A DNA stretch of 64,000 nucleotides from Zancudomyces culisetae HAW-14-8 (lineage: Eukaryota; Fungi; Kickxellomycota): contig JBNJNM010000007.1 of the NCBI GenBank assembly GCA_052426225.1, positions 930,001 through 994,000 on the forward strand, in the 5' to 3' direction. Positions within the stretch are counted from its first letter, which is position 1; each line of letters opens with the position of its first letter. Of the stretch, positions 1 to 64,000 are shown piece by piece. A model generated the notes under the pieces. It worked only from the letters and a program-made list of their open reading frames with translations. It made no database searches and was not told the origin of the DNA. The position numbers and the translations under genes are program-made.

Positions 1-581
1 TTGTAGTAAGCGAAATACAAAAGAACCCGACCGTTTATACCGAAGTGGTATTGGGATCACCACCAGCCAAGTATTGCGAATGGATAACTCGGGCTACAAG
101 TTGGGGAGGAGCAATAGAGCTAAGTATTTTTAGCAGCTATTTCGAGATGGAGATGGTATCTATCGATATAAAGACTTTGCGAATGGATAGGTTTGGCGAG
201 GGTAAGCAGTACAAAAAACGGGCGTATGTGTTGTATAGCGGGATTCATTATGACACAATTGTGGTTGAGCCAATGAGCTCGGCCAAATTGATTCGTAAAC
301 AAGGCAGCAGTGTGGTGGGAGCCAATATTAGTGGATTTGGAGTAACTAGTAATACTATGGCATTGGCACAACAGAAAACAGTATTTGACATTACAGGAAT
401 AGACCGTGTTCATCAACTAGTTGCTGAATTGGCAAAGTTGATACAAAATGATTTTGGATATACAGATACGGCTGGGTTTAAAATACGATGTTCGATATGT
501 AACAAGATATTATACGGAGAGAAAGATGCCAATGCGCATATGAAGGAAAGTGGACACCACCAGTTTGAGGAAATTAAATGA
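1..581 (+). CDS. OTU1: OTU-family deubiquitinase Otu1/YOD1, 3' part (5' end outside window)
   Basis: Frame is open from the window start. It has WGGAIEL and YSGIHYD (OTU catalytic His region) and a C-terminal C2H2 finger CSIC...HMKESGH. Confidence 0.9.
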   Translation, partial: VVSEIQKNPTVYTEVVLGSPPAKYCEWITRATSWGGAIELSIFSSYFEMEMVSIDIKTLRMDRFGEGKQYKKRAYVLYSGIHYDTIVVEPMSSAKLIRKQGSSVVGANISGFGVTSNTMALAQQKTVFDITGIDRVHQLVAELAKLIQNDFGYTDTAGFKIRCSICNKILYGEKDANAHMKESGHHQFEEIK

Positions 582-1120
582 AGTAGTATAGGGTTATTGC
601 ATGAAGTTTGAATTGTTATTTTTTATAGTTTGTATCTTGGGAGGAGAGTGGACATTTTGAAAAACAATGGGATCACTTCATTTTTTTTTTGTAAAGTATG
701 AAATATGAATATACAAAAGTAAATACCAAAAATGAGATTTAGCGGGGTAACTAGAATATGAAAAAAGGATGGTATAAGAATAAAAAGATGTCGGATAGGA
801 TGACAGGGGGGATTCTTTTAGTATTTTTCATTTTTTTTGGTTACAGGAAAAGGCTGACAGTTCCAGATATATTGAAATTTGGTACTAAAATACTAGAAAA
901 TACCAAAAAATGAAATGAAATAATATAAAATAGTGAGAAATAAAGTAACATTGAAATATAACAGCCAATATCACAAAGATTACAAAATATTGAAAAGTCT
1001 AAAAGCAAGTTCATCAAAATAAATAGAATAAGGCTATTTTTTTTTTCTTTTCGTTTTTTTTTAAAAAAAGGAGCAAAGACCAACATTTCTCAAATACAAG
1101 GACAAATAAAGTAAAATAAA

Positions 1121-2334
1121 ATGTCAACGGATCCGTTCATTATAGTAAAAGAGTAAGCCAAACAAAGTACAAATTTACCTATTAACAATGTCGATATATA
1201 TATATATATATATATTTGCATTTTGACACTGGAAAAGAATGAAAAATATATAAAGAGCAAATGAATGTGAATTAATGAAAAGTGTTGCAAAAAAAAAATA
1301 AAGGGATGTGGAACAAGCGATGGAGCAGGCAGGGGAAATCATGGCGCAGTGGGAAAAGAAACGGCGGGCAAGGGGTAGCCAAGGAGTTCAGCAGTTGGGG
1401 AGTGAATTGGTATATTTAAAGGAAGAATTTAGTCAAATATATGATTCGGTTAAACAAGACTTGATAGATTTACAAAGTACAATAGATAAGTATCTATTCT
1501 TGGTTACCCTAATATTTTAATAATGTATATTCAAGTGAGTGAGAGTGAGAGTGAAACTTTGAACTGGGGTTTGGGAATTGGTAATATAAAAAGTTGGATA
1601 TTTAAAATACAGGTGGCAAAGAAACAGCCGGAAAAGTATGGATTGAATAAACAGAGCTTAAAGCAGAGAGAAAAGTTTGTATCAGGAACTAGGGATAAGC
1701 TAGAGGTAAGAAAAGAAAAGAAAAGAAAAGAAAAGAAACATGAAAAAAGCTAGATTGAAAAAATATATATGAGGATTGTATATAGGATGTAGGAGAGGAG
1801 TAAATATACTTTTGGATATTTTAAATATTATTAGAGCTATATGGAGAGAATGCGGATATTTGATGACAAGAGTCAGGTAAATAAACAACTAGTATGCTAA
1901 TAATAATAATTATACAAAGGTTGGTGAATATAAAATAAAATACGTTGAAAAAAAATAAATAGAGGATAGAAATACAAAGTCAAGATACAAGAGAGAGCAT
2001 TACACGATATGGGTACAATAACGAAAACGGCGACCAAGTAGGGGTGATGCAACATCAGTTAATAATGGAGCAGCAAGACCAACAGTTGGATTCGGTGATG
2101 GGGACGGTGCGTAATTTACGGGGGATTGCACAGGTGATGAATGTAGAGCTGGGGGATCACAATGAGTTGTTGGGGGAGATGGATGGGTTGGTGGATAATG
2201 CGCAGGAGCGGATTCGTCGGGCGAGGAGTAAAGTAGGGGAGTTTTTGAATCGGAGTTCGGAAAACCATCCGCTAAAGATGATTGGAATACTTTTGGTATT
2301 GATTATAGTGTTGATCATGTTGATTCTTGTTTAG
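1121..2334 (+). CDS. TLG1: Qc-SNARE syntaxin-6/Tlg1, spliced: ~1121-1152, 1304-1485, 1611-1705, 1835-1876, 1963-2334
   Basis: N-terminus MSTDPFIIVKE, Habc helices, SNARE motif (EQQDQQLDSVMGTVRNLR...ELGDHNELL) and C-terminal TM. Introns 1, 3 and 4 are GT-AG and keep frame. Intron 2 is best explained as AT-AC (see findings). Confidence 0.85.
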
Positions 2335-2591
2335 ATTATTTTATATTTTATTTTGTTTAAAAAGAATGGTAGAGAAATGGAGAGAAAAAAAAAGAAAAAA
2401 AAGAAAAAAAAGAAAAAGAGTAGAAACAAACGATACTTTTTTTTCTTTGTTGTAGTGTAATTTTTGGATTTAGTTATTATCAAAAGGAATAATATACAAA
2501 TAAACAAGTTGATGAATATAAACAGATCAAGATAAAAGTGAATAAAGGATAAAGAATAAAGGATAAATGATAAATGGTATTGATGTTGGTA

Positions 2592-3820
2592 TTAAAAATC
2601 GATTTTAGATTTATGGAGTTGAAAAGAGGGAGTTAACCAAGACCCACAGCTGCATCTACAACCAGCCCAACTGAACTGACCAAGTTTAAAGGAACAGTGG
2701 GGACAGAGTAATTTTCCAGAAGTTTCGGAGGATAAAGGTAGCCAGGAAGGAGGTTGATCAAGAATGATACTGGTGCAAGAGGATGAAGGTTTTGGATGGG
2801 GTGGGTGGATTGAGAGATTTGGGATTTTAGGATTTGGATATGATAGAATCAATTTTCTACAAGACTTGCAACGTAATCTACAAATCATTTGCTGTTCTTG
2901 TTGTTGTTGCTGTTGCTGCTGATGTTGCTGCTGATGTTGCTGCTGTTGTTGTTGATCTTTTTGTTGTGATAAAGGTGCTAGAGATAGTGAAAGTAAATGT
3001 GAAGTGAAATACTCTGGAGTCTTTTCCAACAAGGCAATATAATTAAGATACATTTGATTAGAGTTGATATTTGTTGATGATACACCCATTTTATAAAACA
3101 AATCAAGTTGGTAAATAAACCCATCGTTTGGCATTGGCATAGATACTGATACTGGCAATGGTGCTGATATGTCTGTAGTTGTAGTTGTAGTTGTGTTTGG
3201 TTCGAGATTATTGGACTTCAACAAACAAGAATATGCTGCTTGAGGTGAACAATTGTGGGTACGCATGTAGTGAGCCAAGGCTATTGTAACAGATCTGCTA
3301 GTTCCAGCAACACAATGAATCAATACATTTCCATTTCCATTTCCATTTCCATTTTCATTTTGAGTTGGAGTTGGAGTTTGTTGGTTTATAAACAAACTAG
3401 CAGGTTCAAAGTATTGTAATATATCGCTTGTAGGTAAATCGTCGACATTAAGAACTAGATACTCGAATTCCTAATATTAACATTGACAAAAGTATTTATA
3501 TATTGTTTTACAATTTTAAAAGTGTATCTTTTGATTAAACTAAAATAAAAGATAGGCAAGACTTTACAGTTGGAAAAGATGGAGTAAAACCATTGATAAC
3601 TGAAATTATTCGTTTGATATTGTGTTCAAGTAACCAGGTACGATCAGCTTCATGGTTGATACTATTTTTTATTTATTATTTATTTATTTTAGTTTGTGAT
3701 TTAAAAAAATAAAATAAAAAAGTTTTTGGGGGGGAAAAGGGAGGGGGGGGTATTATATTGAATATTTCAATTGTGTACTTACGTTCCTATATAAATACCA
3801 TCTAGTTTTAAGCAACTCAT
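2592..3820 (-). CDS. YVH1: Dual-specificity phosphatase Yvh1/DUSP12, exons ~3820-3783, 3661-3568, 3470-2592
   Basis: PTP loop HCVAGTSRS, VDD acid loop, and C-terminal Zn domain CKSCR...CPHC...WAGCRCSCGSW. Two GT-AG introns restore frame from the ATG at 3820. Confidence 0.9.
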
Positions 3821-4034
3821 TTTATTAAACACTTTTAATATTAATGATTGTATATAATATATTATATATATATTTTAATATATGTGTAAATATTTATTTA
3901 GTATAATAGATCAAAGTAATATAATAAAATGTAAAAATAAGAGAATATTTAAAAAAGTAAAAAAATTTTTTTTTATAACTGAAAAAGAGAAAAGAGAAAA
4001 GAGAAAAGAGAAAAGTGAAATAGATGATTGATAA

Positions 4035-5990
4035 TTAATGTAATTTAATGATTTTACCAATGGCAATAGTTTTACCTTCATCACGAAGAGTAAAACGACC
4101 AAGTTGAGGATAATCCTTGAAACGTTCAACACAAATAACACCAGTAGAATTAGCACTAGTAGAGTTGGAAGAAGGAGCAGAAGAAGGAGCAGAAGCAGAG
4201 GTAGAGGTAGAATTGGAAATAAAAGCATCAGCATTGGCACTACTGGTAAGAGTGGCAATACAAGACTGACCACGCTTGACAAAGGTAGGAGGAACCCTGG
4301 ATTTTTTATTAGGGTTTTTCTTGTCGAGCAAGTGCAAAAAGCGGACAATGGAGACTTCTTCGACTAGGTTATGAACGTGGAGGACAGAAGTATAGCCGGG
4401 AGCAATGATGTTTTTGGCATCGAGAATAAAGAGCTGGGCATCGAAATGAACAGCAGTACTACAAGGGTTCTTGGGATCAGACAAAACATTGCCCAAGCTA
4501 ATGTCTTCTTCTTCAACGCCACGCAGACGAATACGAACATTGTCACCACAAATGGCAGACTCAATCTCACCGTCGTCTTCGCCAAAGATTGCAGACACTT
4601 CACAGTTGCGTTTGTTGGGCATAATTACCAGTTTCTGGCCAATCTTGACAAATCCAGACTCGATTTTGCCGCCAACCACTGTTCCCATATCCTTAAACTT
4701 GTCGGAAATCGGCATGCGCAATGGAGCATTGACTTTACGGTCAACTGCAGTCAGTCCATCAAGAACCTCGAGAAGAGAAGGTCCAGAATACCACGGAGCA
4801 ACACCTGCAGCTAGGCGGTCCTTAACGTTTGCGCCTGTGTATCCAGAGACAGGAAGGAAGATCAAATCGGTTTTGGGATTGTAGCCAGCTGTCCTGAGGA
4901 ACGGTGTCAGCTTGGCTAGAATATCAGCATACCGACCTTGGTCCCATTGGACAGTAGGATCGTCCATCTTGTTTATAACAACAATCAGCTGTCGCACTCC
5001 ACTAGTCTTTGCCAAAATAGCATGCTCTCGTGTCTGGCCGCCTCTATCAAACCCGGTTTCAAACTCTCCTCGTCGCGCACTAATCACCAACACTCCTACA
5101 TCGGCCTGTGCCGCTCCTCCCAACATACTTGGCACAAAGTTCTTGTGGCCTGGTGCATCTAGTATCGTATATCGTCGCTTTTCTGTTTCAAAGAATGCTC
5201 GCCCACATTCCACCGTCTTTCCCTTGGCTCGCTCTTCGGAATTTGTATCCAGTGCCCAACTGAGGTACCAGCTTTCTCTTCCTGCATCCTTGGCTTCTCG
5301 CTCGTACTTTTCCATTGTTCGCTTGTCTACCATTCCCGTCAAAAACAATATGTTTCCTCCCAATGTCGACTTTCCTGCATCTACGTGTCCAATAAAGATT
5401 ACATTGAAATGCTCCTTGAAATGCGCATTTAGTAGCTGCTCTTCCTCTTCTGTACTAAGTTGTGGTGTTTCCGGTACCACTACTGCTGCCGAAGTTGAAG
5501 CTGGTGCTGGTGCTGGAGTTGGAGCTGATGCTGCAGGTGGTGTACTTGTAGTTGCTGGTGCTGGTGCTGCTGCTGCTGCTTTTGGTGCTGGCACTGCTGT
5601 TACAGTTGGTGTTGGTACTACTTTTGGTTCCACAGTTGCAGTTGCAGTTGCAGCTTCATTTGGATTTGAATTTGAATTTGCATCAGAAGCTGTGTTAGGA
5701 GCTGTAGATGGTTTAATTGATAATGATATAGATACTGGTTGTGTAGTTGCTGGTGGTGGTGGAGGTGGTGGGGGTTGGGTTTTGTTTATAGTTGCTCCTA
5801 CTCCAAACCCTCGAGGAACAAAGGCTGGTGCTTGTGATCTTAATCCAATTGGTTTAAATTCGGAAGCTTTTGGATTGAGTCGTAGTTTTTGGTCCAGTTT
5901 TTTATCCAATTGTTCCAATCCTCCTCCCTTTTTGCCACTATCTAGGGCCATTTCATCTATAAATTTACTTGTCTTTTTGCTTGGATCCAT
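4035..5990 (-). CDS. SUP35: Translation release factor eRF3 (Sup35/GSPT)
   Basis: GHVDAGKST, SWYLSWALD, DAPGH, NKMD motifs and C-terminal PQLGRFTLRDEGKTIAIGK. Intronless. Confidence 0.97.
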   Translation of the reverse strand: MDPSKKTSKFIDEMALDSGKKGGGLEQLDKKLDQKLRLNPKASEFKPIGLRSQAPAFVPRGFGVGATINKTQPPPPPPPPATTQPVSISLSIKPSTAPNTASDANSNSNPNEAATATATVEPKVVPTPTVTAVPAPKAAAAAPAPATTSTPPAASAPTPAPAPASTSAAVVVPETPQLSTEEEEQLLNAHFKEHFNVIFIGHVDAGKSTLGGNILFLTGMVDKRTMEKYEREAKDAGRESWYLSWALDTNSEERAKGKTVECGRAFFETEKRRYTILDAPGHKNFVPSMLGGAAQADVGVLVISARRGEFETGFDRGGQTREHAILAKTSGVRQLIVVINKMDDPTVQWDQGRYADILAKLTPFLRTAGYNPKTDLIFLPVSGYTGANVKDRLAAGVAPWYSGPSLLEVLDGLTAVDRKVNAPLRMPISDKFKDMGTVVGGKIESGFVKIGQKLVIMPNKRNCEVSAIFGEDDGEIESAICGDNVRIRLRGVEEEDISLGNVLSDPKNPCSTAVHFDAQLFILDAKNIIAPGYTSVLHVHNLVEEVSIVRFLHLLDKKNPNKKSRVPPTFVKRGQSCIATLTSSANADAFISNSTSTSASAPSSAPSSNSTSANSTGVICVERFKDYPQLGRFTLRDEGKTIAIGKIIKLH

Positions 5991-6285
5991 TCTCTTGTCC
6001 TTTTTTTTTCCCTTTCTTTCTTTCTTTCTTTCTCCCCTTTATAGTTGTATTTTATTTATTACGTATAGTATAAGTGATACAACTACAACTACAAAACATC
6101 CAAGTAAAGAAAAAAAAATTTTTTTTTTATATTTGTTTATTTATTTTTGGCCCCATTTTTATCATGTTTGACCCAAAAATAAATACATAAATACATAAAT
6201 ACATACATTAAATTAAATTAATTATACTCTCTCTTTAAACATTTTCGTTTATATATTCATTTTCATTTACTCTCCATCACCCCAC

Positions 6286-6309
6286 CCCTAACCCTAACCC
6301 TAACCCTAA
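6286..6309 (+). repeat. (CCCTAA)4 telomere-type repeat between SPC98 and SUP35
   Basis: Four tandem CCCTAA units read directly from the sequence. Confidence 0.85.
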
Positions 6310-6428
6310 TCCAACCCCACTCCACTCCTCACCTTCAAGATCCGGCGTCGTTGTTTTTCTCTCTTGATGACTAGAAAGGTTGTTTTGTTTATTTGTTTTA
6401 TTAAAATAAGAGTTACTAGATAATACTA

Positions 6429-9155
6429 CTAAAAATTCTGGGTATAAAACTGATTCAAATCAAATGAAAGTGCCAAACTCTTTAAAAAATACAACCCTCC
6501 TCCTCCTCCTCCTCCCCCATTACCATTACCATTACTATTACTACCATCATTATTATCATATCCTCCGCTAAACATATTCAACATTAGTTGTACATTTGTT
6601 TTAAATGTATTAATAATTCTCTTTATATTTTCTGGATCCGTTACGCTTGGTGATAATAAAATTGTGGTAAACTGGGATATGCATTCCAATAAATCGTCTA
6701 TAAACACCATATTCCTAGTATTTATACCCTTTGATGGTTCTACCATTCGATCACCACCACCACCACCACCACTACTACTACCACTACTTGTAGTTGAATG
6801 TCCTTTGAGTAATAACAACATGAATTTTCTAATCTCAGAAATATACGAATCATGAAAAGTTATCCACAAGTCCAAATCCAAATCTGGATTAATCTTCATA
6901 TTTGTCTTTCCAGGTATACTTGTATTTATATTTATATTTGCACTTGCATTAACATTTGTATTAGCATTTGTGTTTGAATCATCAGTCAATTCACAATCTT
7001 GTTGTTGTTGTTGTTGTTGTTGTTGCTGGTTAAAATTAATATTATCATTACAAACAAGACTAGTATTTGATATTATGGTCGAATGATCATAAACTTTATG
7101 TAAAAACTTTCGGTAAGCTCCTTCAATAAGATTCATATAAACATACCTTTCCAATTGCAAAACAAAATGCAACATTTCACCACAAGCTAATCTAATCTGT
7201 TTCATATCCCCAGCCGAGTAGCGATTTTCAGAATTAGCTTTACGATTAGCTATTCCCACCAAATTAAGTTGCCAAAGTTGTAGTAAACTATACTCTGACT
7301 TTTTCAATCTCAACAAAAATGTAGTCAATTCGTTATATTTAAGAATAGTTGATTGTGGTATCACAAACGATAGTGGTTCGTCAATATGATATGTCAGTGG
7401 AAATGATAGTGACGAAGAATCAGCCCGCAAACGTACTGATATACGATCAGTAAATATTGGATTATCATATAATGCGTTGGAAGACCGAATAGCTGCCTCA
7501 ACTGCCGTCATAATATTATGATGAAACAATGTAGATGAAGAATAAGACGATGATGATGAGGAAGAAGAAGAAGGTTGAGAGTCTAAAAACTCTACCAATC
7601 TCAATACAAAATCACCTTGTTCCATCAACAAATACCGTTTCATTGCGGCAATATGATCCATCAACTTGTGTCGTGTAATCATTACATGCATCAGTCTCGC
7701 ACTAGCTGTTCGATACGCCACCTCTACTACTTCCTTGAATTGCTCCGGGCTCGTCAAATCCGCAAACAAATCTGCCGCATTGGCCGCCTCATTCTCCGCA
7801 ACCCACTGCGTATCCTTACACGCTTCCCGAAGAAAACTCAACGACTTGCCAATAATAAATATCTTGCGCGTCAAATCACTCGTTATGTATACTGGAATCT
7901 TCCGCACTTCGATTTGGTACCGACTAAACCACAACTCTTCTGTATCTATCTCGCCCCCATCATCCCGCACAAAAAACTCGCAGTATGGATCGTCCAGCTC
8001 TCCTGCCACCACCCATTGTCTGAGAATCGCATTGTATGGCCTCGCCGCTTGTGCCAACAACGTCTGTGCCACTTGTCGAACTATTGGCGACCCATTCAAC
8101 GTAAACGCGTATATCTTTGATAACATCATTCCTCCTTCTTGCTCCCCTCCTGCTTCTCCTTCTTCCCCAATTGCATCCAAAATCGATCCTATAATCCTCA
8201 ACCGTCTCATTGCATCCTGCAACTCTACATATAACCGTCTCAATGTCAATCCTCGCAAACTTTGTCCTGGCACTTCATCCCTTGCTGTTTCCGCTTGTCG
8301 CAGCTCCAGCCGTGCTGCCAATTCACTTACTTGTTTCAACTCTTCTGCTAAGCCCAGGCTAAAGCTTTGTTGTACAAATCCTGGATTTCGTGTATCAATA
8401 TATCCTGATATCTTGTGTACAAGTTCTCCTACTTCCAATAACCGATCCAGCAAATGTAGTGTGGGTTTACATACTTCGACTTGATTATCCACTATATAGC
8501 TGTTTGTGTCCTTATCCCATCGAATATATTTACCATCTACTCCCTGTGCAATAAACAACACTTCACGAATCAATTCTCGTTCATTTATCAAGTCGAATTT
8601 AGGAAGTCTTTCATATAAATATACATCTCTTTGATAATTCTGTCCTCTATTACCACCATCATACCCGTTATTGTTGCTATTGTTGTAAATATTATCGTTG
8701 TTGTGGTGATTATTTTGTTGTCCAAGTTGGTACAAAACCTGTAATACATTTCCATATTCACCAGCCGGATCAAGCTGTTCAAGCCGTTCAACATTTCTTT
8801 TAAATCTCAACGCCTTACTACCAGCACTACTAAGTGGAGTGGGATTGTTTCCATCTGTCAGTATATCCTGCCTAGTTAAACTTTTGAAAATATCCTGAAT
8901 AACTCTGTTGTTATTACTACCACCGTATTTATCTGATCCGAAAAGAACACCATTACTAGTACTAGTACTAGTAATATTACTATTACCAATGTTATTGCTA
9001 TTGCTATTGTTATTGTTATTGTTGGACAAGATATGTGTGCAGTGGTTGACCAGTCTGTCTACCCTTTGTTGGTTTTGGGAACCCACAGTTTCTTGGACTA
9101 GCGCTCGTATGTTTTCCTGTACGCTACTTGGTGTATTTCCATACTGTGTATTCAT
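6429..9155 (-). CDS. SPC98: Gamma-tubulin complex component 3 (GCP3/Spc98)
   Basis: ELIREVLFIAQGVDGKYI, LTLRRL, GELDDPYCEFFV, KIFIIGKSLSFLR and AMKRYLLMEQGDF are GRIP1/GRIP2 motifs. The ATG at 9155 is preferred over the TTG at 9215. Confidence 0.9.
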   Translation of the reverse strand: MNTQYGNTPSSVQENIRALVQETVGSQNQQRVDRLVNHCTHILSNNNNNNSNSNNIGNSNITSTSTSNGVLFGSDKYGGSNNNRVIQDIFKSLTRQDILTDGNNPTPLSSAGSKALRFKRNVERLEQLDPAGEYGNVLQVLYQLGQQNNHHNNDNIYNNSNNNGYDGGNRGQNYQRDVYLYERLPKFDLINERELIREVLFIAQGVDGKYIRWDKDTNSYIVDNQVEVCKPTLHLLDRLLEVGELVHKISGYIDTRNPGFVQQSFSLGLAEELKQVSELAARLELRQAETARDEVPGQSLRGLTLRRLYVELQDAMRRLRIIGSILDAIGEEGEAGGEQEGGMMLSKIYAFTLNGSPIVRQVAQTLLAQAARPYNAILRQWVVAGELDDPYCEFFVRDDGGEIDTEELWFSRYQIEVRKIPVYITSDLTRKIFIIGKSLSFLREACKDTQWVAENEAANAADLFADLTSPEQFKEVVEVAYRTASARLMHVMITRHKLMDHIAAMKRYLLMEQGDFVLRLVEFLDSQPSSSSSSSSSYSSSTLFHHNIMTAVEAAIRSSNALYDNPIFTDRISVRLRADSSSLSFPLTYHIDEPLSFVIPQSTILKYNELTTFLLRLKKSEYSLLQLWQLNLVGIANRKANSENRYSAGDMKQIRLACGEMLHFVLQLERYVYMNLIEGAYRKFLHKVYDHSTIISNTSLVCNDNINFNQQQQQQQQQQDCELTDDSNTNANTNVNASANININTSIPGKTNMKINPDLDLDLWITFHDSYISEIRKFMLLLLKGHSTTSSGSSSGGGGGGDRMVEPSKGINTRNMVFIDDLLECISQFTTILLSPSVTDPENIKRIINTFKTNVQLMLNMFSGGYDNNDGSNSNGNGNGGGGGGGGLYFLKSLALSFDLNQFYTQNF

Positions 9156-9725
9156 CTTGGAAAAACAAACTATACAAAACCAAATTGGTAATATATTTGG
9201 AAAATAAACAACCAAAATGTTGTTGCTAAATACGAGTTTTATTTATTTATTGTTTTATTTTATTTTTTGGAGAGTCAAGTGGAGTGAAAAGAACTTGCGG
9301 AGAATTTGTTTGGAGGGGAGCGGGGGCGGGTTAGGGTCAAAAGTGAGAGTGAGAAAGAAAGTGAAAGAGTGAGAGTGAGAGTGTGCGTGTTTATGAAAAT
9401 CAATTGATTTATTAATTTTTTTTTTGTTTATTTTACTAGTTGAATCTAAATATGGAAGGTTGGGATGGAAAAAAAAAAATATATCAAAAACCAAACAAAA
9501 AAGAGCGCTTGTAAAATTTTTTTTTTTCTCAACTACAAATTCCTCTTTCCCCTTTGCTCAATCCACCCACTTTCTCTCCTCTCCCACCCTTCACCACCCA
9601 CATCCCACATCATTTCCTTTTCTTTACTTTTACTTTTACCACCCTCTGACCAAAAATAAATATAAAAAATACACATATTACAATATTTGTATTTCAAAAT
9701 AAATAAATAAATAAATATCAAGAAA

Positions 9726-11351
9726 ATGACATCGATATTTCAGCAGGGAGCAACCGAGGAAAAAGCGGAAAATGCACGCTTGACAAACATAGTAGGAGCG
9801 ATAGCAGTAGGAGATTTGGTCAAAAGCACGCTGGGACCCAAGGGGATGGACAAGATTCTGCAGTCAATGAGTGGGAATGGCGATATGCTGGTGACAAATG
9901 ATGGAGCAACGATTCTAAAATCAATCGCACTAGACAATGCGGCGGCAAAGGTACTGGTTAATCTGAGTAAAGTACAGGATGATGAGGTAGGAGATGGTAC
10001 AACCAGTGTTACAGTTCTGGCAGCAGAGTTGTTGCGAGAGGCCGAAAAGCTGTTGACGATTAGCAGATTGCATCCACAAGTGGTGGTAGAGGGTTACCGA
10101 ATGGCAGCAGCCGAGGCACGCAAGATGTTGGAAACACAGCTGAGCCGGGACAATAGCCGAGATTCGGAACAGTACAAAAAAGATCTACTCAACATAGCGC
10201 GAACAACACTTAGCAGCAAGATAGTGAGTAGTAGCCGAGACTACTTTGCGCAAATGTGTGTGGATGCAGTACTGCGGCTGAACGGCACCACAGGTTTGGA
10301 GAGTATCCAAATCATCAAGCAGTTGGGAGGCAAGTTGTCGGATTCGTATATGGATGATGGGTTTATTCTGAACAAGCGAGTGGGAGTGAACCAGCCAAAA
10401 CATATAGAAAAGGCCAAGATTTTGGTGGCAAACACGGCGATGGATACAGACAAGATCAAGGTGTATGGAGCCAAGATCAAGGTGAACGATCCCAAAAAAC
10501 TAGCCGAGTTGGAGCGGGCCGAACGAGACAAGATGAGAGCCAAGGTGGAAAAGATTGCAGCGTTGGGGATCAATGTGTTTATTAACCGACAGTTGATCTA
10601 CAACTGGCCAGAACAGTTATTTGCCGACAAAGGGATTATGGCGATTGAGCATGCCGATTTCGAAGGAATTGAGCGGTTGAGTCTGGTTACTGGTGGAGAA
10701 ATTGCATCAACGTTTGATGACCCTTCGCTTGTTGTATTGGGAGAGTGTGATTTGGTTCATGAAGTCGATGTAGGCTCCGAGAAAATGCTGCGATTTGCAG
10801 GTCTGCGTCGTCTATCCCACAACGCTTCATCTATAGTTCTTCGTGGTGCCACCCACCAAATCCTCGACGAGGCTGAACGGTCTATCCATGACGCACTTGC
10901 TGTTCTCAGCCAGACTGTCGCTTCTGATCCTCGTATTGTTTATGGTGGTGGATTTTCTGAAGTCGCTATGAGTATTGCTGTTGATCGTTTGGCTGCTACT
11001 GTCCCCGACAAACGCGCTCTTGCCATCGAAGCCTTTGCCACTGCTCTAAGACAACTGCCTGCCATTTTGTGTGATAATGCTGGGCTGGACAGTGCCGATT
11101 TGGTTATGAAGCTACGTGCTGCTCACGAATCCATTCTTTCTTCTTCTACTCTTACTACTAACAATTATCTTGACTATTTCCCTGCTCTTGATTTGCAGAA
11201 CGGTTGTATTGTCAATGCTGCTGAACTTGGAATTACTGAAAGTTTCAAACTCAAAAAACAAGTCGTTTTGAGCGCTTCTGAAGCTGCTGAAATGATCTTG
11301 CGTGTTGATGATATTATCAGAGCTGCTCCACGACAACGTAGAGATTATTAA
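9726..11351 (+). CDS. CCT2: T-complex protein 1 subunit beta (CCT/TRiC)
   Basis: [49 protein letters not shown] and [11 protein letters not shown]. Confidence 0.97.
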
Positions 11352-11452
11352 TTCTTTTGTTTATTTATTCACTTTATATATTATAATTATTCAACTCTAA
11401 AAAAAAAAATAAATAAATAAATTCATTATATATATATTATATGTTATATATA

Positions 11453-13817
11453 CTATTTTTTGTTTTTATTGATTATTGATATCATTTCTTTAACTTTGAT
11501 TTTGCATTGTTTTTTGCTTTTGGTTCCTACCATCTCTGCAATTAATTCCCATCTATCCTTCTTTACATCCTCTACTGTTGTTGTTGTTGTTGTTGCTGTT
11601 TTGTTTTTTTCCGGTGGATATTTCTTTAGTGCTTCTTGTAATCTCTGTATATCTTGTTTACTCCATTCATCCTCTCCTATTTTTTTGTCTTTTACTTTTT
11701 CTTTGCCTTTTTCGTTAGTTTTACTATCGTTATTACTACCAAATCTTGATTCATAGTTTATTGTAATTTCTTGATTATCCGTTCCTACTCCCATCCCTCC
11801 AACTCCTAACCCAACTCCTAACCCAACTCCTAACCCAGCTCCTACCCCTACTCCTACTCCTCTATTCATACTTCCACCACTGCTAATTGTATTATTTCCA
11901 TGTTTATGTCCAAGTTTAAGTTGTTCAAAATTGGATTCTTGTGTAGATTTACTACTTTTACTAGTAATCTTTTTTTGTAATTCTGTCACTTTTCCAAGTA
12001 CTTGTTGAACACTTCTCTCCCTCCTCCTACCTTCTCCTCCTCCTCCTCCTCCTCCTCCTCCTGCATTATTATAATGATGATTAACATACTCGGTTATTGT
12101 TTCCCATCGATTCAATGTTCCTCCTGGATACTTGTTTGTCGCCTTTATCAATATCTTGACTTCCTCCTTACCCCACTCCCAATCCTCTTCTTCTATTCCT
12201 TCCTTTTTTTTATTTTCATCTCCTTCAATATTTATTGTGGGTTTATACTTGCTTATCACTTTATCCATCTCCTCTACCATTCCTTTTGTACTCGTTGTTG
12301 TTGCTATTTTGCGTATTTCCTGCAAAAATTCCTCACTCAGTTCGTTTTTGTTGGTGATTCTATTTACAACTATCTCTTGTATTTTCTTGTACCTCTCATC
12401 CATCATTTCATTGCTCTTCCCCATTCCTTCTTCACTTTCTTGTTTCCCTTGACGAACAATCGTCTTTCTAATCTGTCTTACCACTTCTTTCAACTCCTTT
12501 CTGATCCGCTTATTTTCCTCTTCTTGATGCTTTCTTGCTTCCTCTTCTCTTCTTTCTCGCTCTCTAGCCTCTCGTTCCTCCTTTTCTCTATTCATCCGCT
12601 CCTCTTCCTCCTTCCTCCTCCTCTTTTCCTCCTTTTCTCTCTTTATCTGCTCCTTATGTCGATTAATCCGTGGATCCTTCTTCATCACCAGATCCACTAT
12701 CTGGTTAATTCGACTATTATCCTCCTTCTTCCTCTTCTCTCTCCTGGCCTTATTCTCCCTATCCACATGCCTCTTTTCTTCTCGGTTTTCCATATTTTCA
12801 TTTTCCACTTTATCTTCATACTCAAAGCTTCTCCATGACTCAAACCTCATCCAGAAATTATAAAACCCAATCACCTTTTCATATGGTGTATCCATGTTTC
12901 CCATCTCTGGAACCGGTTTCTTTTTCGAAAACCTTGCCTCTCTCTCAAACATCTTTGAAAACTTTTCATAAAACTTGCTCTCTTTGCCCTCCCACTCTGC
13001 TACCTCTTTAACACTCGTTTCCTCTACCATTGGGTCCACTGAATCATATTGTCTTCGTTTCTTTTCATCACTCAATTGCTCGTACGCTATCTTTAAACAC
13101 TTGAATATTGTATCATCATATTTCTTGTTTTGCTTCTTACCACCACTCCCCTTTCCTCTTCCTCCTCCTCCTCCTCCTGCTGTTATCTTTTCACTCTCTA
13201 CCAACTTTGCTGCTTTTTTGTCTGGATGATGAATCAAACACTTTTTTCGATACGCTGCCTTTATCATTTCCGCTGTCGCTAAATACCTCAACTTTGATAG
13301 CCCCAATAACGCATAGTGATCCTGTCCCTTCCAATCCGTTGGATCCAAACGATTGATCATCCTATCATCCATCTCCTCTTCGTCCTCCCATCCTTCTTCC
13401 CCACCAGCCCCCAATCCCTTTTTCTTGCCTTTACCCCCTTGTTTCCCAGCACCGTCTTCCAACTCCTTGTGATTAGTTCGAAGCCTTCCTTCACTCCTCA
13501 GTTTTTTTCTAATCTGTCTTGTCACCACTTCATATTCCTCAATGCTCTTTATTTCCGTTCCATGTTCCCTTTCATATTCCAACACCTTTATGATCAATTG
13601 ATATTCCTGATTTCCCGTATCATTTATCGTAGTTGTTTGTGTTTCTATTTCTATTTAATATATTTAATATATTTATTTCTTGGTCTAATTGATCGTTTCT
13701 TTTTATTTATATCACTTTATAAATGTATTTACAAAGCTTGCCTTTTATACATGCCTTTTTATCTTGGCCTGTTATTATTGCCTCTTTTACGCTAGGTACA
13801 TTGATTAAAACCCTCAT
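11453..13817 (-). CDS. ZUO1: Zuotin/DNAJC2 ribosome-associated J protein with two C-terminal SANT/Myb domains; first exon (13817-13742) tentative
   Basis: DWKGQDHYALLGL, HHPDK, zuotin homology domain (FEREARFSKK...FESWRSFEY) and SANT repeats (WGKEE...YPGGTLNRWETI; WSKQD...DRWELIAEMVGTKSKKQC). The main ORF lacks an ATG and begins at a splice acceptor near 13650/13644. Confidence 0.9.
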
Positions 13818-14837
13818 TTCTTGTTTCGTTTCGTATCGTATTATATTGTATTGTTCTGTATTGAATTGTATTTTACTTTATTTTATTATTCCAAATACAA
13901 CATACTCTCCTCACTTTTTTTAGCTTTTAAATATATTATTGCTTTTCAAGCAATTCTCTGGATTTCAATAATTGCAATGATTTCAATATTCTCCCTAATT
14001 TTGACAAATAAAAATCCGACTTTTCTATTTTTTCAATCCAAATCACGCCCCCCATCTCTTTCCTCCCCCTACTTATTAAGAAAACTAGTATTTTATTTCT
14101 GTTTATTTATTTACGATTACCAAAACTATAAACTAGAAAACGGAATTAAATCAAGTTAAAAAAAAAATTAAAAAAATTTATCTGGCCTGAAAATTTTCTT
14201 TTAATCTTTCAAAAAAATACCAGCTATTAATTATTATTTATTTATTGATTTTTTTATTTTTATTTTTTTTTTTACTGATAAAAGGAAATTACAACAAAAA
14301 TTGAGAAACAGAGTGGGGGTAATATAGCATAAGGGTTATGTGTTGATTTGATCAACGTTTTGCTAAACAAGCACGAGAAAAAAAAAATTAAAGATATTTT
14401 ACAAGCTTTTTTGTCTTTTTTTTTTAAAATTACAATTCGAATTGTAAATGTATATACTTGATTGATTAACTCTAATACTCGATAAACCACAACAATCGAA
14501 AAGAGAAGAAAAAGAAATATTCTAAATCTAATCGTAGAATTCAACCTTTTTTCAATCATTTTCACTCTACCATTTTATCTCCCCTCACTGTAACTTTGGT
14601 AGCTGGTATCTAGTAACTGATAATTGGTAACTATCAATTTCAATATAATATTTTTCCAAGACTTTTGATTTTCTTTGATTATTCAATCCTAAACAATATA
14701 CTCTCTATGATTTAACAAGGTTCTGGAATTAGGCCAATATTACTTTATCAATTTGGATACTAATATAAACCCAGTTTGGTTATTTAGATAAATAGATTTA
14801 CAAACGAGAAAACAACAAAGAACGAGAGGAGAAAATA

Positions 14838-16202
14838 ATGTCAAATTCATTCGCAACTCTATTTCGACAATCCAAAGTCGCTGCCTTTGATCCAAAGATC
14901 AAACAAGCATACACCTTTGTAACTCCAAAAACCGCAAAGAAAATCAATAGTGCCAACTCAACCAAGAACTTTGGACTCAAACACGATCTTCCACCCACGG
15001 TAAAGACAAACTACATTACAATCAATCAATTGGATACCTACGCCCAAGTTCCCGATTTTACTAGCGCCAATCAACAAGTAAACTATATCAAAATATTCAA
15101 GGAAAACTTTGTAACTTCGAAATCACCCATTGAATCCGAAACCTTTAAGAGCGTCATACTCCCAAACAGACTCTCGTTCAGCGATTCATTGTATGGACCT
15201 GGTACTGGTGGTGGTATAGGTCTCTTTGGCGGAGCAGATTTTGGTAGAAAAAACGACTACTCCTCACGTAACAAGAATGACGGCTTCATTTTTCCTTCAA
15301 GACCCGGCCAGCAACAACGGTCAGGAATCAACAATAACGAAGCAAAAGAAGTTTTGAACTCTGAATTTATCAATAAACTAAACATTAACAAAAAAGTCGG
15401 CTCTAGTTCTGCCACCTCTGACCAGAGTCAGAGCCAGAGTCAAGACCAACAACAAGGCACTGGTACTGTCTCTAAAAAACTCTCTTCAACTCCATCTCCC
15501 ACAACCATTTCGAAAACCAAAACTGACTATTACAAATTGGGCAAACGTGAATGGCAAAACTTCCTTGCTGAAGCTAGAGCAAAATCACAGGAATGGAGAC
15601 AGGCTGTGGATTCCCAAAAATTCAATAAAAATGAACACCATACTTTTATGAACACTTACTCGTCTCCAACAAAGGCCACCGCATCTAGCCACCAAAAACA
15701 GATCACCGCCGTCATTCCTACCTATCACAACTACCTTCCTACCGACCCTGATGAACTCAAGGTCAAAGGTCGTATCCTCAACAGAACCGAACAAGGTTAT
15801 GTCGTTGGTATCCAGGGCCTGCTTGCCTTCTTGCCCCACCGCAAATCTACCGTCAGTAAGAACGACAAGATCTACAGAACCCTGCGAACATTCTACGTCG
15901 TTGGCGCTGAATTCTCCAACATCCGCGACAAAAACGGTCTCTTGGTTCCAATTATTGAACTCTCCGAATTCCCTCCAGCAAGTCTTGTCTCAAACAACCC
16001 AACCCTTGTCTCCAGATCTCCAAACAAGTACTCCCACTCTTCCTACCCTCTCCCTAGCTCATACGGGGCATACAATGTACCCAACCCTTCTTCCTCTCAA
16101 ACTAGCGGCAACGAATCCGGCTCTTCAGCACCATCTTCACCAAACAACTATTCTAGCTATGCAAAAACCTACCTTTCCCATCTAACTAACAAAAAACAAT
16201 AA
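14838..16202 (+). CDS. MRP51: Mitochondrial small-subunit ribosomal protein bS1m/Mrp51-like
   Basis: N-terminal FATLFRQSK...FGLKHDLP...YITINQLDT resembles the fungal Mrp51 pattern. VKGRILNRTEQGYVVGIQGLLAFLP is an S1-like segment. Confidence 0.65.
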   Translation: MSNSFATLFRQSKVAAFDPKIKQAYTFVTPKTAKKINSANSTKNFGLKHDLPPTVKTNYITINQLDTYAQVPDFTSANQQVNYIKIFKENFVTSKSPIESETFKSVILPNRLSFSDSLYGPGTGGGIGLFGGADFGRKNDYSSRNKNDGFIFPSRPGQQQRSGINNNEAKEVLNSEFINKLNINKKVGSSSATSDQSQSQSQDQQQGTGTVSKKLSSTPSPTTISKTKTDYYKLGKREWQNFLAEARAKSQEWRQAVDSQKFNKNEHHTFMNTYSSPTKATASSHQKQITAVIPTYHNYLPTDPDELKVKGRILNRTEQGYVVGIQGLLAFLPHRKSTVSKNDKIYRTLRTFYVVGAEFSNIRDKNGLLVPIIELSEFPPASLVSNNPTLVSRSPNKYSHSSYPLPSSYGAYNVPNPSSSQTSGNESGSSAPSSPNNYSSYAKTYLSHLTNKKQ

Positions 16203-16323
16203 TATTATTACTGAATTTTTTTTTATCGACTTGTTTATTAATTTATATTATAAAAGGTTTCATTCGTTTACTAAACTATCAATAAAATAAAAGGTTTAAA
16301 CACAATTGGTATAGGGAAACAAA

Positions 16324-17719
16324 CTAGTTGGATGATGCTTGGGATGAAGTTTCTTTATCTTCATCATCATTGTCCTCAAGTGACAGTTTTTCGGTTCTGT
16401 AGTTTTCGTACAACATGTTTTGTGTTATCTCGCGCAAATCTCCAATGTGTGAGTTGAGCAAAACATATCTAAGACGATCAAAGTCTGAGTGTTCTTCATT
16501 ATCAACCTCGACTGCTCCCCATGGGTATAGTCGTGCTCTTACTGGTCGGTTGTCCTTCTCAACAACCTCTTCGCATCCAACAACTGCAAATGGGAGTGAG
16601 GCTCGGAGCTCATTGTTTTCCTCAATGGTTTCCTCGTCATCATCATCAACTGTTGGGAACATGTAAACTGGGATTCTGTAAAAGTCAATATCTTGCATGA
16701 TCTATAATTGGTAATTGGATTCTTGTTAGTTTTGCTGTTTCCTATGTGTTGTATTTTTTTTGTTTTCTTTAGGGTGGGGAGGGGGGGATTAATAATACTT
16801 ACTCTCTTTTTGAATTTCTTCAATTCATCAACTGTCATGCTGTCGGCTCTTCCAATAATTGGAATGACATTGACTCTGCTGCCCAATCTTCTCATCAACT
16901 CGATATCAATCTCACGGAGTCTATAATTAGAAATTTATTATGATGGTTAATTCTGGTATCTTTAAATCGTCTTTCCAGCAAAAGTGTTCAAATCTAGCAG
17001 CTAGTGATCATCTCTAAGACTTACGAGTGACCTGTTGGTGTGATGAAGTACAACAAAGCATGGACTCTTCCATCTCTGAACTTGGGGTTACGCTTGATTC
17101 TGTTTTCTTCTTCCAACACTTCGTCGAATTGGTATTCAAGATAATCTTGGATTTCTTTAAAGTTGTCACTGTTATCAATAGAATCTCCAAATCCTGGTGT
17201 ATCAATGACATTAAGCAAAATTCTCATTCCGTCTTCCTCAATATCAACAGTGTAGTGTTGAATTTTCATGGCCTCAGGAAGCTTGGTGGTTTCGGCGTTT
17301 TCTCCGTCATCAGGAATAACAATGGCTCTTTCGCACAGTGTATTCAAAAAGGTTCTGCGACCAAGACCTGATGGACCTATTTACATATTAACACACACCA
17401 CATATATTAGTCATTGTTGTATATACACTGCTCGCCATACACCAATTTTCAAAAGATAGTACAACATAAACCCAGGAAACCCGAAACACAAACTGGCTGA
17501 ATACCACTCCTTTCCTCTTCTCAGTAGTATCCAAAATACTACCACGCAGATATAGATATATAGAAAAAACTATTGCACTCTAATGCACTTACCAACCAAC
17601 ATCACATTGAAGGGGAGTCCCTTTTTGGCGTTCTTGTATCTATGACTGCTTGGACGAACATACTGTGAATAGACACTAGGGCTGTTCGTTGCTGATTCTT
17701 CATATGTAGTTACTGCCAT
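16324..17719 (-). CDS. CDC11: Septin, Cdc11/AspA/Spn3 group; exons 17719-17593, 17376-17025, 16920-16803, 16701-16324
   Basis: Polybasic KNAKKG, G1 GPSGLGRRTF (Arg in place of Lys, as in the Cdc11 group), DTPGFG, G4 GRAD and septin unique element RLYPWG...LYENYR. Three GT-AG introns keep frame. Confidence 0.85.
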
Positions 17720-19895
17720 CTTTTAATATCCTCTTTTTTTTTGGCTTCTTTTGGAAAATATTTTACCAGGGATAGTTTATATTGTATTTTATATATGTAC
17801 GTTTAGGTATAGGAAAATGAAAAATTACAAACCCAACATTAAAAACCAAATGTCTGAAATATCTAGGGTTTTGTTTGTTTTTATTTTGTTTTCTGTTGTA
17901 TTTTAAAACTTGATACCTTCCTGTTTACTTTATTATTCCTATTACATTTTCCCCCATTAAAGCATGCTAACAAAACTTTAACATTATGAAATAAACAATG
18001 AAAATCCCATTTATTGTATTGCTTGCCCTATGTACACCCATAAAAAAATAACTATTCAAAAAAGGAAAAAAAAAACATTCACCAACACATATTTATCTCC
18101 TCACCCTCTCTCCCCTTTCTTCTCTTCTCTTCCCTCCACCCTCTCTCTTTTTTTTTCCAGATATTTAAAAGTAATAACATTAGTATTGGTGTCGATTTTT
18201 CCATTATTAGTTTTGTTTGTACAAATTCTAAACATAACGCCTGCTAGCTATTGTTAGTACCTAATGTTGGTATTAAATTAAAAAAAGACATAGTCTAACA
18301 CTCCTTAATCTCGTTTCCAAAAGAAAGAAAAGCGAGAACGCTTGTTACTCTAGCAAATAATCAGAGAAAAAGAACAATCGGGGTGAACACTCTGGCAATG
18401 ATCCTATTCCAGTATATTGCTTTTTTTCATTTCCATTATGTCTATGAGTACTTGATAGTTGGTTCCTGCCTTGCTATTTCGTTCTTTTTTTTTTGTTGTA
18501 TCTTGAACTCGTGTGAGTCGAATTGGCGAAAAAAATAAAGGTACATTTATCCCATCACTTATTTTTTTTTCTTGCTACTCATTCTGTGGTAAACCCTATG
18601 CTTTGTTCTCTGTTTTGCTTACTTTTCCCCAAAGCTGAATAGGGAGTTGGATAGATTTTCTTTCCTGTATACACAAAACAATGACGACGTGTTGTAGTTA
18701 ATAATTAAGTGATTGATTATTACTAGTCTTCATTGCTTTTTCGCCTCCGATATGATTGTGCAATAGTTGATTGTTTATGCTTTTTTTTTGTTTGGAAAAT
18801 ACTAACCTTCCTTTTCATTATGTGTACCTATAGTTACGATTATTCACCAGTGTGTGTATTAAATTGTATGAGCATGTATGTATTTGCTCTTGTTTTTGTT
18901 ATTTCTTTTGTAATGTGCCAGCACAAACTTAACAATGGGTAGCAGTAAGCTACTTGGGCATCTTGCTAAACAAAAAGCGAATGGCAAAAATGTTTAATTT
19001 GGATTATTCGCCTTATTTTGTTATTTCTTGTTTCTTTATGCATCTTTTATCGTTAATAAATGAAATAATTAATCACCACAATGATAAAATTTTTAAAAAC
19101 AGCAATCCTGATTATCAATGCTTGGTTGAACTCGGTTGCATTCTTGGTGATTACCTCTTGAAAGCATATTGAACGACCTTTATGTTTTACCCTATTTTAT
19201 CATTATTTTTCGTTTATATACGAATTGTGTGTATGTAATTATTTCTTTCTTCCATACAAAACATAAACCAAATAATTAAACTACATTTTTACCGCGTTCC
19301 CTTTCTTAATGTATCTTCACTGCTCTTTATTTTCTTGCAGCAGCTAGCCCCACTTACTGTATTAACTGGTTGATACAGTAGCTTGCCATCAACAAATACT
19401 AGCCCTAAAACATGTATATTTTAAATTTATTTCGCTGGTCAAAGTTGGTGAGTTCAAGGCTAATATAGAGTTACAGTGTAACAGCAGCTATATTATTGGG
19501 GAGAGTTGTAAAGAAAAATATTCAAACCACATCTTGTTATATAAATGTACTTGCAGAATTGACATGTAAAATTCGGAAACACACCCCGCAATACTTCGAG
19601 AAATATAAGGCTGATGTGGATTACACTAGTCTACTTTAGAGCCAATTTGAGTCATCATCCATTTGCTACGTTCGCCTAAACTAATGAAAAAGAGAGTTTA
19701 TTACTGCTATTGTTGGTAAATATGCATAAAAAACATAGTAGAACCAAAATAAAAAAACGACAAGCAGTCTGAATCTATACCCAGACAAAGGTATAAGGCA
19801 AAGTGCCAAAGTGTAATTGGTCTATTCTGGTCAGTAAAATGTTAACTACGGAAATGGCCCTACTAGTAGCGGAGTTGGTCGTATCAATTCCAAAA

Positions 19896-21554
19896 CTACA
19901 GCACCTTTGTAAGTGCATCAATCTTTTCAAGGGCGCTTTGTTGTTCAGTTAAAAGCCCAAGTTTTTTGGCAAGATCAGCAGACTTTGAATAATAATTGAC
20001 AGCCAAGACTTTGTTCTTTTTCAGAGTTTCGGGGTCGCTCTATGAATAACGCGTATCAGATTTGGTAGATTTTGCTGATATAATGGTAATAAATTTATAT
20101 TTTGGTAAACAAAGTGTACTTACAGCTTTCGAGAAAAAGTTTCCAAGAAGCATAAGGGTGCTAATACTACATTGATCACAATAAAACGAGCCATTGTGGT
20201 TCAGTGAAGACTGTAGTGAAGAATATGCCAAATCCAGAATATTGCTTGGATCAAGGCTGCCAGAGAGAGCAGGGTTCTTTGTGTAAAGATGACAGAGTTG
20301 GAGCATGGCCGCAGAGTCAACACAATCCCAAGAGCTGCCACTGCTATTTTTATCCTTGGAGAGGTTTGCTTTTATATTTAAAGGTGCAAGCAATTCTTTG
20401 ATTTTGGAGAGGAGTGAATCGGAATCAGCACCAGGATCTAGAATCGAGTCTAAAGATGGAGTCTTTTCAGCCTTCTCTATTCCTTCTGAATCAGATACAC
20501 CCAATTCACTTTTAGTATGGTGTTCGTTGGCCATTTTAATCACAGATTTGAAACAAGTCTCTGCATTTTCAAACATTTCACGGTTAATCTTGGCATCAAT
20601 GCTCTTGTCGTTATCAGCCGAACTGTTGATTAGCAGCGTGTAAATTTCACCTAGTGATAAAGTAATCAACGCCTTGTAAATTGTCAAGTCAACAGTATTA
20701 TCTTTTTCCTGGATCGATTTGAGTACCTGTAATGCAGATGCGAAATTCGTCTTGGCCTGGCTAAACCTGGAAAGACTCATGTTGTTTTCAGCCATTTTTT
20801 CCAGAGCCTTCAGAGTAAGCAGTAGGTATCCCACAGTAGCAGCAGTAGTCTCTGAATCCAAAGCTGTTCTAGATACACCATCTTCAGCAATAGAGTCGTT
20901 TAATATTGAGTTCGTCAGGATTTTGTTCAACATACTGTTCGACGACTTGTATTCACCCATACTTGAATAACAATCTGCCAGTTCGGAATACACCGCCAAA
21001 ATCATGGTGTTATTCTTTGCACTATTTGGGCCATCTTCTAACGCCTTTATTACTGATAAAAGATATTCTTTGCTGGCTTGTGGATCTGGATCAACAGTTT
21101 TTTTGTATTTTGCATACCGTAATAGTTTGACAAGCTCAGGATCGAGCGTATCGATATCTTTGCTATTTACAAATTCGGAAATATCGACTGTCTTGGACAT
21201 GTACCAGTTGAATCCATATACATAGCATGTCAGTGCTGAGGCAAACGAAAGTGCCAAGATCAGCATTCCTTTACTGACACGGTAGTAAAGAGAACTCTTA
21301 TCAATGACTTTATATTGCTCTCTGTTTAGTTGGTTTTCGTAAATAGACAACAACGGATCCTTTTTGTTTGTTGCAATCAAGTCGAATTTGCTTGTTGAAA
21401 TATATCGCTTTGCCGAGAGTTGAGTATTACTATCGGTAACCCATCGTTGGTGTTCGAAATTCCCTCGCTTCAGTAACGAAATTATGGCGGTTGGGGATTT
21501 CTTACCTTTAAGTGGTAGCTGGAAGGCCAACTTTGAAGTACTGGCCAGTGCCAT
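19896..21554 (-). CDS. Probable mitochondrial single-TM helical-repeat (TPR-like, Mgr3-like) protein; exons 21554-20124 and 20039-19896
   Basis: Basic presequence-like N-terminus, one TM (GMLILALSFASALTCYVYGF) and TPR-like helices. The GTAAGT...ATAG intron at 20123-20040 adds an in-frame 47-aa last exon ending DALTKVL*. Confidence 0.6.
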
Positions 21555-21852
21555 TTTTTTGTTTTTTTTTGTGGATTCGTGTATTTATAAGAGTTTGGAT
21601 TTGAAGGTTTTCAAGATTAGTACAGACTAAAATGCTGATAAAAAACACACACACAAATATAAAGTGGTATTCGATGATTTGATCTCTTTTTTTTTTTTCT
21701 CAATTATTTTATTTTATTTGAAAAAGCAAAGAAAAAATATATGGGTATGAAATCTTGATTCTACTAGAAAATAATTCATCAAACCAAACAAAGCTATACT
21801 AGACAAACAAGCAAACAAAAGTAAAAAAAAAAGCAAAGAATAAGTAAACCCA

Positions 21853-24800
21853 CTATCTCTTCAGACTATAGATGCTGAAATTGGCAAACGAATCGTCAGC
21901 ATCACCACCTTTGCCATCACCTTTATCAGCATCATCACTATCCAAGTTGACAAAGTTACTACCATGAGCACCCTTTGTGCGCCTGTTATAACCAAAGTAA
22001 GAGCTACTGTTAGTACTATTACTAGCGGTCGTGTTGGATGTAGCCAGATCATTTCCCATTACAGAAATATCATCATCCTCAAGAAAATCACTGTGGTCAG
22101 TAAACTCGACTCGTTTTTTATTGAGGTTGGTATTGACGCTGGCGTTGACGTTGACGCTGGCGTTGGCTGATGTCCTGGTAGTGGTATTGCTGGTACTTCC
22201 CCGAGTTCTTGTAGAACTTTTGACCGATGACCCAAAGAAATCTGTAAGGTTGGATTCCTTTTTAATTGACGCTACAGTGGCTCGCGTAGAAACTGACTGG
22301 GATTCTGGTATTACGATTGCAGCAAACTTTTCCAAGCCACTGATCGTGCTTTTACCTTTCCCTCTACCTCTGCCTCTACCCGTATCTCTGTCAGTTTCTT
22401 GTTTTATAGATTTTGCTCTGGTATTTCTTGATGACTGTGTAGCGGTCTTTGTTTGAGTTGACCGTTTATTGGAAATCGGGTGATCATCAAATTCACTGCC
22501 AGAACTAAGAATCTCATTTATACCATCGTCATCGTCATCGTCATCGTCATTATCATCGTCATTATCATCGTCATTATCATCGTCATTATCATCGTCATTA
22601 TCATCACTATCGCTTGGAATAACCTTTTCGTTCTTGATTTCATTGTTGCTGCTGTATTCATCACTACTATAGTCCTTTTTATTTTTTCCCCTGCCCTTTG
22701 TTTTACTTGCTGCACTCTTGGCTCCCCTAGTTGTAGTTCGAGATCGTGTAGTTGCGGCTGCTGTTTGTTTTTTTGTGGTGGTGCGTCGACCTTTTGTAGT
22801 GGGTTTTTTTTCAGCACCAAAGTCTGAATCTGAATTTAAATCTGAATCAAATCCCACACTCGCACCAACATCCTTGTTCTTTCCTTTATTTGAGCTTTGC
22901 TCTTGATCTGAATCTAGACAATCCGAGTCCAAAACCAAATCCATCGGTGTAAACGAACTATCTTTTAAGCTGGATTTTGAAAATCGAGCCAGTGATCCTT
23001 GTTGTCGCTCATCATTACCTCCTTCGTTTTTATTATTATTGTTGTTGTTATTGTTATTACTATTACTATTGTTACTAGTGGATTCTAATAATGACAGAGA
23101 AACCCTCCGCTTCTTCATTTTTTGAGAAAAAAAGTTGTCTAGATGCGTTTTTATAATTGTTTCATCACAAAAATCAACAACCCCAGCGTCATCGCATCCG
23201 TTTGCTCCACGGTTGCCATAACTATTGATGATGTTTGTCTTTACTGTCAGGTTGATTTCTTTAAGTGTCTTTGTCAAAAACTGCGAAATTGCACCAGAAT
23301 CACCCTTTTCCACAAACATCTTGACTGCCTCGTTGATTTCTCCATCAATCAATAATTCCATATTTTCCACCTTCAGAATATCTCCAATCTCCAGTTTCAT
23401 CGGCCCTGAATTTCCTTCTTCCTCACCTCTCGAAAATGGACCATCATTCTTGTTATCAACCAGGCTCTTTGAATCAACCGCTCTATCTAAATGTCGTCTT
23501 TTGGACCTATGGAAGTGTATCATTTCGCGTGGATTTGCTACTTTTTGAGCAAATTGCAGCCCAAACTTATGCGAATAAAACGGCTCTATTTCCACCGAGC
23601 TTTTTGCATTGTCCGCATCTGAATATTCCACACGCAATCGAATCAGTGGCAGTGGTGTTGATCCCAAAAAATTTGTAACTCTGTCATCGCTATTATTACC
23701 AACCTCATCGTTAAATGAATAACTTTCAGAAACTCTCTCAGTAAACATTTGTTGTGCCTCTTGCAGCATTTCTTCCACAACCTCTACAAGCTTTTCCTGT
23801 TGGTTCTTTTGTTTCTTTTTCCCTGCAGTACTATCTAAATACGCTGAAATATTAATATCTCTGATAAGTAATGGACGAACGTTAACTAGAGGAATCTTTG
23901 TGAGTTTAAACCGTTTTCCACGGATATGCAGCAATCCAATGTGCTTGGTTACAGCCTCGCTGAGCGATAACGAAGTGGCCACCGATGAACCAGGTTGAGA
24001 CACATAAAATTTCTTTGCTGTGTTTGGATGTGGATCAATTTTGCACTCGTGCTCGTGACCCCATATCACCAGATCTAAACATTCGTCCAAAAAGCTTTCT
24101 GGAATATAGTTTGTGACTTTTGCTGCTGAAAATGCACCACCTGCTCCCCTAGGTACATTACTCTGATGTATTACCATCAGATTAAACGCAGAATCTGCCT
24201 CAGTATCCTCAACTGGCGGCTTGATAAATTTGACTTTTTTGTTTAAAAACGTACGATGTAGTCTGTCGTCCCGTATATTTCCCAACCCATATATTGCAAG
24301 CCGATTATTACCTTTTCGTAGCTCCAATGGATGAATTTCAATCTCATCAATATTGTTCGCCTTTCCAAAATACCTTACAAATCCTGCAACTGATAATAGA
24401 TCTAGTGCAGACAAACCTCGTTCACCGCTCGGATCGTCGTGGTTTCCGTGGATTATATAAACCGGTATTTTAATCTCAAGTTGTTTGTGCTGACTTCGGC
24501 TTTGACTTTGGCGCTCAGTGCCATCGACAAGCCCCAAACTTTTCAAATGTGCATATGCTGCATTTTGGTTACTAATCGTGTTGCCTCCAGAACTGTGGTC
24601 TAAGGTATCAGTATCCGTGCTCTTTTCCACACAACAGTATTTTCTAAACAATCTAAATGTTTCGTAAATCGTGGTCCGTGAAGGTTGGTTCAGGTGGAAC
24701 AAATCACCACCCAGCAAAATAAAATCAACTTTGTTAATGTTGGCCTGTTGGAGGATCTCCTCAAAGACATTGAACGAGTCTTTACCTCGAATAGGATCTT

Positions 24801-24876
24801 TTTCGAGATATCCGATATGGTTGTCGGTTGCCACTAGGATTTTGAAGTCTCCATGAGTCGCATTAGTGTCACTCAT
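21853..24876 (-). CDS. MRE11: Double-strand break repair nuclease Mre11
   Basis: ATDNHIGY, GGDLFH, IHGNHDDP, WGHEH, QPGSSVATSL and LPLIRLRV motifs, then a long low-complexity tail with a GRGRGRGKG motif. Confidence 0.96.
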   Translation of the reverse strand: MSDTNATHGDFKILVATDNHIGYLEKDPIRGKDSFNVFEEILQQANINKVDFILLGGDLFHLNQPSRTTIYETFRLFRKYCCVEKSTDTDTLDHSSGGNTISNQNAAYAHLKSLGLVDGTERQSQSRSQHKQLEIKIPVYIIHGNHDDPSGERGLSALDLLSVAGFVRYFGKANNIDEIEIHPLELRKGNNRLAIYGLGNIRDDRLHRTFLNKKVKFIKPPVEDTEADSAFNLMVIHQSNVPRGAGGAFSAAKVTNYIPESFLDECLDLVIWGHEHECKIDPHPNTAKKFYVSQPGSSVATSLSLSEAVTKHIGLLHIRGKRFKLTKIPLVNVRPLLIRDINISAYLDSTAGKKKQKNQQEKLVEVVEEMLQEAQQMFTERVSESYSFNDEVGNNSDDRVTNFLGSTPLPLIRLRVEYSDADNAKSSVEIEPFYSHKFGLQFAQKVANPREMIHFHRSKRRHLDRAVDSKSLVDNKNDGPFSRGEEEGNSGPMKLEIGDILKVENMELLIDGEINEAVKMFVEKGDSGAISQFLTKTLKEINLTVKTNIINSYGNRGANGCDDAGVVDFCDETIIKTHLDNFFSQKMKKRRVSLSLLESTSNNSNSNNNNNNNNNKNEGGNDERQQGSLARFSKSSLKDSSFTPMDLVLDSDCLDSDQEQSSNKGKNKDVGASVGFDSDLNSDSDFGAEKKPTTKGRRTTTKKQTAAATTRSRTTTRGAKSAASKTKGRGKNKKDYSSDEYSSNNEIKNEKVIPSDSDDNDDDNDDDNDDDNDDDNDDDDDDDDGINEILSSGSEFDDHPISNKRSTQTKTATQSSRNTRAKSIKQETDRDTGRGRGRGKGKSTISGLEKFAAIVIPESQSVSTRATVASIKKESNLTDFFGSSVKSSTRTRGSTSNTTTRTSANASVNVNASVNTNLNKKRVEFTDHSDFLEDDDISVMGNDLATSNTTASNSTNSSSYFGYNRRTKGAHGSNFVNLDSDDADKGDGKGGDADDSFANFSIYSLKR
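22525..22606 (-). repeat. Coding minisatellite (12-nt and 6-nt units) encoding an acidic (DDDN)n/poly-D tract in the MRE11 tail
   Basis: Tandem atcatcgtcatt and atcgtc units are directly visible. Confidence 0.85.
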
Positions 24877-25549
24877 TTTTGTTTGTGGATACAAGCTTTT
24901 CTTTTTTTCTTTCTTTTTGTTTTCTTATTTTTCGAAATGTTGGTATACAATATAAATTCAAAATGATATTGTTCTGTTATAATACAAGTTCTTTGCTCAA
25001 ATACTATGTTTGCAAATGTAGTGTTGTTGTGCTGCGGGGTGCCGTTGTGCTGCACATATATATGATCAAAGTATAAATAAAACCTGTTTTTCTATTTTTC
25101 GGTTGTAAATATCAGAATATCAGAACATCAGAAAAAAAAATACATACAGTAAACAATAAATTGGCAGGTATTTCCAAGATTTTCTACTTGATTCAAAATT
25201 ATGCGGTTTCCTCATCATCCTAAATTATCCCTTCCTCCCATTTCATTTCTCTTTTTGGAAGTGATGAAACATTTCACGTGAATGGTATGCATAGTTTTGG
25301 CATTTTTTTATTTTTTGCTCTGCGCTTTGTAACTTTTTACTATCTTCATTTTTTTCCAATGCTGATCTATAAAACACAATAAAAAGACTCACAGCAAGAC
25401 TCCCTCACCCTCACCCTCACCCTTCTCTTCCTCTCCCAATCCTCAGCTCCTTGGTACTATAGCCTGGTAAACTAAACTAAGCCAAGTTAAATCAAACCAA
25501 AAAAGATGATAAATAAATAAATAACGCCTCTCACATACACACATACAAA

Positions 25550-28003
25550 CTATACAATTTGCCCTTTGATATCAACCTTGTCAAACTTAGAACAAGCAGA
25601 ATACGCTATTGGATACGCCAGTTTACAATCAATGTAATCAAGGGGATCAAGAGTTGGAAGTTGTGGAGATTGTAGTTGTGGCAAACTGGAAACTATAGGA
25701 ATTTCGTGTGCATCCAAAAACTGACCAGCTTCGTGGATATCACTAAATCCTAACTGTAATCTTAGAAATTCTAGAGTAACATTTGGTCTAAATCTATATT
25801 ATTATTATTATTATTATTATTATTATCATCCATGGTCATTACATTTGTTTACAATATATAAATAGTTAAATGAATTTCATTTTCAATAAACAAGTCTTGA
25901 CTTACGCTCTGGTAATAATTCTGAGTGCAATACACCGACTCCTATTCAAAAACGTCTCGACCAATTTTTTGGCATGCAAACTAGGCGACTGCTCATTGTA
26001 CAACTTGAATAAAACGTAATAATTGTTGGATCCTACGGCACTTCGAACATCCATCGCAAACCGAATATAAGTGCTGTGCAACTTTTCGCTATTTTCAAGC
26101 TTTGAAAAAATAAGATTGTTGTCCTCATGATTTCTGGTATAAATGTTATACAAAATGCGGTACGATTTAAACTCAAGTTTGTGTTTGCACACGAGATTAG
26201 TATCTGTATATAAATGCTTTAGTTGGGTTTGGCATTGGTTGTATTCTCCTAAGTCATTTGCTTCAAGTGCTATTTTTGCATGTGTTTCATATACCAGTAC
26301 TGTAAACAGAGTAGATATTCGCTGCACCGTCAAATCTTGTCTGATCGATTTGAGTTGGTTACATATATACGAATATTTGTCTTGTTTTTGATACCATTTA
26401 TTTACAAACAGCTCAAATGCCTGCTTCAAAATCGGCAGTGGTCGGACTGTACTTGGGTCTGGTGCTGAGGTCAATCGCAAATATTGCTTTTCCAGCTTCG
26501 TGCTAGTCCCTACTACTGTCTCGTTCGCAGAACTTTTTGGCGAATCAATCAACATGCTTGTGCTGCTCGCGGTTTCTGCAGTCTCAAATCGCATTTTGCG
26601 CATGAGTTTTGCTTTTTCACTACTATTGAGTCCCTTGGAACTCATTGTCTTTGCTGATGAACCTCCTTTGCTGCCTTCCTTTTCAAGCAAATCACAAGCA
26701 CTATTATCACCACGAGTTATAGTTTATTTAAAATACATCATACTTTTATTGTATTTATCATAAGTAGTACAAATTAAAGGCAATACAAGTAATAATGCTT
26801 ACGTTGGCAGTGCTTTTTTGCTCCAATCCATGCTATTTAGTGAGTTTTTTGCAACCGCAGAAGCAATAATCTTTTTAAGTTGTTTTTCAACTTTGGGTCT
26901 AGATTCAGCAGAACAATGCTTGAAAGCCTTTAATACATATGTCTTTAGGTCATCTGGCCATTCCAAACCGCTATTTCTATTGAGTATACAAGACAGGATT
27001 AGTCAATTGTAATATTCTTTTATTGATACATTGGCTGTGTCTAATAACACAACTACACTTACTCTAGACCAGTTTTATGTTTTTGAGCTTTGTCTGTGGA
27101 CTTTTTGTTATTTTTGAAACCAAATGCGGAGTTTGGATCGGATATAGAAACACTCGCTGTGGCTGTTGCGAGTGTCTCGGGCTGATTCATAAATGATTGT
27201 ATATTTGTAGATTTGGGTTGTTTTTTAGTATTGATTGCATCCTTGTTGATCTTTACAGCGGTGTACAACACTTTGGACTTTGAATCGTAGGGTTGTTGTC
27301 TTTGTCTCCACGGTGGTAGATCAGAAGTTGCCGTTGAACGAGGGCGCAGAGGAGATGTAGGCGGTGGAAATGTTGATTGTTGTGATGGGGGAGGAGGCGG
27401 AGGAATGTTTCCTGGTGGAGGCGGAGGAGGAGGGGGTGGTGGTGGTGGAAGTGATGGGGGTAGTGGAGGTGGCGGAGGTGGTGGCGGAGGGTAAGATGCC
27501 TGAACTGCAGAGCCTAAACTTCCAGAGCCGTTGGTACCCTGGATACCATAATAATTCGTGCCCGCTCTCGGTGGTTGAGTACCAACTGGGTATGTTTGTT
27601 GGTACTGTTGGTATTGACCATAATAGGACTGTGTTGATTGCTGCTGTTGTTGTTGTTGTTGACTATAATAATAATCAGAGCCTGGAGGGAGAGATTGATG
27701 TTGGTACTGGTAATCTGCGGGGTTCTGATTGTATCCATAGTTGTAGTTGTAGTCGTAGCTGTAATTGAAACCAGTGGGATTTGTATTCGGATTAGAATTC
27801 GATTTTAACGCCGTTCCTGCTGGCAATGATGTACTCGAAGAAGAACCGTATATTACGTTGCTACTCGTTGTTGTTGTGACTATTGGTTTGTTCTCGAGGT
27901 CTGTCCCAGATGTTGACGGATTGAGATTGGGATCAGTATTTGTTGTTCCAAATACATTTAAATCCTTTAGGATTTTCTGCTTTTTGCTTTTCTTCTTTAC
28001 CAT
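25550..28003 (-). CDS. THP3: SAC3/GANP-family PCI protein Thp3/LENG8; exons ~28003-27063, ~26970-26803, 26700-25906, 25793-25550
   Basis: VVGTSTKLEKQYLRLTSAPDPSTVRP, QLKSIRQDLTVQ, VYETHAKIALE, DLGEYNQCQTQL and C-terminal VDIKGQIV*. Three GT-AG introns keep frame. The N-terminus is Pro/Gln/Tyr-rich. Confidence 0.9.
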
Positions 28004-29630
28004 TTTCGATTCAACTCGGAGAATCTACGATGAGAGATCATAACTCGTTGAGTTTAAATAATTAAATTAGGAATCTAGCGTAAATACTCACCAAAAATTT
28101 TTTTAATATTAACATATAAATAAATGATTAGTTAATTTAATTTAAACAGGGGGTTTTTGGGACGTTGCTAATTATTTTGCGATTACATAACTTGTTTGTT
28201 TGGTTGAAAAAATCAAAAAAAACAGGAAACAATCACGTGTTTCAGTGTTTAAGGATTAACTAACGATCAGCTACAAGGGGTTATAGGCAATATTACGGAA
28301 CCGTTTAGGATTTTATAGTGTACAACAAATATATGCAGTGGAGTAGCATTATTGATGTTTAAGTGTGTATTTAATTGGAGTATGGTTGAACTGCTCGGTT
28401 ATTGTAAACAGTAGAACTATTTTGAAATCCAAACTTGCTACGAACCTGAAATGAGACTTGTTGAGTGACATATTATTAGTATCTTTAACAATAAATAATC
28501 AGACTAGAATATAGTGCAAGTGTGCTATCAAAGATTAACAATTGGATATTGAACTATAGATTGACTCAAGCCAAGTGCTAGTAACTATGAGCTGATAAAC
28601 ACTGTGTGTAGAATTTAGAGGATCTTGTTTAATCAACAAACAAGAGTAGCCAACTCTACTGAATGAATATCATGCAAAATAAAGCATATTGAAAGGTGTA
28701 AGTGTACGTAAAGTGGAGAATAAGGAACCATATCATAGAGATAAAGGGTGCTTTCTAATATTAAAAATGATTCGATTTGTATAATATTTTTGAACAGATT
28801 TTCAACCAGCTATAAAGCTGTAATAATACATAAATGGGAATATATATAAATTGAATCGGTAAGTGTTCTAAACAACAGAACAAATCTAACATTATCAAGT
28901 AAGTTCGTATTGTCACTATGGTGGTTTAACTATTTCGGATACGGTATGGAACAGGTTTTACAATTCTGGTAGCAGATGCAAATAAGCTATATTGTAATAA
29001 ATCTTATTTGTTGTATTAATGTTGGTACTTTTAAGCCAATCTAACAGATGAGTCTGGTATGACACGGATCATATACTAGTTATGTCCATTGTTAATTATT
29101 GTTAATTAATACAATCAAACACTAAAACTAATATCTATCTTGATATCATGTGCTGTTGTTCCCAATTTTCGATTTCTGTTCACTTTTATATTTTGCTGAT
29201 CATTTTGCCTTTCTAAATTATTTTTACTATAAAATTTTCTGTATTATCATCTATGATTTTTCTACCATCAACACTTGTATTCTGCTGTGTTTATATGTAA
29301 TTTGATGTATAAATGGTGTTTGATATACTACAATATAGTCGAATAAAAAACAACTACAAAGATTTAAAATCAACATAAATAGCGTAAGCCATTGGCTGGA
29401 AATAATCATGTATTCCCGAATAGCTAATAAATCTCGAGCAATGTCCATTTATGCAAAATTCCACAGTTTTGGAGTATTTGCTGCTCAATCAAAAATGAAA
29501 AGTTATGTTATAAAATCTAGAAATAAAGATCAACAAAATCAGAAATTGAGAAATATAAACCAAAACTATTATACTTTTCTTGTTTCTCTCAATATCCATT
29601 TTCTGCAATAACAACCCAAGTTACAACACA

Positions 29631-32600
29631 ATGGATAACAACAACAGCAACAGCAACAGTCTTTTCAACAAACTTCCAGTTAGTATCCTGCCAACCGTAT
29701 TTGTACTAGCCCAAAATCCACAGCTATCACTCTTGAGCAAAAATATGCACTATGCCTCGCAGCAGGTAGACACTATTAGCAACTACATTCTACAATATAT
29801 TTTTCCAGGATCAAAAACTATTTCCCGGTGGGAGTTGAGAGAAATATTCGATAAATACACCAGAATTAACACGAATGAAACTATTGGAATGCTGGTTCTA
29901 AGAAAAATCAAAAACCTGGACTACGAGACCGCTCTAGAGTTGGCATTTGAATACAGATGGAGGAATGTGCTAAATAAATTACTCAAGATGTATGTAGTGA
30001 TCGATAGAAACACTTCAGGAATTGTATATAAGGGAACTTTATTTATTAATGAAGATGAATACCTGGATATCGACATTGTTGATTTGCTATCAGAAGAGAG
30101 CGAATTACAAAGAGAACTAAGTGATATCAAGCTTTCTCATTCTCTATATATCAGACCACTGATAACTTTTAAGTGGGTGGCGAAGTTATTGGAATACAGA
30201 TCGGATCCAGATTTTGAAAAGGAGCTAATTGAAGCGTTAATAGATGCTTTCGATAGCAAAATTGAGATTCCTACAGAATTAGCAGGTTCTATTGAGGTGG
30301 ATTTTCGATATATTGATAGCAAAGATATCATATATATTACTTTGAGTTGTGTATATACAATCTGCAGATTGAACAACCTTGAGTTGCTGAAACGGATTTT
30401 AAGTTTAAAGATCAACACAAAAATTTCATTTCAGGATTTGAAGTCACATGAAGAGTATTATAATATGCTTGAATATAAGGCGCCAACTTATTTTATTGAG
30501 AACTATGGGTATGAAACTAAAATGGATATGTTGGTGTATATGACATGTTCATACTATTCAATTGGACAGGATAGGAAAAAATTGATAGAATTCCTTGAGA
30601 ATAACGACCCAAATGCCACATGTAAACAGATATTATTTGATGCAGCGGTCTATCGTAGAAATAAGATGTTGGTGAAGGATTATTTTTTCAAAGTGGAACA
30701 AAACTCTGAAAATATTAGAAAGGTGACAAGATTGGCGTATGTATATGATAATGTCGATCTCATAAGACTCCTTTTGGATAGTAGTGATAAACTGAAGGGA
30801 GAGTTAGATGAAAGTGCGTTGAAAGCGGCTATAAAGAATAAAAAATACGGATTGGTAGAAGAAATTATAAGCAAGTATACAAATACAGTGAATATTTCCT
30901 GCTTAGAGCAGGCAGTGGACGTTGGAGATATCAGAATTGCCAAACTACTTATCGAATCTGGAGTGGATTTAAAACTATCCGAGTTTAAGGGAGCAATAAC
31001 TGCGTGCAAAAATAAAGATATTGATATGTTACAGTTGTTATTGGAAAATGGTGCTTCGGTTGAACTGGTGAATCATAATGTTATTGAAAAGATGTGTAGT
31101 ATTAATAATTATGATATAGCAAAACGATTATTAAAGACCTTTGATAGAGGTGAAAAAAACCACCATACGTATGGTAAAGTCACTAATGGAGCAAGACTGA
31201 GATTTAACAAAACGATAATGTGTCTGATTGAAGTTCTACGGACTATTGATGAGTATAACGAAGCTAGTTACGATGGATATAGTGTCTATTCTGATTTTTA
31301 TACTAAGTATGAAATAAATGTAGATTTTGATGAATTTTGTGAAAATATGGGTTTATTTGAGAGAGTAATGGCATTTATAAACTCAAAAAAAAAAGATATC
31401 GCCAATGCAATCAAATCACAATTCAAGCATCTTCCGAAATATCATGAATTCAGAAAAATTGAAAGAATTTCATTTGATAAATTACTCGAAACTATTGAAT
31501 ATATTATTGAGAATAATCTGCAAAGTGCATTCGACGACATTGGATACGATGAAGCCAACGAATTTGGATACGAGAACAACGTAGAGGTGTTGAACGATAG
31601 ACATTACGAACAGGCTAAATTAGAACTGGTGAACCGAAATTTTGAAATGTTAAAACTATTGATAGATCGCGTAGATATCAATTCATCTGATAGTTTAATT
31701 TTGAGAACAGCGTATAAAGGAGGTGATATTGGTTGGATAAACTACTTTATTAGTAAGGGCTTGAGGCTAAAAGATGAATCGGATGGGTTTGAGGAAGTAT
31801 GTAAATCGGATAGAGTTGAGGTGTTGAAACATTGGATTAGGAATGGTGGTGTGATACTCAACAAACCAGAATATGAGTGTATTAACGTTGCGTGTATACT
31901 GGGTAACTTTGATATGATTAAATTGTTGGTGGAAAATGGAGTTGATTTGAGTAACCCAGAACGAAATGGAATCAGAATCGCATGTAGATTGGGTCTCGGA
32001 AAAACACTGAAATATCTTTTGAATAATAATGCTGTTGTAGGGAATATTTGTAGATACCAATTAGAGTATGCATGCCTGATTGAAGATATCGTACTGGTAA
32101 AAATAATTCTTGGGTATTACGATGCGTTAGGAGTGTTGGAAAAAAAAGAAAACAAAAACACAAAGAATGAAGAAGAATCACAAAATGATTCAATTTTAGA
32201 TAATGTGAATCCTGGTCGTTCTGAAGAATACAAGATTACAAAAACCTTACTTGAAAAGGGTAATTCTATGTATAATAGCGATTTGGTAGATGGGATAGGG
32301 GCAGCAATTACTGTATCTAATATTGAAATTCTGAAATTGTTACTCTTTTACAAATTCGATCTTGATGATTCTTCTGAAATACTGACGTTTGCCATGCAAT
32401 TAGGAAGCACCGAGGTCGTGGAGTTGCTTTTGGAGAATGGGATCAGTGCAGAGGGTAACACTAATATTCTAGGTATAGCACTCGAATCAAGAAATGTTGG
32501 GATGATCAGGCTTTTGTTGCAACATGGTGCAAAAGTAGAAAGTGGTTCACATATATTGTATTATTATTTTGATTTCGATGATATTGAAACGTACCAGTTA

Positions 32601-33008
32601 ATGTTGAATTATTGTCCTGAGATTGGTGGTGATTCTCCTTTGCTCCGAAAGGCCATTTGGAAGAACAGTTTAGAGGCAGTTAGATTGCTGTTGAAGGATA
32701 CGTCCTCTCTTGAAAATAGTGAGTCGAATTACATATACATCGCTTGTTGGGTGAATAGTATAGAAATTCTAAAGCTGTTGTTTGAGAAAGGAAAAAAGAT
32801 ACAAATAGGATGTGATAGTGGGGTAATTCAGGCTTGCAGGAATAATAATTTGGAAATGCTGGAACTACTATTTGAAAGAGATCCAAACTTGGTACTAAAC
32901 CAGAATTATGGACTTAAGGAGGCCATCGAACATAAAAATGTAGAAATGATAAAACTGTTGATTAAAAACGGTGCTGATACAAGTGAGATTATTGGGCTCA
33001 TGATTTAA
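29631..33008 (+). CDS. Ankyrin-repeat protein with F-box-like N-terminus, paralog 1 (ends at an apparently premature TAA)
   Basis: Many A(C)xxGNxxxxKLLxExGAD/VD repeats and N-terminal FNKLPVSILPTVFVLAQNPQL shared with the other paralogs. ATG at 29631. Confidence 0.85.
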   Translation: MDNNNSNSNSLFNKLPVSILPTVFVLAQNPQLSLLSKNMHYASQQVDTISNYILQYIFPGSKTISRWELREIFDKYTRINTNETIGMLVLRKIKNLDYETALELAFEYRWRNVLNKLLKMYVVIDRNTSGIVYKGTLFINEDEYLDIDIVDLLSEESELQRELSDIKLSHSLYIRPLITFKWVAKLLEYRSDPDFEKELIEALIDAFDSKIEIPTELAGSIEVDFRYIDSKDIIYITLSCVYTICRLNNLELLKRILSLKINTKISFQDLKSHEEYYNMLEYKAPTYFIENYGYETKMDMLVYMTCSYYSIGQDRKKLIEFLENNDPNATCKQILFDAAVYRRNKMLVKDYFFKVEQNSENIRKVTRLAYVYDNVDLIRLLLDSSDKLKGELDESALKAAIKNKKYGLVEEIISKYTNTVNISCLEQAVDVGDIRIAKLLIESGVDLKLSEFKGAITACKNKDIDMLQLLLENGASVELVNHNVIEKMCSINNYDIAKRLLKTFDRGEKNHHTYGKVTNGARLRFNKTIMCLIEVLRTIDEYNEASYDGYSVYSDFYTKYEINVDFDEFCENMGLFERVMAFINSKKKDIANAIKSQFKHLPKYHEFRKIERISFDKLLETIEYIIENNLQSAFDDIGYDEANEFGYENNVEVLNDRHYEQAKLELVNRNFEMLKLLIDRVDINSSDSLILRTAYKGGDIGWINYFISKGLRLKDESDGFEEVCKSDRVEVLKHWIRNGGVILNKPEYECINVACILGNFDMIKLLVENGVDLSNPERNGIRIACRLGLGKTLKYLLNNNAVVGNICRYQLEYACLIEDIVLVKIILGYYDALGVLEKKENKNTKNEEESQNDSILDNVNPGRSEEYKITKTLLEKGNSMYNSDLVDGIGAAITVSNIEILKLLLFYKFDLDDSSEILTFAMQLGSTEVVELLLENGISAEGNTNILGIALESRNVGMIRLLLQHGAKVESGSHILYYYFDFDDIETYQLMLNYCPEIGGDSPLLRKAIWKNSLEAVRLLLKDTSSLENSESNYIYIACWVNSIEILKLLFEKGKKIQIGCDSGVIQACRNNNLEMLELLFERDPNLVLNQNYGLKEAIEHKNVEMIKLLIKNGADTSEIIGLMI

Positions 33009-33239
33009 GACGCGACCAACCAGAATGATCATGAGCTAATAAATATTTGCCAAAGTATGAGTGATGGAAAACAGGGATTTGGAAAGTTGTGGTGTATGAA
33101 TTATTTCAACAAATATGTTTGCCTTTAAAAATGTTAGTTTAAAGTAAAATAAAGATAGTAAACCCTTTTAATCAATTACTAGTAGATTTTAAGAGCAGGT
33201 TAAAGTTGAATATTTTTTTCTGGATTGTACACAATGAGC

Positions 33240-33620
33240 AAAAGTTGGGAAAACGTACTTGATAAAAAACATTCCAAAAGTAACAAAAGCAGATGTGAAG
33301 CTTGGAAGGAATTTTTTTGTAGGGCGACTCCTTGGAATGGAGTCAAAAAGAATGATTACATTCTCCGTTAAAACGAGAGAAACCGAAGTACAGTTCTTGA
33401 TTGAGTTGGTAACGGCACAATTTTTGGACAGAATATGTTGAACGAGGATCCAAATCTTAGACCGACTCAGAGTTGAAACAACCTACTTGAACTAACGCCC
33501 GGTGGGTATAGAGTCCCTAGAGGGACGGAGGGGAATTGGTTAGGTAGATATTTTATAGGATTGTTTTTTGTAGTTTTATGGGATATTTATTTAATAAATA
33601 AATCTAAGCAAAAAAAAACT
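33240..33620 (+). mobile_element. Probable 5'-truncated non-LTR retrotransposon relic (decayed ORF end, 3' UTR, A-tail); member of a dispersed repeat family
   Basis: A decayed frame ends at ggttaggTAG, followed by a T-rich tract and an A-run. Similar sequence occurs at ~51200, ~53450, ~61150 and ~63530. Confidence 0.45.
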
Positions 33621-33758
33621 GTCCTCAGATATTGTAGTTGATTGTACATTGGTGTTGAACGTTAAATGAATTATACACTATGTTCTATTTTGCAAAAATA
33701 AAGTGATTACCCAAGAACTACAGTTTATAATAGTAAAATATATTATTATGCTTCACTT

Positions 33759-34032
33759 ATCCAGATACAATTATGTGTGTACCAATCTTTATTATAAATC
33801 GAAAATTCTTTCCTAGATACTATTTTTATCGATTAATCCATTACCTTAAAATTTGGTAAAAAATTAAATCGATAAAAAGAGTGTTTAAATTTAGAAACTT
33901 TATACGTAATGATGTGTGTAATGACAGACATCACTGTATAATTTTTATAAAATAAGTAAAACTAACTAAATAAAATAAATTTAAACCATATATAAACTGA
34001 TGTCCCCTGTTTCCTGATGAATCTTTACCATC
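33759..34032 (+). repeat. DIRS left inverted terminal repeat
   Basis: Exact reverse complement of 37956-38229 (274 bp, no mismatch found by manual comparison). Confidence 0.95.
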
Positions 34033-34109
34033 TTTTCTTTCGCTAGGTACTCAACCAGCTTATAAAAAATACATAGTATTTATAAAAGTCATTAGTTAAA
34101 TTTTCAATA

Positions 34110-34991
34110 ATGAGTCAAAATGCAAACGTTACAGTTGAAGTTTTGCAACAGATTTTGGAGAGATTATCAGCTCTTGAAAAACAAACCGCACCAAATGATC
34201 ACATGTCAGTATCAGAAATCAGTGATTCAGCAAACATCACTGCTCCATCAATCGTTGATGCAGTCGACGATGATTCAGTTGAAAACTTCGTGGTTCCCAG
34301 ACCAACACCATCTGACCTGGTCATGTATCCAAAACTGCAAAAGGCGCTACCAACAGTTGAACAGGATTTCTTTTGGACACCACTGGCAGATGTCGAACGC
34401 AAGAAGTTTTACGCAGCCATCCCAAGAAACTCTGGCATGGATTATGAACCACCAGAGGAAAACATCAAGTTATCAGGTGACAATAAACGTACTGATGCGA
34501 TGTTATATGACATCCAGTACCGTTTATCAGCCGTTACAAGACCTTTGGATTACTTCATGCACGAAGCAATCCGTGACGGAGGAGCAGTCAGTGCCGAAAA
34601 ACTTGCAGTTTTTATCAACTCAATCAGAGTTTTACTTGCGGATGTTGCATCCAGTATCACGCAACAAAGAATCAAACTGTCATACAAAGCCTCAGGAGTA
34701 CCATCAGATCCTCCAGAAATGGTTTCAACATCAAGGAAGCCTCTCGTGGACATACAGCAGATGCTCGAAGTTAAAGCAGCTGCAAATACATTGCAGCGTG
34801 CAACAAAAAATGTGCAGCAGAGAAGACCAAGATTCAACGCAACCAGGACCTTCCCAAGCATTCCGTTTCAGCCATCAGTTAACCAGAATGTTCAAGCAGA
34901 GCCGCAGCAGATCCAACAACAACGACAACACAAATCCGCTGCTACTGGCGGTAATTTTCGGTTTGCAAACAGCAGCAAACACCGAAAGTAG
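34110..34991 (+). CDS. DIRS gag-like ORF1
   Basis: First ORF after the left ITR. DAMLYDIQYRLSAVTRPLDYF resembles fungal DIRS gag. Confidence 0.8.
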   Translation: MSQNANVTVEVLQQILERLSALEKQTAPNDHMSVSEISDSANITAPSIVDAVDDDSVENFVVPRPTPSDLVMYPKLQKALPTVEQDFFWTPLADVERKKFYAAIPRNSGMDYEPPEENIKLSGDNKRTDAMLYDIQYRLSAVTRPLDYFMHEAIRDGGAVSAEKLAVFINSIRVLLADVASSITQQRIKLSYKASGVPSDPPEMVSTSRKPLVDIQQMLEVKAAANTLQRATKNVQQRRPRFNATRTFPSIPFQPSVNQNVQAEPQQIQQQRQHKSAATGGNFRFANSSKHRK

Positions 34992-37832
34992 GAGGGAGAC
35001 TGAGGATGTTCCAGGAGGCTTGGATGCGCCTCACAGATCACAAATGGATACTCCAAGTGATCTCAGAAGGGTTCAGAATCCCCTTCAAAACGCATCCACC
35101 GACGGTCAAGCAGAAAAAACCGTTAGGTTACAACTTAAAAAAGCTTCCAGAAAAAGTGGTCGAACAGGAGATAGCAAACCTCCTGTCAAAGAAAGCAATA
35201 GAGGAAGCTTCATCCGCGCAGCCAGGGTTCTACTCAAATCCGTTTACAATCCCAAAGAAGAACGGAGGCACGCGGATGGTACTGAATTTAAGACCGTTAA
35301 ATCAGTACATCCCACAGCGACATTTCAAGATGGAGTCGCTCACAACTATCTCCAGAATGATCCGCAAAGGGGATTATATGACCAGCATAGACCTCAGCGA
35401 TGCATTTCTACACGTATTGATCAACAAAACGTCCAGAAAGTATCTCAGGTTTACATGGGGCGGTCGCACCTACCAGTACAGAGTGCTCCCATTTGGTCTA
35501 TCTTTAAGCCCACTAGTATTCACAAAAATACTAAAACCAGTACTGAAATGGGCCAGAGCTCGCGGGATACGAATGTCGAGCTACTTAGACGATTTGTTAA
35601 TCTTAGGATCAACAAAAACAGAGTGTCTAAAGTTCACAAATATGGTTTTCAAGAAACTGGTGAAACTGGGATTCCTGATCAACCAGGAAAAGTCATCAAT
35701 ACATCCCAAACAATGTATTACGCATCTTGGGATGGACATCAACAGCCGTCAGATGAGTTTCAAGATACCCAAACAGAAACTCAAAGATTTAGCGAGAGAG
35801 GCATCCAGGTTGATACACAAAGGGTGTACAACACTGAAGGATCTGGCATCATTCATTGGCAAAACGCAGGCAGTGAATATAGCACTCAGACCGGGACGAC
35901 TGATGAGCAGGAGGTTGTTAGAGCTCAAAAACAACACTCTGAAACGCACCACGGATTGGAGTTCACAAGTAACACTGAATCAGCCCGCACTGGACAATCT
36001 GACGTGGTGGAGGGACCATCTGAAGCAATGGAATGGTCTATGCTTCCTTCCGGAGATCCCAGAGATAGAAGTATATACGGATGCAAGCGACAATCACTGG
36101 GGGATAGTGATAGACAGCAATCAGTATACGGGGACATGGACACGACAACAGATGAAGCTCCCTATCAATGCGAAGGAATTATTAGCAATCCAGTATGCAG
36201 TGAAGCTGCCGCAGGTTCAGAGAAAGAGTGTTGTTGTATATTGCGACAACAACACTTCAATCAGTTACATCAAGAAGCATGGGGGAACCAAATCAGTGAA
36301 TCTGATGGACATTTCGGAAGAAATTTGGAAACATTGCATCAGCAATGGCACTCGGGTTCAGATTCAGTATGTGCCATCAATACTGAATCCAGCGGATGCA
36401 CCATCACGTTTAACAGCTCAAACAGAGTGGTCACTATCAGACAAGATGTTTCAGAAGATACAGAAACAGTTTGGTCCACACGATGTGGACATGTTTGCCA
36501 ACAACAACAACCACAAACTACCAACATTTGTGAGTTGGAAATGGACACCAGGAGCAGCGAAAACGAATGCATTCAATCATCATTGGAGCATTTGGACGAA
36601 TCCATACCTTTGTCCACCATGGAATCTGATACAGAAAACACTACAGAAGATCAGACAGGACAAAGTATCAGCGACATTCATAACACCGTTTTGGAGGTCA
36701 GCACCATGGTATCCAGACCTCAAGAGCATGCTAATAGCTCCACCGATCAAGATATTAGCTCCACAGATAATTCCGGATCCAAAAAGCGGAAAGCAAGTGA
36801 CACTGATAAACAAAACATGGTCGCTTACGGCTTGGAAATTAAGCGCGCACGCCTTGAAAAAACGGGTTTAAAAGATTCAGTTATCACGTTAATGACAACT
36901 GGTAAACGAAATATGGCAAAACAAAAACAATATTACAACATCAAGGTAAAGTTTATTAAGTGGTTAGAGTCTGCAAAACTTGATATTAATAACGTTTCAG
37001 TTGTTGATGTTATCAATTTCCTTGATGAACATCGTATTAGTAACAATTTAAAAGTTGGTACTATAAAAAACTACAAGTCTGCTATCATCGATATTAATGC
37101 TGAATGGCGAACATTTAGCAGCGATATTTTGATGATTGATTATTTAAAACAGCTCGATTCAACTTCAGTTCGATCTTTTAACAACCCAAACTACGATATA
37201 ATCCGATTATCGAACATATTAAAAAATTTGGTTCAAATTTTAAAATGAGCAAGCAAAATTTAACAATTAAATTTTGTTGGTTGCTAGCAATTTATGGATT
37301 TTTGAGACCTTCTGACATTGAACGAATTGACGATTCAAAGATGGTAATCAATAAATATATTGTTAAATTTGTTATTGTTGGACCAAAAGAAAAGCGAAGT
37401 GGAAATCCGATTGAAAAGGTCAGTATAATCCACGCACATAGCGACTATAAATTATGTCCTGTAGTAACATACAGAGCATATAAAAAACGCATTGCAACTT
37501 TTCCGAGTGTTGCAAACCATCCGATCCTCGATGGGCTACAATTGCACTACCTCATCTGCAATTTAAAGTATAACGACAAACACATTGGGGCACAACGAAT
37601 CAGTAAACATATTAATTCATTGATGTCACTCTTGCAGTTGCCAGAAAGCGCAAAGTTACCAAAAGCTCGAGCATTAGGATCTACTAGAGCTACAAAGCTA
37701 GGTGCGACATACGACGATGTTATTGCACAAGGATTTTGGGCAAGTAAAGGTATATTTGATACTTATTATCAATTATCACGTAGAACTCGTGAAAATTTAA
37801 CTCAATTTATCTTGAACTCTGAAGCTACATAA
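34120..37832 (+). pseudogene. DIRS tyrosine recombinase ORF: long overlapping frame 34120-37248 plus 37245-37832, split by a 1-nt frameshift at ~37201
   Basis: Core-binding-like region (DVINFL...TIKNYKSAI) followed by catalytic motifs LRPSD (R), GPKEK (K), PKAR (R), GFW (W) and DTYY (Y). Adding one A at ~37201 gives YDINPIIEHIKKFGSNFKMSKQ. Confidence 0.85.
34955..36871 (+). CDS. DIRS pol: reverse transcriptase, RNase H and methyltransferase-like domain (frame open from 34955, first ATG 35006)
   Basis: VGGRL..F...W, SIDLSDAF, LPFGLS, YLDD; RNase H YTDAS/INAKEL/YCDN/ADAPSR; C-terminal DVDMFA...YLCPPW...TPFW. Confidence 0.95.
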   Translation, partial: FSVCKQQQTPKVGGRLRMFQEAWMRLTDHKWILQVISEGFRIPFKTHPPTVKQKKPLGYNLKKLPEKVVEQEIANLLSKKAIEEASSAQPGFYSNPFTIPKKNGGTRMVLNLRPLNQYIPQRHFKMESLTTISRMIRKGDYMTSIDLSDAFLHVLINKTSRKYLRFTWGGRTYQYRVLPFGLSLSPLVFTKILKPVLKWARARGIRMSSYLDDLLILGSTKTECLKFTNMVFKKLVKLGFLINQEKSSIHPKQCITHLGMDINSRQMSFKIPKQKLKDLAREASRLIHKGCTTLKDLASFIGKTQAVNIALRPGRLMSRRLLELKNNTLKRTTDWSSQVTLNQPALDNLTWWRDHLKQWNGLCFLPEIPEIEVYTDASDNHWGIVIDSNQYTGTWTRQQMKLPINAKELLAIQYAVKLPQVQRKSVVVYCDNNTSISYIKKHGGTKSVNLMDISEEIWKHCISNGTRVQIQYVPSILNPADAPSRLTAQTEWSLSDKMFQKIQKQFGPHDVDMFANNNNHKLPTFVSWKWTPGAAKTNAFNHHWSIWTNPYLCPPWNLIQKTLQKIRQDKVSATFITPFWRSAPWYPDLKSMLIAPPIKILAPQIIPDPKSGKQVTLINKTWSLTAWKLSAHALKKRV

Positions 37833-37923
37833 TTGTATCTGGATAAGTGAAGCATAATAATATGTTTAGTTGAATGAAATGAAAACTTATTATTATTATG
37901 CGAACATCCAGATACAATTATGT
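37827..37923 (+). repeat. DIRS internal complementary region (ICR)
   Basis: 37827-37863 is the reverse complement of the left end 33740-33776. 37857-37923 is the reverse complement of the right end 38212-38278. TCCCACCC follows twice. Confidence 0.93.
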
Positions 37924-37955
37924 CCCACCCAATTCCCACCCATACCTAGCTCAAC

Positions 37956-38229
37956 GATGGTAAAGATTCATCAGGAAACAGGGGACATCAGTTTATATAT
38001 GGTTTAAATTTATTTTATTTAGTTAGTTTTACTTATTTTATAAAAATTATACAGTGATGTCTGTCATTACACACATCATTACGTATAAAGTTTCTAAATT
38101 TAAACACTCTTTTTATCGATTTAATTTTTTACCAAATTTTAAGGTAATGGATTAATCGATAAAAATAGTATCTAGGAAAGAATTTTCGATTTATAATAAA
38201 GATTGGTACACACATAATTGTATCTGGAT
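37956..38229 (-). repeat. DIRS right inverted terminal repeat, followed by the right extension 38230-38278
   Basis: Reverse complement of 33759-34032. Confidence 0.95.
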
Positions 38230-39717
38230 GTTCGCATAATAATAATAAGTTTTCATTTCATTCAACTAAACATATTATAATATTAATATTGGATAGACCA
38301 GCTTCTAGAATTTTCAAAACATCAATATTTAATGTTAAAATAGTTGGTTGAGTTACAACTTTTGGTAGACTGACCTATTATCGTTCAACAAACTAGGATA
38401 ACGGAATAATTAAATAAAAGTTATGAGAAAAAAAGAAAATCAATGTCTTAATAGGTTCAAAAAATAATAAGTGGTTTTGGAGTCTGTGACTAGAAACGAG
38501 ATATAGAAACTATTGTGATACCCAAATAAAAATAAAGCATAAAGCATACAATTTTAAAGACCATTTGATACCATAAAGAAATATAACTGGATGGTAAGTT
38601 TATTATTCTCGGTTGAGTTGGATAGCAACTGCTGTGGTGAACTAAAGCCTGTTGGATGCAGCATAACTAAATTGTACTGTAAAAAATATATAGTTAAAAC
38701 AAAGTGTATGTATAAATTAACAAAGATCTAGTAAAGTCAAAAGTCAATTTGTTTTGACTTGGAATTATTCATATTGGTAATTGTATGTTTGTAGATTGAC
38801 TCTAGATCAATAGCAAATATATGTTTTTTGGGGGGTATTTACTATGTAGAGCTGTGTTACGATACAGGAACCAAATTGTCTATAAACAAAGTAAATGTCT
38901 CTAAGATAATAACAATTATAAAGGTGAAGAGAAAAGAAAAAAAGTTGTAAGAGCAAATAGATTTTTAGGGGCAAAACCTTCCTCAATATCTCGACCAAAT
39001 TAGGTTTTGTTATTACAAAGGAAATGAACTCATCAGTATTTTTTGATATTTGTTTGTTAGACGTTTTGTAATAAAAAAAACATATTGACTTTTACATCTA
39101 CACTGTTTATTTAACTTTCAAGGGAACAGAATCACAATTTATTGATTAATTTAAAGTTGTAGTCAATTACTATGATGATTTTCTTTTAACAAGGAAACAT
39201 TTTTACAATTATAGTATAGGTATATGAAATTAAGACCACTGTTTGAAAAGTAAAGTCAATATCAAGTACGCTTTTACTTTCCACTCCTTTTAACATTAGC
39301 AAAAAAATGAAACTGTCTTTGATGAATAATTTACTAATGCTAAATTTTCACTAATTCGTAGCACTACAGAAAAACATAAACAACTATTCTACCTTTGTAA
39401 CATCACATTTCAAAGTATATTAAGCGTCTTATTTTTCTACCAGATATAATAAGTTTGCTCATTCAATGCTAAAAGAGTTTATTGAAATGTTTATAGATGT
39501 TGTTGATTTTCTTTGCTTTATGAATATATTATATAAATACCGAATAACTTGCCTATGTTGAATTGACTATTTTATCGTAAAGAACCATAAATTTTTAATC
39601 AACGATAATAAAGACCCATATATTTGACATTATACCATTCGAATTTGTTTGTGATACTTGGAAAAACAAGTATAGAGTATATCTAGAATTGAAATAAAGA
39701 TTTCACTGATACCGAAT

Positions 39718-40194
39718 ATGGCAACCTCTTCAAGTATAAAAAGACCATCGTCATCCACGATAAAGAGGCTAACAAACACTATTTCCATAATTATATTAGC
39801 CAGACCGGAATTAATACTACAAACAGACTTTTTACTTGAAATAATTATGGAGAGCTTTGTATTGAATAACATTACCAAGTTCGAATATTTTGGTCTCTTT
39901 ATTATTTTATCCATACAAATCAAAAACTTCTTTAGCGAGAAATGGAGTTATGAATTAGAGAAAGAAAAACTGACCTTCGAGGAAAAGAAGGAAAAGGATC
40001 GAATAGCCTTAGAGAAAGAAAAACTGGCCTTCGAGGAAAAAAAATTACAAGTGGAACAGGGTAATATGATTGATAAAATTCTTTTAGAATACGAATTAAA
40101 AAATTCTAAGGGAGCTCTGGATATCGATAAGCTGAGAAAGCGATATAAATCTAAACCAGAGCCAAAAAAATTATTATCCATAAACTCAGAATGA
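39718..40194 (+). CDS. Small hypothetical membrane/coiled-coil protein, paralog A
   Basis: One hydrophobic segment (YFGLFIILSIQI) and a duplicated LEKEKL.FEEKK repeat. The N-terminus and upstream DNA are homologous to the gene at 44562. Confidence 0.5.
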   Translation: MATSSSIKRPSSSTIKRLTNTISIIILARPELILQTDFLLEIIMESFVLNNITKFEYFGLFIILSIQIKNFFSEKWSYELEKEKLTFEEKKEKDRIALEKEKLAFEEKKLQVEQGNMIDKILLEYELKNSKGALDIDKLRKRYKSKPEPKKLLSINSE

Positions 40195-40579
40195 CTTTGC
40201 TGTTTGTTATTCTTTAACGCTATTTTTTTTTATCAAGTTACAGATTTCCTTCGATTAGCTTTTTCTAATATTCAAGAATACAAATGAATAAATATAAATT
40301 TACTATCAATCTCCCACCTTCATCATCCTCAAATTGAAAATTTGTTAATATTTATTTTTCATGAATAAAATGAACCAAAATTATCTATACCTTACAATAT
40401 ATCGAATTTTGAAAATCAATTATAATTCCCTGCTTTTTCTTCCAGATTCTTAAAAATAAACATGTATGAGTATAATGTTATCAACTGAATTTGGTACAGA
40501 CAATAAATGATGAATTTTGAGTTATTGACGATTATCTTTTACTGGTTCTAAAGGTAATATTAGGCCTAAATATGATTGA

Positions 40580-41520
40580 GTGGTTATTTGAGAGATACTC
40601 AAGTTTGCTTGGAGCAAGTAAGCACAGGGAAATATTTGAAATTTCGTAAAGTTGGGAATCAATTCAAAAGATGCTTTGGTAAATACGGCGGAGGAAGCAA
40701 ATTTCACGGCGACCACGGAGAAGATGCACAGTCCAACACCAATTTAAAGTCAATCGAAGAATAGGGAGCTAAGGGTAATACTGCAGTGGGAGCGCAACAA
40801 GTGAGATTTAGCACGATTCAGAATATTTTTTAAAAAATGGCGCTCGGGATGAATGAAAGTCTTCCAATTCAAAGAAGGGGGCTTGAGGGGTTTTTTTTAG
40901 TTTCAGCGAGAAAAAACAACCTAGTGCAATTGAATATGGCAGAATAAGTAAAAAAATAGAATTTGAAATTACCTTAAATGCTGAGGAGTTAGCAATGGAT
41001 ATAATGGGTGTCGCTGTTGGTGAAGACGGTGGAAGTGACAAAAACATAGTAGCGATAAGTGAAAATGGGTCGATATTTTGATGGGATCTTGGAGTTGATA
41101 GAATAACTATAAAGAATTTTAGGAGCCTAGGTGTTGAATCGATTGTACAGAAGAAGCAAGAGACAGTTAGTGGCGGTAGTAAAGGAAAGCATAAAGACAA
41201 GGAATGGGAAAGTGCGGAAGAGAGAGTTTCAAGTACAAGGTTAAAAAATAGTTTGGCCAAGAATAGAAAAAAGATGGGATACCAGAGGGTAGTGACACAG
41301 AAAAAAACAGCAAGGTATTTGTGTTCAATCTCGAGTGTATGTGTAGGTGTATTGAGACCCAATTTGTGTGGATTCGATGAATTACGGTTTTCAAGTGTGA
41401 GTTTGGTTCAAAGTATTATAGAATCCTTCAGAACAGAAATGGGTGTGGCAGTGTTTAGCCAAATTAGTAGGTCTGGTGTTCCTGTCAAGTATGTTGATCC
41501 ACAAATATTTCAAGAGGGAA
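40580..41520 (+). pseudogene. Decayed coding-like relic, possibly ORF1 of a non-LTR element
   Basis: Purine-rich, coding-like sequence broken by stops and frameshifts. RYLCSISSVCVGVLRPNL...ELRFSSVSLVQSIIE...VDP resembles, from memory only, ORF1-like proteins of zygomycete LINEs. Confidence 0.3.
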
Positions 41521-43560
41521 TAGTTGGCGCGTGTATTCTTAGTAACGATTCGGAATTTGTGGCAGCCATATCACAGTCGCAAAAGATAGGGATATATAAC
41601 ACCAGTGATAGCAGCAAAGTCAATTCCAGTAATTTTGTATATCTGATTGATATGGTAGATACGCCAAACTATCCAAAGTTCCGAAAATTTGCTGTAGATT
41701 TTCAAAGAGACCATGAGGGTTTGTTCCGTAAAGGATTGGTTCCTAGCTACAAAATCCTGAACAAAAAACCAAAAGCCCCGTGTTTTGGGTACTTGGGGTT
41801 GACATCGGATGAATTGACGACATTCCACACTTGCAATAATAAGAAAAGTCGATACCAAAAGGGTTTTAGATCTAATTCGACCCGATTTATCACGATTCAA
41901 AAATTAATCACAAACATGAACACAATCACAAAAGTAATAAACTCAAATTGAACTCAAATACTACAGTAGAGGATTATGTAATTTCACCATATGAGAGTAC
42001 CATTGATTCTTCATCAAGAAAAATGCTTCACTGCTAGGGCAACCTGTCTCTGATGCGTGGTACTGGCTTTGTGCGTTATCTAAGTTGATATACCGCACCA
42101 TTTTCAATATCATCAAGTCACTCATTCTCTACCAAAAAATCGAATCGTAACATAAAAAACAGCCCAAGTTTAAGTTCATCCAAGTCATTTACAACATTAT
42201 GAGGGGATGGGGTTTCTTGGGTTGTAGCGATACTGATATTTATTTTCAAGCGACCAACAACAGCAATACTTTTGGCGAACTAGGCCATCTTGGACTTCCA
42301 AATGACTTTGAACTGTCTAGTAGCAAAGGAGGTTACTCATCTAGGAGCAAAAATTCTAAGGCTGGTGGCGCTCAAAATGGCAGTTTAGGTGGTAACAATG
42401 CGGTTGGCTACCGTTCCTCTTTTCAATTTTCTTGGGAGCTTTGGACATTTGATTTGTTTGTTTTGTTTGGTAACACGTTGTATACAAAGCCTGAATATCA
42501 GAACATTGATTCTTCTGTAAACAAATTTTCACTGGCTTTGACTAGTGAAAAACAAAATGATACCAATACCAATATTGGTAGTGTTGGTATTGACACCATT
42601 AGCGGCTGTAGCGATAAAAATAGTAGTAAGAATATTGGTAACAATAATAATGACAACGTTTCGTTACCCTCGAATTTCTACCCCTTAAACTCTCCATCCT
42701 TTTCTTTATTTACCCCCAGCTACCTTCAAAAACTCAACATTTTATCAATGAACTTACCATTAAACCTTTCAATTCAGCTACCATCATACTACAAATATCA
42801 ATCCTAAACCAACTTTTTGGCTTAATATTCTCCTCCAAATACTGTCGTTTATTCCGTCTCTGATATCTGTGTAGACTTTAATCCTGCACTTTTATTCGAC
42901 TTGCTTCCTCTCTAATTTCAACACCACAGCGCTTCCTCACCCCTTGTTGAACCAATAGCATGTGCTGACGATGTATCTTCTCATTCTTCCTTTGATCCAC
43001 TTTCCGATCATCCGTCCGTCAATTCTATGGCTACGAATATGAATTCTGTAGCCTCGAATAATTTGGATGCTTCTTTGCGTGATCGTCCATTTAATAGATT
43101 TCATTTTGATACCAATACTCCGTTTGTTGTTATCAAGTCAATCAAGCTTGTTCAAAGTGGAACCCCTCGTAACTACTCTCGGTATCTCGATTCTATTTCC
43201 AACTTAAACAACATTGTGAATACAAGTGTGAATGCAACTGCAAACACACCTCTAAATACCAGCACTAGTGTAAATAACAGCAATCTCGTAAATACAGATA
43301 ATTCTAAAAACATCAGAGGTATCAATGGTAGAAACCTCACTTTCAATTTATATTGTGAATATAATAGCGATGCCAGTCAGAAATTCACCACTCATGGACC
43401 CAAGAATTTCATTGATACGATCAAAGAGTGTTAGTCTTACACATTCCTTTTCGTAAACTGTTTTAGCTGTGGCTTCTGGGAATACCATCAAGTTGATATC
43501 TGTATAACCTCATTGATCGCTTTCGTAAGTATATTGTAGAAGTGATGCAATTATTAGATT
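41520..43560 (+). pseudogene. Fragmented Ser/Asn-rich coding-like sequence of unknown origin
   Basis: Consecutive same-strand ORF fragments (41253-41951, 42199-42807, 43027-43434) with coding-like composition, separated by stops and frameshifts. Confidence 0.3.
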
Positions 43561-44561
43561 GCTTTTTTTTAATTCCAACCTTTCTGTTTAGAATTTAGTT
43601 GGTTCTATTTTGTACACTGCCTTTTTTTTTGTTTCTACATTGTTTTTTTTAGGATTAGCGATTGATCGGGATATATTTGGATCTATGCCTAACAGCACTA
43701 TAGTATATCTAGTGGTTGTGATGAAATATTTGCATTTGATTAGGAAATAATCAGATGGTTGAATATGAACTATTAGGAGTTTCGGAGCTTTTGCATTGAA
43801 CTAAAAAAATGGTTCAAGAATGCGAACAACAAACGGGATGCATAGTAGTGATAGCTACATTCATCCGTTATATCCATGGAGTCAGCTCTAGGTCTTTAGT
43901 TATAATGAAATTCAACTCATAGCATTATTTGGTGTATTTGCTATTTAGTTCAACACCCATAATCACTTTGATTTTTACTGCTTAAATGTTTATATTTGAG
44001 GGAACAAGTCCACAGCATAATACTGTTTTAAAACTATACTCAATGACTTTTATTATTTACCTGTCAACAAAGAATAAAAATAAACAGTGATTCTTCACAT
44101 TCAGCACTAAATTAGATCAAACTATATATTGGTTTATCAGATATAGAGCTATTGGATAAAAAAAAGTCTGAAAGCAAGTATTATTACTTTCAATTCCTTC
44201 AATTAAAACTAGCAAAATAGAAACAGAATGAATAATAATTTACTAATATTTAACTTTCTCCGTATTCACGCCACAATAAAAATAATCTAAACAACTATAC
44301 TGCCTTTGTAACATAATCTCAAAAATATATATACGTTATACTTTTTTCAATAGAATATATTTCTTATTCAAAAAAATAGAGCTCGTTGAAATATATATTG
44401 ATATTGAGTTTATGCTTTTTCTATTTTAAAATCATTGAAGTTTAATATAAACAATAAAGTCCATCGTATTGGACAAATACCTTTCGAATTTGTTTATAAT
44501 ACTTAAAAGAAACAATATAGAGTATATTTAGAACTGAAATAAAACATCTTTGGTATTGAAT

Positions 44562-45008
44562 ATGGCAACCACTTCAAGTATAAAAAGATCATCGTCAACT
44601 ACGATAAAGACGTTACCAAAGACTACTTTAATAATATTCTTAAAGTCGGAGTCAATCATTGTAGATGGTCTTTTACTAGGTTTTATTATGGAAACTCTTA
44701 TTTTTAAACACATTGACAGGGTAGAGGTTGCTTCGTTGATATTAATTCCCATTTGGCTGATTAGGGAAATTATATTTGGATATTCAATATTACATTTTGA
44801 AATACATCAAGAAAAGGCAAAGCTAGAGCTAGAAAAATACTGTATTATTCTACAACAGAATAACGAAACCAAACTGAGGCTTCTAGAACTTCAGCTTAGG
44901 TACGACAAGAATGGTAAAATTGATTGGGCAAACATTTATTCAAATTTTATTGTCTGCCCTGGCCCTCATACCAATGCTAGTTCCAGTGTTTCGAATTTTC
45001 AGATTTAA
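44562..45008 (+). CDS. Small hypothetical membrane/coiled-coil protein, paralog B
   Basis: MATTSSIKRSSSTTIKTL vs MATSSSIKRPSSSTIKRL in paralog A. Hydrophobic VASLILIPIWLI segment, then EKAKLELEK. Confidence 0.5.
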   Translation: MATTSSIKRSSSTTIKTLPKTTLIIFLKSESIIVDGLLLGFIMETLIFKHIDRVEVASLILIPIWLIREIIFGYSILHFEIHQEKAKLELEKYCIILQQNNETKLRLLELQLRYDKNGKIDWANIYSNFIVCPGPHTNASSSVSNFQI

Positions 45009-46079
45009 ATAATCACAACACTTGAGAATCCATTTAAATTTATTTTATTTATTAACAAACAAAAAAATATGAATTAAATTTCTGATCACAAAACGAAGAA
45101 AAATTCAGATAAAAAAACCAAAAAAATTACAAAAAGGAACAAAAACAGAGTTTATTAGTATTAGTGTATTTAATTAATTTAAAAAGTATTTAATCGACTG
45201 TGGAAAATGTGGCAGACCACGAGGATGACGACAAGGCAGAGTATGAAACAAGAACGGATATAATAAACATTAATAGGATAAGTTTATAGTAATTTTAACA
45301 GTAGCAATTGAAGTATTTAAAAGCAAAAGACAACTCATTAGGAGTATCTTTTGCTCTTTTAGTAGTTTTGGAATATACAGTAACATGCAAATAAAGACAA
45401 TTGAACAAGAAGAAATTGTTGAATTAAGTTTACTTAGTTAAAACATAAATTAATAATACCCGTGCTTCGGCTAGTATTCAAAGTATTTAGGTTATAAACG
45501 TTTGAAATTATTAAAATTTCATATCAGGTCTTATAAAGCAGCTCCGCTCTGCCATCATCCAGCAGTTCAAAGAGGATGAGCGTTAGTATTCTGACAATGA
45601 TTGTTCAGGTGTCTCTTCTATGGAAATAAAACTAACATCACCAGATGATCCATTTCATTGTCTAGAAGAAGTTATTAGTTAGGAGTTTCTTTCAGTAAGA
45701 AACCCAACCAACGAACGTGATCTCTCGATCGCGTCCGACACTATCGAATTATTCCGTGAGATTTGTAAAGAATATAAATATTTCGGATATTAAATTGACA
45801 GGCAGATTGCTTATTCTCTAATGTGTCACTTTTTTTAGGTAATCTTTTAGTTAGATTTGTATTCAGTTAGGCGGTGATAAAAAATACACATAACTTTAAA
45901 ATATGTAATCAACTGGAGTATTTCTTGGTAGTTCAATTGAAATGTATTTGAATTCTCTTTTATACTTTTAATTACTTTTCAAATGAGTATTAGTTATTTG
46001 AAATAAAATACCACAACAAGATTAACTCAAATCGTGAACGTATTAGTTACATTCAAGTCAAAGTATAAACCGTTTTTCC

Positions 46080-46111
46080 AACACACACACACACACACAC
46101 ATACATACATA
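46080..46111. repeat. (AC)n/(ACAT)n microsatellite
   Basis: Directly visible. Confidence 0.8.
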
Positions 46112-46617
46112 CAACTCTACTATAAATCATTCAATGAACAACTCTACGAAAATGACAGTGATGGAATGGTTGTTTGTCTTGGTGAAAGGTAGAGTAGCTG
46201 GAACGAGTTTGAGTTGTCAATTTGATGTTTTTTAGATTCATTTAGCAAATTCATCTTGAAACCTACAAAGGTGAATAAATTATTGGACTGAAAATAGTCC
46301 AGCATTCTGGTTTGCTGTAAATCTCGATTGTAAATACCCAATGATCTAAATTATCAATGGTTTTATGTTGTATTTATTTGATATGTTAATGTGCAAAAAA
46401 AAATAAATGATTTTGTTGATTTTTTTAGATGGAAGGGAATGAAAACTTGAATAATACTCAATAATTAGGTAATAGATCAAAAAAACTCTGGTTGATGGTA
46501 TAAAAACAACACGATTCCACCTTTTAGAGTTTATTCATCTTTCTTCTTTACCTTAAAGACTTACAAACTTATTTAACCCCAAGGAAAGAAAATAAGAACA
46601 ACTCGAATTATGCCAGA

Positions 46618-49600
46618 ATGAATAACAACAATAACGACGATGTATTCAACAAACTCCCAGCAAGTATCTTGTCGACTATATTCGTATTTGCCCAAAACCC
46701 TCAATTATCACTCTTGAACAAAAATATGTACAAAGCCTCTCAAAAAATGGAAACTATTGTTGAGTACATACTAAAATATATTATGTCACACAAAAAAGAC
46801 AGCCCCGAATCGAATTTAAAAAGTATATTCGATAAATATACCAGAATTAGTACGAATGGAACCGTTGGAATGCTAGTGCTGAGTAAAATCAAGAACTTGA
46901 ACTATGAAATTACTCTAGAATTGGCAATCAAGTACAAGTGGAGAAACATACTGAATAAACTACTCAAAATGTATGTAGTGATGAATAGAAATACCATAAT
47001 GATTGTCTATAAAAGTACTTTATTTATGAATGAGGGCGAATACTTAGATATTGACACTGGTTGTTTTTTCTCAAAAAAAAACGAATCACAAAAAGAATTA
47101 ACAGACATCAAGATTTCTGACTCACTTTATATCCGACCACTAGTAGCTACAAGTTGGGTACGTTCAACAAAGGAACTGTGTAATGTAATTTGCAATATGG
47201 ATACATGCTTTGGAAAAGAGGAGTTTGAGATGTTAATAGATGTTTTCAATAGTAAAATCGAGATCCCTACAGAATTAACAGGATCAAATGTGATGGATGT
47301 TGGGTTTATTAACAGCAATGCTATTATGTATTTTATATTGAGTTTTGTATATAAAATCTGCCAACTGAACAACCTTGTATTGCTGAAACAAATTTTGGCA
47401 TTAAAGATCAATACAAAGTTCACTTTTAAAGAATTGAAATCGAATGTAATGGATTTTAGTATTCTAAGATCAAGGATACCTGTTGATTTTATTGAAGAAT
47501 ATGGATACAAATCTAAAATGGATCAGTTGATGTATATAATATGTTCATACTATTCAATTTACTGGGATAGTAAAGAGTTGATGAGATTTCTCAAAGAGAA
47601 TTACTCGAGTAATAAACACATACAGATATTATTTGATGCGGCTATCCACCATGGAAGGGAAACATTGGTTAAAGAATATTTTTTTAAAGTTGAATCAAAC
47701 TCGAAAAATATAAGAAAAATAACAGAAATGGCGTATAAAGTTGGTAATGTCGATCTCATAAGACTACTGGTAAGCAATTGTAAAAATATTAAAGGAGATC
47801 TGGGTGAAAATGCATTGAAAACGGCTATAAAAGTGAATGACTACGATCTAGCGAAAAATATTATCAATAAGTATCCAAATACCACAACTGTTTCTTGCCT
47901 AGAGGAAGCAGTGGAAAGTGGTGATATCAGAATTGCCAAATTACTTATTGAATCTGGAGTGGATATAAAAACGTCAGCATTTAAGGGAGTAAATACTTCT
48001 ATAGAAAAAGGAGATGTAGAAATGTTACGGTTTTTATTGGAAAATGGTGCTTCTGTTAAGCAAAGAGACCATTCTACTATTCGAAGGTTGTGCTTTATCG
48101 GATATAATGAAATAGCAGAAAAAATATTAGAGATGGTCGATAACGATAATAATAAGGCGGAAGTCAAAACATCAAATAGTAAGGTCAATTTTGGAAAGAG
48201 GATGAAATTTAGTCTAAAATTTCTATGTCTTATTGCAGTAGACAAATATTATAAAAAAGGTTATCCTGACTGTAAAATGGAATTTGCAGATTGGTTTAGT
48301 TATCAAAACTTGTATGATCACGTAATTGAAGTTATATATTCAAGGAGGAAAAATATTTCCACGCAATGTGCAATGTATTTTCGAAGTATTATACATCTTT
48401 TTTGTAAAAATCAGGTTGAACGAGCTTATCGTGATGAATTAGTTGAAGTTATGGATTGTATTGTTGAAAATGGCCTGGAAAACATACTCAAAGATACTCA
48501 ACAGAAGAAGGTCAGCAAGTTCGGTTATGAGAACGACATAAAGGTTTTGAATAATATACACTATGAGTTAGCAAAATCAGAATTGGTAAGCCGAAATTTT
48601 GAAATGCTGAAACTATTATTAGAATATGGAGCAGATATTAATTCTAATAATAGTTTGATATTGAAAAATGCATACAAGGCAGGTGATATTGATTGCATTG
48701 ATTATTTTATTACTAAAGGTATGAAATTGAAAAATGGATCAGACGGATTTGAAGAAGCGTGTAGGTCAAATAAAGTTGAGGTGTTGGAACATTGGATCAA
48801 GAATGGAGGTGTGATACTCAACAAACCAGAATATGAGTGTATTAACGTTGCGTGTATACTGGGTAACTTTGATATGATTAAATTGTTGGTGGAAAATGGA
48901 GTTGATTTGAGTAACCCAGAACGAAATGGAATCAGAATTGCATGTAGATTGGGTTTCGGAAAAACACTGAAATATCTTTTGAATAATAATGCTGTTGTAG
49001 GGAATATTTGTAGATACCAATTAGAGTATGCATGCCTGATTGAAGATATCGTACTGGTAAAAATGATTCTTGAATATTACGTTGATTTGGGTGCATTGAA
49101 AAAAGGGGGAAACATAGATACGAAGGATATAAAGGAAACAAAAGATATCACTTTTTTGGATAATGAAAACACTGATCGATCTGAAGAATATAATATTACT
49201 AAAATCTTACTTGAAAAAGGCAAACCTATCCAGAATAGTGATTTATTGAATGGGATTAGGGCAGCTATTGCAGTAGCCAATACTGAAATTCTCAAGCTGT
49301 TACTAAGTTACCAAATCGATCTCAATGATGCTTCTGAAATACTGATACCTGTAATAGAAAATGAAAATATTGAAGTAATTGTATTGCTTTTGGAGAATGG
49401 ATTAAATATCAAAGGCAACTCAAGCACACTACATGTGGCACTCAGAACACAAAACGTTGAAATTGTAAGATTGTTATTGCAATATGGGGCAGAGTTAAAA
49501 AGTAATACAATCTTTTTTGGGTATTCCCCTCTGGGTAAAATTGAAATTGTGCAACTATTACTTTCTTACTGTTCTCAGGTTGGTGATGATTCACACCTAC

Positions 49601-50172
49601 TCAGACATGCTGTGTATAAGAACAATCTAGATGCAGTTAAATTGCTTTTGAAAGGTATAACTACTCTTGAAAATAGCGAATACAATTATGTATTTGATGC
49701 CTGCAAAAACAACAATATGGAAATCTTGAAACTGTTGTTTGAAAATGGAGCAAGAATACAAAAAGGAAGTGAAAGTGGGGTAATCGAGGCTTGCGAAAAT
49801 AATAATCTAGAAATGTTGAAACTGTTGTTGGAAAACGGGGCAGATGTAAATATTGAACTTAATAGCAGCGTAACTCAGGCTTGTTTACACAACAATCTCG
49901 AAATGTTGACACTATTACTTGAAAGATGTTCTACACTAGTGCTAAAAAAAGATTGTGGGTTAGAGGAAGCATGTGGCCATAAAAACATAGAAATGATCAA
50001 TCTGTTGATTAAACATTGTGCTGACACCAGTGAGCATATTGTGCCGATCATGGGGATTGCGAACCACCTAAATGATCAAATGTTGATTGACTACTGCCAA
50101 ACCCAGGTGAAAAAACTTAAGCGAAGAAAGTGGCCGTTTAATTTGAAAATATTTGGTTGGGGTTACAACTAG
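46618..50172 (+). CDS. Ankyrin-repeat protein with F-box-like N-terminus, paralog 2 (intact, 1184 aa)
   Basis: Collinear with paralog 1, with one extra C-terminal ankyrin repeat. Intronless. Confidence 0.88.
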   Translation: MNNNNNDDVFNKLPASILSTIFVFAQNPQLSLLNKNMYKASQKMETIVEYILKYIMSHKKDSPESNLKSIFDKYTRISTNGTVGMLVLSKIKNLNYEITLELAIKYKWRNILNKLLKMYVVMNRNTIMIVYKSTLFMNEGEYLDIDTGCFFSKKNESQKELTDIKISDSLYIRPLVATSWVRSTKELCNVICNMDTCFGKEEFEMLIDVFNSKIEIPTELTGSNVMDVGFINSNAIMYFILSFVYKICQLNNLVLLKQILALKINTKFTFKELKSNVMDFSILRSRIPVDFIEEYGYKSKMDQLMYIICSYYSIYWDSKELMRFLKENYSSNKHIQILFDAAIHHGRETLVKEYFFKVESNSKNIRKITEMAYKVGNVDLIRLLVSNCKNIKGDLGENALKTAIKVNDYDLAKNIINKYPNTTTVSCLEEAVESGDIRIAKLLIESGVDIKTSAFKGVNTSIEKGDVEMLRFLLENGASVKQRDHSTIRRLCFIGYNEIAEKILEMVDNDNNKAEVKTSNSKVNFGKRMKFSLKFLCLIAVDKYYKKGYPDCKMEFADWFSYQNLYDHVIEVIYSRRKNISTQCAMYFRSIIHLFCKNQVERAYRDELVEVMDCIVENGLENILKDTQQKKVSKFGYENDIKVLNNIHYELAKSELVSRNFEMLKLLLEYGADINSNNSLILKNAYKAGDIDCIDYFITKGMKLKNGSDGFEEACRSNKVEVLEHWIKNGGVILNKPEYECINVACILGNFDMIKLLVENGVDLSNPERNGIRIACRLGFGKTLKYLLNNNAVVGNICRYQLEYACLIEDIVLVKMILEYYVDLGALKKGGNIDTKDIKETKDITFLDNENTDRSEEYNITKILLEKGKPIQNSDLLNGIRAAIAVANTEILKLLLSYQIDLNDASEILIPVIENENIEVIVLLLENGLNIKGNSSTLHVALRTQNVEIVRLLLQYGAELKSNTIFFGYSPLGKIEIVQLLLSYCSQVGDDSHLLRHAVYKNNLDAVKLLLKGITTLENSEYNYVFDACKNNNMEILKLLFENGARIQKGSESGVIEACENNNLEMLKLLLENGADVNIELNSSVTQACLHNNLEMLTLLLERCSTLVLKKDCGLEEACGHKNIEMINLLIKHCADTSEHIVPIMGIANHLNDQMLIDYCQTQVKKLKRRKWPFNLKIFGWGYN

Positions 50173-51049
50173 TTTACTATGCCGTGTGTAGACTAGTGTG
50201 TTGTATTTTTTCTTGCGAATAGTCATTATCGAATGTTATTTGGTTGATATGTGTATTTTAGTTATCTATATTAATAAGACTTTATCTATAATTTAGAGAT
50301 ATATTTGTTAAAATGTGTTGACACGCTTTGTGGATATTGTTTTTTTTAGAGTATGAGTTTTACGACTTATTTATGAATGAAATTCTTAGGATAACATTAC
50401 TACCATATAGTTTCAGATTGGCCAGTGAATAAAATAAGTGATCTATCGATGTAGTAAAGTATTAGATATTTCTATGTTCTTTGATGCCTCGCACAAGTTG
50501 GTTTTTTTAACTATCTCCTATTAATCGAGGTACTGTTTATTTCAAAAATATTGGCTTAAACATCTCATTAAGCTTGACTCAATACCCATATATTGAAGAG
50601 TATAGAAATATAATACAAGTTCAGATGAATTTTAAAATAATATACAATATATTGATTTGTATTTTACTATATATAAATTAGATATACATTGTTGCTAGTT
50701 GAAATATTTACAGGTTGAATAAATCACTCAAGTTTGACATTTATTAGGAATTAAATAATAAACTAGGTTTATTATTCTTATCTAGTATATGAGCAGTTAA
50801 CATATACAATACTAACAAAGCTTTCAATCATTTGTTCCTTATAATATAAATACTAATATATTTGTAATTCAGATTGCAATACCAGAAAAAAAAGTATAAA
50901 AGCAATTGTAAAAGATGAAAGAAAAGGAAAGAGTTGAGAGAATGGTAGTAGGAATTAAGAGGAAAGAGAAATAGCGATATGGCTTTGAATCAAGTTGTGT
51001 GTGATCTTGTAGTGCGGGAAATACAACTTTATGGACATTTAGATAGCTT

Positions 51050-51335
51050 GGTTGAATATTTGCTCATTAAATGATTTCAGCCAGCGTGTGGTTAGATTAT
51101 GGGAACTCTCAAAGAGATTAGCACATTTTAATAGTAACACACGTGAGGATGGAAGGTTTTTCCATGATTCTAGAGAACCCAGGCTTTGGCCGAGTTTTTA
51201 CATCCATTCAAAACCAGGTGGGTTATTAAGTTCATAGCAAAGACAGAAAGGAATTGGTTAGGTAGATATTACACAGGATTCTTTTTTTGTAGTTTTATGT
51301 GGTATTAATTTGATAAACCCATCTAGCAAAAAATA
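51050..51335 (+). repeat. Dispersed repeat copy (probable non-LTR 3' relic)
   Basis: ggtggg...gaattggttaggtagatatt...gtagttttatgtggtatt...atctagcaaaaaa matches 33500-33620. Confidence 0.6.
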
Positions 51336-52100
51336 TAGATTAACCTTGTAAATACAGAATAAAGTAATACATGTACCAAAATCGGACCATCATAAACATC
51401 ACAACAATTGCCATTCTTTTCAACATCGACCAAATGTGTTGTATTAATTGACTATCATGCTTACGCTGGAGTGTGTGGCACATATCATACCACCTGACTG
51501 GTATGTGCTCTTGGCAAATAAAACCAAACCATAAAAAAAACAGCTCATCTTTTACAACTACCAATCCTGTGGGACCTTAAGATTGCCAGTGCACTATTCA
51601 GTAGATCTATTCGTTTTGTTTGGTTTTTATTTGCTCTAACAAATGAATATTGCATGGGTTTCGGTTTTGATGATTCTCAAGATGTATTTTCCCTTCACTT
51701 GGCATATCTATTGGTCAGGTTGTTTATTTTGCCAACAAATATTCAGTATAATTTACGTAATTACTTGCAAATAATCTACAAAGATGGATATTCTACAATC
51801 TACACCAAATATTGCTTGGAATCGAGATTTGATTGCTTGAAAACACAAAGAAAAATACATTCCAATAATTCTGATTGTATGAAAATAAAGATGGTAAACA
51901 CAATATTCACCAGTGCTAATGGTTTCATCAGTTTTTATTCTTTTCCATTTTTAATCAACATTGAATTGTAGATGGACTTCATTCATTGATATGTAGGAAA
52001 TACTATATAAATAGAGCAACTTCATTAAAATATCTAATTACACTTATTCTTAACTCCTTTTAACAATCGACAAACACAAGGCTAACAAAAAGTAATAACA

Positions 52101-53231
52101 ATGAAATTAAACAACAAATCACTTTGTAAACATATCTTTACAGCACTATCGCTTGGAGGTATTGCAGCTGTACAAGCTGCCTCAGTTGATAATGTAGACA
52201 CCAATATTGGCACACCACAGAGCGGAGCGAGTGACCTTAATAAAAATGTGAGAGCCCTAAATGGGGAACCAGCCAAGAGAGAAGATTTTCCATATCTTAT
52301 ATTCACTAGCATGAATGCATCCAGCATAGGCGAAAAAGATTTTTTTAAATCATGTAGTTTGTCATTGATATCGAAAAATATAGCAATAACTTCAGCTAGC
52401 TGTTTCTATGATGAGGAAAATAAAAGGTTTCGAAGTCAAACTTCTGCAAGAGTTTACGCTGGTAGTGGAAAATTAAAGGACATGGACACCTCCGATTTTA
52501 AACCGTATATATTACATGCTCATCCCGATTTTTCACCAGAAACATTGGAAAATGATATAGCAATTGTGGAACTACGCCTACGTTCAAACACGACTTCTCC
52601 ACCAATAGCGATATACAGTGGAAATGTAATAGATGATATGGACTTGATTACAATTGATCATGATCCATTTCCGCTTGAAAACCTAGCTCTTGAGAATATA
52701 AAAATACACAAAATTACTCAATCACCCTCTTCATCAAGTGCTTGTAAAGATTTCAATGCCAACTGGTCGGACAACAACAAAGATGTTGTCTGTACTCTAA
52801 CAAAAGATGACAAGGGTTTATCATATGGAGTTTACGGAAATCCCTTAGTATATATAAAAAACGATGTTAGTTTACTTGTTGGAATCGCGGGTAATCCAGG
52901 TAAGTCTGGGAGTGGCGCAACTATTAGTCCAGAAAATGCTGAAACGAACTATTATACCCATATATACAGCTACATCGACTGGATTGTAAATGTCACAGGA
53001 GTTGAGAAATCGTACCTATTGGATACAACTGCACGACCCTCGTCCAATAACTCAGCGATTATCGATACTGCCACTAATACTGATACAATTACAAATACAA
53101 ATATAAATACAAACACTGATAAAAACACTAGCGGGGATCAAAATACTTCCACTTCTACCTCAACTATTTTGCAGAGTACTGGATTTACATTAGCAATACT
53201 CTTATTGTCACTGTTAGCTTTACTATTTTAG
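52101..53231 (+). CDS. Secreted, probably GPI-anchored trypsin-like (S1A) pseudoprotease 1
   Basis: Signal peptide, R|ALNG activation site, NDIAIV, YYTHIYSYIDWI, a Thr/Asn stalk and a hydrophobic C-terminus. The His motif reads TSASC and the Ser motif reads YGVYGNP. Confidence 0.88.
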   Translation: MKLNNKSLCKHIFTALSLGGIAAVQAASVDNVDTNIGTPQSGASDLNKNVRALNGEPAKREDFPYLIFTSMNASSIGEKDFFKSCSLSLISKNIAITSASCFYDEENKRFRSQTSARVYAGSGKLKDMDTSDFKPYILHAHPDFSPETLENDIAIVELRLRSNTTSPPIAIYSGNVIDDMDLITIDHDPFPLENLALENIKIHKITQSPSSSSACKDFNANWSDNNKDVVCTLTKDDKGLSYGVYGNPLVYIKNDVSLLVGIAGNPGKSGSGATISPENAETNYYTHIYSYIDWIVNVTGVEKSYLLDTTARPSSNNSAIIDTATNTDTITNTNINTNTDKNTSGDQNTSTSTSTILQSTGFTLAILLLSLLALLF

Positions 53232-53429
53232 AGTCATCAATGGCTTTTTGAACTATATGTTGATGCTTAATTAGCTTTTTTCGTACAGATAAATTTAAAA
53301 TTGCGATTGATTGTTGTGTCCGATAAGTACAAAACTACAGTCTAAGTGTTTTACCATCTATAAAATCAATTAACTTTTATCCTTAATAAAATACCTTGTA
53401 TTTCACCATGATAAAACACATTGAGTTGA

Positions 53430-53560
53430 AATAGGGTAGAGATCTGATGGTGGGGCATGGAGTTCCTAGAAGAATTGAGTAGGGTTGGCTAGGTAGATTT
53501 CGTGTAGAACTATTATTGTAGTTTCTGTGGTGTTTATTATTGATCTAATTATTAATACAA
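53430..53560 (+). repeat. Dispersed repeat copy (degenerate)
   Basis: ggtggggcatggagttcctagaag...ttggctaggtagattt...tgtagtttctgtggtgttt is similar to 33500-33600. Confidence 0.5.
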
Positions 53561-53768
53561 AACGTATAAAATCAAATAAAGTATTTATTAGATTTTGTAT
53601 TATCATAAACTCTATAAAAGCAAAAATTTTAAATTGTTATATAATAAACTACAGTACATTTCTATGATAGTAACTAAAAAAAATAGCATTAAGAAAGTCG
53701 TTTTGAGGAATTGTGAATCTAGTGAACCATGGTATATTAAAGTATACCAAACATAAAATAACTCTAGT

Positions 53769-54089
53769 TTAAAGGCCACCGAGCATGTAGCATTGACTAT
53801 AGGTACTAAAAATACTAGGATTTTCTTTATTTTTAACTTTCTGCATAGCTTGGTCGTATGAAGGTGGCGCCTGCAAGCAATACGTGTTATGTGAATTCAT
53901 AATCGACTTTTTCAAACCATTCCAGATAATATTATTGCGACCAAATGGTGGGCTATCAAGTAGGTACAGCTGACACCCATCTTTTCCGCATCGTCTGTCC
54001 TTGTAGTCGTCGTAGTTATATGGGTCTACAATTTTGCGATTAAATCCCTGTTTTCCATTAAGTAATCTAGTATATTGAAAGTTATCCAT
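53769..54089 (-). CDS. Small hypothetical protein (106 aa) with a PPxY motif
   Basis: ATG in aaaaATG context, coding-like GC content within AT-rich DNA, and the sequence APPSYDQA. Confidence 0.45.
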   Translation of the reverse strand: MDNFQYTRLLNGKQGFNRKIVDPYNYDDYKDRRCGKDGCQLYLLDSPPFGRNNIIWNGLKKSIMNSHNTYCLQAPPSYDQAMQKVKNKENPSIFSTYSQCYMLGGL

Positions 54090-55301
54090 TTTTTAAGTAT
54101 ATAATGTGGGTATAATTGTGCTAATTAAAATATTCTAGGTTTTATTTTTAATCTAAAGAATACTAAGACTTTTGTCTATATATGTTACTTTAATTTTTTA
54201 GGTTTGGAAAAAACGCGAATATATACGTATTTTTACAAAAGTGTGTGGCGAGTCTCTCTAATTGCAAAAAAGTAATTCCAGTGTGATCGCTATTTATGTT
54301 CCAGCTGATAACGTGTTTCATAATTCTCCAAATGCCAATACTAATATTAACCTGTTGGGAAAATGCCAAGAAAATCAAAGACATTAGAAAGGGTAAACAA
54401 ACTCATGTGAATGTTTTATTTGGAAATTCACACATACTGGCCCATCCGTTAAATAGTGCCCGACTCCTACATTCTTTACATTTTACATTTAATGTTTAAT
54501 TTATTGGCTCCTATATAACTATGCCTTGTTATTACTCGCAAACCAAGTCACGCATACAATTATTAATCTTATTTCTCCTTGAATTTTTAGATAATCACCT
54601 ATTAATCTTGGTATCAAATAGTGGATTGAAACAAAATCAAGGGGTTTTATCTTTAATAATCATGCAATCTCGTGATGTAATGAAAAAGATTGTGCAATGA
54701 GAGAGCTCAAAAAATCAAACAGATAGTTTTCCATCTCTTTGCATTCACACATTATGTTTTCTTTGCTATTTAGCTAATGTTTTATTCTAACCAATCAACC
54801 CTGTTAATTTTATACCAATAATTTTGTGGCGTACTTTGAAATAACGAACCATATACGCTCACATTCCACTTATTTATGCATTTTTACAATGATTATTGCT
54901 TTCCATAAATCCAACAAACTGGGTATTAATATTCAAATATAACACTAGTATAGGAAATTCTAAATATATCTAAACAACCAGCTCCTCTTTTCGTAATGGG
55001 CAAATTAATTAGTCTCTGTGATCCCTTTCCAGAGAGTCTACCCAAAAAACATGTCTCTATTTTCATTCCCATCTCTATTTCTCACTCTCCAATCTCTAGC
55101 CTTCTCAACTTAATTATTCTTGGATTGTGTAATTCCAGATAGAAATTTTGAGGTGAGAGCTAATACTATCAGTCGAAAAGTGTATGATTAATTGTATCCG
55201 TAATTTTGAAAAAAAAATATTTACTATTCTACAGTCATAGTAATTAATTCAGACAATTGCCTCGATAAATGGAGTGTTGTCGAAATTCCATCCGTCTCTT
55301 T

Positions 55302-58300
55302 TCAACCACTACCATCGTAATTACATTGGCAGAACCTAATCAAGTCATGATCATTTGTGTCTTTTGCAATCTCCATGATAGATTCGGTATATGAACTCAC
55401 ATTAGCGCCATATTTTATCAACAGTTTGATCATTTCTGCATTTCTGTGGCGACATGCCTCCTTGATTCCAAAATCCCTGTTTAGAATCAAATTAGGATTT
55501 TTTTCAAACAGTAGTTTTAATATTTCGAGATTATTGCTCTTACAGGCTTGTATGACCCCACTATGAAATCCTTTCTGTATCCTTGCTCCATTTTCAAGTA
55601 AAATCCTCAACATTTCTATATTGTTGTTTTTAATAGTTTTGATCACTCCGTTGGTAAATTTATCCTTTACATCCGCCCCCTTTTCAAATACCAGTTTTAA
55701 CATTTCCACATTATTCGATCTACAAGCGATGTATATGAAATCCAATTTGCTGTTATAAAGTGTAGTGGTATCTTTTAAAAGTAATTTAACCACCTCTATC
55801 CTGTTTTTATCAATAGCAGATTGAAGTAAATATGAGGCACCACGAACACCTGGACAACAAGTTAACAGTAACTTTAATGTTTCGTTGTCATCTAAATTAA
55901 CATACTTTAAATATTTTGAATACCAGTATATTTTTGCACCATGTAGTAATAGTAACCTGATAATTTCAGCGTTCTTTTCTTTAAGTGCAATTTCTAGCAC
56001 ATATGTATCACCATTAACACATGACCTGTTTTCCAATAATACTTTCACCACCTCAACTTTCCCTGCCTCTATGGCTGCACCCAGTATTTTAAAATCTCTA
56101 TCAAGGTCAAACTTGTAAGTAAGTAGTAGTTTCAGTAATTTGATGTTGGATACCGCAATCGATGCCTTTATCCCATCCAATAAATCGATGTTTTGGATGA
56201 TTTCACCCTTTTCAAGTAAGGTTTTAGTAATCCTGTATTCTTCGACACGATCAGAGTTATGATTGTCCAAAAACAAATTATTGAGCGATTTTTCTACTTT
56301 CGTATTTGTGTTGTCCTTTCTTTCCAATACTCCTAATCGATGATAATATCCAAGAATCATTTTTACCAGTCCAATGTTTTCAGTCAAGCATGCATACTCT
56401 AACTGGTGATGACGAACACATTTTATTTCAGCATTATTATCCAATAGATATTTTAATATCATTTTGAGACCCAATCTACATGCAATACTGATTCCATTCA
56501 GTTTTGGATCACTTAGGTCAACTCCATTTTCTACCAATAATTTAACCATATCAAAGTTACCCAGTAAACATGCCATGTTGACACAAGGATATTCTGGATT
56601 ATTTGGCACTACACCACCATTCTTGATCCAATGTTTCAACACCTCAACTTTATTTGATCTACAAGCCTCTTCAAATCCATCCGATTCTCCTTCTAACTTT
56701 GCACCTTTACTAATAAAATACTCAGTCCAGTCAATATCACCCACTTTGTATGCTGCTCTCAATATCAAACTGTTACTTGAGTTAATGTCCATTCCATACT
56801 CTATCAACAGTTTCAACATTTCAAAGTTTCGGTTAACCAATTCGGATTTTACTAGCTCATAATGCCAATCATTCAGCACTTCTACATCGTTTTCGTATCC
56901 CAACTCGTTGGATTCATGATCTCCAGTATTTTCAATTATGCTTTGCAGATTACTTTTAATGGCATCTCCAATAATTTGAAGTAATTTATGAAAATAAACT
57001 CTCCTAGTGCCGTACATACTACTGTAAGAAAAAAGTATCTTGCAATACGAATAAGCATACCTTATCGTGTTTTTCCTTATTGAATTGATAATCATTTTTA
57101 CTTCTTCGTATAAATCCGAATCTCGAAAACGATTCTCAAAGTCCACATTACGATCAACTCTATAATTATAAAAAGCTAAGCAAACTTCAACAAAACACAG
57201 CGTTGTTTTACTAAATTTCAGCTTATTTCTATCCATGATATCTGTCGTTGAAGTTTTGGATCTAACACTATCCTTATCTTTATATTTATTTGAGAATTCT
57301 AATAGTCGATTTGCTATTTCATGGTTTTTTATACTACACAGCTTTAAAATAGAACTGTTATCCATTAGTCCAACAGAAGCATCATTTTCCAATAATAACT
57401 GTAGCATGCCTATATTTTTATTTTCTATAGAAATGTCAATTCCCCTGAATCCTGACCCCTTTAAAACTACTCCAGATTCGATAAGTATTTTGGCAATCTT
57501 GATATCTCCAACTTTCACTGCTTCCTCTAAACAAGTAATACTCACGGTGGCTGGATACTTATTGATAACATCTAGTGTTAATTGATACCCTTTCTTGTTT
57601 ATAGTTGTTTTCAAAGCATTTTCATCTAAATCACCCTCCATTTACCACTGTTGTTTAAAAGAAATCTTATGAGGTCGACATTACCATATCTGTACGCCAT
57701 TTTTGTCATTTTTTGAATATTCTCTGAGCTTGGTTCCACTTTGAAAAAGTATTCTTTAATCAATTCATTCTTTTTATGATGAATAGCTGTATCAAATAGT
57801 ATTTGTTGATATGTGACATCGGGATAGTTTTCCTCCAAGAATTTTAACATTTCTTTTCTATCCCAGCGCATAGAATAGTATGAGCACAGCTTATAAATAA
57901 GCATATCCTGATTTTTAGTTGAAGAATGCCTCCTAATAATATTAACAAGTTCTGAAAACGTGTCCCAACCATAATTAATTCTAATTACTTTCATTTCGTG
58001 AGCAGAAAGAGTTGTTTTGATTTTTATATCCAGAACCCTTTTTAGCAGTTCAAAATCATCCAATTGGCATATTGCATATATACACATCGGTATACAACAG
58101 ATTATAACTTTAATATCAATATATTTAGCCTTTATCTCAACAGTTCCAGATAATTCTTGAGGTAGTTTGATATTGCTACAGCAGAGATCTATCAAGGCTT
58201 CAATATACTGTTTAACAAAACTTGTATCTATTTTGTATAACAACTTTTGTAGTCTCGAGTAGCTAGTTATTACTGGTCTGATATAGAGATTTTCAGAAAT

Positions 58301-58798
58301 CTTGACATCTGATACATCTCTTCGTAATTCACTCGTATCTGAAATTAATTTTTTATTATCAATATCTAAAGACTCGTTCTCATTCATAAATAAAGTACTC
58401 TTGTGCACAACCGCTGAAGTGTTCCTATCAATCACCACATACATCCTGAGCAATTTTTTTAGTATATTTCTCCATTTATAATTGGATGCCAGATTTAGAA
58501 CAAAATCGTAGTTGAGTTTCTTGATTTTTCTCAGAACTAAGATTCCGACAGTTTCATTCATACTTATTCTGGTGTAACTCTCGAATATTGTACTTAACTT
58601 TGACTCGAAGCTATTTTTTTTATTTTGTAAGACATATCTAATAATGTACTTGCTAATAGTGTCAACTTGTTCCGAGGCATGGTACATATTCTTATTCAAT
58701 AGCGATAGCTGAGGGTTTTGGCCAAGTACAAATATGGCTGAAAGTATACTCGCTGGTAATCTGTTAAAAGGATTGTTGAACTTGTTTGTAGTATCCAT
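55302..58798 (-). pseudogene. Ankyrin-repeat protein with F-box-like N-terminus, paralog 3, split by a 1-nt frameshift at ~57642
   Basis: ORFs 58798-57626 and 57641-55302 together are collinear with paralogs 1 and 2. One missing A in ggt aaa atg gag explains the break. Confidence 0.8.
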
Positions 58799-59937
58799 TA
58801 TGTTGTAAGTTGAGTTATTATTGCTTCCTTTATATCTTAATTTGTTTGTAACTCAATGTAATGTGATCAAAATTAACAAGCCCAGAATAGCGGAATTTTT
58901 GATTATTATTATTTTCCAGAGTTTTTTGATCTATTTTTCTAATTTTTAAGCGTCAATTCAAGCGGTCATTTGCTGCGTAATTCAAAATATATACACAGGC
59001 TTTTATAGGATTGGATGCCATTCGGAAATATCATCAAGCCAAACAGTTGGTATACAGTAATTGAAGTTTTTAGAATAGTGGGTCAGAAATAGTGGAAAAT
59101 ATTTTGTCATTTGAATTATATTATTTAATAAACTATCAACAGAAAATATAAAAACAGCAAAAGCACTTTGACACAATGACTATGACAGTGTTCTACGCAA
59201 AAATGTCAAACAGATCAACATTTTTAAAACTTAATTCTGATGAATTCTACTAGTTTGTATTCTTGGTTTCTCGCCTTAAGAATTAATATACGCAATGAAA
59301 TATGATCCGAAGGTTTTCACAGTAAATTTGAACGCATCTGACTCAAACTTAACGGGTTAGTGATATTTTTAAAGAAAACCATGGAAAAGGTTGAGTAAAA
59401 ATATGTTGGAAAGACATAATTTTAAGAGTTTTTTTAGAGGGGAGGGGGAAATATGTAGCAGGAGAGATATTAATGCCAGAGTTTAATGTGGTTATATATT
59501 TGTAAAAAAGCAAACTGTTATTTCATAAAACTTCGAATGACCAAAAAAATGTAATGAAGAAAAAACTGGTAGTGATATTTTTTAAAAAGTAGCGAATAGC
59601 AGAATCAGCGCAACTAGAAAATAAGAGATAGAGAGAGGAGAAATGGCAGTGGTAAATCTTGTGACAGAATCATAAAGAAGCTAAAAAAAAATCATTAAAA
59701 AATTAGTGGATTCATTTTCGCTATTGGGTAACGGGATGGGTTTTGTAAATGCAATTTTAGTGAATATAACGAAAAACAAGAAGTGTATGTAAATGATTTA
59801 TAATCATATATTCTTGAGTATAGGCAAAAATAACTCGGATGTGTAATGCAATTTTCAAGTGTATAAGTTCCTGTTTTTATAAAAATACAATCCAAGCCTT
59901 GAGTATGTACAAAGAAAACCAGAACTCAAGAAAAAAG

Positions 59938-59946
59938 TATAAATAG
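59938..59946 (+). promoter_or_regulatory. TATA box upstream of the metallothionein gene
   Basis: TATAAATAG about 148 nt before the ATG. The same motif precedes both trypsin-like genes (~52005, ~62002). Confidence 0.5.
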
Positions 59947-60085
59947 TCAACAACTTTTCTCAAAAAAGACAAGAAAATATCAATCATAAAACCACATAGT
60001 ATTCCATACTAAATACAAAAAAAAAACAATAATACCAATAAGCTTGGCTAATAAACAAATACAAACCAGAATAAGTAAATCAAAG

Positions 60086-60481
60086 ATGAGTTCATGCGAC
60101 AAAAAGGCCTGCTACAACAAAGATATTGGAAAGTGCAGAGATGCTCCCGGGGGTCGGTGTTCATGTGAGGCTGGAAATTGTGAATGCTGCTGCAAGAAGG
60201 GACAAGGTTGTTTAGCCACCTCTGAAGGAAAATGTTGTTGTGAATCTGAAAAGTGCAATTGTGCTGAAAATAAGGAGGCTGGTGTCTCCTGTAGGTGTTC
60301 AGTAGGTAAAAAGTGTATCTGCAGGGAGGATGAGTGCAAGTGTGAAGGAAAAAGTATATGTCAGTGCAGAGATGGTAAAGGTTGTACATGTGGAGGACCA
60401 TGTAAATGTGAACAAGCAACCTGTGAATGCAAGGAGAGTAAAGGCGAGCAATGCCACTGTGAATCTGGATGTAAATGTTAA
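60086..60481 (+). CDS. Long metallothionein-like Cys-rich protein (131 aa)
   Basis: 33 Cys by manual count (25%) in CxC and CCC clusters, K/E/G-rich, almost no aromatic residues and no signal peptide. ATG at 60086. Confidence 0.85.
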   Translation: MSSCDKKACYNKDIGKCRDAPGGRCSCEAGNCECCCKKGQGCLATSEGKCCCESEKCNCAENKEAGVSCRCSVGKKCICREDECKCEGKSICQCRDGKGCTCGGPCKCEQATCECKESKGEQCHCESGCKC

Positions 60482-61079
60482 AAAGCGATAGAGTAGTCAT
60501 GTTGTGTGTCGCACAATACATGTTTTTAGTTGGTGTGTTTACTACTTTTACTTTGACATCATTGAAAGGTTTATACTTTTTTCTAACTATTGAGAATAAC
60601 AGACAGTTATAAATAAAACCAAGACCACTTTACTCTGAGCTTTTGATGTTTTTTTGTTTATTTTTTATTAGCATCCTTTTTTTTACTACAATTTGAGTAG
60701 TATTTTTGTTTTGAAGTTATTCTATTCTCCAGGGGTACTTAAATGCTTAAATGATATATCCAATGTGTTGTGAAATATGTCAGTGTTAAATCGGGACGAT
60801 TTTGATTCATTAAGAATAGCTGACCTCAAGAATAGTTTGTTAAATGATAATAGTAGGAAATGCTAAAATCAATAAACTCGAGTTAGATAAAATATTTTCA
60901 TTTAATATCTAGTCGTGTATATCTCTCACTCAACCTGTTTTATAAACGACATGATCAATAAGTTTTCAATAAATTATGATAACAAAGTCCACTCCACCAC
61001 TACTAACATAGTTCGAATAAACAAACAGCCATTCGATTTACATATGAATACGATATGGCTCTCTTGATCACTCTACTTT

Positions 61080-61275
61080 GAGAGAAAAAAATTACTGAGC
61101 CAAGTTAATGGTCTTGGATTGGCTCAGAGCAGAAGTAATCCCACTGAATCAACGCTTGGTGGGTATGGAATTCATATCAGAGATAGAAAGAATTTTGTTA
61201 GGTAGATATTATGCAGGAATATTTTATATAGTTTTATGTGGTATTTGTTTAATAAACTCATCTAACAAAAAATAA
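61080..61275 (+). repeat. Dispersed repeat copy (probable non-LTR 3' relic)
   Basis: tgaatcaacgcttggtgggtatgg...gttaggtagatatt...atctaacaaaaaa matches 33488-33620. Confidence 0.6.
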
Positions 61276-62096
61276 TGTAGTATCTATGGAAACATGAATA
61301 CAAAAAACCCTGCAAATACAGAACTAACAAAAATTACATGTATCAGAATCGGATTATCATAAACAGCATAACACTAGTTATCCTCCTCAATACCTTTTAT
61401 TACTTGTATTGATAATAGCATCGACCAAGTGTGTTGTATTCATTGACTACCATGCTCGTGCTGAAGTGTTTGGCACATATCATACCACCTGACTGAGATG
61501 TGCTCTTGGCAAATAAAACCAAATGCTGAAAAAAACAGCTCATCTTATACAATTCCAACCATGAGAGACCTAAAGATTTCCAGTGCACTATTCAGCAGAT
61601 CTATTCTTTTTTGGTTATTTTTTATTTGCTCTAAGAAATGAATATTACATGGCTTTCGGTTTTGATGATTCTCAAGATGTATTTTCCCTTCACTTGGCAT
61701 ATCTATTGGTCAGGTTGTTTATTTTGCCAACAAATATTCAGTATAATTTATGTAAATCACCCTCAAATAATCTACAAAGATGGATATTCTACAATCTACA
61801 CCAAATATTGCTTGGAATCGAGATTTGATTGCTTGAAAACACAAAGAAAAATACATTCCAATAATTCTGATTGTATGAAAATAAAGATGGTAAACACAAT
61901 ATTCACCAGTGCTAATGGTTTCATCAGTTTTTATTCTTTTCCATTTTTAATCAACATTGAATTGTAGATGGACTTCATTCATTGATATGTAGGAAATACT
62001 ATATAAATAGAGCAACTTCATTAAAATATCTAATTACACTTATTCTTAACTCCTTTTAACAATCGACAAACACAAGGCTAACAAAAAGTAATAACA

Positions 62097-63158
62097 ATGA
62101 AATTAAACAACAAATCACTTTGTAAACATATCTTTACAGCACTATCGCTTGGAGGTATTGCAGCTGTACAAGCTGCCTCAGTTGATAATGTAGACACCAA
62201 TATTGGCACACCACAGAGCGGAGCGAGTGACCTTAATAAAAATGTGAGAGCCCTAAATGGGGAACCAGCCAAGAGAGAAGATTTTCCATATCTTGGAATG
62301 ATGAGTGTGTATATGGGGGGATATTTCAGTTCCTGTCAGATTTCACTAATATCTAATCAAACAGCAGTAACTGCCGCTCGCTGCTTATTAAATCAGAAAC
62401 GTGAATTAATTAAAAATATGGACCATATATCTATTTATATTTTTGGTGGAGCTTCAAGTTACGATTCCATAGCTTTAACTAGGGCGCGTGCAGTACATTA
62501 TCATCCAAAGTATTCTTATCAATCATTGGAAAACGACATTGCAATTGTTGAACTAAATTCCCCAGTGTCAAAAGACATTGCTACGCCAGTAGCGATATAC
62601 AGTGGAGATGTAATGGATGATATGAATTTAGTCGCAGCAGGTTGGGATCTCACTTCGTCTGAGCCGTTAAGAAGATCTTATTATGAGCTAACAAGAGTTA
62701 CACGGACACCCTCTTCTTCAAATGTTTGTAAAAAACTTCATCCATCCTGGTCAAACAACAACAAAGATGTTGTCTGTACACATGTAAATGATACTAAAGA
62801 TATGTCATATAGTAGTGATGGAGGTCCCTTGACATACATAAACAATGGAGTTAATTTACTTGTTGGTGTTGGGGATTCTGCATTTGGAAATTTTAATGGT
62901 GAATATGGCAGTGAAGGTATCAAGGCGAGATATCATACCCATGTATACAGCTACATTGACTGGATTGTAAAAACCACAGGGCTTGAAAAATCGTACCTTT
63001 TGAATACAACTGCACGACCCTCACCTAACTATTCAACGGTTACCAATATAGAGACTTATGGGAATAATGAATCTATGATTTCCGCCTCAACTATTTTGCA
63101 AAACACCGGTTTCATATTAGTGGTTTTCCTATCATTGGTATTTTCTTTACTATTTTAG
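62097..63158 (+). CDS. Secreted, probably GPI-anchored trypsin-like (S1A) pseudoprotease 2
   Basis: First 66 codons are identical to paralog 1. TAARC has His replaced by Arg, NDIAIV is retained, and SSDGGPL stands in place of GDSGGPL. Hydrophobic C-terminus. Confidence 0.88.
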   Translation: MKLNNKSLCKHIFTALSLGGIAAVQAASVDNVDTNIGTPQSGASDLNKNVRALNGEPAKREDFPYLGMMSVYMGGYFSSCQISLISNQTAVTAARCLLNQKRELIKNMDHISIYIFGGASSYDSIALTRARAVHYHPKYSYQSLENDIAIVELNSPVSKDIATPVAIYSGDVMDDMNLVAAGWDLTSSEPLRRSYYELTRVTRTPSSSNVCKKLHPSWSNNNKDVVCTHVNDTKDMSYSSDGGPLTYINNGVNLLVGVGDSAFGNFNGEYGSEGIKARYHTHVYSYIDWIVKTTGLEKSYLLNTTARPSPNYSTVTNIETYGNNESMISASTILQNTGFILVVFLSLVFSLLF

Positions 63159-63349
63159 ATCTGTTTAAAACTTTTTAGACCTGTGGTTGATGTTTGATTA
63201 GATGTTTCATTCAGCTAAACATAGACTCGTGATTCTTGTGACTCATGAATAGCATATCTGTATTCTATGAATTAATACTAGTGACATACGAACTGATTTT
63301 CACTCACTAATAAAGCATATTGTACCTTACTATATTGAAGCAATTTTAG

Positions 63350-63640
63350 TAGAAATAGAACAGAGAACTGATGGTGGGCGATGGGAAACGATTATCGTAA
63401 GCAAGACAACACACAGTATTTATGGATTAAAAGGTATGTAGTTGGTTATGCTTCTAGGTTAAACAACATACACACAGCTGGGCAGGTCAATCCACCACTT
63501 CGTTTCTTGCAATAAAACATTTTGTATCCTTGAACCAACGCCTTGTAGGTAAGGAAGCCCTAGAGGAACTTAGACTAGTTTATTAGATGAATATTGGAAT
63601 TAATGTTATTTTTTTTGATTTACTAGCAAACTCATCTTGA
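63350..63640 (+). repeat. Degenerate dispersed repeat copy downstream of pseudoprotease 2
   Basis: ctgatggtggg (cf. 53443) and tgaaccaacgccttgtaggtaaggaagccctagagg (cf. tgaactaacgcccggtgggtatagagtccctagagg at 33488). Confidence 0.45.
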
Positions 63641-63946
63641 AATTCTCGAAAAAGCATGAATTGCTGGATTGAAAATATTCCATCTTTTCTGGGTTGATGC
63701 CTTATTCCTGAAATGTATCCTATTAATTTGAAAATCTTTATTTAATTTTTTCCAAATTACGTAGCAAACGAATATATAAACCAATGTCTAAAAAGAAATA
63801 AATAGATCAAAAATAAAGTCATGAAAATAGTATAAAATTAACATAACTTATCCATCTGACTTTGTTTATTTTGATCGCATTACTTTAATAAACCAACAAA
63901 AAAACTAAGCTTAAAGAAACATAAGAATAATCCAACTTACGACACA

Positions 63947-64000
63947 ATGAACTCCGAAAACAACAGCAACAATTCTTTTAACAGATTACCAGCGAGTATA
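63947..64000 (+). CDS. Start of a fourth F-box-like/ankyrin paralog, truncated by the window end
   Basis: Translates MNSENNSNNSFNRLPASI, matching FN(K/R)LP(A/V)SI in the other paralogs, and has the same upstream motifs. Confidence 0.8.
   Translation, partial: MNSENNSNNSFNRLPASI

Follow-up and report, generated by a model that had tools for sequence, protein, structure and literature searches.

Gene structure of the syntaxin-6/TLG1 locus

The window that we analyzed is a 64,000-nucleotide stretch of the Zancudomyces culisetae HAW-14-8 genome (positions 930001-994000 of contig 7, C7; whole genome 27,093,596 bases in 25 contigs). Near its start, at 1121-2334 (+), lies a syntaxin-6/TLG1 gene whose five open exons sum to 240 codons plus a stop. 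Exon-by-exon profile searches placed the Pfam domain STX6_10_61_N on exons 2 and 3, as two halves that each score under the whole-protein cut-off, and the SNARE domain on exon 5. Together, STX6_10_61_N, a Qc-SNARE and a C-terminal membrane anchor identify the protein as a member of the Syntaxin 6/10/Tlg1 family; its best relatives carry the names Syntaxin-10/Tlg1, and the closest are Harpellales proteins. Profile searches turned up no second clear STX6_10_61_N gene in the genome; the SNARE exon, used as a word-search query, gave no match. The gene is laid out as follows:

1121..1152 (+): exon 1, start codon, MSTDPF...
1153..1303 (+): intron 1, GT-AG, phase 2, A-rich 3' end
1304..1485 (+): exon 2, Habc helices, Pfam STX6_10_61_N positions 9-64
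1486..1610 (+): putative 125-nt intron 2 in phase 1, with AT-AC ends and a U2-type donor; orthologous to the STX6 U12 AT-AC intron
1483..1491 (+): 5' splice site of intron 2, TAG/ATAAGT; 7/9 Watson-Crick pairs with the 5' end of the species' own U1, 3/7 matches to the U12 donor consensus
1608..1610 (+): 3' splice site of intron 2, TAC, followed by an out-of-frame AG at 1611-1612
1611..1705 (+): exon 3, Pfam STX6_10_61_N positions 66-95
1706..1834 (+): intron 3, GT-AG, phase 0; position matches fungal orthologues
1835..1876 (+): exon 4, 14 codons, SYMERMRIF...; resembles a short exon in Smittium
1877..1962 (+): intron 4, GT-AG, phase 0
1963..2334 (+): exon 5, Qc-SNARE domain, transmembrane tail, stop

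Introns 1 and 3 agree in position with those of fungal orthologues, and the exon 1 start with its phase-2 intron is common to Smittium, Mycoemilia, Thamnocephalis, Mortierella, Rhizophagus, and Martensiomyces. All four introns (window 1153-1962) have A-rich 3' ends, without a pyrimidine tract and without a CTRAY branch motif. The genes for OTU1, STX6, a YVH1-like dual-specificity phosphatase, and eRF3 adjoin one another both in the window (45-5990) and in Smittium, with the order and strand of OTU1 and eRF3 not the same in the two. The YVH1-like phosphatase also adjoins STX6 in Coemansia, Mycoemilia, and Martensiomyces.

Boundaries of intron 2

Translation through unspliced intron 2 meets a stop at nt 1518. 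The initial annotation had proposed an AT-AC intron at 1486-1610, and our coordinates and letters agree with it: the junctions read ATAG/ATAAGTATCT ... TTTAAAATAC/AGGTG, enclosing 125 nt in phase 1 with a GC content of 0.29. It had also described the product as gap-free against syntaxin-6, as we find, with Pfam positions 9-64 followed by 66-95 and one residue between. When the pieces were aligned separately, exactly one residue separated exon 2 from exon 3 (read from 1613) in 66 of 70 alignable homologues; the four exceptions include two gene models shown or inferred to be mis-spliced at the site and one that reads the intron donor through. Removal of 1486-1610 supplies this residue, as G+AG = Glu.

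The obvious pairing of GT at 1490 with CAG at 1612 had been called out of frame, and it is indeed missing from the list of in-frame pairs. That list, however, holds eight GT-AG pairs, and not the single alternative claimed by the initial annotation. Donor 1490 gives 1490-1593 (+7 aa) and 1490-1656 (-14), and donor 1503 can be joined to acceptors at 1612, 1621, 1627, 1636, 1654, and 1663; an additional GA-AG pair, 1485-1612, is also in frame (-1 aa). It is conceivable that the mRNA is made mainly with a nearby canonical or GA-AG pair (1503-1627, 1503-1612, 1490-1593, or 1485-1612), with the AT-AC ends left over as a relic. All of these pairs keep the frame, a CAG lies two bases beyond the AC, and 1503-1627 preserves length. 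Yet 1503-1627 turns E-VAKKQ into D-KYLFL where relatives show D/E-VAK, and as a group these pairs alter or delete the VAK motif or change the length of the helix, against the pattern in 66/70 homologues. Their donors form 2-5 of 9 pairs with U1, compared with 7/9 for TAG/ATAAGT, which equals the best GT donor of the gene.

The orthologues bear on the same choice. In three relatives, an intron with the same ends lies at the same base and in the same phase:

L007:2767-2815: Smittium angustum, 49 nt, AG/ATAAGT...TAC/AT, phase 1
L008:1988-2090: Smittium megazygosporum, 103 nt, AG/ATAAGT...TAC/AA, phase 1
L011:1783-1869: Mycoemilia scoparia, 87 nt, CA/ATAAGT...TAC/AT, phase 1

The relatives share the AT-AC pair, whereas the alternative pairs are common to none of the orthologues. 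S. angustum has ATAAGT...TAC but no in-frame GT-AG or GC-AG pair within 8 residues of homologue length. The four ATAAGT introns are identical at their first six and last three bases, but their bodies vary in both sequence and length, which is the pattern that selection on splice sites gives. Based on intron composition, the chance of ATAAGT...TAC at the ends of a given intron is about 2e-5; the combination occurs in three further species, and these occurrences are not independent events. In all seven of the seven intron-bearing species, AT-AC is the sole option that restores homologue length. Altogether, these comparisons make it very probable that intron 2 is real as an AT-AC intron, and the use of a nearby pair is very unlikely. 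S. angustum, S. megazygosporum, and Mycoemilia offer no counterpart to the GA-AG pair 1485-1612, which was rejected on that ground. An assembly error or a dead gene is extremely improbable given that the same ends occur in three independently assembled relatives, that all five exons are open, and that this is the one clear gene of its family in the genome.

Intron 2 carries U2-type signals

The AT and AC terminal dinucleotides are assigned by homology and from orthologues, and the donor is of U2 type. The donor, ATAAGT, equals the U2 consensus apart from position +1, with G at +5, and is the consensus donor of known U2-type AT-AC introns (PMC5029451). Where a U12 donor would read RTATCCTT, intron 2 has ATAAGTAT, with 3/7 matches at +2 to +8. 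No CCTTRAC is found in the last 50 nt, and neither a U12 nor a CTRAY branch motif in the last 45 nt. Both the departure from the U12 donor consensus and the missing U12 branch site had been noted in the initial annotation, and both are borne out here. A TCCTTRAC branch site 10-40 nt before the acceptor, absent from intron 2, occurs in the orthologues of three outgroups. The four ATAAGT introns (Z. culisetae, S. angustum, S. megazygosporum, and Mycoemilia) all lack a U12 branch site.

Splicing machinery of the genome

An RNA search of the genome found U1, U2, U4, and U6 in one copy each (80-117 bits, E 1e-19 to 1e-23), with a canonical U1 5' end and U6 ACAGAGA box. The single U1 gene (L006:1501-1512) starts TT-ACTTACCTGG, not AT-ACTTACCTGG; its donor-pairing part is canonical. 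None of U11, U12, U4atac, and U6atac, the set that marks a host of U12-type introns, appeared in the genome at E<=1 among the best 41-50 RNA candidates scored. The catalytic core is common to U6 and U6atac, and a pattern for it has one match in the genome, U6.

The initial annotation had proposed a genome search for minor snRNAs and minor-spliceosome proteins, and on the protein side the Pfam domains of 25K, 48K, CENATAC, and SCNM1 have no match in the genome, where the 48K and SCNM1 models are short and genes split into exons can escape them. These searches for minor components covered this genome only, with no control eukaryote of known minor spliceosome. DIM1 is a single gene without a second copy, and a zf-U1 search returned U1-C and one unrelated finger. 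A CRIPT gene is present at G000:C15:65695-65918 (+); CRIPT belongs to the minor B-act complex in human (PMC11039992). A combined U12 donor-plus-branch pattern gave 61 genome matches against 37 in the control, an excess due to repeats; about half of the matches are copies of two repeats.

These data also bear on a second explanation, which accepts the AT-AC intron but has it removed by a minor spliceosome, diverged or hybrid, whose snRNAs were missed and whose donor consensus has moved to ATAAGT. In Physarum, the minor system has been reshaped. Such a system would fit the retention of CRIPT, an RNA search that scores top candidates only, the divergence of the genome (BUSCO 71.9%; PMC12611240), and the poor handling of AT-AC ends by the mammalian major spliceosome (PMC7367187). 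It is nonetheless very unlikely. The same search that recovered 4/4 major snRNAs at 80-117 bits recovered 0/4 minor ones, the catalytic-core pattern matches U6 alone, and the searches gave neither a second DIM1 nor any of the four minor proteins. Moreover, the donor fits the species' own U1 as well as the best GT donor does (7/9), and the U12 branch site is found in 0/4 ATAAGT introns.

Ancestral, converted, and lost states among orthologues

The initial annotation had suggested aligning intron positions with STX6 orthologues, which we did on fungal genes. Three outgroup orthologues have a U12-type AT-AC intron at the site:

L012:874-951: Thamnocephalis (Zoopagomycotina), AT-AC, ATATCCTT donor 7/7 at +2 to +8, branch CCTTGAC
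L015:873-953: Neoconidiobolus (Entomophthoromycotina), AT-AC, ATATCCTT donor 7/7, branch CATTAAC
Rhizophagus (Mucoromycota): AT-AC at the same base, ATATCCTT donor 7/7, branch CCTTAAC

Intron 2 thus shares codon and phase with the U12 AT-AC introns of Thamnocephalis, Neoconidiobolus, and Rhizophagus, and the GenBank protein of Rhizophagus is consistent with AT-AC splicing. The gene model of the chytrid Quaeritorhiza has H-I-L at the intron 2 site, which may be the ATATCCTT donor read through in translation. The minor-class status that the initial annotation gave for the human STX6 intron is in print: a published table lists intron 2 of human STX6 and intron 1 of fly Syx6 as U12 AT-AC (PMC2831892). 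U12-type introns in Thamnocephalis, Neoconidiobolus, Rhizophagus, human, and fly indicate that the U12 AT-AC state is ancestral and ATAAGT derived.

In five of the sampled fungi, intron 2 has been lost precisely:

Smittium culicis: intron 2 gone, reads I-D-V
Martensiomyces: intron 2 gone, reads I-D-V
Ramicandelaber: intron 2 gone, reads I-D-I
Mortierella: intron 2 gone, reads V-K-A
Coemansia biformis: whole gene intronless

The converted lineage includes Harpellales and Spiromycetales, and the other Kickxellomycotina are without the intron. Published trees differ in where they place Spiromycetales, either as the sister group of Harpellales or as that of Kickxellales (PMC9866270). The simplest reading is one conversion in or below the common ancestor of Harpellales and Spiromycetales, with two conversions as the alternative.

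The exon base at -1 (window 1485) is G, in an Asp/Glu codon, in Harpellales and in the intronless Kickxellomycotina; Mycoemilia has A, and the outgroups with the U12 intron have A or C. A bias toward G at -1 has been reported for converting introns, and the pattern at this site fits it (PMC11347168).

Probable direct conversion to the major spliceosome

Based on these sequence comparisons, we consider it highly probable that intron 2 is an ancient U12 AT-AC intron that was converted directly, retaining its AT-AC ends, and is now spliced by the major (U2) machinery. Of the two possibilities raised in the initial annotation, this supports an ancestral U12 AT-AC intron now read by the U2 spliceosome over a divergent minor spliceosome. 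In sequence, the donor changed from ATATCC to ATAAGT (+4 T>A, +5 C>G, and +6 C>T) and the intron lost its U12 branch site, with the ends unchanged.

From known splicing chemistry, U1 would pair with -2, -1, and +2 to +6, and the mismatch at +1 would be tolerated because these pairs offset it. The U6 ACAGAGA box would read +4 to +6. For the second step, the first A and the last C of the intron would form a non-Watson-Crick pair, as G and G do in ordinary introns. A single change at either end would break this A-C pair and so trap the intron as AT-AC, with precise loss as the only exit; five of the sampled fungi (S. culicis, Coemansia biformis, Martensiomyces, Ramicandelaber, and Mortierella) show such a loss. 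Direct conversion would have let the gene survive the loss of the minor spliceosome.

Relation to known AT-AC introns

U2-type AT-AC introns are a known but rare class, with 15 in human, 6 in mouse, 3 in fly, and none in C. elegans or Arabidopsis. Examples of this class (AT-AC type II) come from TAF2 and from sodium channel genes, SCN4A and SCN5A among them (Sheth et al. 2006, PMC1557818), and use of the major spliceosome has been shown experimentally for the SCN4A and SCN5A introns. Like the SCN4A/SCN5A/TAF2 introns, intron 2 has AT-AC ends and an ATAAGT donor, lacks U12 signals, and would be a substrate of the major spliceosome. The sodium channel and TAF2 introns, however, sit in animals with both spliceosomes, and two origins have been put forward for them: Sheth et al. 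regard them as relic U2 introns and Lin et al. as converts, with no U12 orthologue cited (PMC1557818, PMC2831892). For intron 2, by contrast, the direction of change can be read from fungal orthologues that have a U12 AT-AC intron at the same base, and the host seems to be without a minor spliceosome.

Intron 2 shares its gene family and AT-AC ends with the U12 introns of human STX6 (intron 2) and Drosophila Syx6 (intron 1) (PMC2831892), and for human the intron number is also 2; the human likeness rests on published intron number and class, the base-level match being to fungal orthologues. Unlike these U12 introns, intron 2 has an ATAAGT donor instead of ATATCCTT and no TCCTTAAC branch site. 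Nor does it follow the GT-AG route for U12-to-U2 conversion, attributed to Burge et al. 1998 as cited in PMC2831892; all 87 converted introns in U12DB end in GT-AG (PMC2831892). It resembles such conversions in that an intron at a conserved position switched class and +5 went from C to G, but its ends never switched to GT-AG. Lin et al. 2010 proposed a rare direct pathway for the sodium-channel cases with the same +4/+5/+6 changes (PMC2831892), and the three changes in intron 2 are those predicted, which supports direct conversion.

Among fungi, the nested AT-AC intron of yeast RPL30 (PMC5029451) is spliced in a host without a minor spliceosome, as intron 2 would be. That intron, however, accounts for 1-2% of transcripts and has neither an ATAAGT donor nor U12 ancestry, whereas intron 2 is shared by two orders and the normal protein appears to depend on its splicing. 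In the literature searched, which omits most subscription journals, we found no report of a U2-type AT-AC intron with U12 orthologues, nor of intron 2 of this gene as a converted intron. Intron 2 looks like a traceable natural case of the direct route, which in that literature has been proposed but not demonstrated.

Extent in the genome and implications

A genome-wide scan for other ATAAGT...AC introns, proposed in the initial annotation, was run over the whole genome as a donor-acceptor pattern (AG/ATAAGT...W6YAC), and its 171 matches against 319 in the control represent no enrichment. In a coding-potential screen of 234 kb, which took in the window plus loci and about 25 distinct candidates, the STX6 intron was picked up again, and it was the sole convincing case. 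At two other known AT-AC sites, in prohibitin and the Na/H-exchanger, the matches are intronless. An Rsm1/NIPA-like gene at G000:C15:630618-631080 (+) has its zf-C3HC domain in two exons about 175 nt apart; the literature searched held no paper on ZC3HC1 as a minor-intron gene.

It is possible, at somewhat below an even chance, that Harpellales-Spiromycetales lost the minor spliceosome and that several ancestral U12 AT-AC introns, that of STX6 and perhaps those of Rsm1/NIPA and other genes, survived there by becoming obligatory introns of the U2-type AT-AC class, the major spliceosome being efficient on A-C ends. If true, this would be the first clade-wide record of a direct route from AT-AC U12 to AT-AC U2. 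What becomes of AT-AC introns after a minor spliceosome is lost is a standing question, for which the accepted fates are loss, sliding, or a prior switch to GT-AG. Here, a single fungal phylum shows the ancestral, converted, and lost states at the same site, and a minor spliceosome does not follow from AT-AC ends. Z. culisetae can be cultured and a transcriptome exists (PMC12611240); therefore, both splicing efficiency and U1 dependence are testable.

Public gene models are wrong at intron 2 in most of these fungi. GenBank models for S. angustum, S. megazygosporum, Mycoemilia, Thamnocephalis, and Neoconidiobolus are in error at the AT-AC intron, with a skipped exon, a missed start, dropped residues, or the donor read through, and the Furculomyces and Quaeritorhiza proteins have the same sort of defect.
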